From the NCBI GenBank assembly GCA_963745835.1, contig CAVUZH010000003.1:1024001-1088000 (forward strand): a stretch of DNA of 64,000 nt, in the 5' to 3' direction. The DNA comes from an uncultured delta proteobacterium (GTDB lineage: Bacteria > Desulfobacterota > Binatia > UBA9968). Position 1 is the first letter of the stretch. The number at the start of each line of letters is the position of its first letter. Below are positions 1 through 64,000 of this stretch, in pieces. Position numbers and translations under genes: made by a program. The notes below the pieces were generated by a model that saw only the letters and a list, made by a program, of their open reading frames with translations, did no database searches and had not been told where the DNA came from.

Positions 1-321
1 TGTTTTCCGGCCATACAACGAGGTGAAAAACTCCAGGTTTTCACGCACGGTAAGATCTTCATAAAGGTGGGCGGCAGGCGCAAGTAGGCCGATCTGAGCT
101 CGCGACGATCCATTGGCGCGTGACAATGGCATACGGTCAAGCTCAATCTTTCCAAGGCTCGCTGGAGTCAGCCCGGCGATTAGTTTTAGTAGGGTGGTCT
201 TACCGGCACCGTTGGGTCCGAGTAGAGCGACGAGTTCGCCTGGCGGGAGATCCAAGTTCAGGTCTTTTAGCGCCCAAAAAAAACCGTAAGCCTTGGACAA
301 CTTCTCAACCGTCAAACGCAA
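1..321 (-). CDS. ABC transporter ATP-binding protein (CcmA-like), truncated by window edge
   Basis: Manual translation from TTG at 321: MRLTVEKLSKAYGFFWALKDLNLDLPPGELVALLGPNGAGKTTLLKLIAG...LYEDLTVRENLEFF, with Walker A motif. Not in the ORF track. Confidence 0.85.
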   Translation of the reverse strand, partial: MRLTVEKLSKAYGFFWALKDLNLDLPPGELVALLGPNGAGKTTLLKLIAGLTPASLGKIELDRMPLSRANGSSRAQIGLLAPAAHLYEDLTVRENLEFFTSLYGRKT

Positions 322-500
322 CGGAGTACCTGAAAGGAGTGCCGCGAATTCATCGGAGTTGATCGAATATAGTGATCGAAGATCAAGGATTCAAGCCTGT
401 TTCGGACTGCGTCTATCGTGGAGAAGTCGATTGACGATTTTCACCGATGTCGCCTATGTGTTAGAGTCGCGCGAATTTCGAGCGACAATGAGGAGGAGTT

Positions 501-1196
501 ATGAACCCCGTGGTTACCGTGACCGGCGCCTGGAACGCCTTCGCAACTAAGATCGCTGCATTCCTACCTGATCTTATCGCAGCCATTTTCATCGTCGTAT
601 TTGGTTGGATCCTCTGTAACATCATCAAGCGCATCGTCATTCGTGTTCTTCGCCTGGTTCATTTTGACACCGTCGCTGAACGCGCCGGCATAAAGCAAAT
701 TCTCGAACGCGGTGGAATTCAGCAGAGCCCCTCCGAAATTCTTGGCCTACTATTCTTCTGGTTCCTCTTTTTGATCGTGATAGTCGCGACCTTAGAAACG
801 CTCAACCTTAGCGGCGCCACCGATACGCTCAACGCAATCTATCTGTATCTCCCGAAGATTGCGGCGGCAATCGTCATGTTGATTCTTGGCCTTTATTTCG
901 CGAATTTTCTAGAAACCGTCACTCGAACTTCCTGCGCCAACGCCGGATTGGAGCAGGCTGGCTCGATCGGGCGCGCCGCTTACGTCATTACAACAATATT
1001 CGTCGTTGCGGGGATTTTTGAAATCCTCGATATCGCCTCCGAGATTGTTATTTGGGCTTTTATTCTCGTCTTCGGCGCGGTTTGCCTGGCGTTGGCTTTA
1101 GCCTTCGGTTTGGGCGGTAGAGAGGTTGCCGGCCGTTACCTCGAAAAATGGTTGGAACAAAAAGATAATGATAAGACGAAATTGATGCAGCCGTGA
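501..1196 (+). CDS. CmpX-like / small-conductance mechanosensitive channel TM-helix membrane protein
   Basis: Repeated 'FLPDLIAA'/'YLPKIAAA' TM_helix units and C-terminal ALALAFGLGGRE; RBS GAGGAG. Confidence 0.8.
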   Translation: MNPVVTVTGAWNAFATKIAAFLPDLIAAIFIVVFGWILCNIIKRIVIRVLRLVHFDTVAERAGIKQILERGGIQQSPSEILGLLFFWFLFLIVIVATLETLNLSGATDTLNAIYLYLPKIAAAIVMLILGLYFANFLETVTRTSCANAGLEQAGSIGRAAYVITTIFVVAGIFEILDIASEIVIWAFILVFGAVCLALALAFGLGGREVAGRYLEKWLEQKDNDKTKLMQP

Positions 1197-1459
1197 GATT
1201 CAAGTCGCGCAGCAATCCCATCACTGTGGCCGGACGCATGACCGTCTGGGTTCTGTAGGTTGGTATTCCGAACAGCGAGTCTGAAAAAAACTAATATCCG
1301 CAATCCTCCCGGCTCTTGGGATTGACGCTTGCGTGCTTTGGTAGCCAATTCCTTGACTCCCTCAATCCAATCAGATAACTTCGAAGCATTCAAAATTTTT
1401 CGAACAATGCCTAAGGGTTAGATTAAACTCTTAGGCATTTTTACAGGTCGAGGGAGGCT

Positions 1460-2866
<1,407 letters not shown>

Positions 2867-2916
2867 GCGGCCAGCGCAGGCGAGTGCTGAATTTGATCGA
2901 ACTAATTGAGGATTTT

Positions 2917-3861
2917 ATGCCTAGGAAGAAGATAGCGCTGATCGGTGCCGGAAATATCGGCGGTTCGATGGCGCACCTTTGTTTGCTCAAGGGATTGGGT
3001 GATGTGGTTCTTTTCGATGTTGTAGAGGGATTGCCCCAGGGCAAGGCGCTCGACTTATCTCATGCCGGACCGGTCGAAGGCTTTGACGGCAATGTCATTG
3101 GCACTAATACCTATGAAGATATTGCCGGCTCCGACGTTTGTATTGTCACGGCAGGAATTGCCCGGAAACCCGGCATGAGCCGCGATGATCTTCTCGGAAC
3201 CAACGCCAAAATCCTTACGTCGGTTGCCGACGGAATAAAGAAACACGCCCCGAATTCGCTGGTCATTGTTGTTACCAACCCGTTGGATGCGATGGTCACA
3301 TTGATGAAAAGGGCCACCGGTTTTCCAAAAAACCGAGTTGTCGGACAGTCCGGCATCCTGGACTCCTCCCGGTACCGCTCGTTCATTGCCCGGGAACTAA
3401 ACGTTTCAGTGAATAGCGTCGCCGCCATGGTATTAGGCGGTCACGGAGACGACATGGTTCCGGTTCGCAGCACCTGTATTATCGGCGGCGTGCCAGTTGA
3501 AAAGCTGATTCCGAGCAAGCGACTTGACGAGATCGAAGCCCGGGTGCGCAATGCCGGCGGCGAGGTGGTCGCGTTGTTGAAGACCGGATCGGCTTATTTC
3601 TCACCCGCATCGGCTGCCATTCGCATGACCGAAGCTTATCTGTTTGACAAAAAGGAAATTCTACCTTGCGCGGCGTTGCTCGATGGCGAGTACGGCGTCA
3701 ACGGCTATTACTTCTGTGTTCCGGTGATCCTAGGCGCCGGCGGCGTCGAAAAGATCATCGAAATCGATTTGCACGCGGCGGATAGAAAAGCGTTCGACGA
3801 GTCGCTCAATCACGTTAAAGATATTGTTCAAGCAATGGACCGTGTGTTGGGCGGCACTTGA
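2917..3861 (+). CDS. mdh: Malate dehydrogenase (LDH-like)
   Basis: [28 protein letters not shown] motifs; start moved to the ATG at 2917 after GAGG. Confidence 0.96.
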
Positions 3862-3888
3862 TCCTTTGTTTGCAAGTCAAACGACAAG

Positions 3889-3931
3889 GAGGCCCTGAGA
3901 CTTGTAGATAGTCTTAGGGTCTCGTTTTGTT
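3889..3931 (+). terminator. Intrinsic terminator-like hairpin between mdh and sucC
   Basis: GAGGCCCTGAGACT-loop-AGTCTTAGGGTCTC followed by GTTTTGTT. Confidence 0.5.
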
Positions 3932-3943
3932 GCGAGCTTACGT

Positions 3944-5110
3944 ATGAATATCCACGAATATCAAGCCAAAGAGATTCTCAAGGGTTACCGGGTCCCGGTT
4001 CCCCGGGGCGAAGTTGCGGCAACGCCGGAGGAGGCCAAAGCGGCGGCAATTAGGCTTGGCGGCGGCACCTGTGTCGTAAAAGCCCAGATTCATGCCGGCG
4101 GGCGCGGCAAAGCGGGCGGCGTGAAGCTGGCGCGCAACCCTGAAGAGGCCGAACAAAAAGCTCGTGAGATGATCGGCAGAAATCTCGTAACCCATCAAAC
4201 GGGACCGGAAGGCCGCCGGGTTAGACGAGTGCTGATCGAAGAGGGGTTGAACATTGACCGTGAGCTCTACCTCGCTCTGGTTCTCGATCGCGCCGAGTCG
4301 CGAGTTTCAATGATCTGCTCCTCCGAAGGCGGCGTCGAGATCGAAGAGGTTGCCGAAAAACATCCCGAAAAGATCTTGAAAGAGACCATCGATCCGGTGA
4401 TCGGCCTGGCGGGTTTTCAATGCCGGCGGCTTGCCTATGGTCTCAACATTCCGGGTGAGCTGGTCGGCAAAATGACCGCTGTCATGCAAGCCCTGTATCG
4501 CGCCTTTGACGATGCCGATTGTTCGATCGCTGAGATCAACCCTCTAATCATCACTAAAGAGGGTCAGGTCATGGCATTGGACGCTAAGATGAACTTCGAT
4601 AGCAATGCGCTCTATCGGCATAAAGATATCGTCGCGCTGCGTGATCTGAACGAGGAGGACCCGCGCGAAATCGAAGCAAGCAAGTTTGAGCTCTCCTATA
4701 TCTCCTTGGATGGTAATATCGCTTGCATGGTTAACGGCGCCGGCCTGGCGATGGCGACCATGGATATCATCAAGCTGTGCGGTGGCGAGCCGGCGAATTT
4801 TTTGGATGTGGGCGGCGGCGCTTCCAAAGAAAAAGTTGCACAAGCCTTTAAAATTCTCCTTGCCGATCCTCGAGTGCGCGGTGTTCTGATCAATATTTTC
4901 GGTGGCATCATGCGCTGCGATGTGCTGGCTCAGGGTATCGTCGATGCGGCTCATGAGATGAACATTCAAGTGCCTCTGGTGGTGCGGATGGAGGGCACCA
5001 ACGTCGGTCAGGGCAAGAAGATTCTCGCCGATTCCGGTATGGCGATCATCCCTGCCGAAACGATGGCGGAAGCGGCAGAAAAAATCGTTGCCGCCGTGGA
5101 GAAGCGATAG
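3944..5110 (+). CDS. sucC: Succinyl-CoA synthetase beta subunit
   Basis: [44 protein letters not shown] motifs. Confidence 0.98.
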
Positions 5111-5128
5111 TCTCTCAGGTAATCTTAA

Positions 5129-6004
5129 ATGGCTATTCTGGTAAACAAGCAGACCCGAGTATTGACCCAGGGAATCACCGGCGCCACCGGGCAATTCCAT
5201 ACCACAGCATGCAAAGAATACGGCACTCAGATGGTAGGCGGCGTGACCCCCGGCAAAGGCGGCACCAGCTATGACGGGATACCCATATTCGATACAGTTG
5301 CCCAGGCTGTAGCCGAGACGGCAGCGAATGCCACGGTCATCTATGTGCCGCCGCCGTTTGCCGCTGATGCGATTCTCGAGGCTGCTGACGCCGGCATCCC
5401 GTTGATCATCTGTATCACCGAAGGCGTGCCCGTGCGCGACATGGTACGAGTCAAACGGTACCTGACCGGTAAGACCTCGCAGCTGTTAGGACCCAATTGT
5501 CCCGGCGTGATTACACCCGGCGAGTGTAAGATCGGCATCATGCCTGGGCATATTCATCGACAGGGGAGCCTCGGTGTGGTTTCGCGCAGCGGCACCCTGA
5601 CTTATGAGGCTGTCGATCAGTTGTCCCGTCTAGGCCTGGGACAATCGACCTGTGTAGGAATTGGCGGTGATCCTGTGCATGGTTTTGAATTCGTCGACGT
5701 GCTGGACCTGTTTAATCGTGATCCGGGCACTGAAGCCGTCGTCATGATCGGCGAGATCGGCGGCAGCGCGGAAGAAGAAGCTGCCGCGTGGATCAAAGCC
5801 AACATGAAAAAACCAGTGATCGGCTTTATCGCCGGTCAAACTGCACCGCCGGGCAAGAGAATGGGACACGCCGGGGCAATTATCTCGGGAGGCAAGGGTA
5901 CCGCCCGTGAAAAGATTGAGGCGATGAAAGCGGCAGGCATCAGAATGTCGGAGTCGCCGGCAACCATCGGCCAAACAATGCAGGAGGCTCTAACGAAATC
6001 ATGA
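5129..6004 (+). CDS. sucD: Succinyl-CoA synthetase alpha subunit
   Basis: [27 protein letters not shown] motifs. Confidence 0.98.
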
Positions 6005-6429
6005 CTGAAGTAACGCTGTCGATTATCAAACCCGACGCGGTGCAGCGAAATCTCATTGGCGAGATTCTCCGACGCTTTGAATCGGCCGGCTTGAAAGTGG
6101 TGGGGGGAAAGTTGCTCCGGCTCTCGCCCGAGCGCGCGCAGGCGTTCTATGCGGTGCACAAGGAGCGACCATTTTTTGCCGGCTTGTGCACGTACATGTC
6201 TTCCGGTCCAATTTTCGTTTCGGTACTCGAGGGCGCGGGCGCCATCGCCAAAAACCGCGAGATCATGGGCGCCACCGACCCAGCTAAAGCCGCCCCAGGC
6301 ACGATTCGTAAAGATTGCGGCACCGACGTCGAAGCCAATGCAGTGCACGGTTCCGATGGTCCGGAAACAGCCGGCGCTGAGATCGCTTTCTTTTTCAAAC
6401 CGGAAGAGGTCTTTCGATCTTCGAAGTAA
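6001..6429 (+). CDS. ndk: Nucleoside diphosphate kinase
   Basis: IIKPDAV, GATDP, PGTIR, NAVHGSD motifs. Confidence 0.97.
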
Positions 6430-6456
6430 ACAATCTGCCGATTCACGAGCGCTCTT

Positions 6457-7518
6457 GTGGTGAAGCCAAATATCAAGGATTTGAGCTTCAACGATTTTGA
6501 AGCCTATCTGCTCGAGCGCAAGCAGCCGGCTTACCGCGCGCGCCAGGTATGGCAATGGCTGTACCAGAAACACGCTATTTCGTTCGCAGAAATGACCAAT
6601 GTCTCGGGAGTTTTCCGCGAACAGCTAGCGGCAGATTTCAGCATTAGCCGGCTGGCAGTCGAGCGCAGGGCGGATTCCGCCGATGGCACGATAAAGTTTC
6701 TGTTTCGATTGGCTGACGATCGCAGCATTGAGAGTGTTTTGATTCCTGAAACGAACCGACTGACTCTTTGCATTTCAACTCAGGTCGGTTGCGCTTTTGG
6801 TTGCGCGTTTTGTGCTACTGCGCTTCTGGGCCTGAAGCGAAATCTTCGTGCCAGCGAAATTATCGATCAGATCCTAGAAGCAAGCCGGACTCTGACGGAA
6901 GACCGGCGGATTACAAATATAGTGTTGATGGGCATGGGAGAACCGCTGGCGAATTACGCGCAAACGGTCGAGGCCCTCAGAGTGATGACCGACAACAGCT
7001 GGGGCATCGGCATCTCGCCGCGACGAATCACCTTATCGACCGTTGGACTGGTCCCGCAGATACGCAAATTGATGGATGAAACCAACGTGAGTCTGGCCAT
7101 TTCGCTGCATGCCGCCAGTGACGAGTTGCGAAGCCAGTTGATGCCGGTAAATCGCAAGTACTCATTACGGCAGTTGATGGATTGCTGCCGGGCCCTGCCG
7201 ATTCCGCGGCGCAAGCGTATTACCTTCGAGTACGTACTCTTGCGCGGCGTCAACGATTCGGCCGCGGACGCTCATAGTTTGGTAGAACTGTTGCGCGGTG
7301 TCCGCTGTAAGATAAACCTGATTCCTTTCAATCCGCATCAGGGCAGCCATTATCAACGGCCGGAGACCGAGAGCGTCGAGGACTTCCAGCAGATTCTTTC
7401 CTCTAACGGGCTGCAGGTCAATGTTCGCCGTCCGAGAGGCGATGACATTGCCGCTGCCTGCGGTCAGTTGCAAGGTGAAACAATCAAGGAGACGGAAGGC
7501 GCGGCCGGTCACTGCTGA
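6457..7518 (+). CDS. rlmN: 23S rRNA/tRNA adenine C2-methyltransferase RlmN
   Basis: CISTQVGCAFGCAFC radical SAM motif, MGMGEP, DIAAACGQL. Confidence 0.96.
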   Translation: MVKPNIKDLSFNDFEAYLLERKQPAYRARQVWQWLYQKHAISFAEMTNVSGVFREQLAADFSISRLAVERRADSADGTIKFLFRLADDRSIESVLIPETNRLTLCISTQVGCAFGCAFCATALLGLKRNLRASEIIDQILEASRTLTEDRRITNIVLMGMGEPLANYAQTVEALRVMTDNSWGIGISPRRITLSTVGLVPQIRKLMDETNVSLAISLHAASDELRSQLMPVNRKYSLRQLMDCCRALPIPRRKRITFEYVLLRGVNDSAADAHSLVELLRGVRCKINLIPFNPHQGSHYQRPETESVEDFQQILSSNGLQVNVRRPRGDDIAAACGQLQGETIKETEGAAGHC

Positions 7519-7532
7519 AATCATCGAACAAC

Positions 7533-8394
7533 ATGAACAAACAAGTCGTCGGTGTGATCGGTGGCAGCGGCCTTTACCAAATTGAAGGCTTGCAGCACGT
7601 CCGGGAACTTGATGTCAGCACTCCTTTCGGAAAACCTTCGGACAAATTCATTCGAGGATTGCTGGGTGAGACGGAATTGCTGTTCCTGCCGCGTCATGGC
7701 AGAGGGCATCGTTGGTTACCCACCGAGATAAATTTTCGCGCCAATATCTTCGGCATGAAAAAGCTCGGGGTTGAGAGGATAATCTCGGTAAGCGCGGTCG
7801 GCAGCCTGCAGGAAAAGATCGCGCCCGGTCACGTGGTCATACCCAACCAATTCATCGATCGCACGACACAACGCCCGAGCACCTTTTTTGGCAAGGGTGT
7901 AGTCGCTCATGTCAGTTTGGCCGACCCGTTCTGTAAAGAACTCTCGACGGAGTTGGCCAATGCGGCGAACGCAGCGGGGGCTACGATTCACCAAAGCGGC
8001 ACCTATCTTTGTATGGAGGGGCCGCAGTTCTCAACTCGCGCCGAATCGCATCTTTATCGCAATTGGGGCGCCGACATCATCGGCATGACCAACCTGCAGG
8101 AAGCCAAATTGGCTCGAGAAGCAGAGATCTGTTTCGCCACCTTGGCGTTGGCTACCGATTATGATTGCTGGAATGAATCGGCTGGTGATGTGGAAATCGA
8201 CCACGTGCTGGCGGTCTTGCAGCAGAACGTCGATTTGGCGAAAGAGGACCATCCGGGAGGCGATTAAAAATATCAGCGATGCACGCACCTGTGGCTGCGC
8301 CTGCGCCTTGAAAACCGCGATCATCACCGAGAAATCCAAAATCCCCAAGAAAGTACGGCGTGATCTGCGCCCGATCATTGGCAAATACCTATGA
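7533..8394 (+). CDS. mtnP: S-methyl-5'-thioadenosine phosphorylase, +1 frameshift near 8245
   Basis: GVIGGSG, LPRHG, EGPQFSTRAES, GMTNLQEAKLAREA, ATDYDCW; C-terminus continues in ORF 8161..8394. Confidence 0.9.
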
Positions 8395-9297
8395 GCATTT
8401 TAGTTGTTGGAACCGTCGCTTTCGATTCAATTGAGACCCCGTTCGGATCCGCTGAGCGGATTCTCGGCGGTTCGGCATCCTACTTTGCGTTGGGCGCTAG
8501 TTTTTTCGCTCCGGTAAGGATCGTTGGCGTAATCGGTCAGGATTTTCCGCAAGAATATTTGGATCTGTTTAGCCAACGGCAAATCGATCTCAAGGGCATC
8601 CAAAAGGCGAGCGGCGATACCTTTCACTGGCGCGGCAGATATCACGAAGATATCAACGTGCGCGATACGCTGGAGCTTCACCTTAATGTTTTGTCCGGTT
8701 TTGTGCCTGATCTTCCGGAGCGAGTATCGTGACGCCGAGTATGTCTTTCTCGGCAACATCGACCCTTTGATGCAGCTCGAAGTGCTCAATCAGATTCGCC
8801 GCATGCGCCTGGTGGTCTGTGACACGATGGATCACTGGATACGCGAAAGCCTGGACGGTTTACGCCAGGTGCTAAAGCGCATCGAAATGCTGGTAGTCAA
8901 CGATTCCGAAGCACGGCTGCTAAGCGGTGAGAGCAATATCGTGCGCGCGGCGCGCGCGATACTTAGAATGGGCCCGAAGGTCGTACTCGTCAAGCGCGGC
9001 GAATACGGTGTGCTGCAGTTCTCCGATTCATCAATTTTTGCTACCCCGGCTTATCCATTGGAAGAAGTGTTCGATCCTACCGGCGCCGGCGATTCTTTTG
9101 CCGGAGGCTTTCTCGGGCAATTGGCTCGCTCCGGGGACTTGAGTCAGCAGGGTATCCGTCGGGCGATCGTCTATGGCACCGTGGTGGCCTCCTTTACCGT
9201 GGAAGATTTTGGCGTCAAACGGTTGGCCAGCATTGCTATGCACGATATCGAGGAACGCTACCGAAGTTTCGCGCAGCTCACTGATTTTCACACCTGA
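8391..9297 (+). CDS. PfkB-family carbohydrate/nucleoside kinase, frameshift near 8717
   Basis: N-terminal VGTVAFD...LGGSA and C-terminal DPTGAGDSFAGG split over two ORFs. Confidence 0.88.
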
Positions 9298-9301
9298 TCT
9301 G

Positions 9302-10257
9302 ATGGACCTTTCTGATAGTCATCCCGGTTTTCAATGAAGAGGAAAATGTCGAGCCGCTCATCTCCGAAATCGAGGCCGCGCTAGACTCTCTGGGCAAGCG
9401 TTATGAAATAGTCGTTATCGACGACGGCAGCCGGGACAGTACTTTCCAAATTCTCGCGGAGATTTACAAAATTGACCCCCACCTTCGGGTTATCCAACTC
9501 AAACGAAACTTCGGACAAACCCCGGCATTGGCGGCTGGGCTTGCGCATGCCACGGGTGAAGTAGTGGTAATGTTGGATGGCGATGGCGCAAAATGATCCG
9601 GCGGATATTCCGGCCCTTTTGGTAAAACTGGAGGAGGGCAATGATATTGTCTGTGGCTGGAGGTACCGTCGCCAAGACCCATTTCTCAGACGCCGCCTGC
9701 CATCAATGATCGCCAATTCGCTGATTTCGTGGACGACTCAGGTCAAACTCCACGATTACGGCTGTACGTTGAAGGCGATACGCAAAGACATCGCCAAGAA
9801 TCTTAAGCTTTACGGCGAAATGCATCGCTTTATTCCCGCGATTGCGTATGAGCGCGGCGCAAAGATCGCCGAGCTGAAAGTCAATCACCGGCCCCGATTG
9901 CGCGGCAGATCGAAGTACGGCATTACCCGAACGGTACGGGTGATTTTAGATCTCATGACGGTCAAGTTTCTAATGAGCTACTCGACCCGGCCGTCGCATA
10001 TCTTCGGAATCATCGGTATTGGCAGCGGCGGTATAGGTTTTCTTCTGGGTATTTATCTCACGGTTCAGAAGTTGGTGTATGATATGGAAATCGGCGGCAG
10101 GCCACTTTTATTATTGGCGGTCATGCTAATCTTTGTCGGCTTCCAATTTGTCACCATGGGGCTGCTGGGAGAAATGTTGTCGCGCACTTATCATGAGTCT
10201 CAGGACAAGGCGGTATTTGTTGTCGGTGAAATTCTCGGGGAGAGGAGCTGTGCATGA
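9302..10257 (+). CDS. Glycosyltransferase family 2 (ArnC/Dpm1-like), frameshifts near 9314 and 9588
   Basis: Reconstructed [16 protein letters not shown]...DDGSRD...RNFGQ...DGDGQNDP, then [18 protein letters not shown] and two C-terminal TM helices. Confidence 0.85.
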
Positions 10258-11551
10258 AACTTGCGGTCATCGGAACCGGGTATGTTGGATTGGTAGCGGG
10301 AACTTGTTTTTCGGAAACCGGCAATGAAGTTATTTGTGTCGACATAGACGAGACCAAAATCGCAACACTTCAGCAGGGGAAGATTCCCATCTACGAGCCC
10401 GGCCTGGAAGAAATGGTGCGCCGTAATGCTGAAGAGCAACGTTTGATGTTTACCACCGATGTAAATTCAGCGGTGCGAAACTCGTCGATCATTTTCATCG
10501 CCGTGGGCACGCCGCAAGGCCTCAACGGTCATGCCAATCTGGAATATGTCCGTAACACCGTCCAAAAGTATCGCCAAAGCCATGGACGGCTTCAAAATCA
10601 TCGTCACCAAGAGCACTGTCCCGGTCGGCACCGCGGATCAGATTCGGCAGTGGATGTCCGAAGAAACATCCCAGCGATTTGCCGTGCTCTCCAATCCCGA
10701 ATTCATGAAGGAAGGCGCTGCGGTAGAAGACTTCATGAAACCGGACCGGGTCGTTCTCGGCGGCGATGACGCCGAAGCTTTGGAGATCATCAAAGAGCTC
10801 TACGAACCGTTCCTGCGCACCGGCAATCAGATACTGGTGATGGATAGCCGTAGCGCTGAGATGAGCAAGTATGCCGCCAATGCCATGCTTGCGACCAAAA
10901 TTTCGTTCATCAACGAAGTTTCGCGCTTATGCGAGTACATGGGCGCCGACATCAACGATGTGCGCCGGGCAATCGCATTGGACCGGCGTATCGGCCAACA
11001 TTTCATCTTCCCGGGAGTAGGTTATGGCGGTTCCTGCTTTCCCAAGGATATCCGCGCGATTATCAGCATGGGCGGCGACCAAGAAGAGATGTCTCTGATG
11101 AAGGCGGTGGAACAAGTCAACGAGCGCCAAAAGAGAGTTTTGGTCGAAAAGGTCAAGCACCGTTTCGGCGCAAAGCTCTCAGGCAAGATCTTTGCGGTTT
11201 GGGGGCTAGCGTTTAAACCGCGCACCGACGACATGCGCGACGCCCCGGCCATTGTGGTGATTGAAGCACTATTGCAAATGGGCGCTCGAATCCAGGCGTT
11301 CGATCCCGAGGCAACGGTGGAAGCCAGAAAAATATTCGGCGATCGAATCGTCTATGCCGCGCGAAATTACGATGCGCTGGACGGCGCCAGCGCTCTGCTG
11401 GTGCTTACCGAGTGGAACGAGTTTCGCCGGCCGGATTTCGAGCGCATCAAGGAACTACTCAAAGAGCCTATCATTTTCGACGGACGCAATATCTATGATC
11501 CCGTGGATTTGAAAAAACTCGGCTTCGACTATTACTCGATAGGACGCAAAA

Positions 11552-11559
<8 letters not shown>
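10254..11559 (+). CDS. ugd: UDP-glucose 6-dehydrogenase, frameshift near 10562
   Basis: [34 protein letters not shown] motifs. Confidence 0.92.
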
Positions 11560-13419
<1,860 letters not shown>

Positions 13420-13423
<4 letters not shown>

Positions 13424-15213
13424 GTCTTGAGCATATCCGAAATTTTTCAATCATCGCGCATATTGATCATGGTAAATCGACGTTGGCGGATCGCCTGCTT
13501 GAGTTCACCGGCGCGGTGAGCGCCAGGGAGAGGACCGATCAAATATTAGACAGCATGGATTTGGAGCGGGAGCGCGGGATTACGATCAAAGCCAGTCCCG
13601 TTTGCCTGCGTTACCAGGCAAAGGACGGCAAAGATTACAAGCTTAACCTCATCGATACCCCGGGCCACGTCGATTTCACTTACGAGGTGTCGCGTAGCTT
13701 GGCGGCCTGTGAGGGGGCATTACTGATCGTCGATGCCGCGCAGGGCGTTGAGGCTCAGACGGTGGCCAATGTTCACATGGCGTTGGACCACAATCTTGAA
13801 ATTCTTCCTGTCATAAACAAAATCGATCTTCCTAGCGCTGATCCCGAACGAGTGCGCAAAGAGATCGAGGACGTAATTGGCCTCGATGCTTCCAATGCGA
13901 TCCTGGCCAGCGCTAAAGAGGGGATTGGCACTGAAGAAATTCTCGAAGGCATCGTTCAGCGTTTTCCTCATCCTAAAGGAAGCGTCGATGGTCCGCTGCG
14001 GGCGTTGATTATCGACTCGTGGTTTGATCCTTATCATGGCGCAGTGGTGATGATGCGCATATTCGATGGCAAGGTCGCCAAAGGCTGTCGCATTCGCATG
14101 ATGTTTAGCGGCCGCGCTTTTGAAGTGACCCGCCTCGGTGTGTTTGCGCCGGCGCCAATCGAGGTCGACGAATTGCGCGCCGGTGAGGTCGGTTTTTTGA
14201 TGGCGGCGATCAAAGAAGTAGCCGAGACTCGAATCGGCGACACGGTCACACTCGACGATCGCCCAGCCGGGGAGCCGTTGGCCGGGTTCAAACCGATGAA
14301 GCCAATGGTCTTCAGCGGCCTCTATCCGACCGACGCCAATCAATACCAAAATTTGCGCGAAGCACTGGATAAGTTACGGTTAAACGATTCATCGTTCACC
14401 TTCGAGCCGGAAACATCTCAAGCCCTGGGTTTTGGATTCCGCTGTGGCTTTCTCGGCCTGCTCCACATGGACATCATCCGGGAGCGTCTCGAACGCGAAT
14501 TCGCTTTGAGCCTCATCACCACGGCCGCCACGGTGGTCTACCGGGTCATTAAAACGAGCGGCGAAGCCCTGCAGATCGATAACCCGGTGCGATTGCCACC
14601 GGAGGGCGACATCGAGCAGATCGAAGAGCCGATCATTCAAGCGACAATTCATTTGCCCCAGGAGTTCCTCGGAGGAGTGCTCGGGCTTTGTGAAGAAAAA
14701 CGCGGCACGCAGAAGGAGATCCGCTATCTCGGGCCCAAGCGAGTGATGATCGTTTACGAGCTGCCGTTGAATGAAATCGTCGTTGATTTTTACGATCGCT
14801 TGAAGTCGGTCAGCCGGGGCTATGCTTCCATGGAATACGAGCTAGCTGGCTATCGCGTCGCGGATCTGGTTAAACTAGACGTGCGAATTAACGGCGATGT
14901 GGTGGACGCCATGTCGATGATTGTGCATCGCGATAAGGCGTACTACCGAGGCCGCGACCTTGTGCAAAAAATGCGCGAGCTCATCCCGCGACAGATGTTC
15001 GAAGTCGTTATCCAAGCCGCCATTGGCAGCCGAATCATATCTCGAGAAGCGGTAAAAGCGTTGCGAAAGAATGTCACGGCCAAGTGCTACGGCGGTGATA
15101 TCACCCGCAAAAGAAAATTGCTGGAGCGGCAAAAAGAAGGAAAAAAGCGCATGAAACAGGTGGGCAAAGTAGAGATCCCCCAGGAAGCGTTCCTCGCTGC
15201 TCTCAAGGTTTAG
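13420..15213 (+). CDS. lepA: Elongation factor 4 LepA
   Basis: [42 protein letters not shown] motifs. Confidence 0.98.
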
Positions 15214-15224
15214 ATCGGAGTTCT

Positions 15225-15875
15225 ATGTCAGCCGGAAAAGCTACCAAGGCGGAGGGTCAATCATTGGCAAAAAGCAAATCGACCTTCCGCGAATACGCCG
15301 AAGCGATCGGGATGGCGCTCCTCTTGGCGCTTTTCATCCGGACCTTCATTGTTCAAGCGTTCAAAATACCATCTGGGTCGATGATCCCGACTTTGCAGAT
15401 CGGCGATCACATTCTCGTCAATAAGCTCGCGTACGGCATTCGGGTGCCGTTTGTAGAAGATTACGTGGTTGACTTCTCGAAACCAAAACGAGGCGACGTA
15501 GTCGTGTTTATCTTTCCTGAAGACCGCAGCAAGGATTTCATCAAGCGCGTGATCGGTGTGGCGGGGGATGAGGTTCAGATTCGCGGCAAAAAGGTTTTGA
15601 TCAACGGAAAAGAAATCGACGATCCCCACGCGCATTTCGAAGGCGATGACCCACAAACCGCGGGCCTTTCGAACCGCGATGATTACGGTCCGCGCACCGT
15701 GCCGGAGAATCATATTTTCGTCATGGGCGATAATCGGGATCGGAGCTACGATAGTCGATTTTGGGGTTACGTCAACTTAGACGAGGTGCGCGGCAAGGCA
15801 TTTTTGATCTACTGGTCCTGGGATGGCGCCGATCGTTGGGTGCGCTGGGAGCGTCTCGGCAGCCTGATCCGTTAG
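15225..15875 (+). CDS. lepB: Signal peptidase I
   Basis: IPSGSM (catalytic Ser), FIKRV (Lys), GDNRDRSYDSR. Confidence 0.96.
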   Translation: MSAGKATKAEGQSLAKSKSTFREYAEAIGMALLLALFIRTFIVQAFKIPSGSMIPTLQIGDHILVNKLAYGIRVPFVEDYVVDFSKPKRGDVVVFIFPEDRSKDFIKRVIGVAGDEVQIRGKKVLINGKEIDDPHAHFEGDDPQTAGLSNRDDYGPRTVPENHIFVMGDNRDRSYDSRFWGYVNLDEVRGKAFLIYWSWDGADRWVRWERLGSLIR

Positions 15876-15927
15876 GCCGAACCCGATTCAAAGAAAACTA
15901 TGCGGTTATTCCGAATCGATTCGAATC

Positions 15928-16218
15928 ATGAAAAAAGGGAAAATAGTCTTAACCGGACTAGCGGTGTTGGTGTTGTTATTGGTGATCGTCAATATTTTAT
16001 TGATGGCCGGTAACCAGTCACTGCAGCTCAGCGTCAACGAGCGGCAACAGTACATCGCTGAAACTATCCAACTGGAAGCGCTGAACCGGCAGGTGATAGG
16101 GGTGCTGGCGGAAATGGCGCTGAAAACCAACGATGGACAACTGAAGGAGCTTCTCGCCGGAGTTGGCATCAACCTGTCTCCGGCGCCGGCGCAACCTCCC
16201 GGCGCTAAGTCAAAGTAA
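15928..16218 (+). CDS. Hypothetical single-TM coiled-coil protein
   Basis: N-terminal hydrophobic helix then Gln/Glu-rich helix; gene-like spacing. Confidence 0.7.
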   Translation: MKKGKIVLTGLAVLVLLLVIVNILLMAGNQSLQLSVNERQQYIAETIQLEALNRQVIGVLAEMALKTNDGQLKELLAGVGINLSPAPAQPPGAKSK

Positions 16219-16224
16219 GGTATT

Positions 16225-16572
16225 TTGATCATGGATGAAGCGCCGAACGAAATCGAAGAACGTGAGCCCGTCGCGCTGCCGGTGGAACGAGGCGCCAATC
16301 TGCCGCTGACGATCTTGCTGATCGCCTTGGTGCTTTGGTTTGGTTTCCAAACACTACAGCTCGCCACCGAGCGCGCAAACCTCGGCGAGGCGCGGGGTCA
16401 CCAGGAAGCGGCCATGCAGGAAGCGCAAAAACTTCGCACGCAATTCGAGTCTTTGATCAGCAAAACCAGTGAATTGGCCAACAAAGGCCATGCCGGCGCT
16501 AAGCTCGTGATGGAGGAGCTGCAGAAGCGTGGAATGGCGGCTCAGCCGCAAGCCCTCATTCCCCAGAAGTAA
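16225..16572 (+). CDS. Hypothetical single-TM coiled-coil protein
   Basis: TM helix LPLTILLIALVLWFGF followed by coiled coil; adjacent to the previous ORF. Confidence 0.7.
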   Translation: MIMDEAPNEIEEREPVALPVERGANLPLTILLIALVLWFGFQTLQLATERANLGEARGHQEAAMQEAQKLRTQFESLISKTSELANKGHAGAKLVMEELQKRGMAAQPQALIPQK

Positions 16573-16654
16573 TCTTATAAGCACCATTCAGTTGAACCTG
16601 CCATAGTTTCCTCTTAAGCTTGTTTCTTCTGGCTCGACGCCTACAGGAGAACAT

Positions 16655-19600
16655 TTGGACGCCTTTCATACACTTATACAGCGTTGGTTCCGCGAACGAT
16701 TCGAAAGTCCGACGCCGCCCCAACAGGAGGGTTGGTTATCGATCGTGCGAGGCGAGCCGACACTTATCGCGGCGCCCACCGGATCGGGTAAAACGCTGGC
16801 TGCTTTCTTATGGTCTATCGATCGGCTGTTCAAGCGGGCAGTATCAGGGGAGTTGCGCGATCAGACCACCGTGGTTTACGTGTCACCGCTGAAGGCTCTC
16901 GGCAACGACATCGCTAAAAACCTGCAACTAGCCGCTCGATCAAATCTTTCATCTTGCTTACAGCGAAGGAATCATGTTGCCGGAGATTCGCACAGCGGTG
17001 CGCTCGGGAGACACGCCGGCCCATGAACGTCAATTGATGGTGCGCCGGCCGCCGCACATTCTCATCACGACGCCGGAATCACTGTACATCCTGCTGACAT
17101 CACCGCGCAGTCGCGAATTTCTAAGAAATGCCGAGACCGTTATCATCGACGAAATTCATGCCATTGCAGCGGACAAGCGCGGAGCCCATCTGGCGCTTTC
17201 GCTTGAGCGACTCAATCAATTGGCAGAACGGCCTTTGCAACGGATCGGCTTGAGCGCGACGCAAAAACCCATCGAGGAAATAGCACGGCTGCTGGTCGGC
17301 TCCCGGGGAGTGCAAGAGGACGGCAGCCCCGACTGCGTGATTGTCGATGCCGGTCATAAACGCGATCTAGAGCTTCGCATCGAGGTTCCCGATGAGGAGT
17401 TGGGGCCGATCATCCGCCAGGATATCTGGTCGGCGGTCTACGATAAAATCGTTGAACAAATCAAAAACCATCGGACGACATTGGTGTTCGTAAACACGCG
17501 GCGTCTGGTGGAGCGAGTGGCGCACCAACTGACCGAGCGCTTGGGCGCGGGCAAGGTGGGCGCCCACCACGGCAGCTTGTCGAGAAAAACTCGTTTAGAG
17601 GTCGAACAAAAATTGAAAACGGGTCAATACCCGGTCGTGGTCGCCACCGCATCTTTGGAGCTGGGTATCGATATCGGCCATGTCGATCTCGTCTGTCATA
17701 TCGGCGCGCCGCGCACATTGGCCGTTTTGCTCCAACGCGTCGGCCGTTCTGGGCACTGGTTGGGAGCAATTCCCAAAGGTATTTTTTATCCGTTAACCCG
17801 GGACGATCTGATGCAGTGCGCCGCAGCGATTCGCAGCGTGCGCCAAGGCGAGTTGGACAAAATTGCGGTGATCGAAAAACCGCTCGATATCCTGGCGCAG
17901 CAAATGGTAGCCACGGTCGCCAGCATGACGCCGGCGGTCAAAGCGGACGTTCCCTCGAGCAAATCTCAAAGCGACGGCGGCATCAGTGAGGAAACCTTAT
18001 GGCGCATGGTTCGCGGCGCTTATCCGTATCGGAACCTGTCGCGGATCGAATACGAACAGGTGCTGCAGATGCTCAGCGAGGGAGTCGAAACCCGAAGGAG
18101 CCGGCGCGGCGCCTACATTCATCGGGATCGGGTCCATGGCATGTTGCGCGCGCGGCGCGGCGCCCGATTAACTGCGATCACTAACGGCGGAGCAATTCCC
18201 GATACTGCCGATTACGACGTGGTTGAGTTTCCCAGTGAAACGACCGTCGGCAAAGTCAATGAGGATTTTGCCATCGAGAGTCTCACCGGAGATATTTTCT
18301 TACTGGGTAATCGGTCCTGGCGTATCCGTCGGGTCGGCTCAGGCAAGGTTTGGGTTGAAGATGCGCAAGGGCTGCCGCCGAGTATCCCGTTCTGGCTCGG
18401 CGAATCGCCAGGGCGCACCATTGAATTATCCAAAGCGGTATCGGATTTGCGCCGCGACGTTGCCGATCGGATTTCAGATCGAAGGAAAGCCCAAGACTGG
18501 CTGGTCGGCGAAATCAAGATTCCGGAAGCGGCCGCAGAACAGATCGTAACTTATGTGGCCGAAACGCAGAGCGTGCTTGGAACAGTGCCTGGGCAGGAAT
18601 CTATTGTTGCCGAGCGGTTTTTTGACGAAGGCGGCGGCATGCAACTGGTGATTCACTCGCCCTGGGGCGCGCGTATCAACCGCGCTTGGGGCCTGGCGCT
18701 GAGAAAGCGCTTCTGTGTCAGTTTCGACCGGGAGTTGCAAGCGGCCGCCACCGATGACGGCATCGTCATCTCTCTGGTCGAGCAACACTCTTTTCCCTTG
18801 AGCGACGTATTTCAGATGCTGCGGCCGGCGATGATTGAGCCGAGCCTGATCCAGGCGGCATTGGCATCGCCGATGTTTACCAATCGCTGGCGCTGGAACT
18901 CTACCCGAGCCCTGGCTGTGATGCGTCACAGCGGCGGCAGAAAGGTGCCGGTAGCGCTACAGCGGATGCGCGCCGAGGATTTGCTGGCGGCGGTTTTTCC
19001 CGAGCAGATGGTTTGCGGGGACAACCGCACCGGTCCCGTCGAGTTGCCGGACCATCCGTTGGTCAACGAAACAATCGGCGATTGCCTGCACGAGGCTATG
19101 GATCTCGACGGTATCAAGAAAATCATCGCGGCCATCGAGAGTGGTGCAATCAATACCCTGGCGGTCGATACGCCTGCGCCTTCGCCCATGGCGCATGAAA
19201 TCCTCAATGCCAATCCCTACGCTTTCCTGGACGATGCACCTTTGGAAGAACGGCGCGCACGGGCGGTTTCTCTAAGACGGACAGATCTACGGTTGGAACG
19301 TGAATTCGGTCAGCTTGACCAAGCGGCAATCGATGAGATCCGCCGTCAGGCATGGCCCGAAATCCGCAATGGCGACGAGCTCCATGACTTTTTGCTTGGG
19401 GTTGGAATCTTATCGGTGGGGGAGCGCCCCGAGTGGCGGCGCATCGCTCAAGAATTGATAGACAACCGCCGCGTCACAGAAGCGACTTGGCTGCCTTGTG
19501 GCTCTCAAACCGCAATGCACCGCCTATGTCGCGACGGAAAGGATTGAGTTGGTTCGCACCTGCATGCCGGATGTAACCTTCGCTCCAGCTGTAGAGTTGC

Positions 19601-21028
19601 CGTTGGGTTTCGAAGCGCAACCGGTATCGGAAGAAGAAGCCTTCAGAAGAATAGTTCAGGGCTGGATGGAAGCGATCGGACCGACAACCGTCACCGATTT
19701 GTCGAACCGGCTGGGTATTGAAGCGCCCAGAATAGAGTCGGCATTGTTGTCCCTTGAAGGAGCCGGGATGGTTTTGCGCGGCCGGTTCACTCCATCGACC
19801 GGTTCGGCCGGAGAAATTGAATGGTGCGATCGCGTGCTCCTGGCGCGCATCCATCGTCTCACTCTCGGGCGCATGCGCAGAGAAATCGAGCCGGTTTCGC
19901 CGGTGGAATTTATGAGCTTTTTGTTGTCTTGGCAGCACGTCGGAGTTAATCGCCAACTCGAGGGACGTGACGGAGTCCTGCGTGTGATTCAACAGCTGCA
20001 GGGACTTGGAACTGCCGGCGCCCGCCTGGGAACAATCGGTTCTGCCGGCGCGTGTGCGGAATTATTCTCCGGCGGATCTGGAACATCTCTGCCTCGCCGG
20101 TGTTGTGGCTTGGGGCAGATTGCGGGCCGAGCAAAGTTCCGATGATAATCTTCAGGGGAAACTTTCCGCGAGGCGGCGACGCAAGCGCTTGGCAGCTCCG
20201 GCGCGAAACGCCCCGATCGCTTTCCTAGTACGGGAAGACTTGGATTATTTTCTGGGCGATCGGTCGCCGCGTTGGGCCGACGTACCCACGCTTTCGAGCG
20301 GCGCGCGCGACGTGGCGCGTTATCTAGAACAGCGCGGCGCGTCTTTTGTCAGCGACATCGCCCGTGGCGCCGGGCTGCTGAAAATCAAAGTCGAGGAAGC
20401 GCTCTGGGAACTGGTGGCCCATGGTCTGGCTACAGGCGACGGCATTGCCGGTCTGCGAGTGCTGTTGCTGCCTGAGCATAAGCGCCAGGGAAAGCGCCAC
20501 AATCTTAGGGTGATTAGCGGCGGAAGAAGCACGGCACGGATGATGCCCGTGGGCAGGTGGTCGCTGTGGAGTAATCAGAACGGCGACGCTGAGGTGAACA
20601 GCGAACAAATCGTCGAACGTCAGGCGCGGCAACTACTCGAAAGATACGGAGTGGTTTTTCGTGATCTTCTCGCCCGCGAGGCAAATCTGCCGCCATGGCG
20701 AACTTTGCTCACCACGTATCGCCGCCTGGAAGCACGCGGCGAGATTCGCGGCGGCCGCTTTGTTAACGGTTTCGTCGGCGAACAGTTTGCCTTGCCTGTT
20801 GCAATTGAGAAACTTCGAGCCGAACGCCGCGCCGATGACAAACAGCAACCGTTTATCGTATCAGCCGCTGACCCCCTGAACCTGGTGGGAATACTTACGC
20901 CCGGTACACGGGTTTCTCCCTATTCGAGTCAGGTGATCGCCTACCACAAAGGTCTGCCGATTCAGGTCGGGCCTCTCGGTAGCGTCCTCAGTAGTTTGCA
21001 ACTACATCACGCAGGCGAGAAGCCGTGA
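16655..21028 (+). CDS. lhr: Lhr-family (long form) DEAD/H helicase, frameshifts near 16930, 19505 and 20005
   Basis: APTGSGKT, YVSPLKAL, TTPES, DEIH, LSAT, HHGSL, LELGIDIG, QRVGRSGH; C-terminal GEIRGGRFV...GEQFA and SAADPLNL, split over four ORFs. Confidence 0.9.
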
Positions 21029-21322
21029 ACCTGTAGAAGGTTCGGCGGCTAACTGTTCTTACAAAAACTCCATACGCGGTTATTTTTGATAGGAGCGGTA
21101 GTCCGCCCTATTCGGCAGACTCTAACGTCCCCGACTATCGACGCCGTTCAGGATCTGCTCTGTGCTTGCGCTTAGTGTTGACTTCAATGTAGCGGTCAAC
21201 TTATTCTTCACGGGGATAGGGACCAAACTAAATAGCGCAGCAAGAATCGAACGTAATCAAATCGTCACCTAACCGTTGATCTTTCAATTGATAGCAAGCA
21301 AGGAAAATCGCTGAGGTTGCTT

Positions 21323-23555
21323 ATGACCGATCTATGGAGTGTGGGCATCCCTAGCCCGCGGGTTGAAAGCGAACAAAAAGTCGCCGGCAAGGCGGTTTAC
21401 GCCGGCGATATAGTTCTCCCCGGTATGCTATGGGTGAAAGTATTAAGAAGCCCGGTTGCTCACGCGCGCATCAAAAACATTGATACGTCGCGAGCCCTCG
21501 CTGTACCGGGGGTTAAAACTATAGTCACGGGATATGATTTTGGCGGCGCGAGGATCGGTAAAAAGATTATTGATATGCCGATCCTTGCGGATGGTGTCGT
21601 ACGTTACGTGGGTGAAAAAGTTGTTGCCGTGGCGGCTGAATCTGAATTAGAGGCGGAAGCGGCGCTCGATTTGATCGATATCGAATATGAGGAGTTGCCG
21701 GTGGTCCTCGATCCGCTTGAAGCCTTGGAACCTTCAGCACCCCTGCTTCATCCGGATTTAATAGGGTATAAGGGCCTGCTGCACACGATCGAGTCGCCGA
21801 GCAACCTTTTCGTGCATCTCACTTGGAGGAAGGGGGAAGTGGAGGAAGGTTTCCGCCAGTCCGACATCACCATAGAGAACACTTACTCGGTTCCGGCGGT
21901 ACATCAGGCCTACATCGAGCCCCATTGTTGTTTGGCAAGGGTGAATACCGACGGCAGCGCAGAAATTTGGGCTTCGACCAAGAGCCCTTTCAATTTGCGC
22001 GAGCAAGTCGGCAATGCGTTGCAGGTCCTTCCCGCAAGTCTGATCGTGCATCCATGCTATGTCGGCGGGGATTTCGGTGGCAAGGGAGACGCCAATGAAG
22101 TCGCGCTTTGTTATGCATTGGCAAAAAGATCTGGGCGGCCGGTCAAGCTGCTGATCGATTATAACGAGGAGTTGGTCGCCGGAAATCCTCGCCACGGCGC
22201 GGTTGATAAGGGTTAAGACAGGCGTCAAGAAGAACGGCATGATGATCGCTCAGCGCATAGAATTCGTCTTCGACAGCGGCGCCTACGGCTCTTATCGCCC
22301 CCAGGGTTATCTGGTTGGCGCTCACGATGCGGCAGGACCTTATCGCGTGGCCAATTGTTTTATCGAGGAAAAATACGTTTACACCAATAAGATGCCATGC
22401 GGTTACATGCGCGCTCCAGGACATCTACAAGCGTTTTTCGCCACCGAAAGCCATGCCGACTTGGTTGCCAAGCGTCTGGAAATGGATCCTGCGGAGTATC
22501 GCCGGATGAATTTCATGCGCGACGGTGATAAGTCCCCCTTGGGTGAAGTAATGCCCCACGTCAAGCCCGGCGATACCTTGATCAAAGCGGTGGAGATATC
22601 CGGTTACAGCGAATCCCAAGCCGAAAAATGTTGGCCGCGGCTGCGCGATTGCGAATTGGGTTTCCAAAGGCGGCGAGTCCTACGCTTTCGTCAAGATCGA
22701 TAAAGACGGGAGTTATAACACTTTCCTCGGCGGTGACCGATACCGGTCCTGGCGCGTTTACAATCATGCGTCAAATCGTCGGCCAGGAACTCAAAGTCTC
22801 GCCTGAGTCGATTCGAGTCGAGATGCTGGATACAACCCAAGTGATCAAAGATACCGGGGTGCGCGGCAGTAGTAGTACCCGAGTGCATGGCGGGTCAGCG
22901 TATGAGGCCGCCAATAAAGCGCGTGAACAGATTCTAAAAATTGCCGCCCAGGCGATGAATGCGATGCCGGAAGAGCTGATTCTTTACGATGGCGGGGTCA
23001 CTCATCGCCAGGCTGAACGGCGGATGAGCTTTGCCGAGATTGCCGAAGCTAATCAGAGCGCGATAGTAGGAGAGGGGCACTACGCCAACATGGCGGATGG
23101 ACCGGAGACATCGATTGTCGCTCAGGTGGCTGAGGTGGAGGTGGATACTCAAACCGGTGAAGTCCAAGATTAGAAAATTGACGACCGCTCATAATACCGG
23201 AGCCATTCTGAACCCGTTAACGCACCAGGGGCAAATCGATGGCGGCGTGATTATGGGAATGGGTTACGGCATTATGGAGGATCTCGCTGTCGATGAAAGT
23301 GGAAAAGTTCTGACCACCAATCTAGGAGAATACAAAATTCCCAATATCAAAGACGTGCCGGTACTCAAAACTGCTATCATTCAGTCGGCAACCGGCAGCG
23401 GACCGTATAACAGTATGAGCATTGGCGAGACCGCGTTGATACCCACGGCTGCCGCGATTGCCAACGCTGTGGAAGATGCGGTCGGCGTGCGGATCACGTC
23501 TCTGCCGATCACCGCCGAGAAAGTGCTTAACGCGATCAGAGGCCGCTCAGATTAG
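21323..23555 (+). CDS. Xanthine dehydrogenase/CoxL-family molybdopterin-binding subunit, three frameshifts
   Basis: KVAGKAVY, RSPVAHARI, VRYVGE, HQAYIEPH, VGGDFGGKG, MRAPG, GQIDGG...GMG, IGE...AIANAV across four ORFs. Confidence 0.88.
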
Positions 23556-23638
23556 CGGAACTCGATGAAAAACATCTAGGGCCAGCATAAGGACCGCCGG
23601 CCGCCTGTCGTTGCGCCAGCCAAGACTCAGCGATGCTG

Positions 23639-24124
23639 TCATTTGTCTTTGCGATTACCGTGTAGCGCGACAAACAAGTTGTAAAATGAGGCGATCGATC
23701 TTTCTTCCATGTTGGGATGGCCGTTTTCATTCTGGTACAAGAGAGTCACGCTAAGCGCGCTTTTGTGCAGTTCGAGCAGTTCGGCGTTCTTGGTATCCAG
23801 GTAAGATCCCACGGTTCTTAAGGTATTCGCCAAGCTATAGAAGTCAGGCAGGCGGCCACGCTTTTTTCGATTCAAACGGCCCTCGTTCTCGAGGCGCTCG
23901 ATCTCGGCCGTTCCATAGGCAAGCGATGTTTCCTTGAATGTTCCCTGCATTCGGTTCCGCCAATCGCGCAATCTCGCTACTAAGCGTGAATCCTTTTCCG
24001 GAACTCCGCGCACGACATAGCGCTCGGCATCCGCTTTGAGTTCGAAGGTTGTTATTCGCTTGTTGTCGAGGGATTGTCCAATCGCACGCAGATGTTGATC
24101 ATAACCATTTCTAGATCGCATCAA
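23639..24124 (-). CDS. Hypothetical protein (paralog of 37784..38342)
   Basis: Shares the LRAIGQ-L, IERLE-EG and LRTVG-Y-D motifs with the ORF at 37784..38342. Confidence 0.75.
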   Translation of the reverse strand: MMRSRNGYDQHLRAIGQSLDNKRITTFELKADAERYVVRGVPEKDSRLVARLRDWRNRMQGTFKETSLAYGTAEIERLENEGRLNRKKRGRLPDFYSLANTLRTVGSYLDTKNAELLELHKSALSVTLLYQNENGHPNMEERSIASFYNLFVALHGNRKDK

Positions 24125-24317
24125 ACCTCACTTTTCCAGCAGGCCGCTATTGCCGACTACACGAGCAAAGACGCTCCGCGTCATATCATCGGCAAAATCC
24201 GGAAACAAGGGCTAAGACGCCCGACTTCCTTGACAACAAGGAGAGCCAAACGTATGGTTTGTAGTGCTCCCCCGATGCATCGGCACCGCTGCACTTACTA
24301 AACAATTAGGAGGATCA

Positions 24318-25796
24318 ATGGCACGTCCAGAGAGAGTTGGAACAACCCAAAGCACAGTTTCCTATCATGGTTTGCGCCATTGGCTGGACCAGGTCGAAAA
24401 AATGGGCGAGCTGCAGAAAGTCAACGGCGCACACTGGGATCGGGAGATGGGGGCAATCACTCAGATGCTCACTGAAACCGGCAAAGGCAAGGCGCCAGCG
24501 ATCCTTTTTGATGAAGTTCCCGGATACCCAAAAGGTTACCGGACGCTGTACGGGCAGTTCTCAACCATTAAGCGGGTGGCGTTGACTTTGGGCCTACCGC
24601 TCGAATACGAGCACAAGGCCGATATCGTCAAAGCCTATCATCATCGCATGGAAGATATGAAGCTGCTCAAGCCCAAGATCGTCAGGACTGGGCCCATATT
24701 TGACAATGTGCTGGAAGGCGACAAAGTGGATGTGCTTAAGTTGCCGGTGCCGATTCATCATCAACAAGATACGCACCGCTACATTGGCACCGCGGATATG
24801 TGCATCACCAAAGATCCGGACGCAGAGTGGTATAATTTTGGTGCCTATCGTTGTGAAGTTTACGATGAAAAAACTATTGGTTGTCAGATCACCGAAGGTA
24901 AACATGGGCGCATTCACCGCGACAAGTATTTCGAGCGAGGGCAGAGCGCTAAGTTTGCGATTGTGTGCGGCCAAGATCCGCTTCTTTATTTGCTATCCGC
25001 CAGTCCGTTGCCGAGTGGAGTTTCTGAATACGATTTCGCTGGCGGGATTCGCGGCGAGCCTGTCGAGGTCGTGAAAGGGCCATTCACTGGTTTTCCGATT
25101 CCTGCGGACGCAGAGATCGTCATCGAAGGCGAGGCGGTTCCGGGGCAGGTCAGACCAGAGGGACCGTTCGGTGAATGGATGGGCTATTATTCCGACGATG
25201 TCGTGCCGCGTCCCTACTTAAATGTGAAGACCGTCATGTATCGCAATGATCCGATTCTCACATGCGCGCCGCAGCACAAGCCGGTGGACGAAACTGGCTT
25301 GCTCAAAGGCATTGCCGGTGCAGCGGAGATCTGGAAAGCTCTGGAAGCTTGTGGGTTACCCGAAATTTTAGGCGTCTGGAATCACGAAGGGGCACCGGCA
25401 ACTCGCTTCACCGCCATTCAGATCCGGCAACGCTATCCGGGACATGCTCGCAACGTGCTTCACGTCGCAGCTAACTGTATGGCCGGCGCGTACAACGGCA
25501 AGTGGACGGTGGTTGTCGATGACGATGTCGATTGTTCGGACATGGATCAGGTTCTATGGGCGATGGGCACTCGGTTCGACCCACTGACCGATATCGATTT
25601 GATTCAGAAAGCCTGGTCTTCGGGGCGCGACCCGATGTTTCTGCCGGGAAATTTCAACAATCGCATCTTGATCGACGCATGCGTTCCTTACAACCGCAAG
25701 CTGAAAGGGGAATTCCCGAGGGTGGTGGAAGTTCCTAATGACGTGCGCGCGCAGCTGAAGGCGAAGTTTCCGCAGTTATTCAACTCACAAGTGTAA
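24318..25796 (+). CDS. UbiD-family prFMN-dependent decarboxylase
   Basis: PAILFDEVPGY, RYIGT, EIVIEG, EGPFGEWMGYY, VVDDDVD, VLWAMGTR; start set after the AGGAGG RBS. Confidence 0.92.
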   Translation: MARPERVGTTQSTVSYHGLRHWLDQVEKMGELQKVNGAHWDREMGAITQMLTETGKGKAPAILFDEVPGYPKGYRTLYGQFSTIKRVALTLGLPLEYEHKADIVKAYHHRMEDMKLLKPKIVRTGPIFDNVLEGDKVDVLKLPVPIHHQQDTHRYIGTADMCITKDPDAEWYNFGAYRCEVYDEKTIGCQITEGKHGRIHRDKYFERGQSAKFAIVCGQDPLLYLLSASPLPSGVSEYDFAGGIRGEPVEVVKGPFTGFPIPADAEIVIEGEAVPGQVRPEGPFGEWMGYYSDDVVPRPYLNVKTVMYRNDPILTCAPQHKPVDETGLLKGIAGAAEIWKALEACGLPEILGVWNHEGAPATRFTAIQIRQRYPGHARNVLHVAANCMAGAYNGKWTVVVDDDVDCSDMDQVLWAMGTRFDPLTDIDLIQKAWSSGRDPMFLPGNFNNRILIDACVPYNRKLKGEFPRVVEVPNDVRAQLKAKFPQLFNSQV

Positions 25797-25810
25797 AAGA
25801 GGATCTGGGC

Positions 25811-26536
25811 ATGGTTTTTACAAGCTGGCGCGGTGTTGTCGGTGTTGTGAAACCGACACACCGTCCCGGCTCGCTTGAAGAGTTCATCCGTTTGCTACCC
25901 GAAGGGATCGGGGTCCTGCCGGTTTATTTGAACTTCAAACGAGGAACAGTGGATGAATTCCGTGCCGCCCTCGATGCAGTCGAAGACAAGGTTGCCGAGC
26001 TGGCCAAGGAAGGCGTCGATCTGATACATCCTGAAGGGGCGCCGCCTTTCATGGTGCACGGCTATAAAGGCGAAGAAAAGATCATTGAAGATTGGCAACG
26101 CAAATATAAGGTCCCCATCGTCACGGCGGCGCAAACCCAAGTGGACGCCTTACGCGCTTTGAACGTGAAAAAAATTCTTGGTGTCACTTATTTCGTCGGC
26201 AGCGTAAACGATATTACAACCAGTTATTTTCGCGATGCCGGCTTCGATGTGCTGGCCATGGAAGGGATGTCGGTTGCCTTTGAAGATGTCGGCCGCCTCG
26301 CCTCGCAGGAAATCTACGCGCATACACGACAAGCCTTTTTAAAACATCCCGGTGCAGAAGCGATTTATATGCTAGGGACAGGTTGGCGCTGCCTGGACAT
26401 CATTCGTTTGCTGGAAGACGATTTGCAGGTTCCGGTAATCCATCCGGTTCCCGCCCGAGTCTGGGCAGTGCAAAAACGGCTGCATGTGAGGCAGCCTGTG
26501 CAGGGCTTCGGGCGATTGCTTCTAGAGATGCCGTAA
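25811..26536 (+). CDS. Maleate cis-trans isomerase / arylmalonate decarboxylase / Asp-Glu racemase superfamily protein
   Basis: Overall pattern: GV-KPT, ALRALNVKKI, AEAIYMLGTGW, LEDDLQVPVI. Confidence 0.75.
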   Translation: MVFTSWRGVVGVVKPTHRPGSLEEFIRLLPEGIGVLPVYLNFKRGTVDEFRAALDAVEDKVAELAKEGVDLIHPEGAPPFMVHGYKGEEKIIEDWQRKYKVPIVTAAQTQVDALRALNVKKILGVTYFVGSVNDITTSYFRDAGFDVLAMEGMSVAFEDVGRLASQEIYAHTRQAFLKHPGAEAIYMLGTGWRCLDIIRLLEDDLQVPVIHPVPARVWAVQKRLHVRQPVQGFGRLLLEMP

Positions 26537-26707
26537 ACTTCGCGAACCAGCATCTAAGTGCCGGTGACATTCTCTCCCGCCCTGACAGAACGTCATGGTT
26601 AGCCAAGCACGGCTTTGAACCGTCAGACTGTCCAGTCCCAATCTCAAAGAGCCTCGACCCTTGAAATCGACGAGCCGTTAAAGTTTCTGTTCTGCATCGT
26701 TAAGGTT

Positions 26708-27529
26708 ATGACAAACGAAGTTGAAGCGTTTCGCATCTTTGAACATGCGGGATGGGAAGCTATTCCCGAACAGTATCATCAGGCGTTCTGTAGGCTCACC
26801 ACCCAGACGATCGGACCTCTTTTAGATGCGGTTCAAGTAAAGAGCGGCACGAAGCTCCTCGACATCGCGACGGGTCCGGGCTACGTCGCCGCCGCTGCCG
26901 CAAAGCGCGGTGCGACTGTGCTCGGGATCGATTTCTCATCGAGGATGATAGAACAAGCGCGACAGCTTCATCCTGGCATTGAGTTCCGACTAGGTGACGC
27001 AGAGCGGCTATCACTAGGCAACGGACTATTCGATTCGGCAGTAATCAATTTTGGCATCCTTCATTTCGGGCAGCCGGAGCTCGCGGTGCGTGAGGCCTGG
27101 CGGGTTATTCGGGCTGGCGGTTACTTTGCCTTCACCGCCTGGGCTCGACCTGAGGACACGATCGGGTTCAATATTGTGCTGCAATCGGTGGAAGCTTACG
27201 GCGAGCCAAGAATTAAACTGCCGGAAGGTCCACCGTTCTTTCGCTTTAGCGATCCTGCCGAATGCGTTAAGGAACTGATCGGCGCTGGCTTTGAGAATCC
27301 GACGGTGGTGAAGGTTCCTCAACTGTGGCGCTTGTCCGGCGGAGAGGCTCTTTTTGATGTTATGCGAAATAGCACGGTTCGCACAGCCGGACTGCTCCAG
27401 AGTCAAAAACCGGTGGTGTTGCAGAAGATTCGCGCAGCGATCTGCGCGGATGCGGAGCAGTACCGAATCGGAGATGTTATAGAACTACCGATGCCGGCGC
27501 TCATCGCCGCAGGAAAAAAACCCAAGTGA
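26708..27529 (+). CDS. Class I SAM-dependent methyltransferase
   Basis: LLDIATGPG, GIDFS, GDAE, FDSAV motifs. Confidence 0.9.
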   Translation: MTNEVEAFRIFEHAGWEAIPEQYHQAFCRLTTQTIGPLLDAVQVKSGTKLLDIATGPGYVAAAAAKRGATVLGIDFSSRMIEQARQLHPGIEFRLGDAERLSLGNGLFDSAVINFGILHFGQPELAVREAWRVIRAGGYFAFTAWARPEDTIGFNIVLQSVEAYGEPRIKLPEGPPFFRFSDPAECVKELIGAGFENPTVVKVPQLWRLSGGEALFDVMRNSTVRTAGLLQSQKPVVLQKIRAAICADAEQYRIGDVIELPMPALIAAGKKPK

Positions 27530-27614
27530 TACCGCTGATGACGGCAGGCAATTCTAGCGCGCTACGCTTCGTAGCTCAACCGTTAAACGCGGCGGCTAAT
27601 GATGATTGAGGCAC

Positions 27615-27824
27615 TCAGTCATCAAGCCGGAAGCCAAGCTTTATGATTACTTGCCAGTAATCAATTTTATTGTTCTCGATGTAACCTCTGGTCTCGATGA
27701 CCTGAAACCAGTGGATATTGTGCAGCGTCTGGCCGGCCTTGGTAATTGCGTTCTGTACCGCATCTTCGACGCTGGTTTTAGATGTGCCAGTCAACTCAAT
27801 TTGTTTGTAGATGTGATCGCTCAT
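27615..27824 (-). CDS. Dodecin (flavin-binding)
   Basis: MSDHIYKQIELTGTS...AVQNAI...WFQVIETRG...WQVIIKLGFRLD. Confidence 0.93.
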   Translation of the reverse strand: MSDHIYKQIELTGTSKTSVEDAVQNAITKAGQTLHNIHWFQVIETRGYIENNKIDYWQVIIKLGFRLDD

Positions 27825-27987
27825 ATTTCACCTCGAGGTCTGGTTTGGGTTTAGAAAAGCAATAAAGGTGCCCGCTTTGAAATGTTAATTCTCCAAGGAC
27901 TCTCTTGGATGACTGTCCCAGGGATGTCACACCAGAGATTCCGAAGCGCGCACAAATAACCACGGGCAGTTACTTTCGAGTTTAGAT

Positions 27988-29607
27988 TTATGGGCCGTGA
28001 TGCGTTGCCAGGGGGCTTGTCTCGGCTAGTTGCATCATCTTACGTGCGAGTCTCTCCGTCAGTTCGTTACGATTTCTATAGGCATCCGAGACATTCCAGA
28101 GATTGTTCGACTCGTCTAGATCGTTGGCGAGGTCATACAGTTCGCCCCATTCCACCCCTTCATACAAGGTAAGTCGGTGTTTTTCCGTAATCAGACTTCG
28201 CGCCCGAAAATTATTCTCCAAACCCATGTAGCCGCGTCGCTGATGCTCTTCGATCAGGAGAGAGTCGTAGCCGGTAGCGCCTCCGTCCAGCGCGGGAAGC
28301 AAACTTCGTCCCTGTACCCCGTTGTATCCCGCCAAACCGGCGCGATCCAGGACAGTGCTAGCTATGTCGAGCGTGCCGCATAGGTAGGAATTCACAATGT
28401 TCTTTTTGACGGCACCCGGATCACGCCAGATAAATGGCACCCGAACCAGCCCACGATAGTGCAGCGCGCCCTTTAAAAGTAGCTGGTGATCGCCCATGAA
28501 GTCACCATGATCGCTAGTGAACACGATCACGGTATTTGACTCCAGGCCCAGCGCCACCAGCCGCGCAAATATTTTGCCGATCGAGTCATCGATCATCGTG
28601 ATCATGCCGTAAGTAAGGGCGATTGCCTCACGTGCCTCGCGCTCGCTGATCGCAAAAGTCCGTTGTCCCTCTCGATTGCTCTTGTTCAACTCTCGCTCCT
28701 CATAGAGTTGCTGTAGGTGCGGTGGGATCGGTCGTTCCCCTAAATTGAATGATGACGGCAATGAGATTGATTGAGGATCATACATATCCCAATATTTGCC
28801 CGGCGGTGTGAATGGATGATGCGGATCGGGAAATGAACACTGAATGAAAAATGGCTGACTCTGAATTGAACGCGAATATGTCTCCAAGTAATCGATGGTG
28901 CGTTCCGCGACAAAAGTGGTTGGATAGAGTTCTTCCGGCATTCTCGTGCGCCAAGCCTGCGGCGCGATATAATCGTTTCCGGGCAGCTGATTCTTGGCTC
29001 CGCGCAAGGAGTCGGAATGCGAATGCCGTGCTCTGAGCCATCGTTCATAATGTCCGACCGCCTTGTCACCGTGCCCAATAGCCAGTTCCAAATGGTTGAA
29101 ACCGTAATAGGGGATTGTCGGTTCAAACTCAGGCTCTCGCTCCCATGTCGATGGTAGTTCCTGATCGTAGCGACCTTGTTCGTTGATCGACTTAACGGCT
29201 TCACGCAAATGTTCGTGTGGCGCAATGCGGTTCAAGTTCGATTGCGGCATGCCTACGACCGGAGGAGTGCCGTTAATGCTCTGTAGGTGAGACTTTCCAA
29301 CAAGCACCGTGTCGTAGCCGGCAGCGCGCAGAATGTCGACAAACGTCGTCGCCGTCAGTGAAAGTGGAATGCCATTCTGACGCGCACCGTGCAGCGACGG
29401 CATGCGACCGGTCATGAGCGTGGCTCGATTCGGCATGCAAATCGGTGTTGCCACGTAGAAGCGATCGAAACGCGTGCCTGCCGCCGCCAATCCATCGATG
29501 TTGGGAGTCTGAACCACGGAATTCCCATAACAACCTAGATGATCGGCTCGTTGCTGGTCAGTGATGATCAAGAGAAAATTGGGGTGCTTAGTCATGGGCA
29601 TTACCAT
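27988..29607 (-). CDS. Formylglycine-dependent sulfatase
   Basis: PNFLLIITDQQR, CMPNRATLMTG (CxPxR), FPDPHHP, TSDHGD motifs. Confidence 0.93.
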   Translation of the reverse strand: MVMPMTKHPNFLLIITDQQRADHLGCYGNSVVQTPNIDGLAAAGTRFDRFYVATPICMPNRATLMTGRMPSLHGARQNGIPLSLTATTFVDILRAAGYDTVLVGKSHLQSINGTPPVVGMPQSNLNRIAPHEHLREAVKSINEQGRYDQELPSTWEREPEFEPTIPYYGFNHLELAIGHGDKAVGHYERWLRARHSHSDSLRGAKNQLPGNDYIAPQAWRTRMPEELYPTTFVAERTIDYLETYSRSIQSQPFFIQCSFPDPHHPFTPPGKYWDMYDPQSISLPSSFNLGERPIPPHLQQLYEERELNKSNREGQRTFAISEREAREAIALTYGMITMIDDSIGKIFARLVALGLESNTVIVFTSDHGDFMGDHQLLLKGALHYRGLVRVPFIWRDPGAVKKNIVNSYLCGTLDIASTVLDRAGLAGYNGVQGRSLLPALDGGATGYDSLLIEEHQRRGYMGLENNFRARSLITEKHRLTLYEGVEWGELYDLANDLDESNNLWNVSDAYRNRNELTERLARKMMQLAETSPLATHHGP

Positions 29608-30609
29608 CCTTTAGATATCTAATTATCACACGAGCGACTGGCTAGGAATGTCTTTTGTGACGATTGCAGCTAAGTGGAAGGAGTAGATAAAACTCGAGGT
29701 AGCCGGCATCAAGAACCCGATGTGTTAGAGACGCAAGCGATGCCAACGAACGTTAGAGTACGACCGGTAGTATTGCTTGACTTACTTAATTCCGGACTGC
29801 GTACTTGCTCAAACCGAATGCCGGACAGTAAAGTATCGTAAAGGCTTCCTTGTCCCACGACTCACGACTCGACGCGGAATGATAATCTGCGTCGAGCAAC
29901 TCAGTATTGGCGGCAGCATCTTCAGCCGCGGTTAAGATCAGCCGCCAGCTAGGGCATGACCGAAGGCGAGTTTCAAAGACCTGCTGAGTGTTGCGGATTA
30001 ATCGAAGGCCAAAGGACGCTCGGTCGAAGACATGAAGAAGCACGGCATCATTGAGTCAATCGGAGACAGAAAATATGTCGTTAAGGTGGACACGGTTATG
30101 TGCAGAGCGAGAGCGGCCCGTTTTTCTTAGACCCTAGCGCCATCGGCAATAGAGCGAAAGCGCACGTCGTGCGCGAGTGGTGAAAAACTTAGAAGACAAG
30201 CCACAGCAGCAGTGTCGATGTTACGCCAACAATGCTTGCAATCATTATGAGTGAGTCTTCTACCATGTTGTACCTCCATGTTGATTGAACGGTGTGACTG
30301 AAAAATGTCGAGCAACGAGGCCAGGTCTCAGGAAGACGAGCAACACAGCAAACACCACGAATACATCGAGATCGTAATTGGACCAGAAGCCTCGTAACTT
30401 ACGCATAGCACCAAGTTCTTACCGCAATAATGAGACCGAACCGAAATGTTTCGAAACTTCCTTTGAAGTACACTTATGAGCATCTTTGACGACGGCTATC
30501 ACCAGGCAATTTTGGACGCGGCACGCCAACCGATAGACAAACCGCCCGCTGGATTGTTGGAAGGCTTTTGCGCCAGCGATGACACCACGGGCAGAAGGTT
30601 TGAGCATAG

Positions 30610-30945
30610 CGAGCGGCAGAACAACGAAACCACGAGCAGCGCTACCATCATTCACTTAAAGCCGCACATCAGCCTCATCCTGCGCAGATCAAACCGCTGC
30701 ACGCCAAAGAAGACTCGCCGGTGTTTGTGAATAAGCTCGGCGAGAGGATCACGCCTAATCAGTTTTCGAAAGAAACAATGGTACCGAGCCCTGACCAGTC
30801 TGAAGATACGCCCATGGGACTGCTACTTAACCAAAGACACCCTGATCTCGCTCGGTAGTACTGCCCGTGAGAACACTACAAGGTGGCGCAAGAAGCTGAC
30901 ATCTCAATGAGCACTCTAGAGGCAATTACAACACATTCCTCGATA
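30610..30945 (+). pseudogene. Decayed tyrosine-integrase C-terminal fragment facing the tRNA-Glu 3' end
   Basis: Frame-hopping translation: IKPLHAKEDSPVFVNKLGERITPNQFSK / QWYRALTSLKIRPWDCYLTKDTLISL / AQEADISMSTLE / NYNTFL, resembling integrase box II and the catalytic Tyr region. Confidence 0.55.
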
Positions 30946-31030
30946 AAGCGATCTCCAGAAAAAAGTGCAACGGGAAGTGCGACAGAATCAGCCGAAAAAC
31001 AGAAAGCGTAATGGTTCCAGAGACGTGTCA

Positions 31031-31108
<78 letters not shown>

Positions 31109-31112
31109 GTAC

Positions 31113-31188
31113 TGGTGAGCCGTGCTGGATTCGAACCAGCGACCCTCTGCTTAAAAGGCAGATGCTCTACCGCCTGAGCTAACGGCTC
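31113..31188 (-). tRNA. tRNA-Lys(TTT)
   Basis: GAGCCGTTAGCTCAG...CTGCCTTTTAAGCAG...GGTTCGAATCCAGCACGGCTCACCA. Confidence 0.96.
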
Positions 31189-31334
31189 GCTGGCGGGCAA
31201 ACTCGTTACTTCATAGCGATATTATCTCACTAAGTCAATGAACTCAGAGGGAACAAACAACTTTTGCGGATTCGCAAAGAGAAGAAGTCGAAAATTGTCC
31301 TCCTGGAAGCACAACCCAAATCGATCTGCTTTTT

Positions 31335-31622
31335 CTAGCGTGGTGCTTGTTCGGTGATAGCCGGTGTGCTCTTAGCAGCAGAGGACGGCGGAACAAACGA
31401 GTCATTGACACGAACAAATCCATGAGCTTCAAGCTGTCTTGCGCAGCTTTCTACGATGCCCGCGAGCATCTGAGTATCTTTAGCAGCTGATTCACGAGCG
31501 ACGCACTTACGCAGGGTGTTTGTCTTAGGATGATAAAGGCTGATCGATAGTGGATTAGTTGCCCCACATCCGGAAAGAGATTCGATGCTGATCAGAAGCG
31601 CAATGATTGATATTGTTCGCAT
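31335..31622 (-). CDS. Small hypothetical lipoprotein
   Basis: From the ATG at 31622: MRTISIIALLISIESLSGC (lipobox), plus two further Cys. The longer ORF call overlaps tRNA-Arg and is spurious at its N-terminus. Confidence 0.65.
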   Translation of the reverse strand: MRTISIIALLISIESLSGCGATNPLSISLYHPKTNTLRKCVARESAAKDTQMLAGIVESCARQLEAHGFVRVNDSFVPPSSAAKSTPAITEQAPR

Positions 31623-31679
31623 AAGCTGGTTGAAAATGATAACAGAACAGAAGGCAAATAGGTAAAAATACTCCGTTAC

Positions 31680-31753
31680 GCCCCCGTAGCTCAGTAGGAT
31701 AGAGCACAGGATTCCTAATCCTGGGGCCGTGAGTTCGAATCTCGCCGGGGGCA
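31680..31753 (+). tRNA. tRNA-Arg(CCT), CCA not encoded
   Basis: GCCCCCGTAGCTCAGTAGGATAGAGCA-CAGGATTCCTAATCCTG-...GAGTTCGAATCTCGCCGGGGGCA. Confidence 0.95.
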
Positions 31754-31842
31754 CTTTAAATCAACCACTTACAAAACCTTTCTCAAAATCCGCTTTAATC
31801 AAAATCGCCTCCAAGTGAACAAATAGTGAACAGGATTGTCAA

Positions 31843-32850
31843 TCACTTTGAGCTTGCCAGTTCTATGCTCTTCTCACTTCCGTAAACCGCTGCTGTAAAG
31901 ACATTAGTTGAGTTCCGAGTTCGTTGAGCTGGATCGAAATGGCAGTAGACCCGGAGAGTCATTTCAAAAGAGCTGTGTCCTAGTAGTCCTAACAGTTCAA
32001 TTGCCGGTGTTCCGTGGCTTAGATGAATGGTGGCAAAAGTGTGTCTGAGATCGTGAACCTGGATGATCTTGAGATCTGCCTTCCTCATGGCTGCATTGGA
32101 GATATTCCAGGTCGATTTACGGTGTAAGGGCTTACTATCAGCCTGGCAGAAAACCAGCTTCCAGGGCGCTTTGGGGCTTGCCAGCTTCCATTTTCGTAAC
32201 TGATGAACCAACTCAGCAGAGATCGGGATGAACCGCCGAGAGCTTTTCGTCTTCGGCTTTTCTATAATGGGTGATCCATCTTCCTTGATACCTGAGAGGC
32301 TCTGTCCAACGAAGATCTCTTCCTTCTCGAAATTGATGTGTGACCCATTTCAGGCCAAGCAGCTCGCCATGTCTCAGGCCGGTGAAGCATAAGCTCTGAA
32401 GGATGGTCTTCTCTAAGAGTCCATCGGCGGCATCAATTAACCTCCTGACATTCTCTGGGCTGTAAACCTGGGAAGGGCTTACAACTCCATCCTCTTTATC
32501 GAGCGGCTGCTTTACTGCCAGTCCGCTGACCTGAGCGAACGGGTTTGAATGGATCGACCGCCCGACCAAGTGGTCCGCCAATACTCCAGGGTGCTCACCT
32601 TTCGCTCACCGCCACGCTTGCTCTCAGCAACCTTCTTCTCTTCGAACCAGGTTTTGCAGGCTTCGTTGACAGGTGGAACCTTGGCCGGTGCAACATAAGC
32701 TTTGTTTCGAACAGCACAGGCGGACTTCGTCAAGGAACTTATCTGCATCCTTGTTTCTCTCAAAGGATTGTCGGCGAAGCTTCTTGTCTTGGTCTCGGAA
32801 CAATACTTGCCATTTTGCCGGATGGTAGTTGTTTTGGATTCATCGAAATC
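31843..32850 (-). pseudogene. Tyrosine recombinase/integrase, frameshifted
   Basis: FTGLRHGELLGLKW (32213..32581) and HDLRHTFAT...LGHSSFEMTLRVY (31843..32211) in different frames; N-terminal part lies in 32512..33006. Confidence 0.85.
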
Positions 32851-32879
32851 TTTCCCTTCACTAATATATATCAAACTCC

Positions 32880-33026
32880 AATTTTTTAGCGAGCCTTTTT
32901 TCTTACGTTCCAAGAACTGATCGATTGCTCGCCTGATCAATTCTGCAACACTCAAATCTTCCTTCTTTGAAAGCCTTTTCAGATCTTCAATCTGCCGATC
33001 ACTCAAGAAAATATTTGTTCGCTCAT
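32880..33026 (-). CDS. CopG/ribbon-helix-helix DNA-binding protein (start disrupted)
   Basis: RTNIFLSDRQIEDLKRLSKKEDLSVAELIRRAIDQFL; the ORF track fuses it to the integrase N-terminus. Confidence 0.75.
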
Positions 33027-33299
33027 TTCATCTCGTTTCTTACAGCGTGTGTCGACCATACGCACCGCAAGGCATAGAAGTCCACATGATACGAATGGAA
33101 GTTTATCTTAAGGGCTGAAGATAAATCTGATGACTACATATAGATCTCCCAGGAAAACAACTCCGACTACTACATAATGTGGTCGACAAAAAGAGGCGCA
33201 TTTTGTTGCACAGTTTGCTCGTTAAATCAATTACTTGTATTTACTTTCTTCTATTTTCAATACATTATCGATTTCGTGGAGATAGAGAATTCAAATCCA

Positions 33300-33488
33300 A
33301 TGGTCGTAATGTTTCGACCTATCATAGAGTCTCTCAGAGATGAGATTCTTGCAGGACTACGAGTACCTGCCAGTGAGCCAGCTCTGTCAGTTGAACAGAT
33401 CGCGGCGAGGCTTAACGTCGATTCACAACATATATACCGGTTGGTTAGATTTAGAAGACTTCGCTTTCATCGAAATCGAAAATTCTAA
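33300..33488 (+). CDS. Excisionase-like helix-turn-helix protein
   Basis: ALSVEQIAARLNVDSQHIYRLVR, an Xis/MerR-type HTH pattern; divergent from the integrase. Confidence 0.6.
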   Translation: MVVMFRPIIESLRDEILAGLRVPASEPALSVEQIAARLNVDSQHIYRLVRFRRLRFHRNRKF

Positions 33489-33606
33489 AATTCTACGAGT
33501 CGAAAGTGAGGGCGGCTACGAGACAGTAAATGAATGTGTCTTTTTTGAGTAGAACATTTGGAATTGCTAAATACTTCGAGATACTACTTCAAAGGAGAAC
33601 ATTTTA

Positions 33607-33911
33607 TGCGAAACAACATAGCACGGAGAAGGGACCCGCTGAGCAGTCACCTTGCCGCTGATGCCATCACCAAGTCAAATGTTAGATACACTCAAAGGAA
33701 AATGATCCTGGCTGTTCTGTGCAATGCCGGTGGCTATACCAGCGCGGAGCTGGCAAGGATGTGTGGCGAGGATGGATATATATTTGCACGGCGGTAGCCA
33801 GAATTGCGGAGAGAGAAGCTGGCACGGAGTGATCTCGAAAGAATGTGTCGACTTAGCGGGCGCATAGCATTGGGCTGGTATATAGAACCAAAAGCGTCAT
33901 TCGGCGGTTAG
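33607..33911 (+). pseudogene. Phage-type winged-helix protein with internal TAG
   Basis: MRNNIARRRDPLSSHLAA...YTSAELARMC...IFARR*PELRREKLA...CRLSGR; the pattern continues past the stop at 33795-33797. Confidence 0.55.
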
Positions 33912-34243
33912 AGATTAACCATCAACGAGAGAGGAGAATTTCAATGCGCGACTTAACCGTAAACGAACTGAACACTTTCAGGACTATCAATTTGGGCACT
34001 TTACAAAGCAGTCCAACAATTTCGTGTTCCTCCCGTAAGGCGAGGTAAGAGAATATACTTCCAGGTTGCTGAAATCGCGACGCTTATTAAGGGCCGGCGA
34101 AACGCTTGAAGGAGATAATTTAGTTTTCTCGTGGGGTGGTTGAGATGGGAGATCGGTCCAGGTCCCGGATCGGTCGCCCGTCGCGTAAAACAATAATTCA
34201 AAAAAACATGGCTGAAGTTTAGATTTTGGTACTAAATAGTTTC

Positions 34244-34432
34244 ATGGAACCGAAAAGAAATTGCAGAAACTGCGGCGGAGAACACGAGATCTTCTATTTC
34301 GTGATGAGAAATAATCTGCATCACCTTGTGTTGATTTGCCAGTCTAGTTGGATCTACCTGCCATGTGAAGATGGTCTGGATATTCCAACACTGTTTGCCA
34401 AAAACTACAAACTAGAGAACGAAAACGTTTAA
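34244..34432 (+). CDS. Small hypothetical Cys-rich (Zn-ribbon-like) protein
   Basis: MEPKRNCRNCGGEH...HHLVLIC. Confidence 0.4.
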   Translation: MEPKRNCRNCGGEHEIFYFVMRNNLHHLVLICQSSWIYLPCEDGLDIPTLFAKNYKLENENV

Positions 34433-34742
34433 TTTATTGAGTTTGTAAATGAAGCTAAATAATCAGGGCACCGGTGATATTATGCGCGCAAGAAATTATC
34501 TTTCTGCCCCGGAGGGTGGGGTTGGCCTGGTAACCCAACCCCCGTAAGGACCGGCCGCCCTCCGCGCGAAGTATCCTCGGAGTTACTGTGGTGGGATTCA
34601 GGATGCGCTGACACCCCGCCTACTCGTCCAGCAGCTTCTGCTTGAACTCCGCATCCGTGATGACGCCATTCTCTATCAGCAGCTTTGCCAATGCCTCAAT
34701 ATCGCTAGAGTGAACAACCTGTGCCGATGTTTCAGTGTTTGT

Positions 34743-35783
34743 TCATATGTCTGATCCAATTTCAAGGTCATGAACGTGTTCGCCAAGCGATTTTCGGAGT
34801 GTCTTAATAAGGTGGCTTGTGCGGATTTGCTTACCCGCAAGAGTCAGGTGGTACTCGTGATCGAACATGTAATCTGCCGTAAAGCTCATTTCATCCGGCG
34901 TATCTAAAATAGGGAAATGGAGCCGTTTAGTGAGATGTAAAGAAATGTCATGAATCATTTCTGTGTAAGCTTGCAACTGTCCTAGAAAAAGCGGGGGATA
35001 GGAATAAAAAACTAAAATCCCCGCGTTTCGACAGTGGTCGTTAAATTCGTTCAGGCGATCAATCGTTCGAGCAATACTCTCCGGAGTGGGCGGGGTAAAT
35101 TGTCTGATAGTAATTTCTCTGCGTCTCAGGTTGTGGTGTCGGGTGATATCGCCGTACTTATTGAATGCACTACGTAGATATGGATTGTTTAGCTCTTGCT
35201 CGCTGCTCACACCCTCAATTACAAAACGTATGGCAGCTCTTGTGATATCACCGAACACCAACAAACCTTGATCTAATAACAGTGCAAAGTGTCTATAACT
35301 GAAAAACTGAATTGACGTCGGATAATTTGCTGCCTCGAAAAATAAACTAGTTACCTTGCCCGGATACATATCAACGAATTGTTCATATTCGGGAGAAACA
35401 ACGACAACATCTCCCCGTTCGAGCAATGGTTCAATCTCTCGTAGCATGAAGTCCAGACCCAGGCTTAAGTCCAATCCCATGTTTACTGTATTATAGCCTA
35501 AGGATCGCTCAATCGCCGCGGAGTCGAGCCCGAACGCTAGATTGGAACCGCCGACAAACACAATACGAGGAGAAGGCTGCTGTGCAAGCCTATTGTGTTT
35601 ATCGATTGTAGCTGCGGCATATCTTTTGCCAAATCCAGCCGGGTTTGTGGTTTCGTATCTGACGTATAGAGCCACTACTCCTGTCCAGATAACGCCTTGG
35701 ACAAGCATGAAGAGCAGCATTTTTCGAGCAAATAATTGCATGTCCGGCACGCGAGGGTTAGTCATAGGACAAGACTTCTGCAA
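34743..35783 (-). CDS. SGNH-like (AlgJ/DltD-type) periplasmic acyltransferase partner
   Basis: N-terminal TM anchor, IVFVGGSN (GxS block) and C-terminal FDHEYHLT (DxxH-like); directly follows the MBOAT gene. Confidence 0.7.
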   Translation of the reverse strand: MQKSCPMTNPRVPDMQLFARKMLLFMLVQGVIWTGVVALYVRYETTNPAGFGKRYAAATIDKHNRLAQQPSPRIVFVGGSNLAFGLDSAAIERSLGYNTVNMGLDLSLGLDFMLREIEPLLERGDVVVVSPEYEQFVDMYPGKVTSLFFEAANYPTSIQFFSYRHFALLLDQGLLVFGDITRAAIRFVIEGVSSEQELNNPYLRSAFNKYGDITRHHNLRRREITIRQFTPPTPESIARTIDRLNEFNDHCRNAGILVFYSYPPLFLGQLQAYTEMIHDISLHLTKRLHFPILDTPDEMSFTADYMFDHEYHLTLAGKQIRTSHLIKTLRKSLGEHVHDLEIGSDI

Positions 35784-37247
35784 TCAGAATTGAAAGTAGA
35801 TAAACTGTACCGGGCTATGTGTCCCCCAATAAATCACCGCCCAAAACAAGCCGGTATAGGCGATCCATCGGGCCGACACAGGGCACCCGCTTAGCCTCAG
35901 TGGATGAGGATGCGCTCTTTGCCACCACTCCATGCATAGTACAGCAGCCAGGATGAGAAACACTTTGCCCCCGATGGGAGAAATACCGCGGAGAACATTC
36001 GCAGAGCCGTAGGTTGAAAGATTGAAGGTGTCGACCGCTATTTTCCTAAAAATGGTAAGCGCTTCTTGAAGGCTATGGGCACGGAAAAAAATCCATAGTG
36101 CACAAGTCAGAGTAAAAGTTCTAAAGATCCGTAGCAATGTGACAAACCTAGGCAGACGACGGCCTCCTCCGGGAATTTCCGTCGCTCTAAGGGTAGTCTT
36201 GGTTGGTTGCAATGCTTCGGGAATCAGCGTGATACCGTTCAGCCCGCCCCAGAGAAGGAAATTCCAAGCTGCCCCGTGCCAAAATCCACTCAGTAAAAAG
36301 GTGGTTAGAACATTCCTAGCTCGGCAAAAAGGGGAGACACGCCCTCCTCCCATCGAGATGTACACGTAGTCGCGAAACCAAGTTGAAAGCGAGATATGCC
36401 ATCTGCGCCAGAACTCGCTCATCGTTTGAGAGAAGTATGGGTAAGCAAAATTGCGCATGAGATCGAAGCCAAAGAGCTTAGCCGTCCCAATGGCAATGTC
36501 AGAATATGCAGAAAAATCACAATAGATTTGGAATGCAAAACAGACGGTTGCGGCCGCGAGTTGCGGCCCTGTCATCGACGCTGGATCAGCATATATCTTG
36601 TCGACGATTGCGGCGAGATTGTCTGCCAGAACCATTTTTTTAAAGAACCCCCAGAGGATTTGTTGACACCCGTCAACTGCCTGCGAATAAACAAATCGTC
36701 TCGGTACCAGAAACTGCGGCAGTAGATGAGCAGCGCGCATAATAGGCCCTGCTACAAGGTGCGGGAAAAATGAGATGAACGCCAAGTATTCGATCGGATG
36801 GCGAGTGGGAACCATCTTGCCGCGATAGATGTCAATGGTGTAGCTCATCGCCTGAAAAGTGTAGAAGCTGATTCCTGCGGGCAGCAGGATCCGCAGCGTC
36901 ACCGGGTGCACCTGCCATCCTAAGGAGGCTGCAAGGACTTGAAAGTTATCTTCGAAGAAATTGAAGTACTTGAAAAACCCGAGCACACCCAGATTGCAGG
37001 CGATATTCAGAATCAGTAGACAACGGCGCCGCCGAAGCTCTGTTGTTCGATATATCAATAAGCCAACGCCATAATCCAAAATGCTGGTGCCAAACATGAG
37101 TATGCAGAATCGGTAATCCCACCATCCGTAAAAAAAGTAACTGACACAAAGCAACAAAACATTTTGGTGAAAGCGGCTCTTAAAACTCCAATATGCAATA
37201 AATACGAAACCGAGGAAGATAACGAAGGTGAGGCTAGTAAACGTCAT
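35784..37247 (-). CDS. MBOAT O-acyltransferase (AlgI/DltB family)
   Basis: LPAGISFYTFQ, FFPHLVAGPI, QIYCDFSAYSD, EFWRRWHISLSTWFRDY, SGFWHGA, FIYFQF. Confidence 0.95.
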   Translation of the reverse strand: MTFTSLTFVIFLGFVFIAYWSFKSRFHQNVLLLCVSYFFYGWWDYRFCILMFGTSILDYGVGLLIYRTTELRRRRCLLILNIACNLGVLGFFKYFNFFEDNFQVLAASLGWQVHPVTLRILLPAGISFYTFQAMSYTIDIYRGKMVPTRHPIEYLAFISFFPHLVAGPIMRAAHLLPQFLVPRRFVYSQAVDGCQQILWGFFKKMVLADNLAAIVDKIYADPASMTGPQLAAATVCFAFQIYCDFSAYSDIAIGTAKLFGFDLMRNFAYPYFSQTMSEFWRRWHISLSTWFRDYVYISMGGGRVSPFCRARNVLTTFLLSGFWHGAAWNFLLWGGLNGITLIPEALQPTKTTLRATEIPGGGRRLPRFVTLLRIFRTFTLTCALWIFFRAHSLQEALTIFRKIAVDTFNLSTYGSANVLRGISPIGGKVFLILAAVLCMEWWQRAHPHPLRLSGCPVSARWIAYTGLFWAVIYWGTHSPVQFIYFQF

Positions 37248-37783
37248 AGACGCTTTCCTAAACGTTCCAGCAGTTTACTTCATGCAAAGATGTTCAAGGA
37301 ACTGTCCTTCTTGAGAGCACACTGTAGCACGCGTGAAAAAAAGCGCCGGATCACCCGACGCCCTCCGCACCCCAGCCCCAACTAGTACCATCATCTGATT
37401 GCCTCCGTGGTATAAAAAGGACAGCAATCGTAGCACAATAATTGTCCTGGTCAAGGACCAAGGGGCCGAACCTTTCGATCCGAGCCTTCAGGGATTGGGC
37501 GTCGCCACGCAGTGTCTTTGACCGGGCTGGCAAAAGATTGTATTTACCCGCCGCAACAAGGGCGCGTTAGTAGCATAGTAGGTATGGTGATCGGCACGTA
37601 CTTGTTTGGCATGCTGGAAGCTGCGAACAAGATCCGCGCGCTCAACCGATGTTAGTAGGCAATAGTGTTGATCGTGCACACGCGAGCCGCATTTTTCATG
37701 GAGCGGGTGAAAGGAAATATTATCGCTATGTGTCGCGGTATGGATACGGACCGGGAGCAGACGGAAAGCAAGCTGCTTTGATG

Positions 37784-38342
37784 CTATGTGCTACTTCCCT
37801 TTCGTTGCTTATAGAAATGCACCCACATGTCGTATATTTCCACCAATGTAAGTGTTTCAAGTTTCTGCGTGCCGACCGATCCAGTATAAGAAACCCTCAA
37901 TGTCTCACCAGTTCTAGAGATTTTCTGTAGCTCGCACTTCTTTTGATCAACGTACCAGCCCACGGTCCGTAAGACCTGTGGTAAGCTATGAGACAGTGGG
38001 CTGCGCTCCCAATCTGATCGAAGCGCCTGCCCCTCTCGTTCGAGTTTATCGATGTCGGCTTGCGTAAAGTCCAGCCGCAGTAGGCGAGAAGGGGCGGGGA
38101 CTTTTACGGCGGGCGTTGCGGATTGCGCGGCTGTTGACATCTTGCAGATGTCTAGGAAGGCTTTCTTAAACGCTTGCAGCTTTGTAACGGGCAACTTCTT
38201 CAGATTTTTTTCGCGTCGGAATCCCTCGAATTGAAAAAGCATTTCCAGCTACTTCTAAATCGAACGCTTCCAACGATAGCGACTCAAGGCCCTGTCCTAT
38301 AGCTCTAAGAGTGTGCTCATAACAAATCGCAGACTGCCTCAT
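37784..38342 (-). CDS. Hypothetical protein (paralog of 23639..24124), frameshift near 38215
   Basis: MRQSAICYEHTLRAIGQGLE... joined to ...DIDKLEREG...SLPQVLRTVGWYVD. Confidence 0.7.
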
Positions 38343-39359
38343 GAGAGTGCCGTAATTGCATGGCGTATGCCGATCCAATGCGCTCAGTTAATACGGAACC
38401 TCTCCATTTTTCTTACGGGATCACGGCAAGCATACCCGATAGGCGTATTTGTTGTGATTGAGCAGACAAAAATTGCCGCCGGGTCGATTTGCTGATCCCG
38501 CACCTAACGACGCCTCTCGAGCGATTCGCGCAAGCTGCTCACAGAAGGACTTTGACAAATCGGAACTGTTGGTCGAACAATGCGATCTCAGAGTTTGTAA
38601 GTCCAAGAATAAAGTTTTTTTAGCCACGGCCATCGCATAGCCAGGAAAACCGTCACGAGTGATAGAAATCGAAAGTGGAGCGTCCTAGTATTTCTCTGAT
38701 TATCTCAATGCTTGGATTACCTCGACACAAGCTCGTAAGGACAGCATAACTCCATCAACGTGGGTCACTAGAGCACAGGGCATGCCCCACCGCTAATTGT
38801 TATGACCTGGTTAGAAATACCTGCTCATCGAATGCTTGAGATTGAGAAAGTAACTATCTACGAGCTCGATATGCAGGAGAAGCTGGAACAACACTGTACC
38901 GGCAGCAGCAACCTATCTATTCCCGTAAGAGAGCTGGCAGGAGATTCACGTTCGCTCGATTCGGTAACTTCTAGCCCAGTGTCGGACTAATAGTGCTTAT
39001 CTATAGGAGATTTGAATGATCAGCGTACTGGGCATGAACACCTTCGGGAACGTGATCTTCCATTCCTTTGTTCAGCATAATCCCGTCGCAGGAAGCTGTG
39101 GGAACATTTGTCGCCCGCGAGCCTCAGATTTTGAATTCTTTAGGCCTCTGTCGGCATCCACATGACAGCGAGTTGGTAAGCTAAAATAACACAAGCCTAA
39201 ATACGCCAAGAGATTTGCTGATTAGCCTCGTAACTGCTAAGTAAAAACAATAGGTAATAAAATAGATAGATGGTGGGATTCTTAATCCTCGAACGGCAAG
39301 TTTTAATCTTGCCGGGAGTCTTGCTGTGAAATTCGAAATGGTTAACGGGAGAATCGCTA

Positions 39360-40127
39360 ATGAAAGTTTCTAGCGCAGAGTTTGTTAAAGAGATTCAGCA
39401 GATGGTGCGTAAAAAACATTCAAAGGATCACCCCATTATCCGCATGATCGAGGAAGGAAAATTAGATCACGAGCAGCTTAAAGGATTTGTTGGTCAGTTC
39501 TATCTGTTTTTTCCAAAACCTTTTCCTAAGCCTATAGCCGCCATGCTCAGCCGCTGTCCAGACGACCCGGAACTCGAAAAGATGTGGATCGAAAACGTTG
39601 TCGAAGAAGGAACGGGGGAGATCACCGGCACGGACAGTCACAAGGGACTCTTCATTCAATTTGCTCAATCGTGCGGCTTTACCAAAGAAGAGTTAGACAA
39701 GGTAGAGCCGCTTCCGGAAAGCCAAGCCTTCCTTGATTGGCGCGAGCTTTTAATGTACCAGCGCAGCTGGCTGGAGTTGTATGCGTGCCAGGGTTTTTGC
39801 CTCGAAGGTACGGCAAACGAACGCATGACAAAGATTGTCAATGGACTTACAAAGCATTATGGATTCACGCGGGATTCTGAAACTATTCGGTACTGGACCC
39901 TCCATATGGGTGTTGATGAAGAACATATGAAAGTCGGGCCGTTGGCTGTGGAGAGGTATGCGATTACTGAACCTCAGCAGGCCCAGGTGCGGAGCTCAGT
40001 GCAAAAGACTCTGGATCAGTTCTGGCTTGCTTTTGATGGAATCAAACGCGCGTTCGTCGATAAAGATGACATTTACGCCAAGTGGAGAAATTCAGACAGC
40101 AATCAACATCAAAATAGAAGGGGATGA
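39360..40127 (+). CDS. Heme-oxygenase-like diiron protein (CADD/PqqC/TenA superfamily)
   Basis: ENVVEE...DSH, LEG and YWTLHMGVDEEH give the E/H/E/H/D/H metal ligand set typical of CADD-type enzymes. Confidence 0.82.
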   Translation: MKVSSAEFVKEIQQMVRKKHSKDHPIIRMIEEGKLDHEQLKGFVGQFYLFFPKPFPKPIAAMLSRCPDDPELEKMWIENVVEEGTGEITGTDSHKGLFIQFAQSCGFTKEELDKVEPLPESQAFLDWRELLMYQRSWLELYACQGFCLEGTANERMTKIVNGLTKHYGFTRDSETIRYWTLHMGVDEEHMKVGPLAVERYAITEPQQAQVRSSVQKTLDQFWLAFDGIKRAFVDKDDIYAKWRNSDSNQHQNRRG

Positions 40128-40130
40128 TTC

Positions 40131-40784
40131 ATGGAGATGGTTGATCTTTCGCGAATTATTTACGACGGTATGCCCAAAATCCCGGCTCTGCCGGATGTTC
40201 ATGTGCAGAAGTTTTTTAGTCTCGAAAAGGGCCATCCTTTGAATGTGACGGAGCTGTCGTTGCCATGTCATGCCGGCACTCACGTTGACGCGCCAATTCA
40301 TATAGTGCCAAACGGCAAGTCAATAGAAGAACTTCCGCTGGATTCTTTTGTCGGCAACGGAACGATCATCGCTGTACGAAAGAACGGCGGAGAAGAAGTA
40401 ACCGCAAAGGATCTCCAAGCGTCAGGTGTTGAGGTGAAGCAGGACGATATCGTGATGCTCTATACCGGGTGGGACGAGAAGTTCGATAGTCCTGATTATA
40501 ATCTTCATCCTTATCTCTCGGTAGATGCCGCCAACTGGATGGTTGAGAAGAAGATAAAGATGTTTGGGATCGACTGCATCACCGTTGACCTGCCGACACC
40601 GCTTAGACCCAAAGGATTTGATTTCCCCGTGCACAAAGCTCTTCTGAGTAACAACATCTTAATCGCCGAGAATGTGACAAATCTTGGACCTATCGTTGGC
40701 AAGAGGTGCCGAATCCTGGCCTTTCCTCTTCGGATCAGAGGCAGCGATGCGGGACATGCTCGAATCGTCGCCGAATTAAGTTAG
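40131..40784 (+). CDS. Cyclase family metal-dependent hydrolase (kynurenine formamidase-like)
   Basis: DLS, HAGTHVDAPIH, LYTGW, GID, VHKALL, ENV motifs. Confidence 0.92.
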   Translation: MEMVDLSRIIYDGMPKIPALPDVHVQKFFSLEKGHPLNVTELSLPCHAGTHVDAPIHIVPNGKSIEELPLDSFVGNGTIIAVRKNGGEEVTAKDLQASGVEVKQDDIVMLYTGWDEKFDSPDYNLHPYLSVDAANWMVEKKIKMFGIDCITVDLPTPLRPKGFDFPVHKALLSNNILIAENVTNLGPIVGKRCRILAFPLRIRGSDAGHARIVAELS

Positions 40785-40800
40785 CGATAAGTAAAACCAT

Positions 40801-41769
40801 ATGGCTTCACCGCAAATTATCAAAGGGATTATCGGCGCTTGTCTGACGCCGTTCGACGATAACGATCATATAGATTATGCGGCGTTAGAGAAGGAAATGG
40901 ATTTTCTTCTTGGCGATTGTGACGCCGTAACAATTGCCGCTGTGGAAGCCGCCGAGTACACCATGCTCAGCCGCGAAGAGCGAAAAGAGCTTCTAAAAGT
41001 CGGCACGCAGATGGTCAACAAGCGCGTGCCGGTAATCATTGGCTGTTCCAGTCCGTCACCTCGGGAAGTAATCGACCTGGCCGAGTATGCAGCCACGATT
41101 GGCGGCGATTTTGTTCAAGTGCTGATGCCGCTCCGCCCGTGGGGAGGTCAACCGACCATAGCGGAGTTGATGGAATTTTATACACAAGTCGCATCGACAA
41201 GTCCCTTGCCGGTGGTTTGTTATCATAATCCTGGACCGGGCGCCGATCCGCCACAGGATGCGTTCGTCAAGATCAGCGAAATTGACAACATCCGATATTT
41301 CAAGGAAAGCTCGAGAGATATCACGAAGATCTCCAGATTGATTGAACAGATCGAACTTGCTGGTCGGGGTCATTACTTCACCACCATGCAGCCACTGCTA
41401 GTCACTTTGATGCTCGGCGGCTCCGGCGCCACTATGCCTCCACCTGGAACCCGCATCGGGGCGCAAATTGTGAAAGCGTTTCGAGCAAACGATCTTGAAA
41501 GCGCTCGGTTTTGGGCGCGCTGCTACGCATTATTTCCCGGAAAATGGGCCGCTTACGGTTTGCCGCCGGTGATGAAATCTGCCATGAAACACTTCGGCGT
41601 GGATATCGGCAATCCTTCACGGCCCTATGCTCCGGTGAGCCCCCGCGATCATGCCCAAATCGGCCAGTTTCTCCGCCAGGTTGGGTTAATTGGTGAAGCC
41701 CCACCGAATCCGAAAGCTTTGATAGACGCCGCTAATTTCCTTGCTCAGGAAGATACCTTTCTCCGTTAG
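40801..41769 (+). CDS. DapA/NAL-family class I aldolase (divergent)
   Basis: LTPFD, RVPVIIG, YHNP, FKESS (Schiff-base Lys); GxxGE replaced by AVEAAE. Confidence 0.85.
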   Translation: MASPQIIKGIIGACLTPFDDNDHIDYAALEKEMDFLLGDCDAVTIAAVEAAEYTMLSREERKELLKVGTQMVNKRVPVIIGCSSPSPREVIDLAEYAATIGGDFVQVLMPLRPWGGQPTIAELMEFYTQVASTSPLPVVCYHNPGPGADPPQDAFVKISEIDNIRYFKESSRDITKISRLIEQIELAGRGHYFTTMQPLLVTLMLGGSGATMPPPGTRIGAQIVKAFRANDLESARFWARCYALFPGKWAAYGLPPVMKSAMKHFGVDIGNPSRPYAPVSPRDHAQIGQFLRQVGLIGEAPPNPKALIDAANFLAQEDTFLR

Positions 41770-41837
41770 CTTGACGATGGATACTCGCTAGGAGCAATCG
41801 TCTCGCAAATATCCGCGCATAATTTTGTTGGAGTTGT

Positions 41838-42041
41838 ATGGAATGGATTAAAGATCTTTCCGATAAACTGGTTATTTGGTTTCTCCGCAAAACTTCCTCG
41901 TTCGGTAAAGAGCTTACCGGCGCAGGTCGAGCAGAGCAGCTCCTGTGGCGAGAGCAGCGCTTGCGGAATCTAAAAGGTCTCGCAATGCGCTACCAGCAAC
42001 GCCACGGTGAAAAAAAACTTCGGAATAGGTTTCCAGTCTAA
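41838..42041 (+). CDS. Small basic hypothetical protein
   Basis: GGAG RBS; its stop overlaps the next start (TAATG). Confidence 0.5.
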   Translation: MEWIKDLSDKLVIWFLRKTSSFGKELTGAGRAEQLLWREQRLRNLKGLAMRYQQRHGEKKLRNRFPV

Positions 42042-43198
42042 TGCGTCGATTCAATGGGCGAAAACAAATTGTGATATTGGGCGGCGGGTGTGGCGGTGTG
42101 GTTGCCGCGACTCAGCTCGGCAGGAAATTAGGCGCCGACCATGATATTATTCTCATTGACCGCCGCGCTGATCACGTCTTTATGCCCGCATTTCTGTTCC
42201 TGATGACCGGCGACCGACAGCCGCAAGAGATTTGTCGTAGCCTCAGTGCGCTGAAGAAGCGCAACGTTAAAGTGATTCAATCCGAAATTCTCGACATCGA
42301 TCCTGTAGCTCAAAAGGTCAACCTTCCCAAAGAAAAGATCAATTACGACTATTTGATTGTTTCCTTAGGGTTGCAGACAAGACCGGACTTGGTGAGCGGC
42401 TTTAGTGAAGCCTCGCTCCATCCTTGGGAAATGGAATCGGCTCTCAGGCTTCGGCATGCGCTGTCTGAGTTTCGCGGTGGAAGGGTCGTCGTCGGTGTGC
42501 CTTTGGGGCCATACCGCTGCCCGCCAGCGCCGTACGAGGCGCAGTGGATGTTGGACGGCTATTTTAGCCAGCGCGGTATTCGCGATCGTGTACAGATAGA
42601 TTATTTTACCCGGGACCCTGAGCCGGCCGGCGAAGCCCACGATCCGGTAGTTTGGATGGATGCCGAAAGTAGAAGGCGCAAAATTGATATCCACTACGAC
42701 TTTGTCGTGCGCTCCATTGATCCGGTGAAGAGACAAATTAATGGACTCTATAACTATAATCTTCCCTACGATCTTTTGGTGATGGTTCCGCCGCACCGTC
42801 CCGCGCAAGTTCTCCTCGACTGTGGATTGGCAGAAGCCGAAACTGGTATACGAGTAGACTACGAGACGCTGCAAACGAAATGGGAAAACGTCTTTGCGAT
42901 CGGCGATTGCGCCGATATGCCGGCTTCGAAAGCGGGAGGTGTTGCCCACCAAGAAGCTGACGTGTTGGCGCACAATTTAGCTGTAGAAATCACGGGAAAG
43001 GGAAGACCGGTAGATCTCTGGCTGCATACAATATGACTGCTTGCCTTCGGCGCTGGACGCGCCGCTGCTAATAGAACAACTTACCCCACTGGATGGCCGC
43101 CTTACGGGGTCACCTATCCCCGAACATGGGGACCCAATCGACTGATTTATTGGGCTAAAATTGGCTTTGAAAAATGGTGGTTGTGGCGATACTTCTAA
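42041..43198 (+). CDS. Sulfide:quinone oxidoreductase/FCSD-family flavoprotein, predicted selenoprotein (UGA at 43034-43036)
   Basis: GGGCGG, YRCPPAPYE, VPPH, AIGD, KAG motifs. The frame continues past TGA as U-LLAFGAG...WAKIGFEKWWLWRYF-TAA, the typical SQR C-terminus. Confidence 0.85.
43048..43064 (+). promoter_or_regulatory. Putative bacterial SECIS element
   Basis: CGGCGC-TGGAC-GCGCCG: perfect 6-bp stem with a G-containing loop, separated from the UGA by 11 nt. Confidence 0.75.
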
Positions 43199-43352
43199 GT
43201 CTAGAGTTTATTTCAGAATCAGCCCATTATCCAGCGGAGCAAATCAATCGACGGCGTCTTAGACGCGCTCATCAACGTTCCTTGTGGCACAACTAGAGGC
43301 AATCTATAGTGATTGCCAGGAGTATTAATAGCCGCCGGAGTAGAGCAGCCAG

Positions 43353-43360
43353 GGGCAGGG
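43353..43360 (+). promoter_or_regulatory. KOPS-like octamer (FtsK orienting)
   Basis: GGGCAGGG matches GGGNAGGG and points toward the dif site 37 bp downstream. Confidence 0.45.
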
Positions 43361-43397
43361 GGCCCCCCAACAAATCAAAAATTGAGCTATACGCAAA

Positions 43398-43425
43398 AGT
43401 TTACATAATATATCTTATCAGACGT
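43398..43425 (-). other. Chromosome dimer resolution site dif (XerC/XerD)
   Basis: Minus strand reads ACGTCTGATAA-GATATA-TTATGTAAACT: 11-6-11 layout with a canonical XerD arm; intergenic; gene orientation flips here. Confidence 0.85.
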
Positions 43426-43724
43426 TATGTACGAAGCGCGTCTATCGCATAGCACACTGAAACGGTTCACCTCGGGTGATCCGCTTTAAGACCGGTGAAC
43501 CACGCCATCCTGAAAAATAGGCACTTAGCACCACGCCGGTCCTTCCTCATCATTCCGGTAAAAAACTGCGGATCGCGATCACTCACGATTCTACTAACAT
43601 CGTAGCGATTCGAGTGTTGTGAGATTTGTCTGCGAGACAAAACGCGCGATAGTGAGCGGATCTGAATTGGTAAATTCGCACGGGGCTTATGGTGAATTGC
43701 TTTTACGGCGGCTGAGTCCGTCAA

Positions 43725-44420
43725 CTATTTAACGGCTGGGTCCGGCTGAGTCTTGGCTTGCATTTCAGCAACTTGCAGCATGAGACGTGCGGCAATTGGT
43801 GAGTTAGGGTTTTCTTTGATGTACTGCTGATATGCAACAATGGCAGATTTGTTGTCACCGACAACCGTATAACACCGTGCCTTTCCAAGCACGGCGGATT
43901 CTTTCAGAGCTCCGGTAATCCGTTCAGCTTCGGTATAGTGCTGAATTGCGCCGGCGCATTGGTTTTTCAGTTCTTGTATGTGTCCAAGGGTCATCAAACC
44001 TATCTGTCGATAAACGGAGTTCTGATCGGTGGAAGCGATGAAACGCTGGGCCGCGGCGGCCGCTTTGTCCAGATCGTTTGTAGCTAGATGACTGTTGGCC
44101 TCGTAGAGATGCGCCAGAGCGGCATAATGAGACCAACGATACTCTTCGACTTTTTCAAATTCCAGAATGGCTTCGTTGTGTTTATTGGCGCGAAAAAACG
44201 TGATCGCCCTATCGAAATGCTGGGCTGCTTCCTGGTTTTGGCGGCTCTTATAAACCTGCCAAAGCGAAATCCCGATGATCACTGCCATGATCAAAGCACC
44301 AGCTATAATAAAAAGCCGACGTTTTTGTTGAACGAAACTCAAGGCCCGCTGGGTGAACAGCACGAAGTTGTCGGGTTGCCGGAGTTCCTTACGTGAAAAG
44401 TGCTTAGCGCTGGTCGCCAT
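43725..44420 (-). CDS. TPR-containing single-TM protein (YfgM-like)
   Basis: RKELRQPD-F N-terminus, TM helix, TPR-like helices. Confidence 0.75.
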   Translation of the reverse strand: MATSAKHFSRKELRQPDNFVLFTQRALSFVQQKRRLFIIAGALIMAVIIGISLWQVYKSRQNQEAAQHFDRAITFFRANKHNEAILEFEKVEEYRWSHYAALAHLYEANSHLATNDLDKAAAAAQRFIASTDQNSVYRQIGLMTLGHIQELKNQCAGAIQHYTEAERITGALKESAVLGKARCYTVVGDNKSAIVAYQQYIKENPNSPIAARLMLQVAEMQAKTQPDPAVK

Positions 44421-44477
44421 AGCTTCTGATCTGCGTCGAAGGGAAAAGATTGACTGTCACAGGCAGGTTAAGAGCTT

Positions 44478-45005
44478 CTACATCTTGTATTTGAAATCAT
44501 CGGGCGTCATCTTCTCTAAGATCTCTGCCCACTTTTCTTGGGAGACGTTTGAGACGTTTTCGACCGGAGGTTCCTTCCCTTCTTCGTTCTGTTGAAGAAT
44601 GCTGGAGGCTTCGAGAACTGCCTTGGCGACGAAAATCGGGCTTTTGGTGCGCAGAGCTAACGCGATCGCATCGCTGGGACGGGAGTCGATAACCACCTGA
44701 CGGCCTGAAATGTTTAAATACACCAACGCAAAGTAGGTATTTTCCTTAAGATCAGTGATTTCGATAGAGTCAACCGCGCAACCGACTTCGCCGAGAATAT
44801 TTTTGATCAGGTCATGAGTCATTGGCCGGGCCATCTTGATTCCTTCGATTTCCGTCGCCATGGCTGTGGCCTCCAGTAAACCGATCCAGATGGGCAGATT
44901 CAGTTTGTTATCGGTGTCTTTTAAAATGACAATGGGAGTTTTGGTCACTGGGTCGAGTGTTAGCCCACCCACGGACATCTGTATTGCGTCATCCCGTTTT
45001 GTCAT
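44478..45005 (-). CDS. Bifunctional nuclease family (DUF151)
   Basis: LPIWIG..EA, RPMTHDL, DSRPSDAIALALR motifs. Confidence 0.93.
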   Translation of the reverse strand: MTKRDDAIQMSVGGLTLDPVTKTPIVILKDTDNKLNLPIWIGLLEATAMATEIEGIKMARPMTHDLIKNILGEVGCAVDSIEITDLKENTYFALVYLNISGRQVVIDSRPSDAIALALRTKSPIFVAKAVLEASSILQQNEEGKEPPVENVSNVSQEKWAEILEKMTPDDFKYKM

Positions 45006-46363
45006 ACCATTTCCCCCTGCGCTTGGATTTCTGAAGCTGCTTCTTCAATGGTGAGTTCTCCGATCAACGAGTTAACAGTTGCAGCGATGATCCGTGCGTT
45101 TACCATCTCGCCGATCAGATTCCCACGCCCTACAATGTTAACGATTCGATTGCTTCGCGTGCGTCCCATTACTTGCGCTCTATTGCGCGAATGGCCGTCA
45201 ATCAATACTTCTTCGATCCGTCCGATTTTTTGCTTGTTTTTTCTTAAAGAAATTTCCTGCTGAACATTCTGCACTTGCTTCAGCCGCTCTTTCTTCTTTT
45301 CTTCTAGGACGTCGTCGTTGTAAAGCTTTGCCGATACAGTCTGGATGCGCGGCGAGTACATGAACGAGTAAATCTCATCATACTCCACTTGACTCAGCAA
45401 TTCTAGGGTTCTTTCAAAATCGTCATCGGTTTCGCCCGGAAATCCGACAATGATGTCCGTGCTCAAGGCCACTTCAGGGGAACGTTGTCGCAAGCGATCA
45501 ATACGACCGAGATACTCACTGCGCGTATAACCGCGACGCATTCTCACGAGCACGCTATCGGAACCGGATTGAACAGGCAAATGAAGATGTTCGCAAACTT
45601 TACCCAGAGTAGCGTAGGCCTCGATCAGGTCCTCCGACAAATCTTGCGGGTGAGAAGTTGTAAATCGAATCCGTGAAAGTCCTTCAACTGCATCAACGCG
45701 CTGAAGAAGTTCCGCAAAGTGGATTTCCCCGGCAGATGTCTTACCATAAGAGTTCACGTTCTGACCAAGCAGCATCACTTCTTTGACGCCCTGAGTAGTC
45801 AGTGATTTAATTTCGGCGATAATTTTTTCGCTCGGCCGGCTCACTTCGCGACCACGAACGTGCGGAACGATGCAGAAGCTGCATACTTTATTGCAACCCT
45901 GCATGATGGTAACGAACGCTTTTGCGCCATGTACGTGAGTCCTGCCGTCGGGATCTTCCATGTAGGAAGGATCCCGGTAAAAAGCGATTTCGACTGGACG
46001 GGCGTGAGCCGACTCTACTTGTTCGATCATCTCGGGTAGCTTGTGGATATTGTGGGTGCCGAAAACGAGATCTAAATGAGCAATGCGCTTGAGAAGCCGG
46101 TCTCCTTCTTGTTGAGCAACGCAACCGCCGACTCCTATAATGAGATCTGATTTCTGCTGTTTGATTTCACGCCAGCTCCCGAGGGCGCTGTAAACCTTTT
46201 GCTCCGCCTTATCGCGCACGCTGCAGGTATTTAATAGAAGCAAATCCGCATTTGCGGGTTCGTCGGTCAGCATGTAATTTGCCCGGCCCATGACCTGCGC
46301 GATCCGTTCTGAATCATATTGATTCATCTGGCAACCGTAGGTCTGGATATACATTTTCTTCAT
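45002..46363 (-). CDS. miaB: tRNA-2-methylthio-N6-dimethylallyladenosine synthase
   Basis: TYGCQMN, NTCSVR, GCVAQ, CNKVCSFC, FTTSHP, TRAM domain. Confidence 0.97.
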   Translation of the reverse strand: MKKMYIQTYGCQMNQYDSERIAQVMGRANYMLTDEPANADLLLLNTCSVRDKAEQKVYSALGSWREIKQQKSDLIIGVGGCVAQQEGDRLLKRIAHLDLVFGTHNIHKLPEMIEQVESAHARPVEIAFYRDPSYMEDPDGRTHVHGAKAFVTIMQGCNKVCSFCIVPHVRGREVSRPSEKIIAEIKSLTTQGVKEVMLLGQNVNSYGKTSAGEIHFAELLQRVDAVEGLSRIRFTTSHPQDLSEDLIEAYATLGKVCEHLHLPVQSGSDSVLVRMRRGYTRSEYLGRIDRLRQRSPEVALSTDIIVGFPGETDDDFERTLELLSQVEYDEIYSFMYSPRIQTVSAKLYNDDVLEEKKKERLKQVQNVQQEISLRKNKQKIGRIEEVLIDGHSRNRAQVMGRTRSNRIVNIVGRGNLIGEMVNARIIAATVNSLIGELTIEEAASEIQAQGEMV

Positions 46364-47781
46364 GGCGCGATGGCTTCAATGAGGTTGTAAAGTTGGCCGA
46401 TGTTACGGCACTCCTCCGCAACCTTACAGTAGGGAGCGTAACGTGACATTTCACTGTCGCCCACTCCCCAGGTCATCCTACTTTCAGGATTGAGCCAAAT
46501 CAGTTGCTTGGCCTTCTGCTGGATTTCTCGTAACACCCATTCGGCCGGACGATTATAATTGTTACGGCCATCGCCGATGATCAAAACCGTGGTCTTATTG
46601 GTGACGGCCGAAAAATATTCATTGTAGAACAGCTCAAAGGCGCGGCCGAAGTTGGAGTGCGAGTAAACATCGATGACATTTCCCGTGAGAGCCATTTCGA
46701 TGGCCTTGTGAATATCGTATTCTTCAAAGAGCTGAGTCACCTCTCCGATATCGCTGACGAATACAAAGCTTCGCACCTTTGAATAGAGATCCTGAATAGA
46801 ATAAACAAATTGCAGCATAAAGCGTGACGCGTTCAAGACAGAATCGGAAATGTCGCACAAGACCACGACCTGAGGCTTGGTTTTCGTTCGGCGGTCCAAT
46901 TGGATATGAAAAGGCACTCCACCAAATTGAAGATTTTTGCGCAGCGTTTCGTTTAAGTCGAATCGCCCGCGAGCAGCATTCTTACGCCGGACAGAGAGCC
47001 TATTCTTAAATCGCTGAGCCAGTCGTGTAACCGCCTCGTTCATCCGTTGAATGTCGTCTTCGCTATAGAAGCTGAAGCTCTTCTCCGCCAGTGACACCAA
47101 TCGATTTCGATCCGAACCGTCCATTCCGCGCTTTCGCTGTTCCTGCTGGATGATCTCGCGGAGCATCCCGTATAAGTCCTTGAGGCGCTGGTCAAGATAG
47201 CGACTAACCAATTCCGAGCTGTCGCCGCTTTGCGTCAGCATCTGTAAATGACTCTTAAGCCGTTCGATTTCATCCTGAAGCCTGTCGAGCTCAAGGTTGG
47301 ATGCGATCTTAGTAAACGGTGTGAAGCGAAAACTCTGATTGAACCCTCGTTCCGCTTCGGCGACAACTGCGTGCCGCAACAAGCGCTCCAGCTCTCCCTT
47401 GTTGCCGCTAAGCAGAGCTCGGGTTAGATCGGACAGCTCCCCTTCCATTTGCTTGAGGAACCTATCGATGCGGTCGAGCAGCTCTTGAAACTCCTGGGGT
47501 GACAAACCGAGCTGCTCCATCAACTGTTGGTCCGCCTGATTAAGGGATCGGCCGATACCCAAAAAGAACAAATCGAATAGTTCATCAAACGGCCGCAAAT
47601 CAATCGCGCGTTTTACCAGCGTGGTTCGGAGGGCGGCGCGAAACTGTGACAAATCTTCAATGCCCAGCAAATCGATGGCGCGAAATGCGTCGATATTCTC
47701 CGACAATGACACGCGCACGCCATTGCGCCTGAGGACGTTCGCAAATTCGATGATCTGGTCCTGCATTGAGTAACCTAGCAT
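46360..47781 (-). CDS. VWA-domain CoxE-like protein
   Basis: LCDISDS MIDAS motif, IGDGRNN, WLNPE..W..GDS. Confidence 0.88.
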   Translation of the reverse strand: MLGYSMQDQIIEFANVLRRNGVRVSLSENIDAFRAIDLLGIEDLSQFRAALRTTLVKRAIDLRPFDELFDLFFLGIGRSLNQADQQLMEQLGLSPQEFQELLDRIDRFLKQMEGELSDLTRALLSGNKGELERLLRHAVVAEAERGFNQSFRFTPFTKIASNLELDRLQDEIERLKSHLQMLTQSGDSSELVSRYLDQRLKDLYGMLREIIQQEQRKRGMDGSDRNRLVSLAEKSFSFYSEDDIQRMNEAVTRLAQRFKNRLSVRRKNAARGRFDLNETLRKNLQFGGVPFHIQLDRRTKTKPQVVVLCDISDSVLNASRFMLQFVYSIQDLYSKVRSFVFVSDIGEVTQLFEEYDIHKAIEMALTGNVIDVYSHSNFGRAFELFYNEYFSAVTNKTTVLIIGDGRNNYNRPAEWVLREIQQKAKQLIWLNPESRMTWGVGDSEMSRYAPYCKVAEECRNIGQLYNLIEAIAP

Positions 47782-48741
47782 TTAATGCAGATGATCTTTG
47801 TCATCTTGGGGTTTGGCGCCCGAAATAGCGCGGCGCTCCGCCAAGTAGCTTTGTAATTCTTGCTGCGCCTTCCGGATATCGGCTTCATACTTCACGAGAG
47901 TCGATAGAGTTGCATTCACCAGTTCGTCATCCAGCGATCTAACGTTCAGTAAAGTTAGAGCTTTGACCCAGTCGAGAGTTTCGCTGATACTCGGGGTTTT
48001 TTTCAGGTCGAGCTTGCGAATACGTTGGATCAGCTGAATTACGTTCTGCGTCAATTTGTAATCGATTCCAGGAACTTTGAGGTTGACGATCTCGGCTTCC
48101 CGTTGGGCGTCGGGAAAATCGATATGAAGATGCAGACAACGGCGTTTAAGAGCGTCGGACATCTCACGGCTGCTGTTACTGGTGAGCACGACCAGCGGAA
48201 TGTGTTTGGCCTTCAGGGTGCCGATCTCGGGCACACTGATCTGAAAATCACTCAAAACCTCGAGCAAGAACGCCTCGAATTCAGCGTCAGACTTATCCAC
48301 TTCGTCGATCAGTAAAACGCTGCGTTTATCGGATAAAATCGCGCGCAGCAACGGACGCGGCAGCAAAAACCGATCGGAAAAGAAGACACCGTCCTGGCTG
48401 GCAATGCGGTCAACCGCCTGTTGCAGAGTTTTAGCTTCCTGCAAGACTTCGCCGATCTTGTCCTTGAGAATCTGGGTATATAGTAATTGCTTTGCGTATT
48501 CCCATTCGTAGAGCGCTTTCGCTTCATCTAAGCCTTCGTAGCATTGCAATCGGATGAGATCTAACCCCAATGAGCCCGCTAAAACTTTACCAAGCTCGGT
48601 CTTACCGACACCGGCTGGACCTTCGACTAGAATCGGTTTCTGCAGGCAGATACCAAGATACACGACCGTGGCTAAATTCTTGTTACAGATATAGTTTTGA
48701 GCGCCAAAACCAGCGATGACCTGATCCACAGACTGAAACAT
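47782..48741 (-). CDS. MoxR-family AAA+ ATPase (CoxD-like)
   Basis: EGPAGVGKT, RLQCYEGLD, LIDEVDK, SDALKRRC, PSISETLDW motifs. Confidence 0.93.
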   Translation of the reverse strand: MFQSVDQVIAGFGAQNYICNKNLATVVYLGICLQKPILVEGPAGVGKTELGKVLAGSLGLDLIRLQCYEGLDEAKALYEWEYAKQLLYTQILKDKIGEVLQEAKTLQQAVDRIASQDGVFFSDRFLLPRPLLRAILSDKRSVLLIDEVDKSDAEFEAFLLEVLSDFQISVPEIGTLKAKHIPLVVLTSNSSREMSDALKRRCLHLHIDFPDAQREAEIVNLKVPGIDYKLTQNVIQLIQRIRKLDLKKTPSISETLDWVKALTLLNVRSLDDELVNATLSTLVKYEADIRKAQQELQSYLAERRAISGAKPQDDKDHLH

Positions 48742-48846
48742 GAAAACCTCTCAATCCTCAGAACGCTAACACAATTGCAATATGACAACAAATCTCGCGG
48801 TTTGAAGTTTCGTGTTAGATTTCTTACCCTTCTGTGAATTGCCAGC

Positions 48847-49611
48847 ATGTGCACTTTAGCGCTCTATTTCAAAGTGTTTTCGGGTTACTCAATGGTTGTC
48901 GCAGCCAACCGGGACGAGCACTATGACCGGCCGTCGGCGCCGCCGTCGATCATCGGCGGTTCACCAACGATTGTCGCCGGTCGCGATTTGCGGGCCGGTG
49001 GCACCTGGCTAGGAATCAATGAATATGGTTTGCTCGTCGGCATTCTCAATCGCCGGCAGCAGCCGGGTCCGGTTGCACACGCTGCATACCGGTCGCGGGG
49101 TTTGTTGTGTCTCGAGCTTCTTCGTCTAAGACAAGTCGCTGAGCTCGATCAAGTTTTTCTAGATCTGGCTCCAGGCGATTATCAGCCGTTCACAGTAGTC
49201 TGTGCCGATACGGATCGCGCGTGCGTTGCCTACAACACCGATCAAACTATTGAGCGAATCGAGCTTTCTGATGGGCTTCACGTTTTCAGCAACAGCTTCG
49301 AATTTGGCGCTCCCTCTGAAAAAGTTGATCGAGTCTACCAACTTTTTCTCAAGCTGTCGGAAGACTGTGATCGTCAATTTAGCGCCGGAGCTTATCTCAA
49401 TGCCGCAGCTAAAGCGCTCGGCGACCATGCATTTAGCGATCACTTAAATGACCCCAGGGATGCTGTTTGTGTTCACGGCGATATCTCCGGGACTGTTTCT
49501 TCCAGCATCATCTTTTTTTTGGATGCCGAGCGGCAGTTTCAAATGCATTACTGCGTCGGCGCCCCTTGTCAAAATCCTTTTAGCCTATACTCGACTTTGG
49601 ACGTGCGGTGA
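48847..49611 (+). CDS. NRDE/TANGO2 family protein
   Basis: MCT N-terminus, AANRDE, GGTWLG, GTVSS motifs. Confidence 0.92.
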   Translation: MCTLALYFKVFSGYSMVVAANRDEHYDRPSAPPSIIGGSPTIVAGRDLRAGGTWLGINEYGLLVGILNRRQQPGPVAHAAYRSRGLLCLELLRLRQVAELDQVFLDLAPGDYQPFTVVCADTDRACVAYNTDQTIERIELSDGLHVFSNSFEFGAPSEKVDRVYQLFLKLSEDCDRQFSAGAYLNAAAKALGDHAFSDHLNDPRDAVCVHGDISGTVSSSIIFFLDAERQFQMHYCVGAPCQNPFSLYSTLDVR

Positions 49612-50333
49612 TCGAAACAGCTCAAGCAAAACAGGCTGGAACGGTGATCCTACTGCGGCCGGGACAGTCTGGAGGGATGGAAGTGCTGTTGACGCGCCGA
49701 CCTGACCAGATGGCCTTTCTTGGTGGGATGTACTGCTTTCCCGGCGGCACGCTGCAAAAGGAGGACTTCTCCAGTCGAATCCTCCGCCGGTGTCACGGCC
49801 TCTCCCCCACTGCCGCCCGAAAGATCATCGGTGCTCACTTCAGTCCGCAAGAAGCGCTGGGACTATGGGTCGCGGCCATCCGAGAATTATTCGAAGAGAT
49901 CGGAGTTTTGCTGGCTATTACAACAGATGGGACAATTGCGGCGATGGATCGCGACCTGAACCGCTCGCTTGTGGAAAAACACACGGCTCTGCTCAGCCGA
50001 CGCTTGAGTTTCGCCGCCTTGCTTGAAGCCGGGAACTTACGCTGTGATACAACCCAATTAGCCTATTTTTCACACTGGCGGACGCCGTCACAGTTTCAGG
50101 TGCGTTTCGACACGCGTTTTTTCCTCGCCGCCGTGCCAGCGGAACATTCGCCTCTGGCGTCTTCTCCTGAAGTTGCCGATACTCTTTGGCTTACCCCCGA
50201 TGACGCTCTACAACGATTTACCCGAGGCACTTTGCCGATGATCTTTCCGACATTTGCATCGTTACGAACCCTAGCGGACTTCGATTCTTTGGAGAGCCTG
50301 TTTGCAGAATTCACGCCGGCAAAGAGTGGGTGA
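49608..50333 (+). CDS. NUDIX hydrolase (Nudt19-like)
   Basis: FPGG, AAIRELFEEIG, W-TP, RFDTRFF motifs. Confidence 0.9.
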   Translation: MIETAQAKQAGTVILLRPGQSGGMEVLLTRRPDQMAFLGGMYCFPGGTLQKEDFSSRILRRCHGLSPTAARKIIGAHFSPQEALGLWVAAIRELFEEIGVLLAITTDGTIAAMDRDLNRSLVEKHTALLSRRLSFAALLEAGNLRCDTTQLAYFSHWRTPSQFQVRFDTRFFLAAVPAEHSPLASSPEVADTLWLTPDDALQRFTRGTLPMIFPTFASLRTLADFDSLESLFAEFTPAKSG

Positions 50334-50462
50334 GCTCACTAACAACCTATCAAGCAGCCGCTTAGAGCAGTAACGTACGGTTATACTAACTGAAAATAAT
50401 GCGCGGCGGTACTGATCGTCGCGGTCATCAGCCAGCCTCACAGGAGCTTCGCATCGTGATCG

Positions 50463-51611
50463 TTATTTGTCGCCGAGCCGTTCGCGAGCGTGTAGAACGC
50501 GCTCCACGGCTACATCTGCACTGGGCGCTAAAGCAGTTAAATGGCCCATCTTTCTGCCGGGACGAACTTGGTCCTTGCCATACAAATGCAATTTGACATC
50601 CGGACAACGCGCCGCGGCGGCCCAATTGGGCTCTCCGTCTCGCCAGAGATCCCCCAAGAGATTTGCCATCGCCGACGCTGCTAGAAAATCCGTCGCTCCT
50701 AGAGGCAAGCCGCACACCGCGCGCAGCTGCTGCTCAAATTGGCTGGTCAGGGCCGCGTTGATGGTTAAATGCCCTGAGTTGTGCGGGCGTGGCGCAAGCT
50801 CGTTAATGAAAATTCTTTGGTCGCGACTAAGAAAGAATTCGATGCACAGGACGCCTACCACATCGAGTGTCTCGAGCAGGTTTCTGGCAATCTCCACAGC
50901 CTCAATGCTCGTTGCTTGAGGCACACGCGCCGGTGCAAATGATAAATCCAAAATATGATTCCGGTGGGTGTTCTCGATCAGCCCCCAGTGTGAAAAAGTG
51001 CCGTCATGACCGCGGGCGGCGACAATCGAAAATTCCAATTCAAAATCTACGAAGGCTTCCAGGATCTTTTCCTGACTCCCTGTAGCCGCGAAACCGGCTT
51101 CGGCATCGGCGGGGTTGGCCAACCGGACCTGTCCCTTTCCGTCATATCCGGCCACTGCGGTTTTCAAAATTGCCGGACAGCCGATTTGCTCGACAGCCGA
51201 GCGCAGCTCATCGAGCGAATTCACCGGCCTGAAAGGAGCGACCGGGAAGCCGTTTCGTTTCAGAAAAGATTTCTCGCGCAAGCGATGCTGTGCAATGTTC
51301 AGTACTGAACCCGATGGTCGTACCGGAGCGAATTGCGCCGCTGCCTCGACCGCGAGCGCCGGGACGTTCTCAAACTCGAATGTCAGCACGTGAACCTTTT
51401 TAGCAAACTCTCTGATGGCATCGAGATCGTGATAAGGCGCGGTGATTTCAACGTCGGCAACCTGACCGGTGGGAGTATCCGTTTCCGGAGAAAACGTGTG
51501 CACCCGGTAGCCCATCTGCCGCGCGGCGATGGCAAACATCCGGCCCAATTGACCGCTACCGAGGACGCCGATGACGGCGCCCGGCAGGATCGGCGCCAAT
51601 GAATCTCTCAC
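50463..51611 (-). CDS. purK: N5-CAIR synthetase
   Basis: [39 protein letters not shown] motifs. Confidence 0.97.
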
Positions 51612-52102
51612 GGTAGTTTTTGCTGGCGAATGTTATCAGTTTGGTTTTTACGAAATTCCCGGAGTTTCTCGCGCAGCTCCGCACGTGAATTGCCGAGAAT
51701 AGCAAGAGCTAGTAAGGCCGCGTTTATGGCGCCGGCTTTGCCGATGGCCAATGTCCCCACTGGGATACCTCCCGGCATCTGCACAATCGAAAGCAGTGAA
51801 TCCATTCCTTTGAGGGCAGCGCTCTCCACCGGCACGCCGAGAACGGGAACGACGGTCTGAGCGGCGGCCATCCCCGGAAGGTGCGCGGCGCCACCCGCGC
51901 CGGCGATAATCACTTCAATACCTCGTGTTTCAGCCGTGCCGGCGAATTCTGCGAGCCAAGCCGGAGTGCGGTGTGCCGATACAATCAAGTTTTCGTGTGG
52001 TACAGCAAAATCTTTCAATGTGGAAGACGCATGCTGCATCGTCTCCCAGTCGGACTGGCTGCCCATAATAATACTCACCAGTGGATTGTTCGCCTCAGAC
52101 AT
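51608..52102 (-). CDS. purE: N5-CAIR mutase
   Basis: [29 protein letters not shown] motifs. Confidence 0.97.
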
Positions 52103-52299
52103 TTAGTTTATCCAGCACTGCGGCCGTTAGTGGGCCACTCTTGCATATGGCGAAATCCGTCGCAACCACGGGCTCGGGTCCGCCATGAAATCGGGGGCTT
52201 TCAAATATCAGCCTTTGTCATTCGCCAGCTTGGACATGGATTCAACCAGCGCAAGTTAGATTGAAAGAATACAGAGCCGGGAGTGAGACCGCGCAGCCT

Positions 52300-52894
52300 T
52301 CAATACCCATCAATAATTTCCCGCCTGCGTCGGCAGGTTAAAACATGATCGTTGACCATTCCGGTAGCTTGCATATGCGCATAACAGATGGTCGAGCCGA
52401 CGAAGTTGAAGCCGCGCTGCTTCAAGTCCTTGCTAAGCGCATCAGACTCGCGGCTCGTCGCCGGATAGTCCTTCAGTGCTCGCAGCGTGTTCACGATTGG
52501 CTTACCGTCGACAAAACGCCAGATGTAGGAATCGAAAGTGCCGAACTCTTCCTGAACTGCCAGAAAACATTTTGCGTTGGTGATCGCGGCCGCCAGTTTT
52601 TGTCGATTGCGGATGATGCCGTCATCGTGGATTAAGCGATCGAGCTGCCGTTTGCCGTAGCGCGCGACCTTTTCAGGATCGAAATCGGCGAAGGCTCGTT
52701 TGTAGGCGGCCGCGTTTTCTCAACACGGTGTACCAACTGAGGCCTGCCTGTGCTCCTTCCAATATGAGGAACTCGAAGATAGTACGATCGTCGTGTACCG
52801 GAACACCCCACTCACGGTCATGATAAGCGACATAGTCCGCTTTTGTCAGATCGACCCAGGGACAACGGTCGGGCAAGGAATTTTTCACTGTCAT
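52300..52894 (-). CDS. tag: DNA-3-methyladenine glycosylase I, frameshift near 52715
   Basis: RCPW, YHDREWG, LEGAQAGLSW; C-terminal FVGSTICYAHMQATGMVNDH..C. Confidence 0.92.
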
Positions 52895-52930
52895 TTTCTC
52901 TATGAAAGCAAGCTTGAGATCCTAAAATTA

Positions 52931-53470
52931 TTATCGGGCTTTCGGAAAGCGCCGATAGAGAGCCAGCACCCACAATCCCAGAGCCAACACAAAACCCAAG
53001 ACTATCGCGATAAACCAGGACTGCGGCAATGCGGCGGGCTCGGCTCGATTCGCAACCAGCACCACATAGTGTAGCCCGGTCATGAGTACGATGACCAAAC
53101 GGCCGAGCCGATGGCCATGTGCGGCGAGGAAATCCAGAGAATCATTCAAACGCGGCGGTGCCAGCCAATAGTCGCGGTTCGGTAGATTGATCAAATGAGA
53201 GAATTTCTTCGAGAGAATGCTGATACCGACGCTGATAGCGCTCGGAATGCTAATAAGAAGAGTCAAAATCATCAACAAATAAACATCGCGCGTCATCCAA
53301 CCGTCGGGCTGGTTGTTAATGTTGAAATGTGTGGCGACGCTACTGGGAAGATAATATGAGGTGTAAATTACAAAAGTAACCGAAAACACCATCAGGCAAA
53401 TCAAACTCACTAAAGAGCGCGCCCGCCGGCCACTATGAACTTGGATCTGCTTATTGGAATCAAGCATCAA
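52931..53470 (-). CDS. DUF1648-like membrane protein
   Basis: LPSSVATHF...PDGW motif, NLPNRDYW, several TM helices. Confidence 0.8.
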   Translation of the reverse strand: MMLDSNKQIQVHSGRRARSLVSLICLMVFSVTFVIYTSYYLPSSVATHFNINNQPDGWMTRDVYLLMILTLLISIPSAISVGISILSKKFSHLINLPNRDYWLAPPRLNDSLDFLAAHGHRLGRLVIVLMTGLHYVVLVANRAEPAALPQSWFIAIVLGFVLALGLWVLALYRRFPKAR

Positions 53471-53707
53471 GCGTTCTTGTCAGAACGACCGGGAAACTAC
53501 CCGGTGGTACGGATGATTTTAGCAGTACCGCTCCGGCACAAACGATCGACAAACTCGCGTTTTCAGCTCTGCGCTCGGTATCAATGACCCTGGCGCTTCA
53601 CTGAGAATCAACCGGCCAATTAGGATGAGCTTTGAATAAACCTTTGGCATAACAGCGCTGTCTGGTATCATGTCACGACTTTTTTCTCTTCCGGAATGAG
53701 GTGATCT

Positions 53708-54289
53708 TTGAACCCGACTCGGTGCCGCTACTTTCGAGAGCTGAGGCCGTTTCTATTCACGACCGTGCTGCTCTTCGCCTTGGGAAGTATCGCGGGAAGC
53801 CTGCTGGCTGGTAACTCGATTTTTGCCGGGCTTAAGATCAACGAATCGCTCGGCGGGTTTGCCCAAATGTTTATAAATCTTCCTAAGCCGATCCTTGCGT
53901 TGATGATTTTTGCTAACAATGCTGTAAAAACTCTTTTAGTGATTGTGCTCGGGATTGCGTTTGCAATTGTTCCGCTGGTTTTTGTCGTTGTCAACGGCGT
54001 TGCCATCGGTGTTGTCCTGCATCTAGCCACGGAATCCAAGGGCCTCGCCTATTCGATACTCGCTATTGTCCCCCATGGTGTCTTTGAACTTCCGGGAGTC
54101 CTGTGCGGCGCTGCCATCGGTCTGATGTTGGGAAATAAAGCAATCAGGCGTCTATTTCGGAAATCTGAATTCAAGGTTGGTTCTGAACTAAGCCGCGCGT
54201 TGAAGATCTTTGCAACCACCATCGTCCCGCTCCTTCTGATCGGAGCGATCACGGAAGCTTATTTGACGGCAGCGCTTCTCGGGAAATAA
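53708..54289 (+). CDS. Stage II sporulation protein M (DUF95) family membrane protein
   Basis: IFANN, NG..IG, PHGVFEL, GAITEA motifs. Confidence 0.88.
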   Translation: MNPTRCRYFRELRPFLFTTVLLFALGSIAGSLLAGNSIFAGLKINESLGGFAQMFINLPKPILALMIFANNAVKTLLVIVLGIAFAIVPLVFVVVNGVAIGVVLHLATESKGLAYSILAIVPHGVFELPGVLCGAAIGLMLGNKAIRRLFRKSEFKVGSELSRALKIFATTIVPLLLIGAITEAYLTAALLGK

Positions 54290-54328
54290 CTGCAACAGTG
54301 TTTTATACGGTTGTCATATTCGTGAGCA

Positions 54329-55123
54329 TCAAACAATCAGACGACTGCCAATCGCGAAAGCATCGCAGAAGCGCTCCAGGCCATGAACTCCGCCGTTCAC
54401 CAGCCTTCGCGCCGATCTGAGATCATCGTCAAGCAGAGCCTCCTTGATTGCACGCTCCTTAGCCTTCAAGAAACTGGCAAGTAGTCTCCCCGCTATATCG
54501 CGATCGTTGGCCAGGTCCGGCGTTTGAACCAGGCGATCGCCTAATCCGATAGCTCTGCCATGGACTTCGTAGTTACGTCGACCGGTCAGCTGAATGAAGC
54601 CACGGCCCTTGTAGCGGTCCCCATCTCCCCGCTGATGATTGCCCAGATCCGTTCTGAGGTCATACAGGTCATAAGGATGGCCGCCGGGAGAAGTGTTGTA
54701 TTTTGATTTTTCCTCACAAATAGGCTCAAAACATTCCGCTTCCGCGCGAATAGTCGCCAATGCCATCAGCACCAACGGCTTATCGCCCAATCTTTCCGTG
54801 CGCAAAGCATTTAGCACATAGGGTAGATTCAAACGAATGTTATCGACCGGAGTAAAAGGAAAGATTTTTGATACCACCGTCACAGTCGCAGCCGGCAGCG
54901 CTGACGGCAGCGCATCACTCTTAGCCAATTTCAAAGCCGTCAGTGTGCGTGGGCCGGCGATGCCGTCCGCCAAGAGCCCGCAGCTTCTCTGAAACGCGAT
55001 GAGCGCCGCTTTGGTCGCCGGGCCGAAGTCACCATCGATCTTGCCCGGATTAAAGCCGAGTTTCTTCAACTGCTTTTGCAGTCTGATGACGGCTGGGCCC
55101 TTCGAATCTTCTTTTAGAAACAT
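54329..55123 (-). CDS. Peptidoglycan-binding domain + GH19 lysozyme/chitinase
   Basis: LQKQL..LGF...DGDFGPAT..A..AFQ...L.ADGIAGP.T, then ATIRAE and YKGRGFIQLTGRRNY. Confidence 0.88.
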   Translation of the reverse strand: MFLKEDSKGPAVIRLQKQLKKLGFNPGKIDGDFGPATKAALIAFQRSCGLLADGIAGPRTLTALKLAKSDALPSALPAATVTVVSKIFPFTPVDNIRLNLPYVLNALRTERLGDKPLVLMALATIRAEAECFEPICEEKSKYNTSPGGHPYDLYDLRTDLGNHQRGDGDRYKGRGFIQLTGRRNYEVHGRAIGLGDRLVQTPDLANDRDIAGRLLASFLKAKERAIKEALLDDDLRSARRLVNGGVHGLERFCDAFAIGSRLIV

Positions 55124-55192
55124 CGTTGCCTCACCTATACGACGGCGGGACTTCATGCGTTCGACCTTGATCTGACTTCGCGCCGCTGCGTG

Positions 55193-55615
55193 TTAAAAGG
55201 CCTTCAGCAAATGATTTTGAGTCAACGTTGCGGTAAGAATGGCAATCCGCGCGAAGGAATAACCATCCGCGTCTACAAGATTGCCCCAAACCGGCGCCGG
55301 CCAACACGGATCAGTGGCGCGCCTGCCGACCACATGCAGATGAAGTTGCGACACGACGTTGCCGATAGCCGCAAAGTTGATTTTGCTGACGGCAAATTCA
55401 GTCTTTAGAAAACGCGCAGCGATTGCTGCTTCGTCCATCGCCATATTCCTCACCTGGTCTGGTAAGTCGAGCAAATCACCTGCTGGCGCGGTTTCGGGAA
55501 CCAGGATTAACCATGGCACCGCTGCGTTCTTGTGCAGCAGAACATGACATAGCCGGAGTTGGCCCAGTCGATGGCAATCGTGAAGCAATTGGGGGTGAAT
55601 TTCGAAACGAGACAT
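55193..55615 (-). CDS. HIT-family protein
   Basis: PWLILVP, KINFAAIGNVVSQLHLHVVGR, WPAPVW motifs. Confidence 0.9.
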   Translation of the reverse strand: MSRFEIHPQLLHDCHRLGQLRLCHVLLHKNAAVPWLILVPETAPAGDLLDLPDQVRNMAMDEAAIAARFLKTEFAVSKINFAAIGNVVSQLHLHVVGRRATDPCWPAPVWGNLVDADGYSFARIAILTATLTQNHLLKAF

Positions 55616-55633
55616 GTGCCGGTTAAAATTACA

Positions 55634-56281
55634 TCATTTCCGTGGGATTGCCCTGGCGCCGTGACTCATCGAGCTTTGTCTGGCCAGTGTTTTAAAATCA
55701 ATATCGGTTGAAGGCCGTGTATCGGCTTTTAAAACTTTCGCCATATACGCAAGCACGTGTTGATTATCCGCCTCGGTTTCAGAGGCTATACAGTCCTGGG
55801 GAACCAGCAGATTAAAATCGCGCATGTAAGCATCGCTAGCGGTGAAAAGCACGCAAATGTTTCCGGCGATGCCGGTCAATATCAATGTGTTGGCCTTGAG
55901 ATAGCGCAACAGCAGGTCAAGACTGGTTGAGTAGAATGCCGAGTGCTTGGGCTTTAAAACAAAATAGTCTCGCTCGTCCGGCCTCAGTAATCGCGCAATC
56001 GGCTTTCCTTTGACGTTATCCTCCAGACAATGGTCGACAAGCTTTCTGAAATCAGACTGCCACTTGCCAAAGTTATCATTAACATAGATTACTGGGATTC
56101 CGGCTGCTTTCGCGTTCTTCTTTAGTTTGGCAATCGGCTGAGCGATGGCGAGAGTGTTCGTAAACATCGGATCTGCGTCATCGAACTCAAAATCGTTGAT
56201 TAAGTCGATCAGTATCAATACGACAGAGGAATCGTCCGGAACGTTGCCGTGCAAATCTTGATTGTTAACTGGGCTTACCAC
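55634..56281 (-). CDS. Isochorismatase-family cysteine hydrolase
   Basis: LIDLIN, YVND, KPKHSAF, GIAGNICV; start moved to GTG after GGAGG. Confidence 0.9.
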   Translation of the reverse strand: MVSPVNNQDLHGNVPDDSSVVLILIDLINDFEFDDADPMFTNTLAIAQPIAKLKKNAKAAGIPVIYVNDNFGKWQSDFRKLVDHCLEDNVKGKPIARLLRPDERDYFVLKPKHSAFYSTSLDLLLRYLKANTLILTGIAGNICVLFTASDAYMRDFNLLVPQDCIASETEADNQHVLAYMAKVLKADTRPSTDIDFKTLARQSSMSHGARAIPRK

Positions 56282-56377
56282 AAAAATCCTCCGTCTGAGC
56301 GCCAGGGCTATCTGAGAGTAGCATAAGAATAGGGACCTTTTGGCACCCATGAATGCTCCCGCGGCATTTAAGGGTGA

Positions 56378-59300
56378 TTAATGAAAATCCCGGCTTGACG
56401 ATTTGGCGGGCTGGGTGCTTACTTTGGGTTGCCAAAGTTTCTCCGCGACCAGGTGAACGATATTGTCTTCGACCTGGAGGATGCCGCTGATTCCTAGAAA
56501 ATTGACCGTCTTTGCCAAAACCGAGTAGCGCTGGAAAATATTTTCCCAGACCACAACATTGACGAATCCGGTCTCATCTTCCAAAGTCATGAAGACGATC
56601 CCGCCGGCGGTTCCTGGACGTTGACGACAAATCACTAAACCGGCGTAGTGAACCCTTTCGCCGTTTCGTTTAGCGGCGATTGAACGGGCATCCGGCAATC
56701 CCTGAGCAGCAAGCATACCGCGAAAAGGTTGTAGCGGATGGCGCCGAACGCTATGCGAGCTCGTCCGATAGTCCCAGCTCACTTCCTCGAACTCATTCAA
56801 TGGCTCAAATCTTGGGTCGGCTTCCTGAGTCGGTAAGCGCAGCGAATGGCCTCTTAACTGCACCCATCGCCGGCTATTCCACAATGCTGTACGGCGATCG
56901 ATTCCCAGATCATCGAATGCGCCGGCTTCCGCTAACAAACCAAGACTGCTTTCACTGAGATCTGTGCGCCGGACAAAATCTTCCAGCGATTCAAATGAAC
57001 GCGCCTGCCGTGCGTGTGAGATTCTATCCCAGTCGCGCTCTGCTAAACCCTTAATGTATCGCAGGCCCATGCGCACCGCGAAGCCTCCGGCACTGTCAGC
57101 GCAATTCTCCAACGTGCAGTCCCAATCACTGGCTTGCGCATCGATCGGCCGAACCAGCACCCCATGACGCTTGGCATCTTCGACAATCGTCGCCGGCAGG
57201 TAAAAGCCCATCGGCTGAGCATTTAACAGAGAACAGGTAAATTCCGCCGGATAATGGCATCGCAGCCATGCCGTGGCATAGGCAATCAAGGCAAAACTGG
57301 CGGCATGGCTTTCAGGAAAACCGTATTCTCCGAAGCCGCGGATCTGCTCGAAAACTCTTTCGGCGAATTCCAACGCGATCCCTTTGGCCTGCATACGTGT
57401 GATCAACCACTCGCGATGACGTTCCATCCGGCCGCTACGATGCCAAGCGGCCATATCCCGTCGCAATTGATCCGCCTCTCCCGGTGTATAATCGGCGGCA
57501 ACCACGGCCAAGCGCATGACCTGTTCCTGAAAAAGCGGCACGCCGAGTGTTTTTTCCAACACCGGAACTAAACTCTCATGCGGAAATTCAACCGGCTCTT
57601 TCCCCTGGCGCCGGCGCAAATAAGGATGAACCATACCGCCGGTGATCGGCCCTGGGCGGACGATGCTGATTTGAATCACCAGATCGTAAAAAGTTTTTGG
57701 CCGAAGCCGGGGCAACATCGCCATCTGGGCGCGGCTTTCAATCTGAAAAACACCCACGGTCTCGCTACGGCAGATCATCTCAAAGGTCGCTCCATCCTTG
57801 CCCGGAATGGTCGCCATAGATAGCTCTTCGCGGCGATGCTCGCGCAACAGCTTAAAACAGAGATTGAGCTGGGTTAGGCTGCCAAGCCCGAGCAGATCCA
57901 CCTTGAATAAGCCAAGATCTTCAAGATCATTTTTATCCCACTGAATCACGGTGCGTCCGGCCATGCTGCCGTTCTCAATCGGAACGATGTCATGCACCGG
58001 TTCGTGACCCAGAAGAAAGCCGCCAGGATGGATCGACAGATGACGTGGACAGTCTAAAATCTCGTTACTCAGTTGGAGCAGCTGGCTATGCAAGCCCACC
58101 GTCGGATCAATGCCCGTCTGTTGCAGCATTTCAGGCCGAATATGCTCATAAGGTGATAGAAATTTGGCGGCGCGATCGAGAGAAGTCTCGGATAGCCCCA
58201 AAGCCTTACCGACATCCCGCAACGCCGAGCGTGAGCGGTAGCGTACAATGTTGGCTGCCATGGCGGCGCGCTCGCGGCCGTACTTTTCGTAGACATGCCG
58301 GATCACTTCTTCGCGCCGGTTATGCTCGATATCGAGATCGATATCCGGCGGCTCGGCGCGTTCTTTGGAGATAAACCGTTCAAACAACAAGCCGATGCGC
58401 GCCGGATCGACGGCAGTAACGCCCAAGCAATAACAAACGGCGGAATTTGCCGCTGAGCCACGCCCCTGGCAGAGGATGCCGTTGGCGCGGCAGAACTCGA
58501 CGACCTCCCACATCGTCAAAAAATAGCCCGGGTAGTCGAGGCTCTCGATAACCTCCAGCTCTTTTTCTAATTGCTCGACGATGTCACCCGGGATCTCTTC
58601 ACCATAACGCCAGTGCGCTCCTTTAAACGTAAGCTGGCGCAGCCACTGCGCCGATGTGGTACCGTCGGGCAGTCGTTCCGATGGATAGCGATAACGAATT
58701 TCATCCAGTGAAAACCGACAGCGTTCGGCGACTTCGAGCGTGCGGGCGACAGCGGCTGGATCATCAACAAAGAGGCGGGCAAATGCGTAAGGCGATTTTA
58801 ACCCGTATTCGGCATTGGGCTTTAACCTGCGGCCGCAGGAAGCCACCGGTATGCCATGACGTATCGCGGTCAACACATCCTGCAGCGGACGGCGCGCGGA
58901 GCTATGGTAGAGAATTTCATTGGCCGCGACTAAAGGAAAGACATATCGCCGGGCCCGCTCTCGCAACCGGGCTTCCTGGCGGGTCTCTTCTTCACGCCTG
59001 TGCCGAGCGATCATACCGTACAGCCGATCGTCGAAGGCATCGCGCAATGCAGCGATAATATCAGCCGGTTCCTGTTCACTGACGAGCAGGCTCGAATCGC
59101 CGCCCCAGAGGGCAATCAGGTCGGGTGCATGGCGACAAACCTCATCCCAGGATACGCTGCTCTCCCCTTTTTCTGATCGCAGCCGTCCGCCGGTCAGGAG
59201 GCGGCAGAGATTGGCGTAACCGGCGCGATTCTGCGCCAGCAGAACAATCGACGAACCATCGTCGATGGAGATCTGCGAGCCAAAAATCAATCTGAACCCA

Positions 59301-59473
59301 AACTCCCGCGCTTTAACGTGCGCGCGCACGATGCCATAAACACCATCCCTATCGGTCACCGCGAGAGCCGGCAGCCCGAACCGGTATGATTCCTCGACCA
59401 GCTCGTCGGGATGGCTGGCGCCCTCGAGAAAAGAGAAATTAGTTTTGCACCAAAGCGGAACGTAAGAAGACAT
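56378..59473 (-). CDS. dnaE2: Error-prone DNA polymerase DnaE2
   Basis: [49 protein letters not shown]-terminal SRDFH. Confidence 0.97.
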
Positions 59474-59667
59474 GTTGGTCTATTCAGATTTATAAGCTAG
59501 CGCATAATGGGCGCGTGCCGATATTTTCGATAAGCAGCAGAAGCCGTTCCCTGGTAAGAGAATATTCGCGGGCATCCGCATCGTCAATCGTACCTTAGTT
59601 GTCGGGTTGGCACTGCAGCGATGGATCGACGAGCTTGAGCTTTCGATCTCCAGTCCGGGGAGCTGCC

Positions 59668-60567
59668 TTAATCAGATAGTCGAACCCGGGCAGCCTCTGA
59701 AATAGCGACCACCGCCGGATGCTTAAGCTTGCGATCCAGAGAAATAGCATAAAACCGCTCGCGAATATTTCCCACCCGCCCGAGGTTTTTTACATCGTAT
59801 TCCCGTTGCATCTCGGCGCTGATAATCGAAGGGGCGACGAAGAGACCAAGACCTCGCGCTCCGAACACCTTCAAGAGAGCGCTGTCCTCAAATTCCGCAA
59901 TGATCATCGGCCGGATCTTTTCCGAATCGAACCATTGATCCAAAGAGCGGCGCACGGTGGTATTATGGGTAGGCAACAAAAAGGGCGCGCCATCGAGGGA
60001 CTGCGGAAAGCCGCGGCGGTAGGCATTGACCAATTTCTGTGTTCCGAACAGGATTAAACCACATTCTCCCAGTAAGTGATTGAATGCCTTGACGTTGACC
60101 GCAGGATCTATCGGAGCATCAGTCAGGACGACGTCGAGATCATGGACGGCTAGCGATGACAGCAAGTCACCGTTGCCACCCTCCCGGCAAATGATTCGAT
60201 ATGATTCTTTAAATGCCAGGGCAGGTTCGATCAACTTGTACGCAACTAACTTAGGCAACACATCCGCAACGCCAACAGTCAACCGGGCGACACGTCCCCC
60301 GGCACGGCCTTTAAGAGCGCCGGTCAACTCCCGCCCTAAAGAAAAGATCTCCTCGGCATACCGAAATACGAGCTTGCCCATATCGGTCAGAGTCAGATGC
60401 CTCCCGCTCTTGCGGAAAAGCTTCTCGCCGATGGCTAGCTCCAACGATTTGACTTGGGCGCTGACCGTGGCTTGAGTCAAGCGGAGTTCCTCGCCGGCGC
60501 GCGAAACGCTGCCGCAACGCGCCACGTTCCAGAAATAAAAAAGATGGTGATAGTTGAGCCATTCCAT
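59668..60567 (-). CDS. nhaR: LysR-family transcriptional activator, NhaR-like
   Basis: WLNYHHL.YFW, GVADVLPK, AEFEDSALLKVFG, RKLKHPAV motifs. Confidence 0.88.
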   Translation of the reverse strand: MEWLNYHHLFYFWNVARCGSVSRAGEELRLTQATVSAQVKSLELAIGEKLFRKSGRHLTLTDMGKLVFRYAEEIFSLGRELTGALKGRAGGRVARLTVGVADVLPKLVAYKLIEPALAFKESYRIICREGGNGDLLSSLAVHDLDVVLTDAPIDPAVNVKAFNHLLGECGLILFGTQKLVNAYRRGFPQSLDGAPFLLPTHNTTVRRSLDQWFDSEKIRPMIIAEFEDSALLKVFGARGLGLFVAPSIISAEMQREYDVKNLGRVGNIRERFYAISLDRKLKHPAVVAISEAARVRLSD

Positions 60568-60688
60568 AGGGCCTAGATGATAGTTCGATTTTTTCTATGG
60601 ATCAATATGAAATTATTAGTTTGTCGAATGATTGCGCCGGTCTTATGGTTAGACAGAAATCTGTGCGTCGCGAAAGGAAAGCAATGCC

Positions 60689-61117
60689 ATGTCAGCGATT
60701 CGCAACTTGTTTTCTTCAGAAGATAGCGGACGGCTTTTCGAACCCGATACTATTCTCAGCGCGCAATACTACGCATCTCATAAAGGTAGTCCGTATAAGC
60801 AGCCGGAGCTCCGCTTGATGGCTGCGGTACTCGAGGATGCGATCTCCTGCCTGTCGATAAAAACACGTTCCGCTACAGCGCGACAACGGAAACAAATTGA
60901 CAACGCCTGGGAGTGGTTGGCAGCAGAGGATGATAGCGAATGGATTTTCTCATTCAAGAACATTTGTGAGGCTTTAGGGATCGATCCAGCATACTTGCGC
61001 CGCGGCTTGATTCGGTGGAACGACGGAACAGAATCAGCTTCCGCCGGGGCCCCGCCAAGTGTTAGAACCGCATCCTCAGCGCGGCCGACAAAAATCAGGC
61101 TGCGCGCCGGCTCGTGA
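60689..61117 (+). CDS. Hypothetical protein
   Basis: ELRLMAAVLEDAI...W...FSF.NICEALGIDP.YLR helical motif; divergent from nhaR. Confidence 0.7.
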   Translation: MSAIRNLFSSEDSGRLFEPDTILSAQYYASHKGSPYKQPELRLMAAVLEDAISCLSIKTRSATARQRKQIDNAWEWLAAEDDSEWIFSFKNICEALGIDPAYLRRGLIRWNDGTESASAGAPPSVRTASSARPTKIRLRAGS

Positions 61118-61507
61118 CCGCCCGGAATCGGCCGCGCGCAATTCGACCGTAAACGCGAGTCACCCAATCACGAGAAGCTGGAAGATTCCAGCAAGCATAG
61201 CCTTAGGCCGTCCATCCGAGTCATACTACAAGCGCCATTTCGAATACATCGGGCACATTGGCAGCTGTACTGGGTACGCAAGATCCTCCTTGGCGCTCTT
61301 GATATCGCTTTTTGAGATCCTGGCCCGAGTTAATTTGCCTCAAGCTGCAGTTATCGTTTGTCGCGTCTAAATTTCAGCGCTCTAGATCATTCCACCTACA
61401 CGTTTCATGCCGGCGATAGAAAGACGCCGCGATTGTCTTGACATCGGGCGAAGCAGAACGATAGAACGAGCCTGTCATCGCTAAATGACTGGCCAAAGGA
61501 GACCGTT

Positions 61508-63040
61508 ATGTCGCCAATGTTTCGAAAACTCTGTCTGCTGATGTCGTTGACGTCGATCATCCTCATCGCTGGCGCGGAGCGGCCGTCAGCTCAGACCCGG
61601 GTTTCAATCGGCGTCACGGAAACGATTGAGACTCTCAATCCGTACGGCGACAGCGTCTCGCTCCTGTACGGTATTTGGAGCGAAATCACCGGACCGTTTT
61701 GCACCTACAATTATGACAAAGGAGATTTCGAAGGGCGCCTCGCCGAGCGTTGGAAGGTGGAGAACCCGAACACCTGGGTTTTCTATCTAAACAAAAGCTA
61801 TCGCTTCAACGACGGATCCGAAGTAACCGCCGACGACGTTGTCCATTCGATGATGAATCGGGTCATCAAGGATCCGCAATCCAAGCAGAAAGCATCGGTG
61901 GCGGGCCCCATCGTCAAAGCAGAGGCTGTCGATAAGCACACTGTAAGATTTACCACTGACAAACCTTCGGCGCCGCTGCTCGGTTTTGTTTGTGACCGGC
62001 TAATCGTGACGAGCAAGGCGATGTTCGACAAATTTGGCCGCGATGTCGCCGACAAGGAGCATATGCTTGGCGCAGGCCCATACCGGCTCAAGGAACTTAT
62101 TCCCGGCCAGCGTATGGTCATCGTCAAGCGTTCGGATCATCCGGAGGCGAAAAAACGTCCGAACGCCCCGGATGAAATCGTTTATCGCGTCATGCGCGAG
62201 ACCGAACAACGGGTCACCGCATTGCTCAACGGGGAAATTCAGATCGCTCAATTCATTCCACCGCACTTGCGACAGCGTGTCGAGAAATCGCCCAACTTAA
62301 AGATAATCCCCACCGACTCAGTGGAGATCATGTTTCTCGCCATGCAACCCAAGCCTCCCTTCGATAAAAAAGAAGTGCGCCAGGCGGTTTGTCATGCAAT
62401 CAACCGCGACCAGATCATCAGTACCCTGCTGGAGGGATTCGCCAGCCGTCTCGATGGACCCATCGGTCCCGGACAGTATGGTTACGATCCTAATTTGAAA
62501 CCGAAGTTGAGTTACGATCCGGAACGATCGAAGAAACTATTGGCGCAAGCGGGCTATCCTAACGGCGTTGATGTCGAGCTCCAGACTCCCGTAGGACGTT
62601 ATACCTTGGACAAACAACTGACCGAAGCGATGATCCCCATGCTAAATGCCGCTGGATTCCGCGCCAAACTCTCGACTCCCGAGTGGCCGACACTTTGGGC
62701 CAATGTTCAAAAGGGAACCGTGCCTTTTTATTACATGGGCCGTGGTTCGGTTCAGGATCCCAGCGCCGCGCTGCACCAGTACTTTCATTCTAAAGAGACG
62801 CCGCGGATCGGCTATTCTAATTCCAAGCTCGATGAACTCTTGGACAAGGAACAGGCCGAGTTCGATCCAAAAAAGCGCCGGCAACACCTGTCCGAGGCGA
62901 TGAGTCTCATCACCGAGGAAGCGCCGGCTTGTTTCATGTGGCGCCACAAACTTCTATGGGGCATGAACAATCGTATCGACTACAAACCGCTGCCGGATGC
63001 GCGGATCTTCGGCATGGATATCAAAGTGGTAAAAAAGTAG
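61508..63040 (+). CDS. ABC transporter substrate-binding protein, family 5 (peptide/nickel)
   Basis: Signal peptide, LAERW, F.DGS.VTADDV, GAGPY, VRQAV..AINR motifs. Confidence 0.92.
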   Translation: MSPMFRKLCLLMSLTSIILIAGAERPSAQTRVSIGVTETIETLNPYGDSVSLLYGIWSEITGPFCTYNYDKGDFEGRLAERWKVENPNTWVFYLNKSYRFNDGSEVTADDVVHSMMNRVIKDPQSKQKASVAGPIVKAEAVDKHTVRFTTDKPSAPLLGFVCDRLIVTSKAMFDKFGRDVADKEHMLGAGPYRLKELIPGQRMVIVKRSDHPEAKKRPNAPDEIVYRVMRETEQRVTALLNGEIQIAQFIPPHLRQRVEKSPNLKIIPTDSVEIMFLAMQPKPPFDKKEVRQAVCHAINRDQIISTLLEGFASRLDGPIGPGQYGYDPNLKPKLSYDPERSKKLLAQAGYPNGVDVELQTPVGRYTLDKQLTEAMIPMLNAAGFRAKLSTPEWPTLWANVQKGTVPFYYMGRGSVQDPSAALHQYFHSKETPRIGYSNSKLDELLDKEQAEFDPKKRRQHLSEAMSLITEEAPACFMWRHKLLWGMNNRIDYKPLPDARIFGMDIKVVKK

Positions 63041-63095
63041 CGGCTGCGATCTTAGTGGGTGAACTAGGAAAATTTTCTGGACCAAAGGCGCACGC

Positions 63096-63974
63096 ATGAC
63101 CGGAGAAAAATTCGTCGACGTAGACGGCATAAGAACACGCTATTTCGACAAAGGTGACGGACCGGTTGTCGTACTGTTTCACGGCGGCCATTTTGGTTCC
63201 AACGATGTGGCCGATTGCGCTGAAGACTGGGGCCTGAACTTTGACGGACTGGCTAAGTGGTTCCACGTTTATGCGGTAGACAAGATTGGCCAAGGCCATA
63301 CCGACAATCCTAAAACGGATGCCGATTACACGATGTCGACCGTGGTTCAGCACGCTTACGGTTTTCTTAAAGCTCTCAATCTGCGCAACGTCCATCCCGT
63401 AGGGCATTCCCGGGGCGCGTATTTGGTAGCCCGACTGACCTTGGAACATCCCGAGCTGTTCCGATCGTGTATTTTGGCCGACACGAATACGCTGGCGCCG
63501 GGCATCAGTAAAAACGAGACGGTGATGGCAAACCCGCCGTTGCCACGGCTGAGCCGAGAGAGTCAACGGTGGGTGCTGCAGCGGTACTCCTTCGCCTTTG
63601 AACACATCACCGAGGAATGGCTCGAGGCGATGATGCGGATTGCGGCGCTGCAGAAATACCAGGACGCGGTGACCAAGATGGAAAACACCGGTCTCAGGAC
63701 AATCCGCTTTCTACCCCATCTGGCTAGGCAGAAGGACGAAACGCTAGGATGGATTCGGGAGCGCGGCTTGGCCAAGCCGACCCTGCTGGTTTGGGGTTAC
63801 AACGATCCCACGGCGACGTTAGATCAAGGTCAGGCTTTGTTCGATCTGCTTGCGCGTAGTACGCCGGATTCGCGGATGCAGGTTTTCAACCGGGCCGGTC
63901 ATTTTACCTATCGGGAGCACCCGGTCGAATTCAATGAGTTGCTGCGATCGTTTATCCAGCGAAACATCGGGTAA
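63096..63974 (+). CDS. Alpha/beta-fold hydrolase
   Basis: HGG, GHSRG nucleophile elbow, WGYND, AGH motifs. Confidence 0.9.
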   Translation: MTGEKFVDVDGIRTRYFDKGDGPVVVLFHGGHFGSNDVADCAEDWGLNFDGLAKWFHVYAVDKIGQGHTDNPKTDADYTMSTVVQHAYGFLKALNLRNVHPVGHSRGAYLVARLTLEHPELFRSCILADTNTLAPGISKNETVMANPPLPRLSRESQRWVLQRYSFAFEHITEEWLEAMMRIAALQKYQDAVTKMENTGLRTIRFLPHLARQKDETLGWIRERGLAKPTLLVWGYNDPTATLDQGQALFDLLARSTPDSRMQVFNRAGHFTYREHPVEFNELLRSFIQRNIG

Positions 63975-64000
63975 ACGCGAACAGATGGCGAGAATTTCGT

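Follow-up and report, generated by a model that had tools for sequence, protein, structure and literature searches.

The characterised relatives of the gene described here are the sulfide:quinone oxidoreductases (SQRs), for which structures from human (SQOR; 8dhk, 6oi5), Aquifex aeolicus (3hyv) and Acidithiobacillus ferrooxidans (3t2z, 3sz0) have been deposited, and FCSD (1fcd, 5n1t). These enzymes share with the protein under study their fold, their FAD motifs, a two-residue redox centre and a C-terminal helix, which is a membrane helix in the characterised enzymes and a predicted one here; all of them, unlike the protein under study, have cysteine at both redox positions. According to the title of a structure entry, crystals of the A. 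ferrooxidans enzyme with selenide have been obtained, and selenide oxidation has been reported for human SQOR (bioRxiv 10.1101/2023.04.13.535674). A selenocysteine (Sec)-containing kind is also known: NCBIfam model NF049943 (SQR_III_seleno), reported in 2025, describes a selenoprotein subtype of the type III SQRs with the motif HxxU, and an HxxU Sec-SQR entry (representative MGW8192990.1) is found in Table 1 of a 2026 catalogue (PMC13188914). The consensus for bacterial SECIS elements (bSECIS) set out in the same source asks for a loop of 3-9 nt with G in the first two loop positions, a stem of 4-16 bp, a distance of 16-37 nt from the UGA to the loop and a minimum free energy (MFE) of -7.5 kcal/mol or lower (PMC13188914).

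Here, we describe a gene from an uncultured member of the Binatia, located in a stretch of 64,000 nucleotides (referred to as the window), which on sequence grounds is very probably a genuine Sec-decoded gene of an SQR-like flavoprotein family. The called open reading frame (42041..43036) encodes 331 residues with the C-terminus ...LWLHTI and halts at the TGA at 43034-43036, after which, as the initial annotation had pointed out, the frame remains open for a further 53 codons (43037-43195; Table 1). The CPxAxYE motif that had been claimed for the first redox cysteine is found as CPPAPYE, and in the N-terminal dinucleotide-binding motif residues G14, G16 and G19 are nearly invariant (alignment A1). 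Truncation by standard annotation had been anticipated as well and turns out to be the rule: among the 120 best-matching database relatives, 119 are stubs of 327-334 aa, deposited under generic oxidoreductase or SQR names, and in a collection of 5.8 billion proteins the sole cluster with the tail in its called protein is a Cys form (P0006, MET0500883.1, five members). When the DNA of this Cys form was sought in a metagenome scan, TGA forms only were recovered, with at most 76% identity to P0006. The contig that carries the gene is 1.45 Mb long and belongs to a genome bin with an estimated contamination of 9.33%.

Table 1. Features of the selenoprotein locus and its upstream neighbours (window coordinates)
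Feature	Coordinates	Strand	Remarks
Heme-oxygenase-like 'iron-containing redox enzyme' (CADD/PqqC/TenA-like) gene	39360..40127	+	PF14518, PF03070; homolog in 62/80 loci
Putative cyclase/arylformamidase-like gene	40131..40784	+	PF04199; homolog in 63/80 loci
DHDPS-family (class I aldolase-like) gene	40801..41769	+	PF00701; most constant upstream neighbour
Conserved 67-aa small protein	41838..42041	+	Motif in 130/157 loci; 46 sequences share 9 invariant residues
Probable SQR-like selenoprotein gene, complete	42041..43198	+	385 residues, Sec at 332, stop TAA 43196-98; from frame, Pfam and AF2
N-terminal dinucleotide-binding motif GGGCGG	42080..42097	+	Residues 14-19; from sequence and Pyr_redox_2 match
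TGC codon, Cys160, first redox cysteine in CPPAPYE	42518..42520	+	Cys in 113/125 alignment rows
In-frame TGA, probable selenocysteine 332, motif H-T-I-U	43034..43036	+	TGA in 159/160 related loci
Read-through tail, 53 codons	43037..43195	+	Three beta strands and C-terminal aromatic amphipathic helix
SECIS-like hairpin	43048..43064	+	6-bp stem 43048-53/43059-64, 5-nt loop NGGNC 43054-58
C-terminal aromatic amphipathic helix, residues 367-384	43139-43192	+	Predicted secondary structure

The related loci, drawn from genomes and metagenomes in two collections, carry TGA at the homologous codon with one exception (L105), and the sequence of that locus stops short of the site. Within the same order, the gene was found in 38 of 41 genomes (36 of 39 when two unpublished carriers are set aside), with one TGA in each match that reaches the site. 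The TGA is not a sequencing error, as three DNA studies yielded contigs with the same codon, and so did one contig from an RNA library; the latter spans 42919-43084 and, since it may stem from DNA in the library, is no proof of transcription. The initial annotation had placed the TGA in the slot of the second catalytic cysteine, and this assignment is upheld by two alignments. In the 125-row family alignment, after omission of four rows in which we had substituted C for Sec, the column holds Cys in 104 of the 121 other homologs with a called residue. In the pairwise alignment with human SQOR, the TGA codon lies opposite the Cys of 'ytsCplvtg' and Cys160 opposite the Cys of 'pvkCagapqe'. The Sec residue was mapped from these two sources together, and C332 is nearly invariant in alignment A1. 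The residue opposite Sec332 in the human enzyme is presumably Cys379, which we take to be the cysteine that hands electrons to the flavin. The C-terminal 85 residues used as the sole query matched no SQR chain.

The 53-codon tail itself is under purifying selection as protein. Its entropies at the three codon positions are 0.30, 0.21 and 1.19, that is, variation falls mostly at third positions, and its pairwise amino acid identity is 0.862 versus 0.773 for the N-terminal part. In 153 of the loci inspected the tail has its end 53 codons past the TGA, and it carries G337 and K373, which are nearly invariant in the superfamily alignment. The protein matches Pyr_redox_2 (PF07992) and FCSD_central (PF21706), and an AF2 model of all 385 residues reached a pLDDT of 93 and a pTM of 0.92; in this model the tail (pLDDT of 71-96 in blocks of 10 residues) contributes strands to the core sheet and forms the terminal helix 367-384, which is rich in Trp, Phe and Tyr and predicted with confidence. 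In Foldseek comparisons SQR structures gave TM values of 0.81-0.85 at 19-27% identity, and the family profile matches SQR chains from end to end. That the TGA is a true stop, yielding a 331-aa product and leaving a decaying remnant or non-coding DNA downstream, is how gene callers and depositors have treated it and would accord with the ordinary stability of the hairpin region relative to shuffled sequences (see below), but this reading is scarcely credible, given a tail that is better conserved than the gene body, has a fixed end, contains superfamily-invariant residues and folds into the core of the protein, and a truncated product that would be left without its second redox residue.

Downstream of the TGA and an 11-nt spacer (43037-43047) lies the 17-nt hairpin CGGCGC/UGGAC/GCGCCG, exactly as described in the initial annotation, where it had been likened to a SECIS element. 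Judging from synonymous-site constraint, the hairpin is under selection as RNA. Among 128 four-fold degenerate sites, for which entropy was computed over 147 unique sequences, the three lowest values are those of codons 340 (0.06), 337 (0.14) and 341 (0.38 bits), all of whose third positions are in the hairpin stem; the next-lowest value is 0.75 and the gene median 1.6 bits, and neither of the four-fold sites in the loop stands out (1.57 and 1.60). T is the sole alternative base at the three constrained stem sites, so that a G-U pair is retained. The initial annotation had also suggested compensatory changes as a check; these cannot be demonstrated here, because the partners of the stem sites are fixed by Gly, Ala and Arg codons, and the case is therefore one of synonymous-site constraint. 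Likewise, a Gly codon dictates the G-G of the loop.

The hairpin has a loop of 5 nt (NGGNC), a stem of 6 bp and a UGA-to-loop distance of 17 nt, and its MFE is -10.6 kcal/mol in the window's gene and between -8.3 and -11.9 kcal/mol over the 147 variants, all of which (147/147) fall within the four published consensus limits (PMC13188914). Like the E. coli fdhF-type bSECIS, it follows the UGA directly and lies inside the coding region, and its likeness in geometry to that element and the consensus extends to the 6-bp upper stem and to an apical loop of 5 nt in which the G at position 2 precedes another G. The surrounding 86-nt region is not unusually stable when compared with shuffled sequences (z = -0.03; 89 of 200 shuffles were at least as stable). 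A search of the whole window against Rfam at the gathering threshold returned three tRNAs only, and positions 43000-43130 gave no Rfam match at E <= 10. The TGA of the selD gene in the same genome is followed by a different small stem-loop with no obvious motif in common. A possible 2-bp lower helix that would extend the hairpin was considered and dropped, since positions 12/33 are pairable in only 49 of 147 sequences and show no covariation.

The genome encodes the machinery for Sec insertion, namely selA (520.7 bits), selB (394.3 bits), a tRNA-Sec with the anticodon TCA (74.2 bits) and selD (383.4 bits), the last with an in-frame TGA of its own and thus itself Sec-containing. SelA was also found in five of five other gene-carrying genomes, with the gene and selA on one chromosome in three of them. 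The UGA might instead be read through as Trp, Cys or Gly by a near-cognate tRNA or other recoding, with a hairpin that merely slows termination. UGA followed by C is a leaky stop context, and C is the next base in 135 of 137 unique sequences; we nevertheless regard such decoding as very improbable, because complete Sec machinery is at hand, selD in the same genome is a TGA gene, the spacing, loop and stem of the hairpin fit the SelB-type consensus, the site is that of a redox Cys, for which the usual substitute is Sec, and existing annotation of a sister family already places Sec at this position. Decoding as Sec is thus our preferred reading, in which SelB carrying Sec-tRNA(Sec) would bind the hairpin and Sec would be inserted at the UGA.

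Whether a Sec family of this kind had been described was left open by the initial annotation. The kind itself was known, as NF049943 is a Sec-containing type III SQR, but the clade of the window protein falls outside both its model and its branch. The type III SQR model is the best family match of the window protein, at 256.5 bits and below the cut-off of 525 bits, whereas genuine members of the family, L030 and L028, reach 663.7 and 664.7 bits. These members belong to the same phylum as the window's genome and resemble the window protein in superfamily, fold, the site of Sec (HATU in L028 and L030 versus HTIU here), a first Cys in a CPxAP motif and a Sec hairpin just downstream of the UGA. 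They differ in being only 30% identical to the window clade (alignment A1), in length (425 aa versus 385 aa), in the sequence and position of the hairpin after the UGA, and in gene neighbourhood, the window clade having a small partner protein encoded upstream. In the phylogenetic tree the window clade has an SH-aLRT support of 100%, and the NF049943 members are nested among 28 rows that form a clade with 99% support; the other 26 rows are database-called proteins, and those nearest to the NF049943 members (P0175, P0159 and P0195) have Cys at the site. The two Sec groups are thus apart with Cys forms in between, and a single clade for both was rejected in the AU test (p 0.0115). These comparisons mark the window clade as a second Sec-containing lineage among SQR-like enzymes, distinct from the one catalogued as NF049943.

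The clade is also set off from all Cys-containing relatives. It sits on a long stem branch (0.85), and there is a gap in identity between its members (at least 56%) and everything else (at most 38%; 30-38% for other Cys homologs of the window protein). Among the groups beside it, in an unresolved fork of the tree, are Crenarchaeota type III SQR-like proteins from Desulfurococcales/Acidilobaceae MAGs (the cluster of P0168), which share the length of 385 aa and the architecture, but are at most 38% identical and have Cys where the window protein has Sec. Searches of the literature on selenocysteine together with Binatia, SQR/sulfide quinone or SECIS returned no paper on the window clade; deep-Sep Table S2 may list TGA homologs that include it.

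The gene is preceded by a series of conserved neighbours. The small-protein gene runs into the selenoprotein gene, its stop codon (TAA, 42039-41) overlapping the start codon ATG of the latter. This protein belongs to no Pfam family and has no usable match in the Atlas; it bears a transmembrane helix in some other lineages, and in Acidobacteriota-labelled loci (L109 and L115, also L112 and L113) it forms one reading frame with the flavoprotein as a fusion; such natural fusions indicate that the two proteins belong together. Further upstream, a homolog of the DHDPS-family gene is present in 77 of 80 genome loci. None of the upstream enzymes scored high enough for a curated family: no NCBIfam cut-off was reached by the DHDPS-family protein, the cyclase-like protein scored 86.8 bits against TIGR03035 (cut-off 223) and the heme-oxygenase-like (HDO) protein 86.6 bits against TIGR04305 (cut-off 200). 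No cytochrome-family match was obtained among the neighbours (the DHDPS-like, cyclase-like, HDO-like and small proteins, a TPR protein and a nuclease), unlike the situation in FCSD. The order HDO, cyclase, DHDPS, small ORF and Sec gene is retained in most loci, and the last three stay together even in the Acidobacteriota-labelled loci. As flanking synteny extends to housekeeping genes encoding MiaB and a bifunctional nuclease, conservation of this neighbourhood may in part reflect shared ancestry and not function.

In the mechanism that we propose, Sec332 and Cys160 would form a redox pair beside FAD, passing through a selenenyl-sulfide or bridged form, with the selenolate serving as nucleophile and leaving group in the oxidation of sulfide, persulfide or a related substrate. 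From FAD, electrons would go on to a membrane quinone, the aromatic helix at the C-terminus, encoded 3' of the UGA, would anchor the enzyme on the membrane, and the enzyme would partner with the conserved protein of about 60 aa encoded directly upstream, to which it would be translationally coupled in this genome. The initial annotation had proposed a Sec-containing sulfide/sulfur (or selenium) oxidoreductase; a Sec gene of the SQR fold is what we find, and for sulfide:quinone oxidoreductase activity in particular the chances are about even. The SQR redox pair is represented by Cys160 and, at the second position, Sec332. A quinone-stacking Phe has been described in the A. ferrooxidans (Phe357) and C. 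maquilingensis (Phe337) enzymes (PMC9666304). The residue that follows the second redox position, which we equate with Phe357 from structure titles naming Cys356 and from our own reading, is Leu333 here, Phe in many Cys relatives, Pro in human SQOR and Met in the NF049943 members. The presence of Leu333 in place of Phe, and of conserved neighbours that are not sulfur-oxidation genes, makes SQR activity doubtful.

A different role for a genuine selenoprotein can therefore be envisaged, in which the enzyme and its small partner would carry out the redox conversion of a sulfur, selenium or other small-molecule intermediate derived from the aldolase-like, cyclase-like and diiron-oxidase-like neighbours. 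We consider this possible, though not the likelier outcome. It would be in keeping with a gene order kept in most loci and, for DHDPS, the small ORF and the Sec gene, also in Acidobacteriota-labelled ones, with neighbours that reach no curated family cut-off, and with the long stem branch that separates the clade from Cys relatives. Leu after the redox position, where many relatives have Phe, would be consistent with it too. Against it, the protein is SQR-like in its fold, its FAD motifs, its C-terminal amphipathic helix and both redox positions, no family model matches it better than that of a type III SQR, and the shared ancestry suggested by synteny with MiaB and the nuclease may account for part of the conserved neighbourhood. 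Combining the separate lines, we tentatively put forward, as a picture less likely than not to hold in full, an obligately selenium-dependent, membrane-associated flavoenzyme that would have arisen independently of the catalogued Sec-SQR lineage and be a near-universal core gene of a soil-bacterial order. It would be complexed with or fused to a previously undescribed partner of about 60 aa and act in an undescribed pathway with the aldolase-like enzyme (plus the cyclase-like and diiron-oxidase-like enzymes in most lineages), not in ordinary sulfide detoxification.

For annotation, the immediate consequence is that a protein present in 38 of 41 genomes and 160 loci is deposited as a 331-aa stub that lacks its second catalytic residue and its predicted membrane helix. 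As the NCBIfam exception model NF049943 misses the clade, a second model or a lower cut-off would be needed. Sec appears to have replaced one and the same catalytic Cys of the SQR fold at least twice, and the Cys form is almost absent from the window clade (one cluster versus hundreds), which argues for a real advantage of selenium beside the flavin. If the combined picture is correct, two independent changes from Cys to Sec at this flavin-proximal site would point to a specific catalytic advantage. The small partner protein, which stands alone in most lineages and is part of a fusion in some, offers a concrete lead to the anchoring or regulation of the enzyme, and the conserved aldolase-like neighbour a lead to its substrate; the soil lineages that carry the gene would depend on selenium for this SQR-like enzyme.

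The flavoprotein gene contains an in-frame TGA codon, beyond which the frame stays open, and the comparisons described here make it very likely that the gene encodes a true selenoprotein, with the TGA read as Sec332. The initial annotation had located the open reading frame, its 53-codon extension, the hairpin with its 11-nt spacer and a CPxAxYE motif, all of them correctly (see table). In DNA from related organisms, the homologous codon is TGA in 159 of 160 loci (80 from species-representative genomes and 80 from metagenomes), the exception, L105, stopping short of the site. Within the same order, the gene is found in 38 of 41 genomes (36 of 39 when two unpublished genomes, G217 and G223, are left out), and each match extending to the site contains a single TGA. 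The codon is also identical in contigs from three independent DNA studies and in one RNA-library contig (42919-43084), which could originate from DNA in the library. Sequencing error at 43034-36, for which a check of the raw reads had been proposed, is excluded by this agreement among loci and independent contigs. A few copies (L108, L111, L075 at codon 88 and G217) have, beside the TGA, frameshifts or a further in-frame TAG; those in L108 and L111 are frameshifts elsewhere in a gene that keeps its TGA, and such lesions may be long-read MAG assembly errors or mark decaying copies.

Standard annotation truncates the protein, as had been anticipated. Among the best 120 relatives from a 5.8-billion-protein collection (78-92% identity), 119 are 327-334 aa long, cover 84-86% of the query and end at the same point as the window's open reading frame; the one full-length cluster, P0006, has Cys at the site and is the only match in that collection when residues 322-385 are the sole query. 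The tail evolves as coding sequence: across 147 unique sequences, the three codon positions have mean column entropies of 0.30/0.21/1.19 over codons 333-385, compared with 0.50/0.28/1.36 over codons 7-331, and mean pairwise amino-acid identity is 0.862 in the tail versus 0.773 in the remainder of the gene. Purifying selection is stronger on the tail than on the remaining gene.

In Pfam, the 331-aa part matches Pyr_redox_2 and the central domain of FCSD, and the tail by itself has no match. The best solved-structure match of the 385-aa read-through protein is human SQOR (E 2.8e-33), in which the Cys of ‘pvkCagapqe’ aligns with Cys160 and that of ‘ytsCplvtg’ with residue 332. In an alignment of homologs of 360-500 aa, the column of residue 332 holds Cys in 104 of the 121 other homologs, and that of Cys160 in 113 of all 125 rows, in agreement with the proposal that the TGA occupies the slot of the second redox Cys. 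An AlphaFold2 model (pLDDT 93, pTM 0.92; input alignment of 78 sequences) places residues 329-347 and 359-366 in core strands and 367-384 in a terminal helix. Foldseek superimposes this model on the human, Aquifex and Acidithiobacillus SQRs and on FCSD (TM 0.81-0.85), and the family profile aligns end to end with the same chains. The homolog alignment, model, Foldseek and profile matches together therefore indicate that the tail is part of the predicted SQR fold; a product of 331 aa would be missing the C-terminal helix, the second redox residue and two nearly invariant positions, G337 and K373.

The hairpin downstream of the TGA had been described as SECIS-like. Its 86-nt region has no extra stability relative to shuffles (z -0.03) and no match in Rfam, and fold energy alone proves nothing for it. 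It does conform to all four constraints of the bSECIS consensus as set out in the Fig. 2 legend of PMC13188914, with a 5-nt loop, G at position 2 followed by G, a 6-bp stem, a UGA-to-loop spacing of 17 nt and a minimum free energy at or below the limit of -7.5 kcal/mol in 147/147 variants. In the stem, positions 15-20 pair with 26-31 (numbered from the T of TGA) and include four codon third positions, three of them four-fold degenerate (Gly337 GGC, Arg340 CGC, Ala341 GCC). Among the 128 four-fold sites of the whole gene with a conserved amino acid (median entropy 1.6 bits), codons 340, 337 and 341 rank as the three lowest, at 0.06, 0.14 and 0.38 bits; the next-lowest site, elsewhere in the gene, has 0.75 bits, and loop codons 338 and 339 have 1.57 and 1.60 bits. 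The chance of three named sites ranking so is about 3 in a million, a figure that is indicative only as the sequences are related. Where these three stem sites vary, the other base is always T, which retains a G-U pair. Classical compensatory covariation is impossible because Gly, Ala or Arg codons fix every partner base. Together with the consensus features, these synonymous sites uphold the earlier description and show a hairpin evidently under selection as RNA, at the right distance from the UGA.

The machinery for selenocysteine, which the initial annotation had advised looking for, is present in the 7.28-Mb, 25-contig genome: selA (520.7 bits), selB (394.3) and selD (383.4), each above its cut-off, are consecutive, and a tRNA-Sec with anticodon TCA lies on contig 13. 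Since selD is itself interrupted by an in-frame TGA (motif U-A-A-K), at least one further selenoprotein gene is present in the genome. SelA is also found in 5/5 other gene-carrying genomes, three of which are single chromosomes with both. SelB would bind the hairpin and bring Sec-tRNA(Sec) to the UGA.

Features of the Sec gene, its neighbourhood and related loci (window coordinates unless a locus or contig is named)
Feature	Location	Strand	Remark
Three ordinary tRNA genes (Rfam)	31034-31188; 31680-31753	-; +	
Conserved three-gene set	39360-41769	+	upstream of Sec gene, same strand
Small protein	41838-42041	+	67 aa (relatives ~60-67 aa); between DHDPS-like and Sec genes, unannotated
ORF up to TGA	42041-43036	+	331 aa, ending LWLHTI; TGA 43034-36
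First redox Cys	42518-20	+	TGC; Cys160 within CPPAPYE
Hairpin CGGCGC-UGGAC-GCGCCG	43048-43064	+	11-nt spacer after TGA; ViennaRNA: 6-bp stem, 5-nt loop
Read-through frame	to TAA 43196-98	+	53 codons past TGA, open throughout
TPR_21 protein, bifunctional-nuclease-domain protein, further gene	43725-46363	-	3' of Sec gene
selA, selB, selD	contig C22 of same genome, 65710-70161		loci L001, L003, L011
NF049943 members	L028:1501-2775; L030:1507-2781		Sec in HATU
In-frame fusion of small protein and Sec flavoprotein	L109:3815-5143; L115:3710-5095; also L112, L113		Acidobacteriota-labelled MAGs

Whether this Sec family had been described was left open by the initial annotation, and the answer is divided. 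A Sec-containing SQR-like flavoprotein with HxxU has, as a kind, been known since 2025: the NCBIfam family NF049943, a selenoprotein subtype of type III SQR, traces to deep-Sep (PMC12013277), and no other SQR-like entry stands in a 2026 catalogue of 119 families and subfamilies (PMC13188914), where it is listed with motif HxxU. The window protein, however, scores 256.5 bits against a cut-off of 525. True members (about 664 bits) occur in two genomes of its phylum, L028 and L030, and have Sec at the same site, but their hairpin, of the GAGAAGG-GGUC-CCUUCUC type, is unlike that of the window. In a representative library, identity is at least 56% within the window clade versus at most 38% to all else. 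A maximum-likelihood tree of 83 proteins gives this clade, including its one Cys form, 100% SH-aLRT support and a long stem, and nests the NF049943 members in a clade of 28 rows with 99% support, whose remaining 26 rows are database-called proteins; the nearest of these have Cys at the site. A tree that unites both Sec groups is rejected by the AU test (p 0.0115, lnL difference 83.5), at least three state changes are required on the tree, and one Cys group beside the window clade comes from crenarchaeal MAGs. Score, separate clades and AU test rule out membership in NF049943, and the phylogeny argues that the window clade came to Sec separately, as a second lineage within the same enzyme kind. 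The clade escapes the NCBI model, its deposits being truncated 331-aa proteins, and is absent from Table 1 of the 2026 catalogue (PMC13188914); literature outside the deep-Sep supplements yielded no paper on it.

Upstream lie genes for a heme-oxygenase-like iron enzyme (CADD/PqqC-like), a putative cyclase (arylformamidase-like) and a DHDPS-family protein, with homologs in 62, 63 and 77 of 80 genome loci. None reaches an NCBIfam cut-off; their median identity across loci is 79-84%, a conservation at least equal to that of the Sec gene. The ~270-nt ‘gap’ 5' of the Sec gene is coding and holds a conserved small protein whose stop codon, TAA, overlaps the Sec gene's ATG. Its motif is found in 130 of 157 loci by a simple pattern search, 46 diverse sequences share nine invariant residues, and in some lineages the protein has an additional hydrophobic/transmembrane helix at its N-terminus; neither Pfam nor the Atlas has a match. 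In the Acidobacteriota-labelled loci, where the DHDPS-like gene is kept and the iron-enzyme and cyclase genes are absent, the small protein is fused to the N-terminus of the flavoprotein, with the same TGA retained, which is good evidence that the two act together. The downstream group, whose third gene we take to be MiaB-like, is syntenic in 45-50 of 80 genome loci; relatedness of the genomes therefore accounts for part of the conserved neighbourhood.

Sec332 and Cys160 would form the redox centre beside FAD. The human SQOR Cys aligned with Sec332 is presumably Cys379, the partner of FAD in a charge-transfer species; selenium would in that case take the flavin-proximal position. The default reading is a putative SQR-type oxidation of sulfide or selenide, and the odds that the enzyme is specifically a sulfide:quinone oxidoreductase are about even. 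By its entry title, a structure of A. ferrooxidans SQR with selenide exists, and selenide use has been reported for human SQOR (bioRxiv 10.1101/2023.04.13.535674). What sets the window clade apart is its apparently independent origin, its near-exclusive use of Sec and its new small partner protein.
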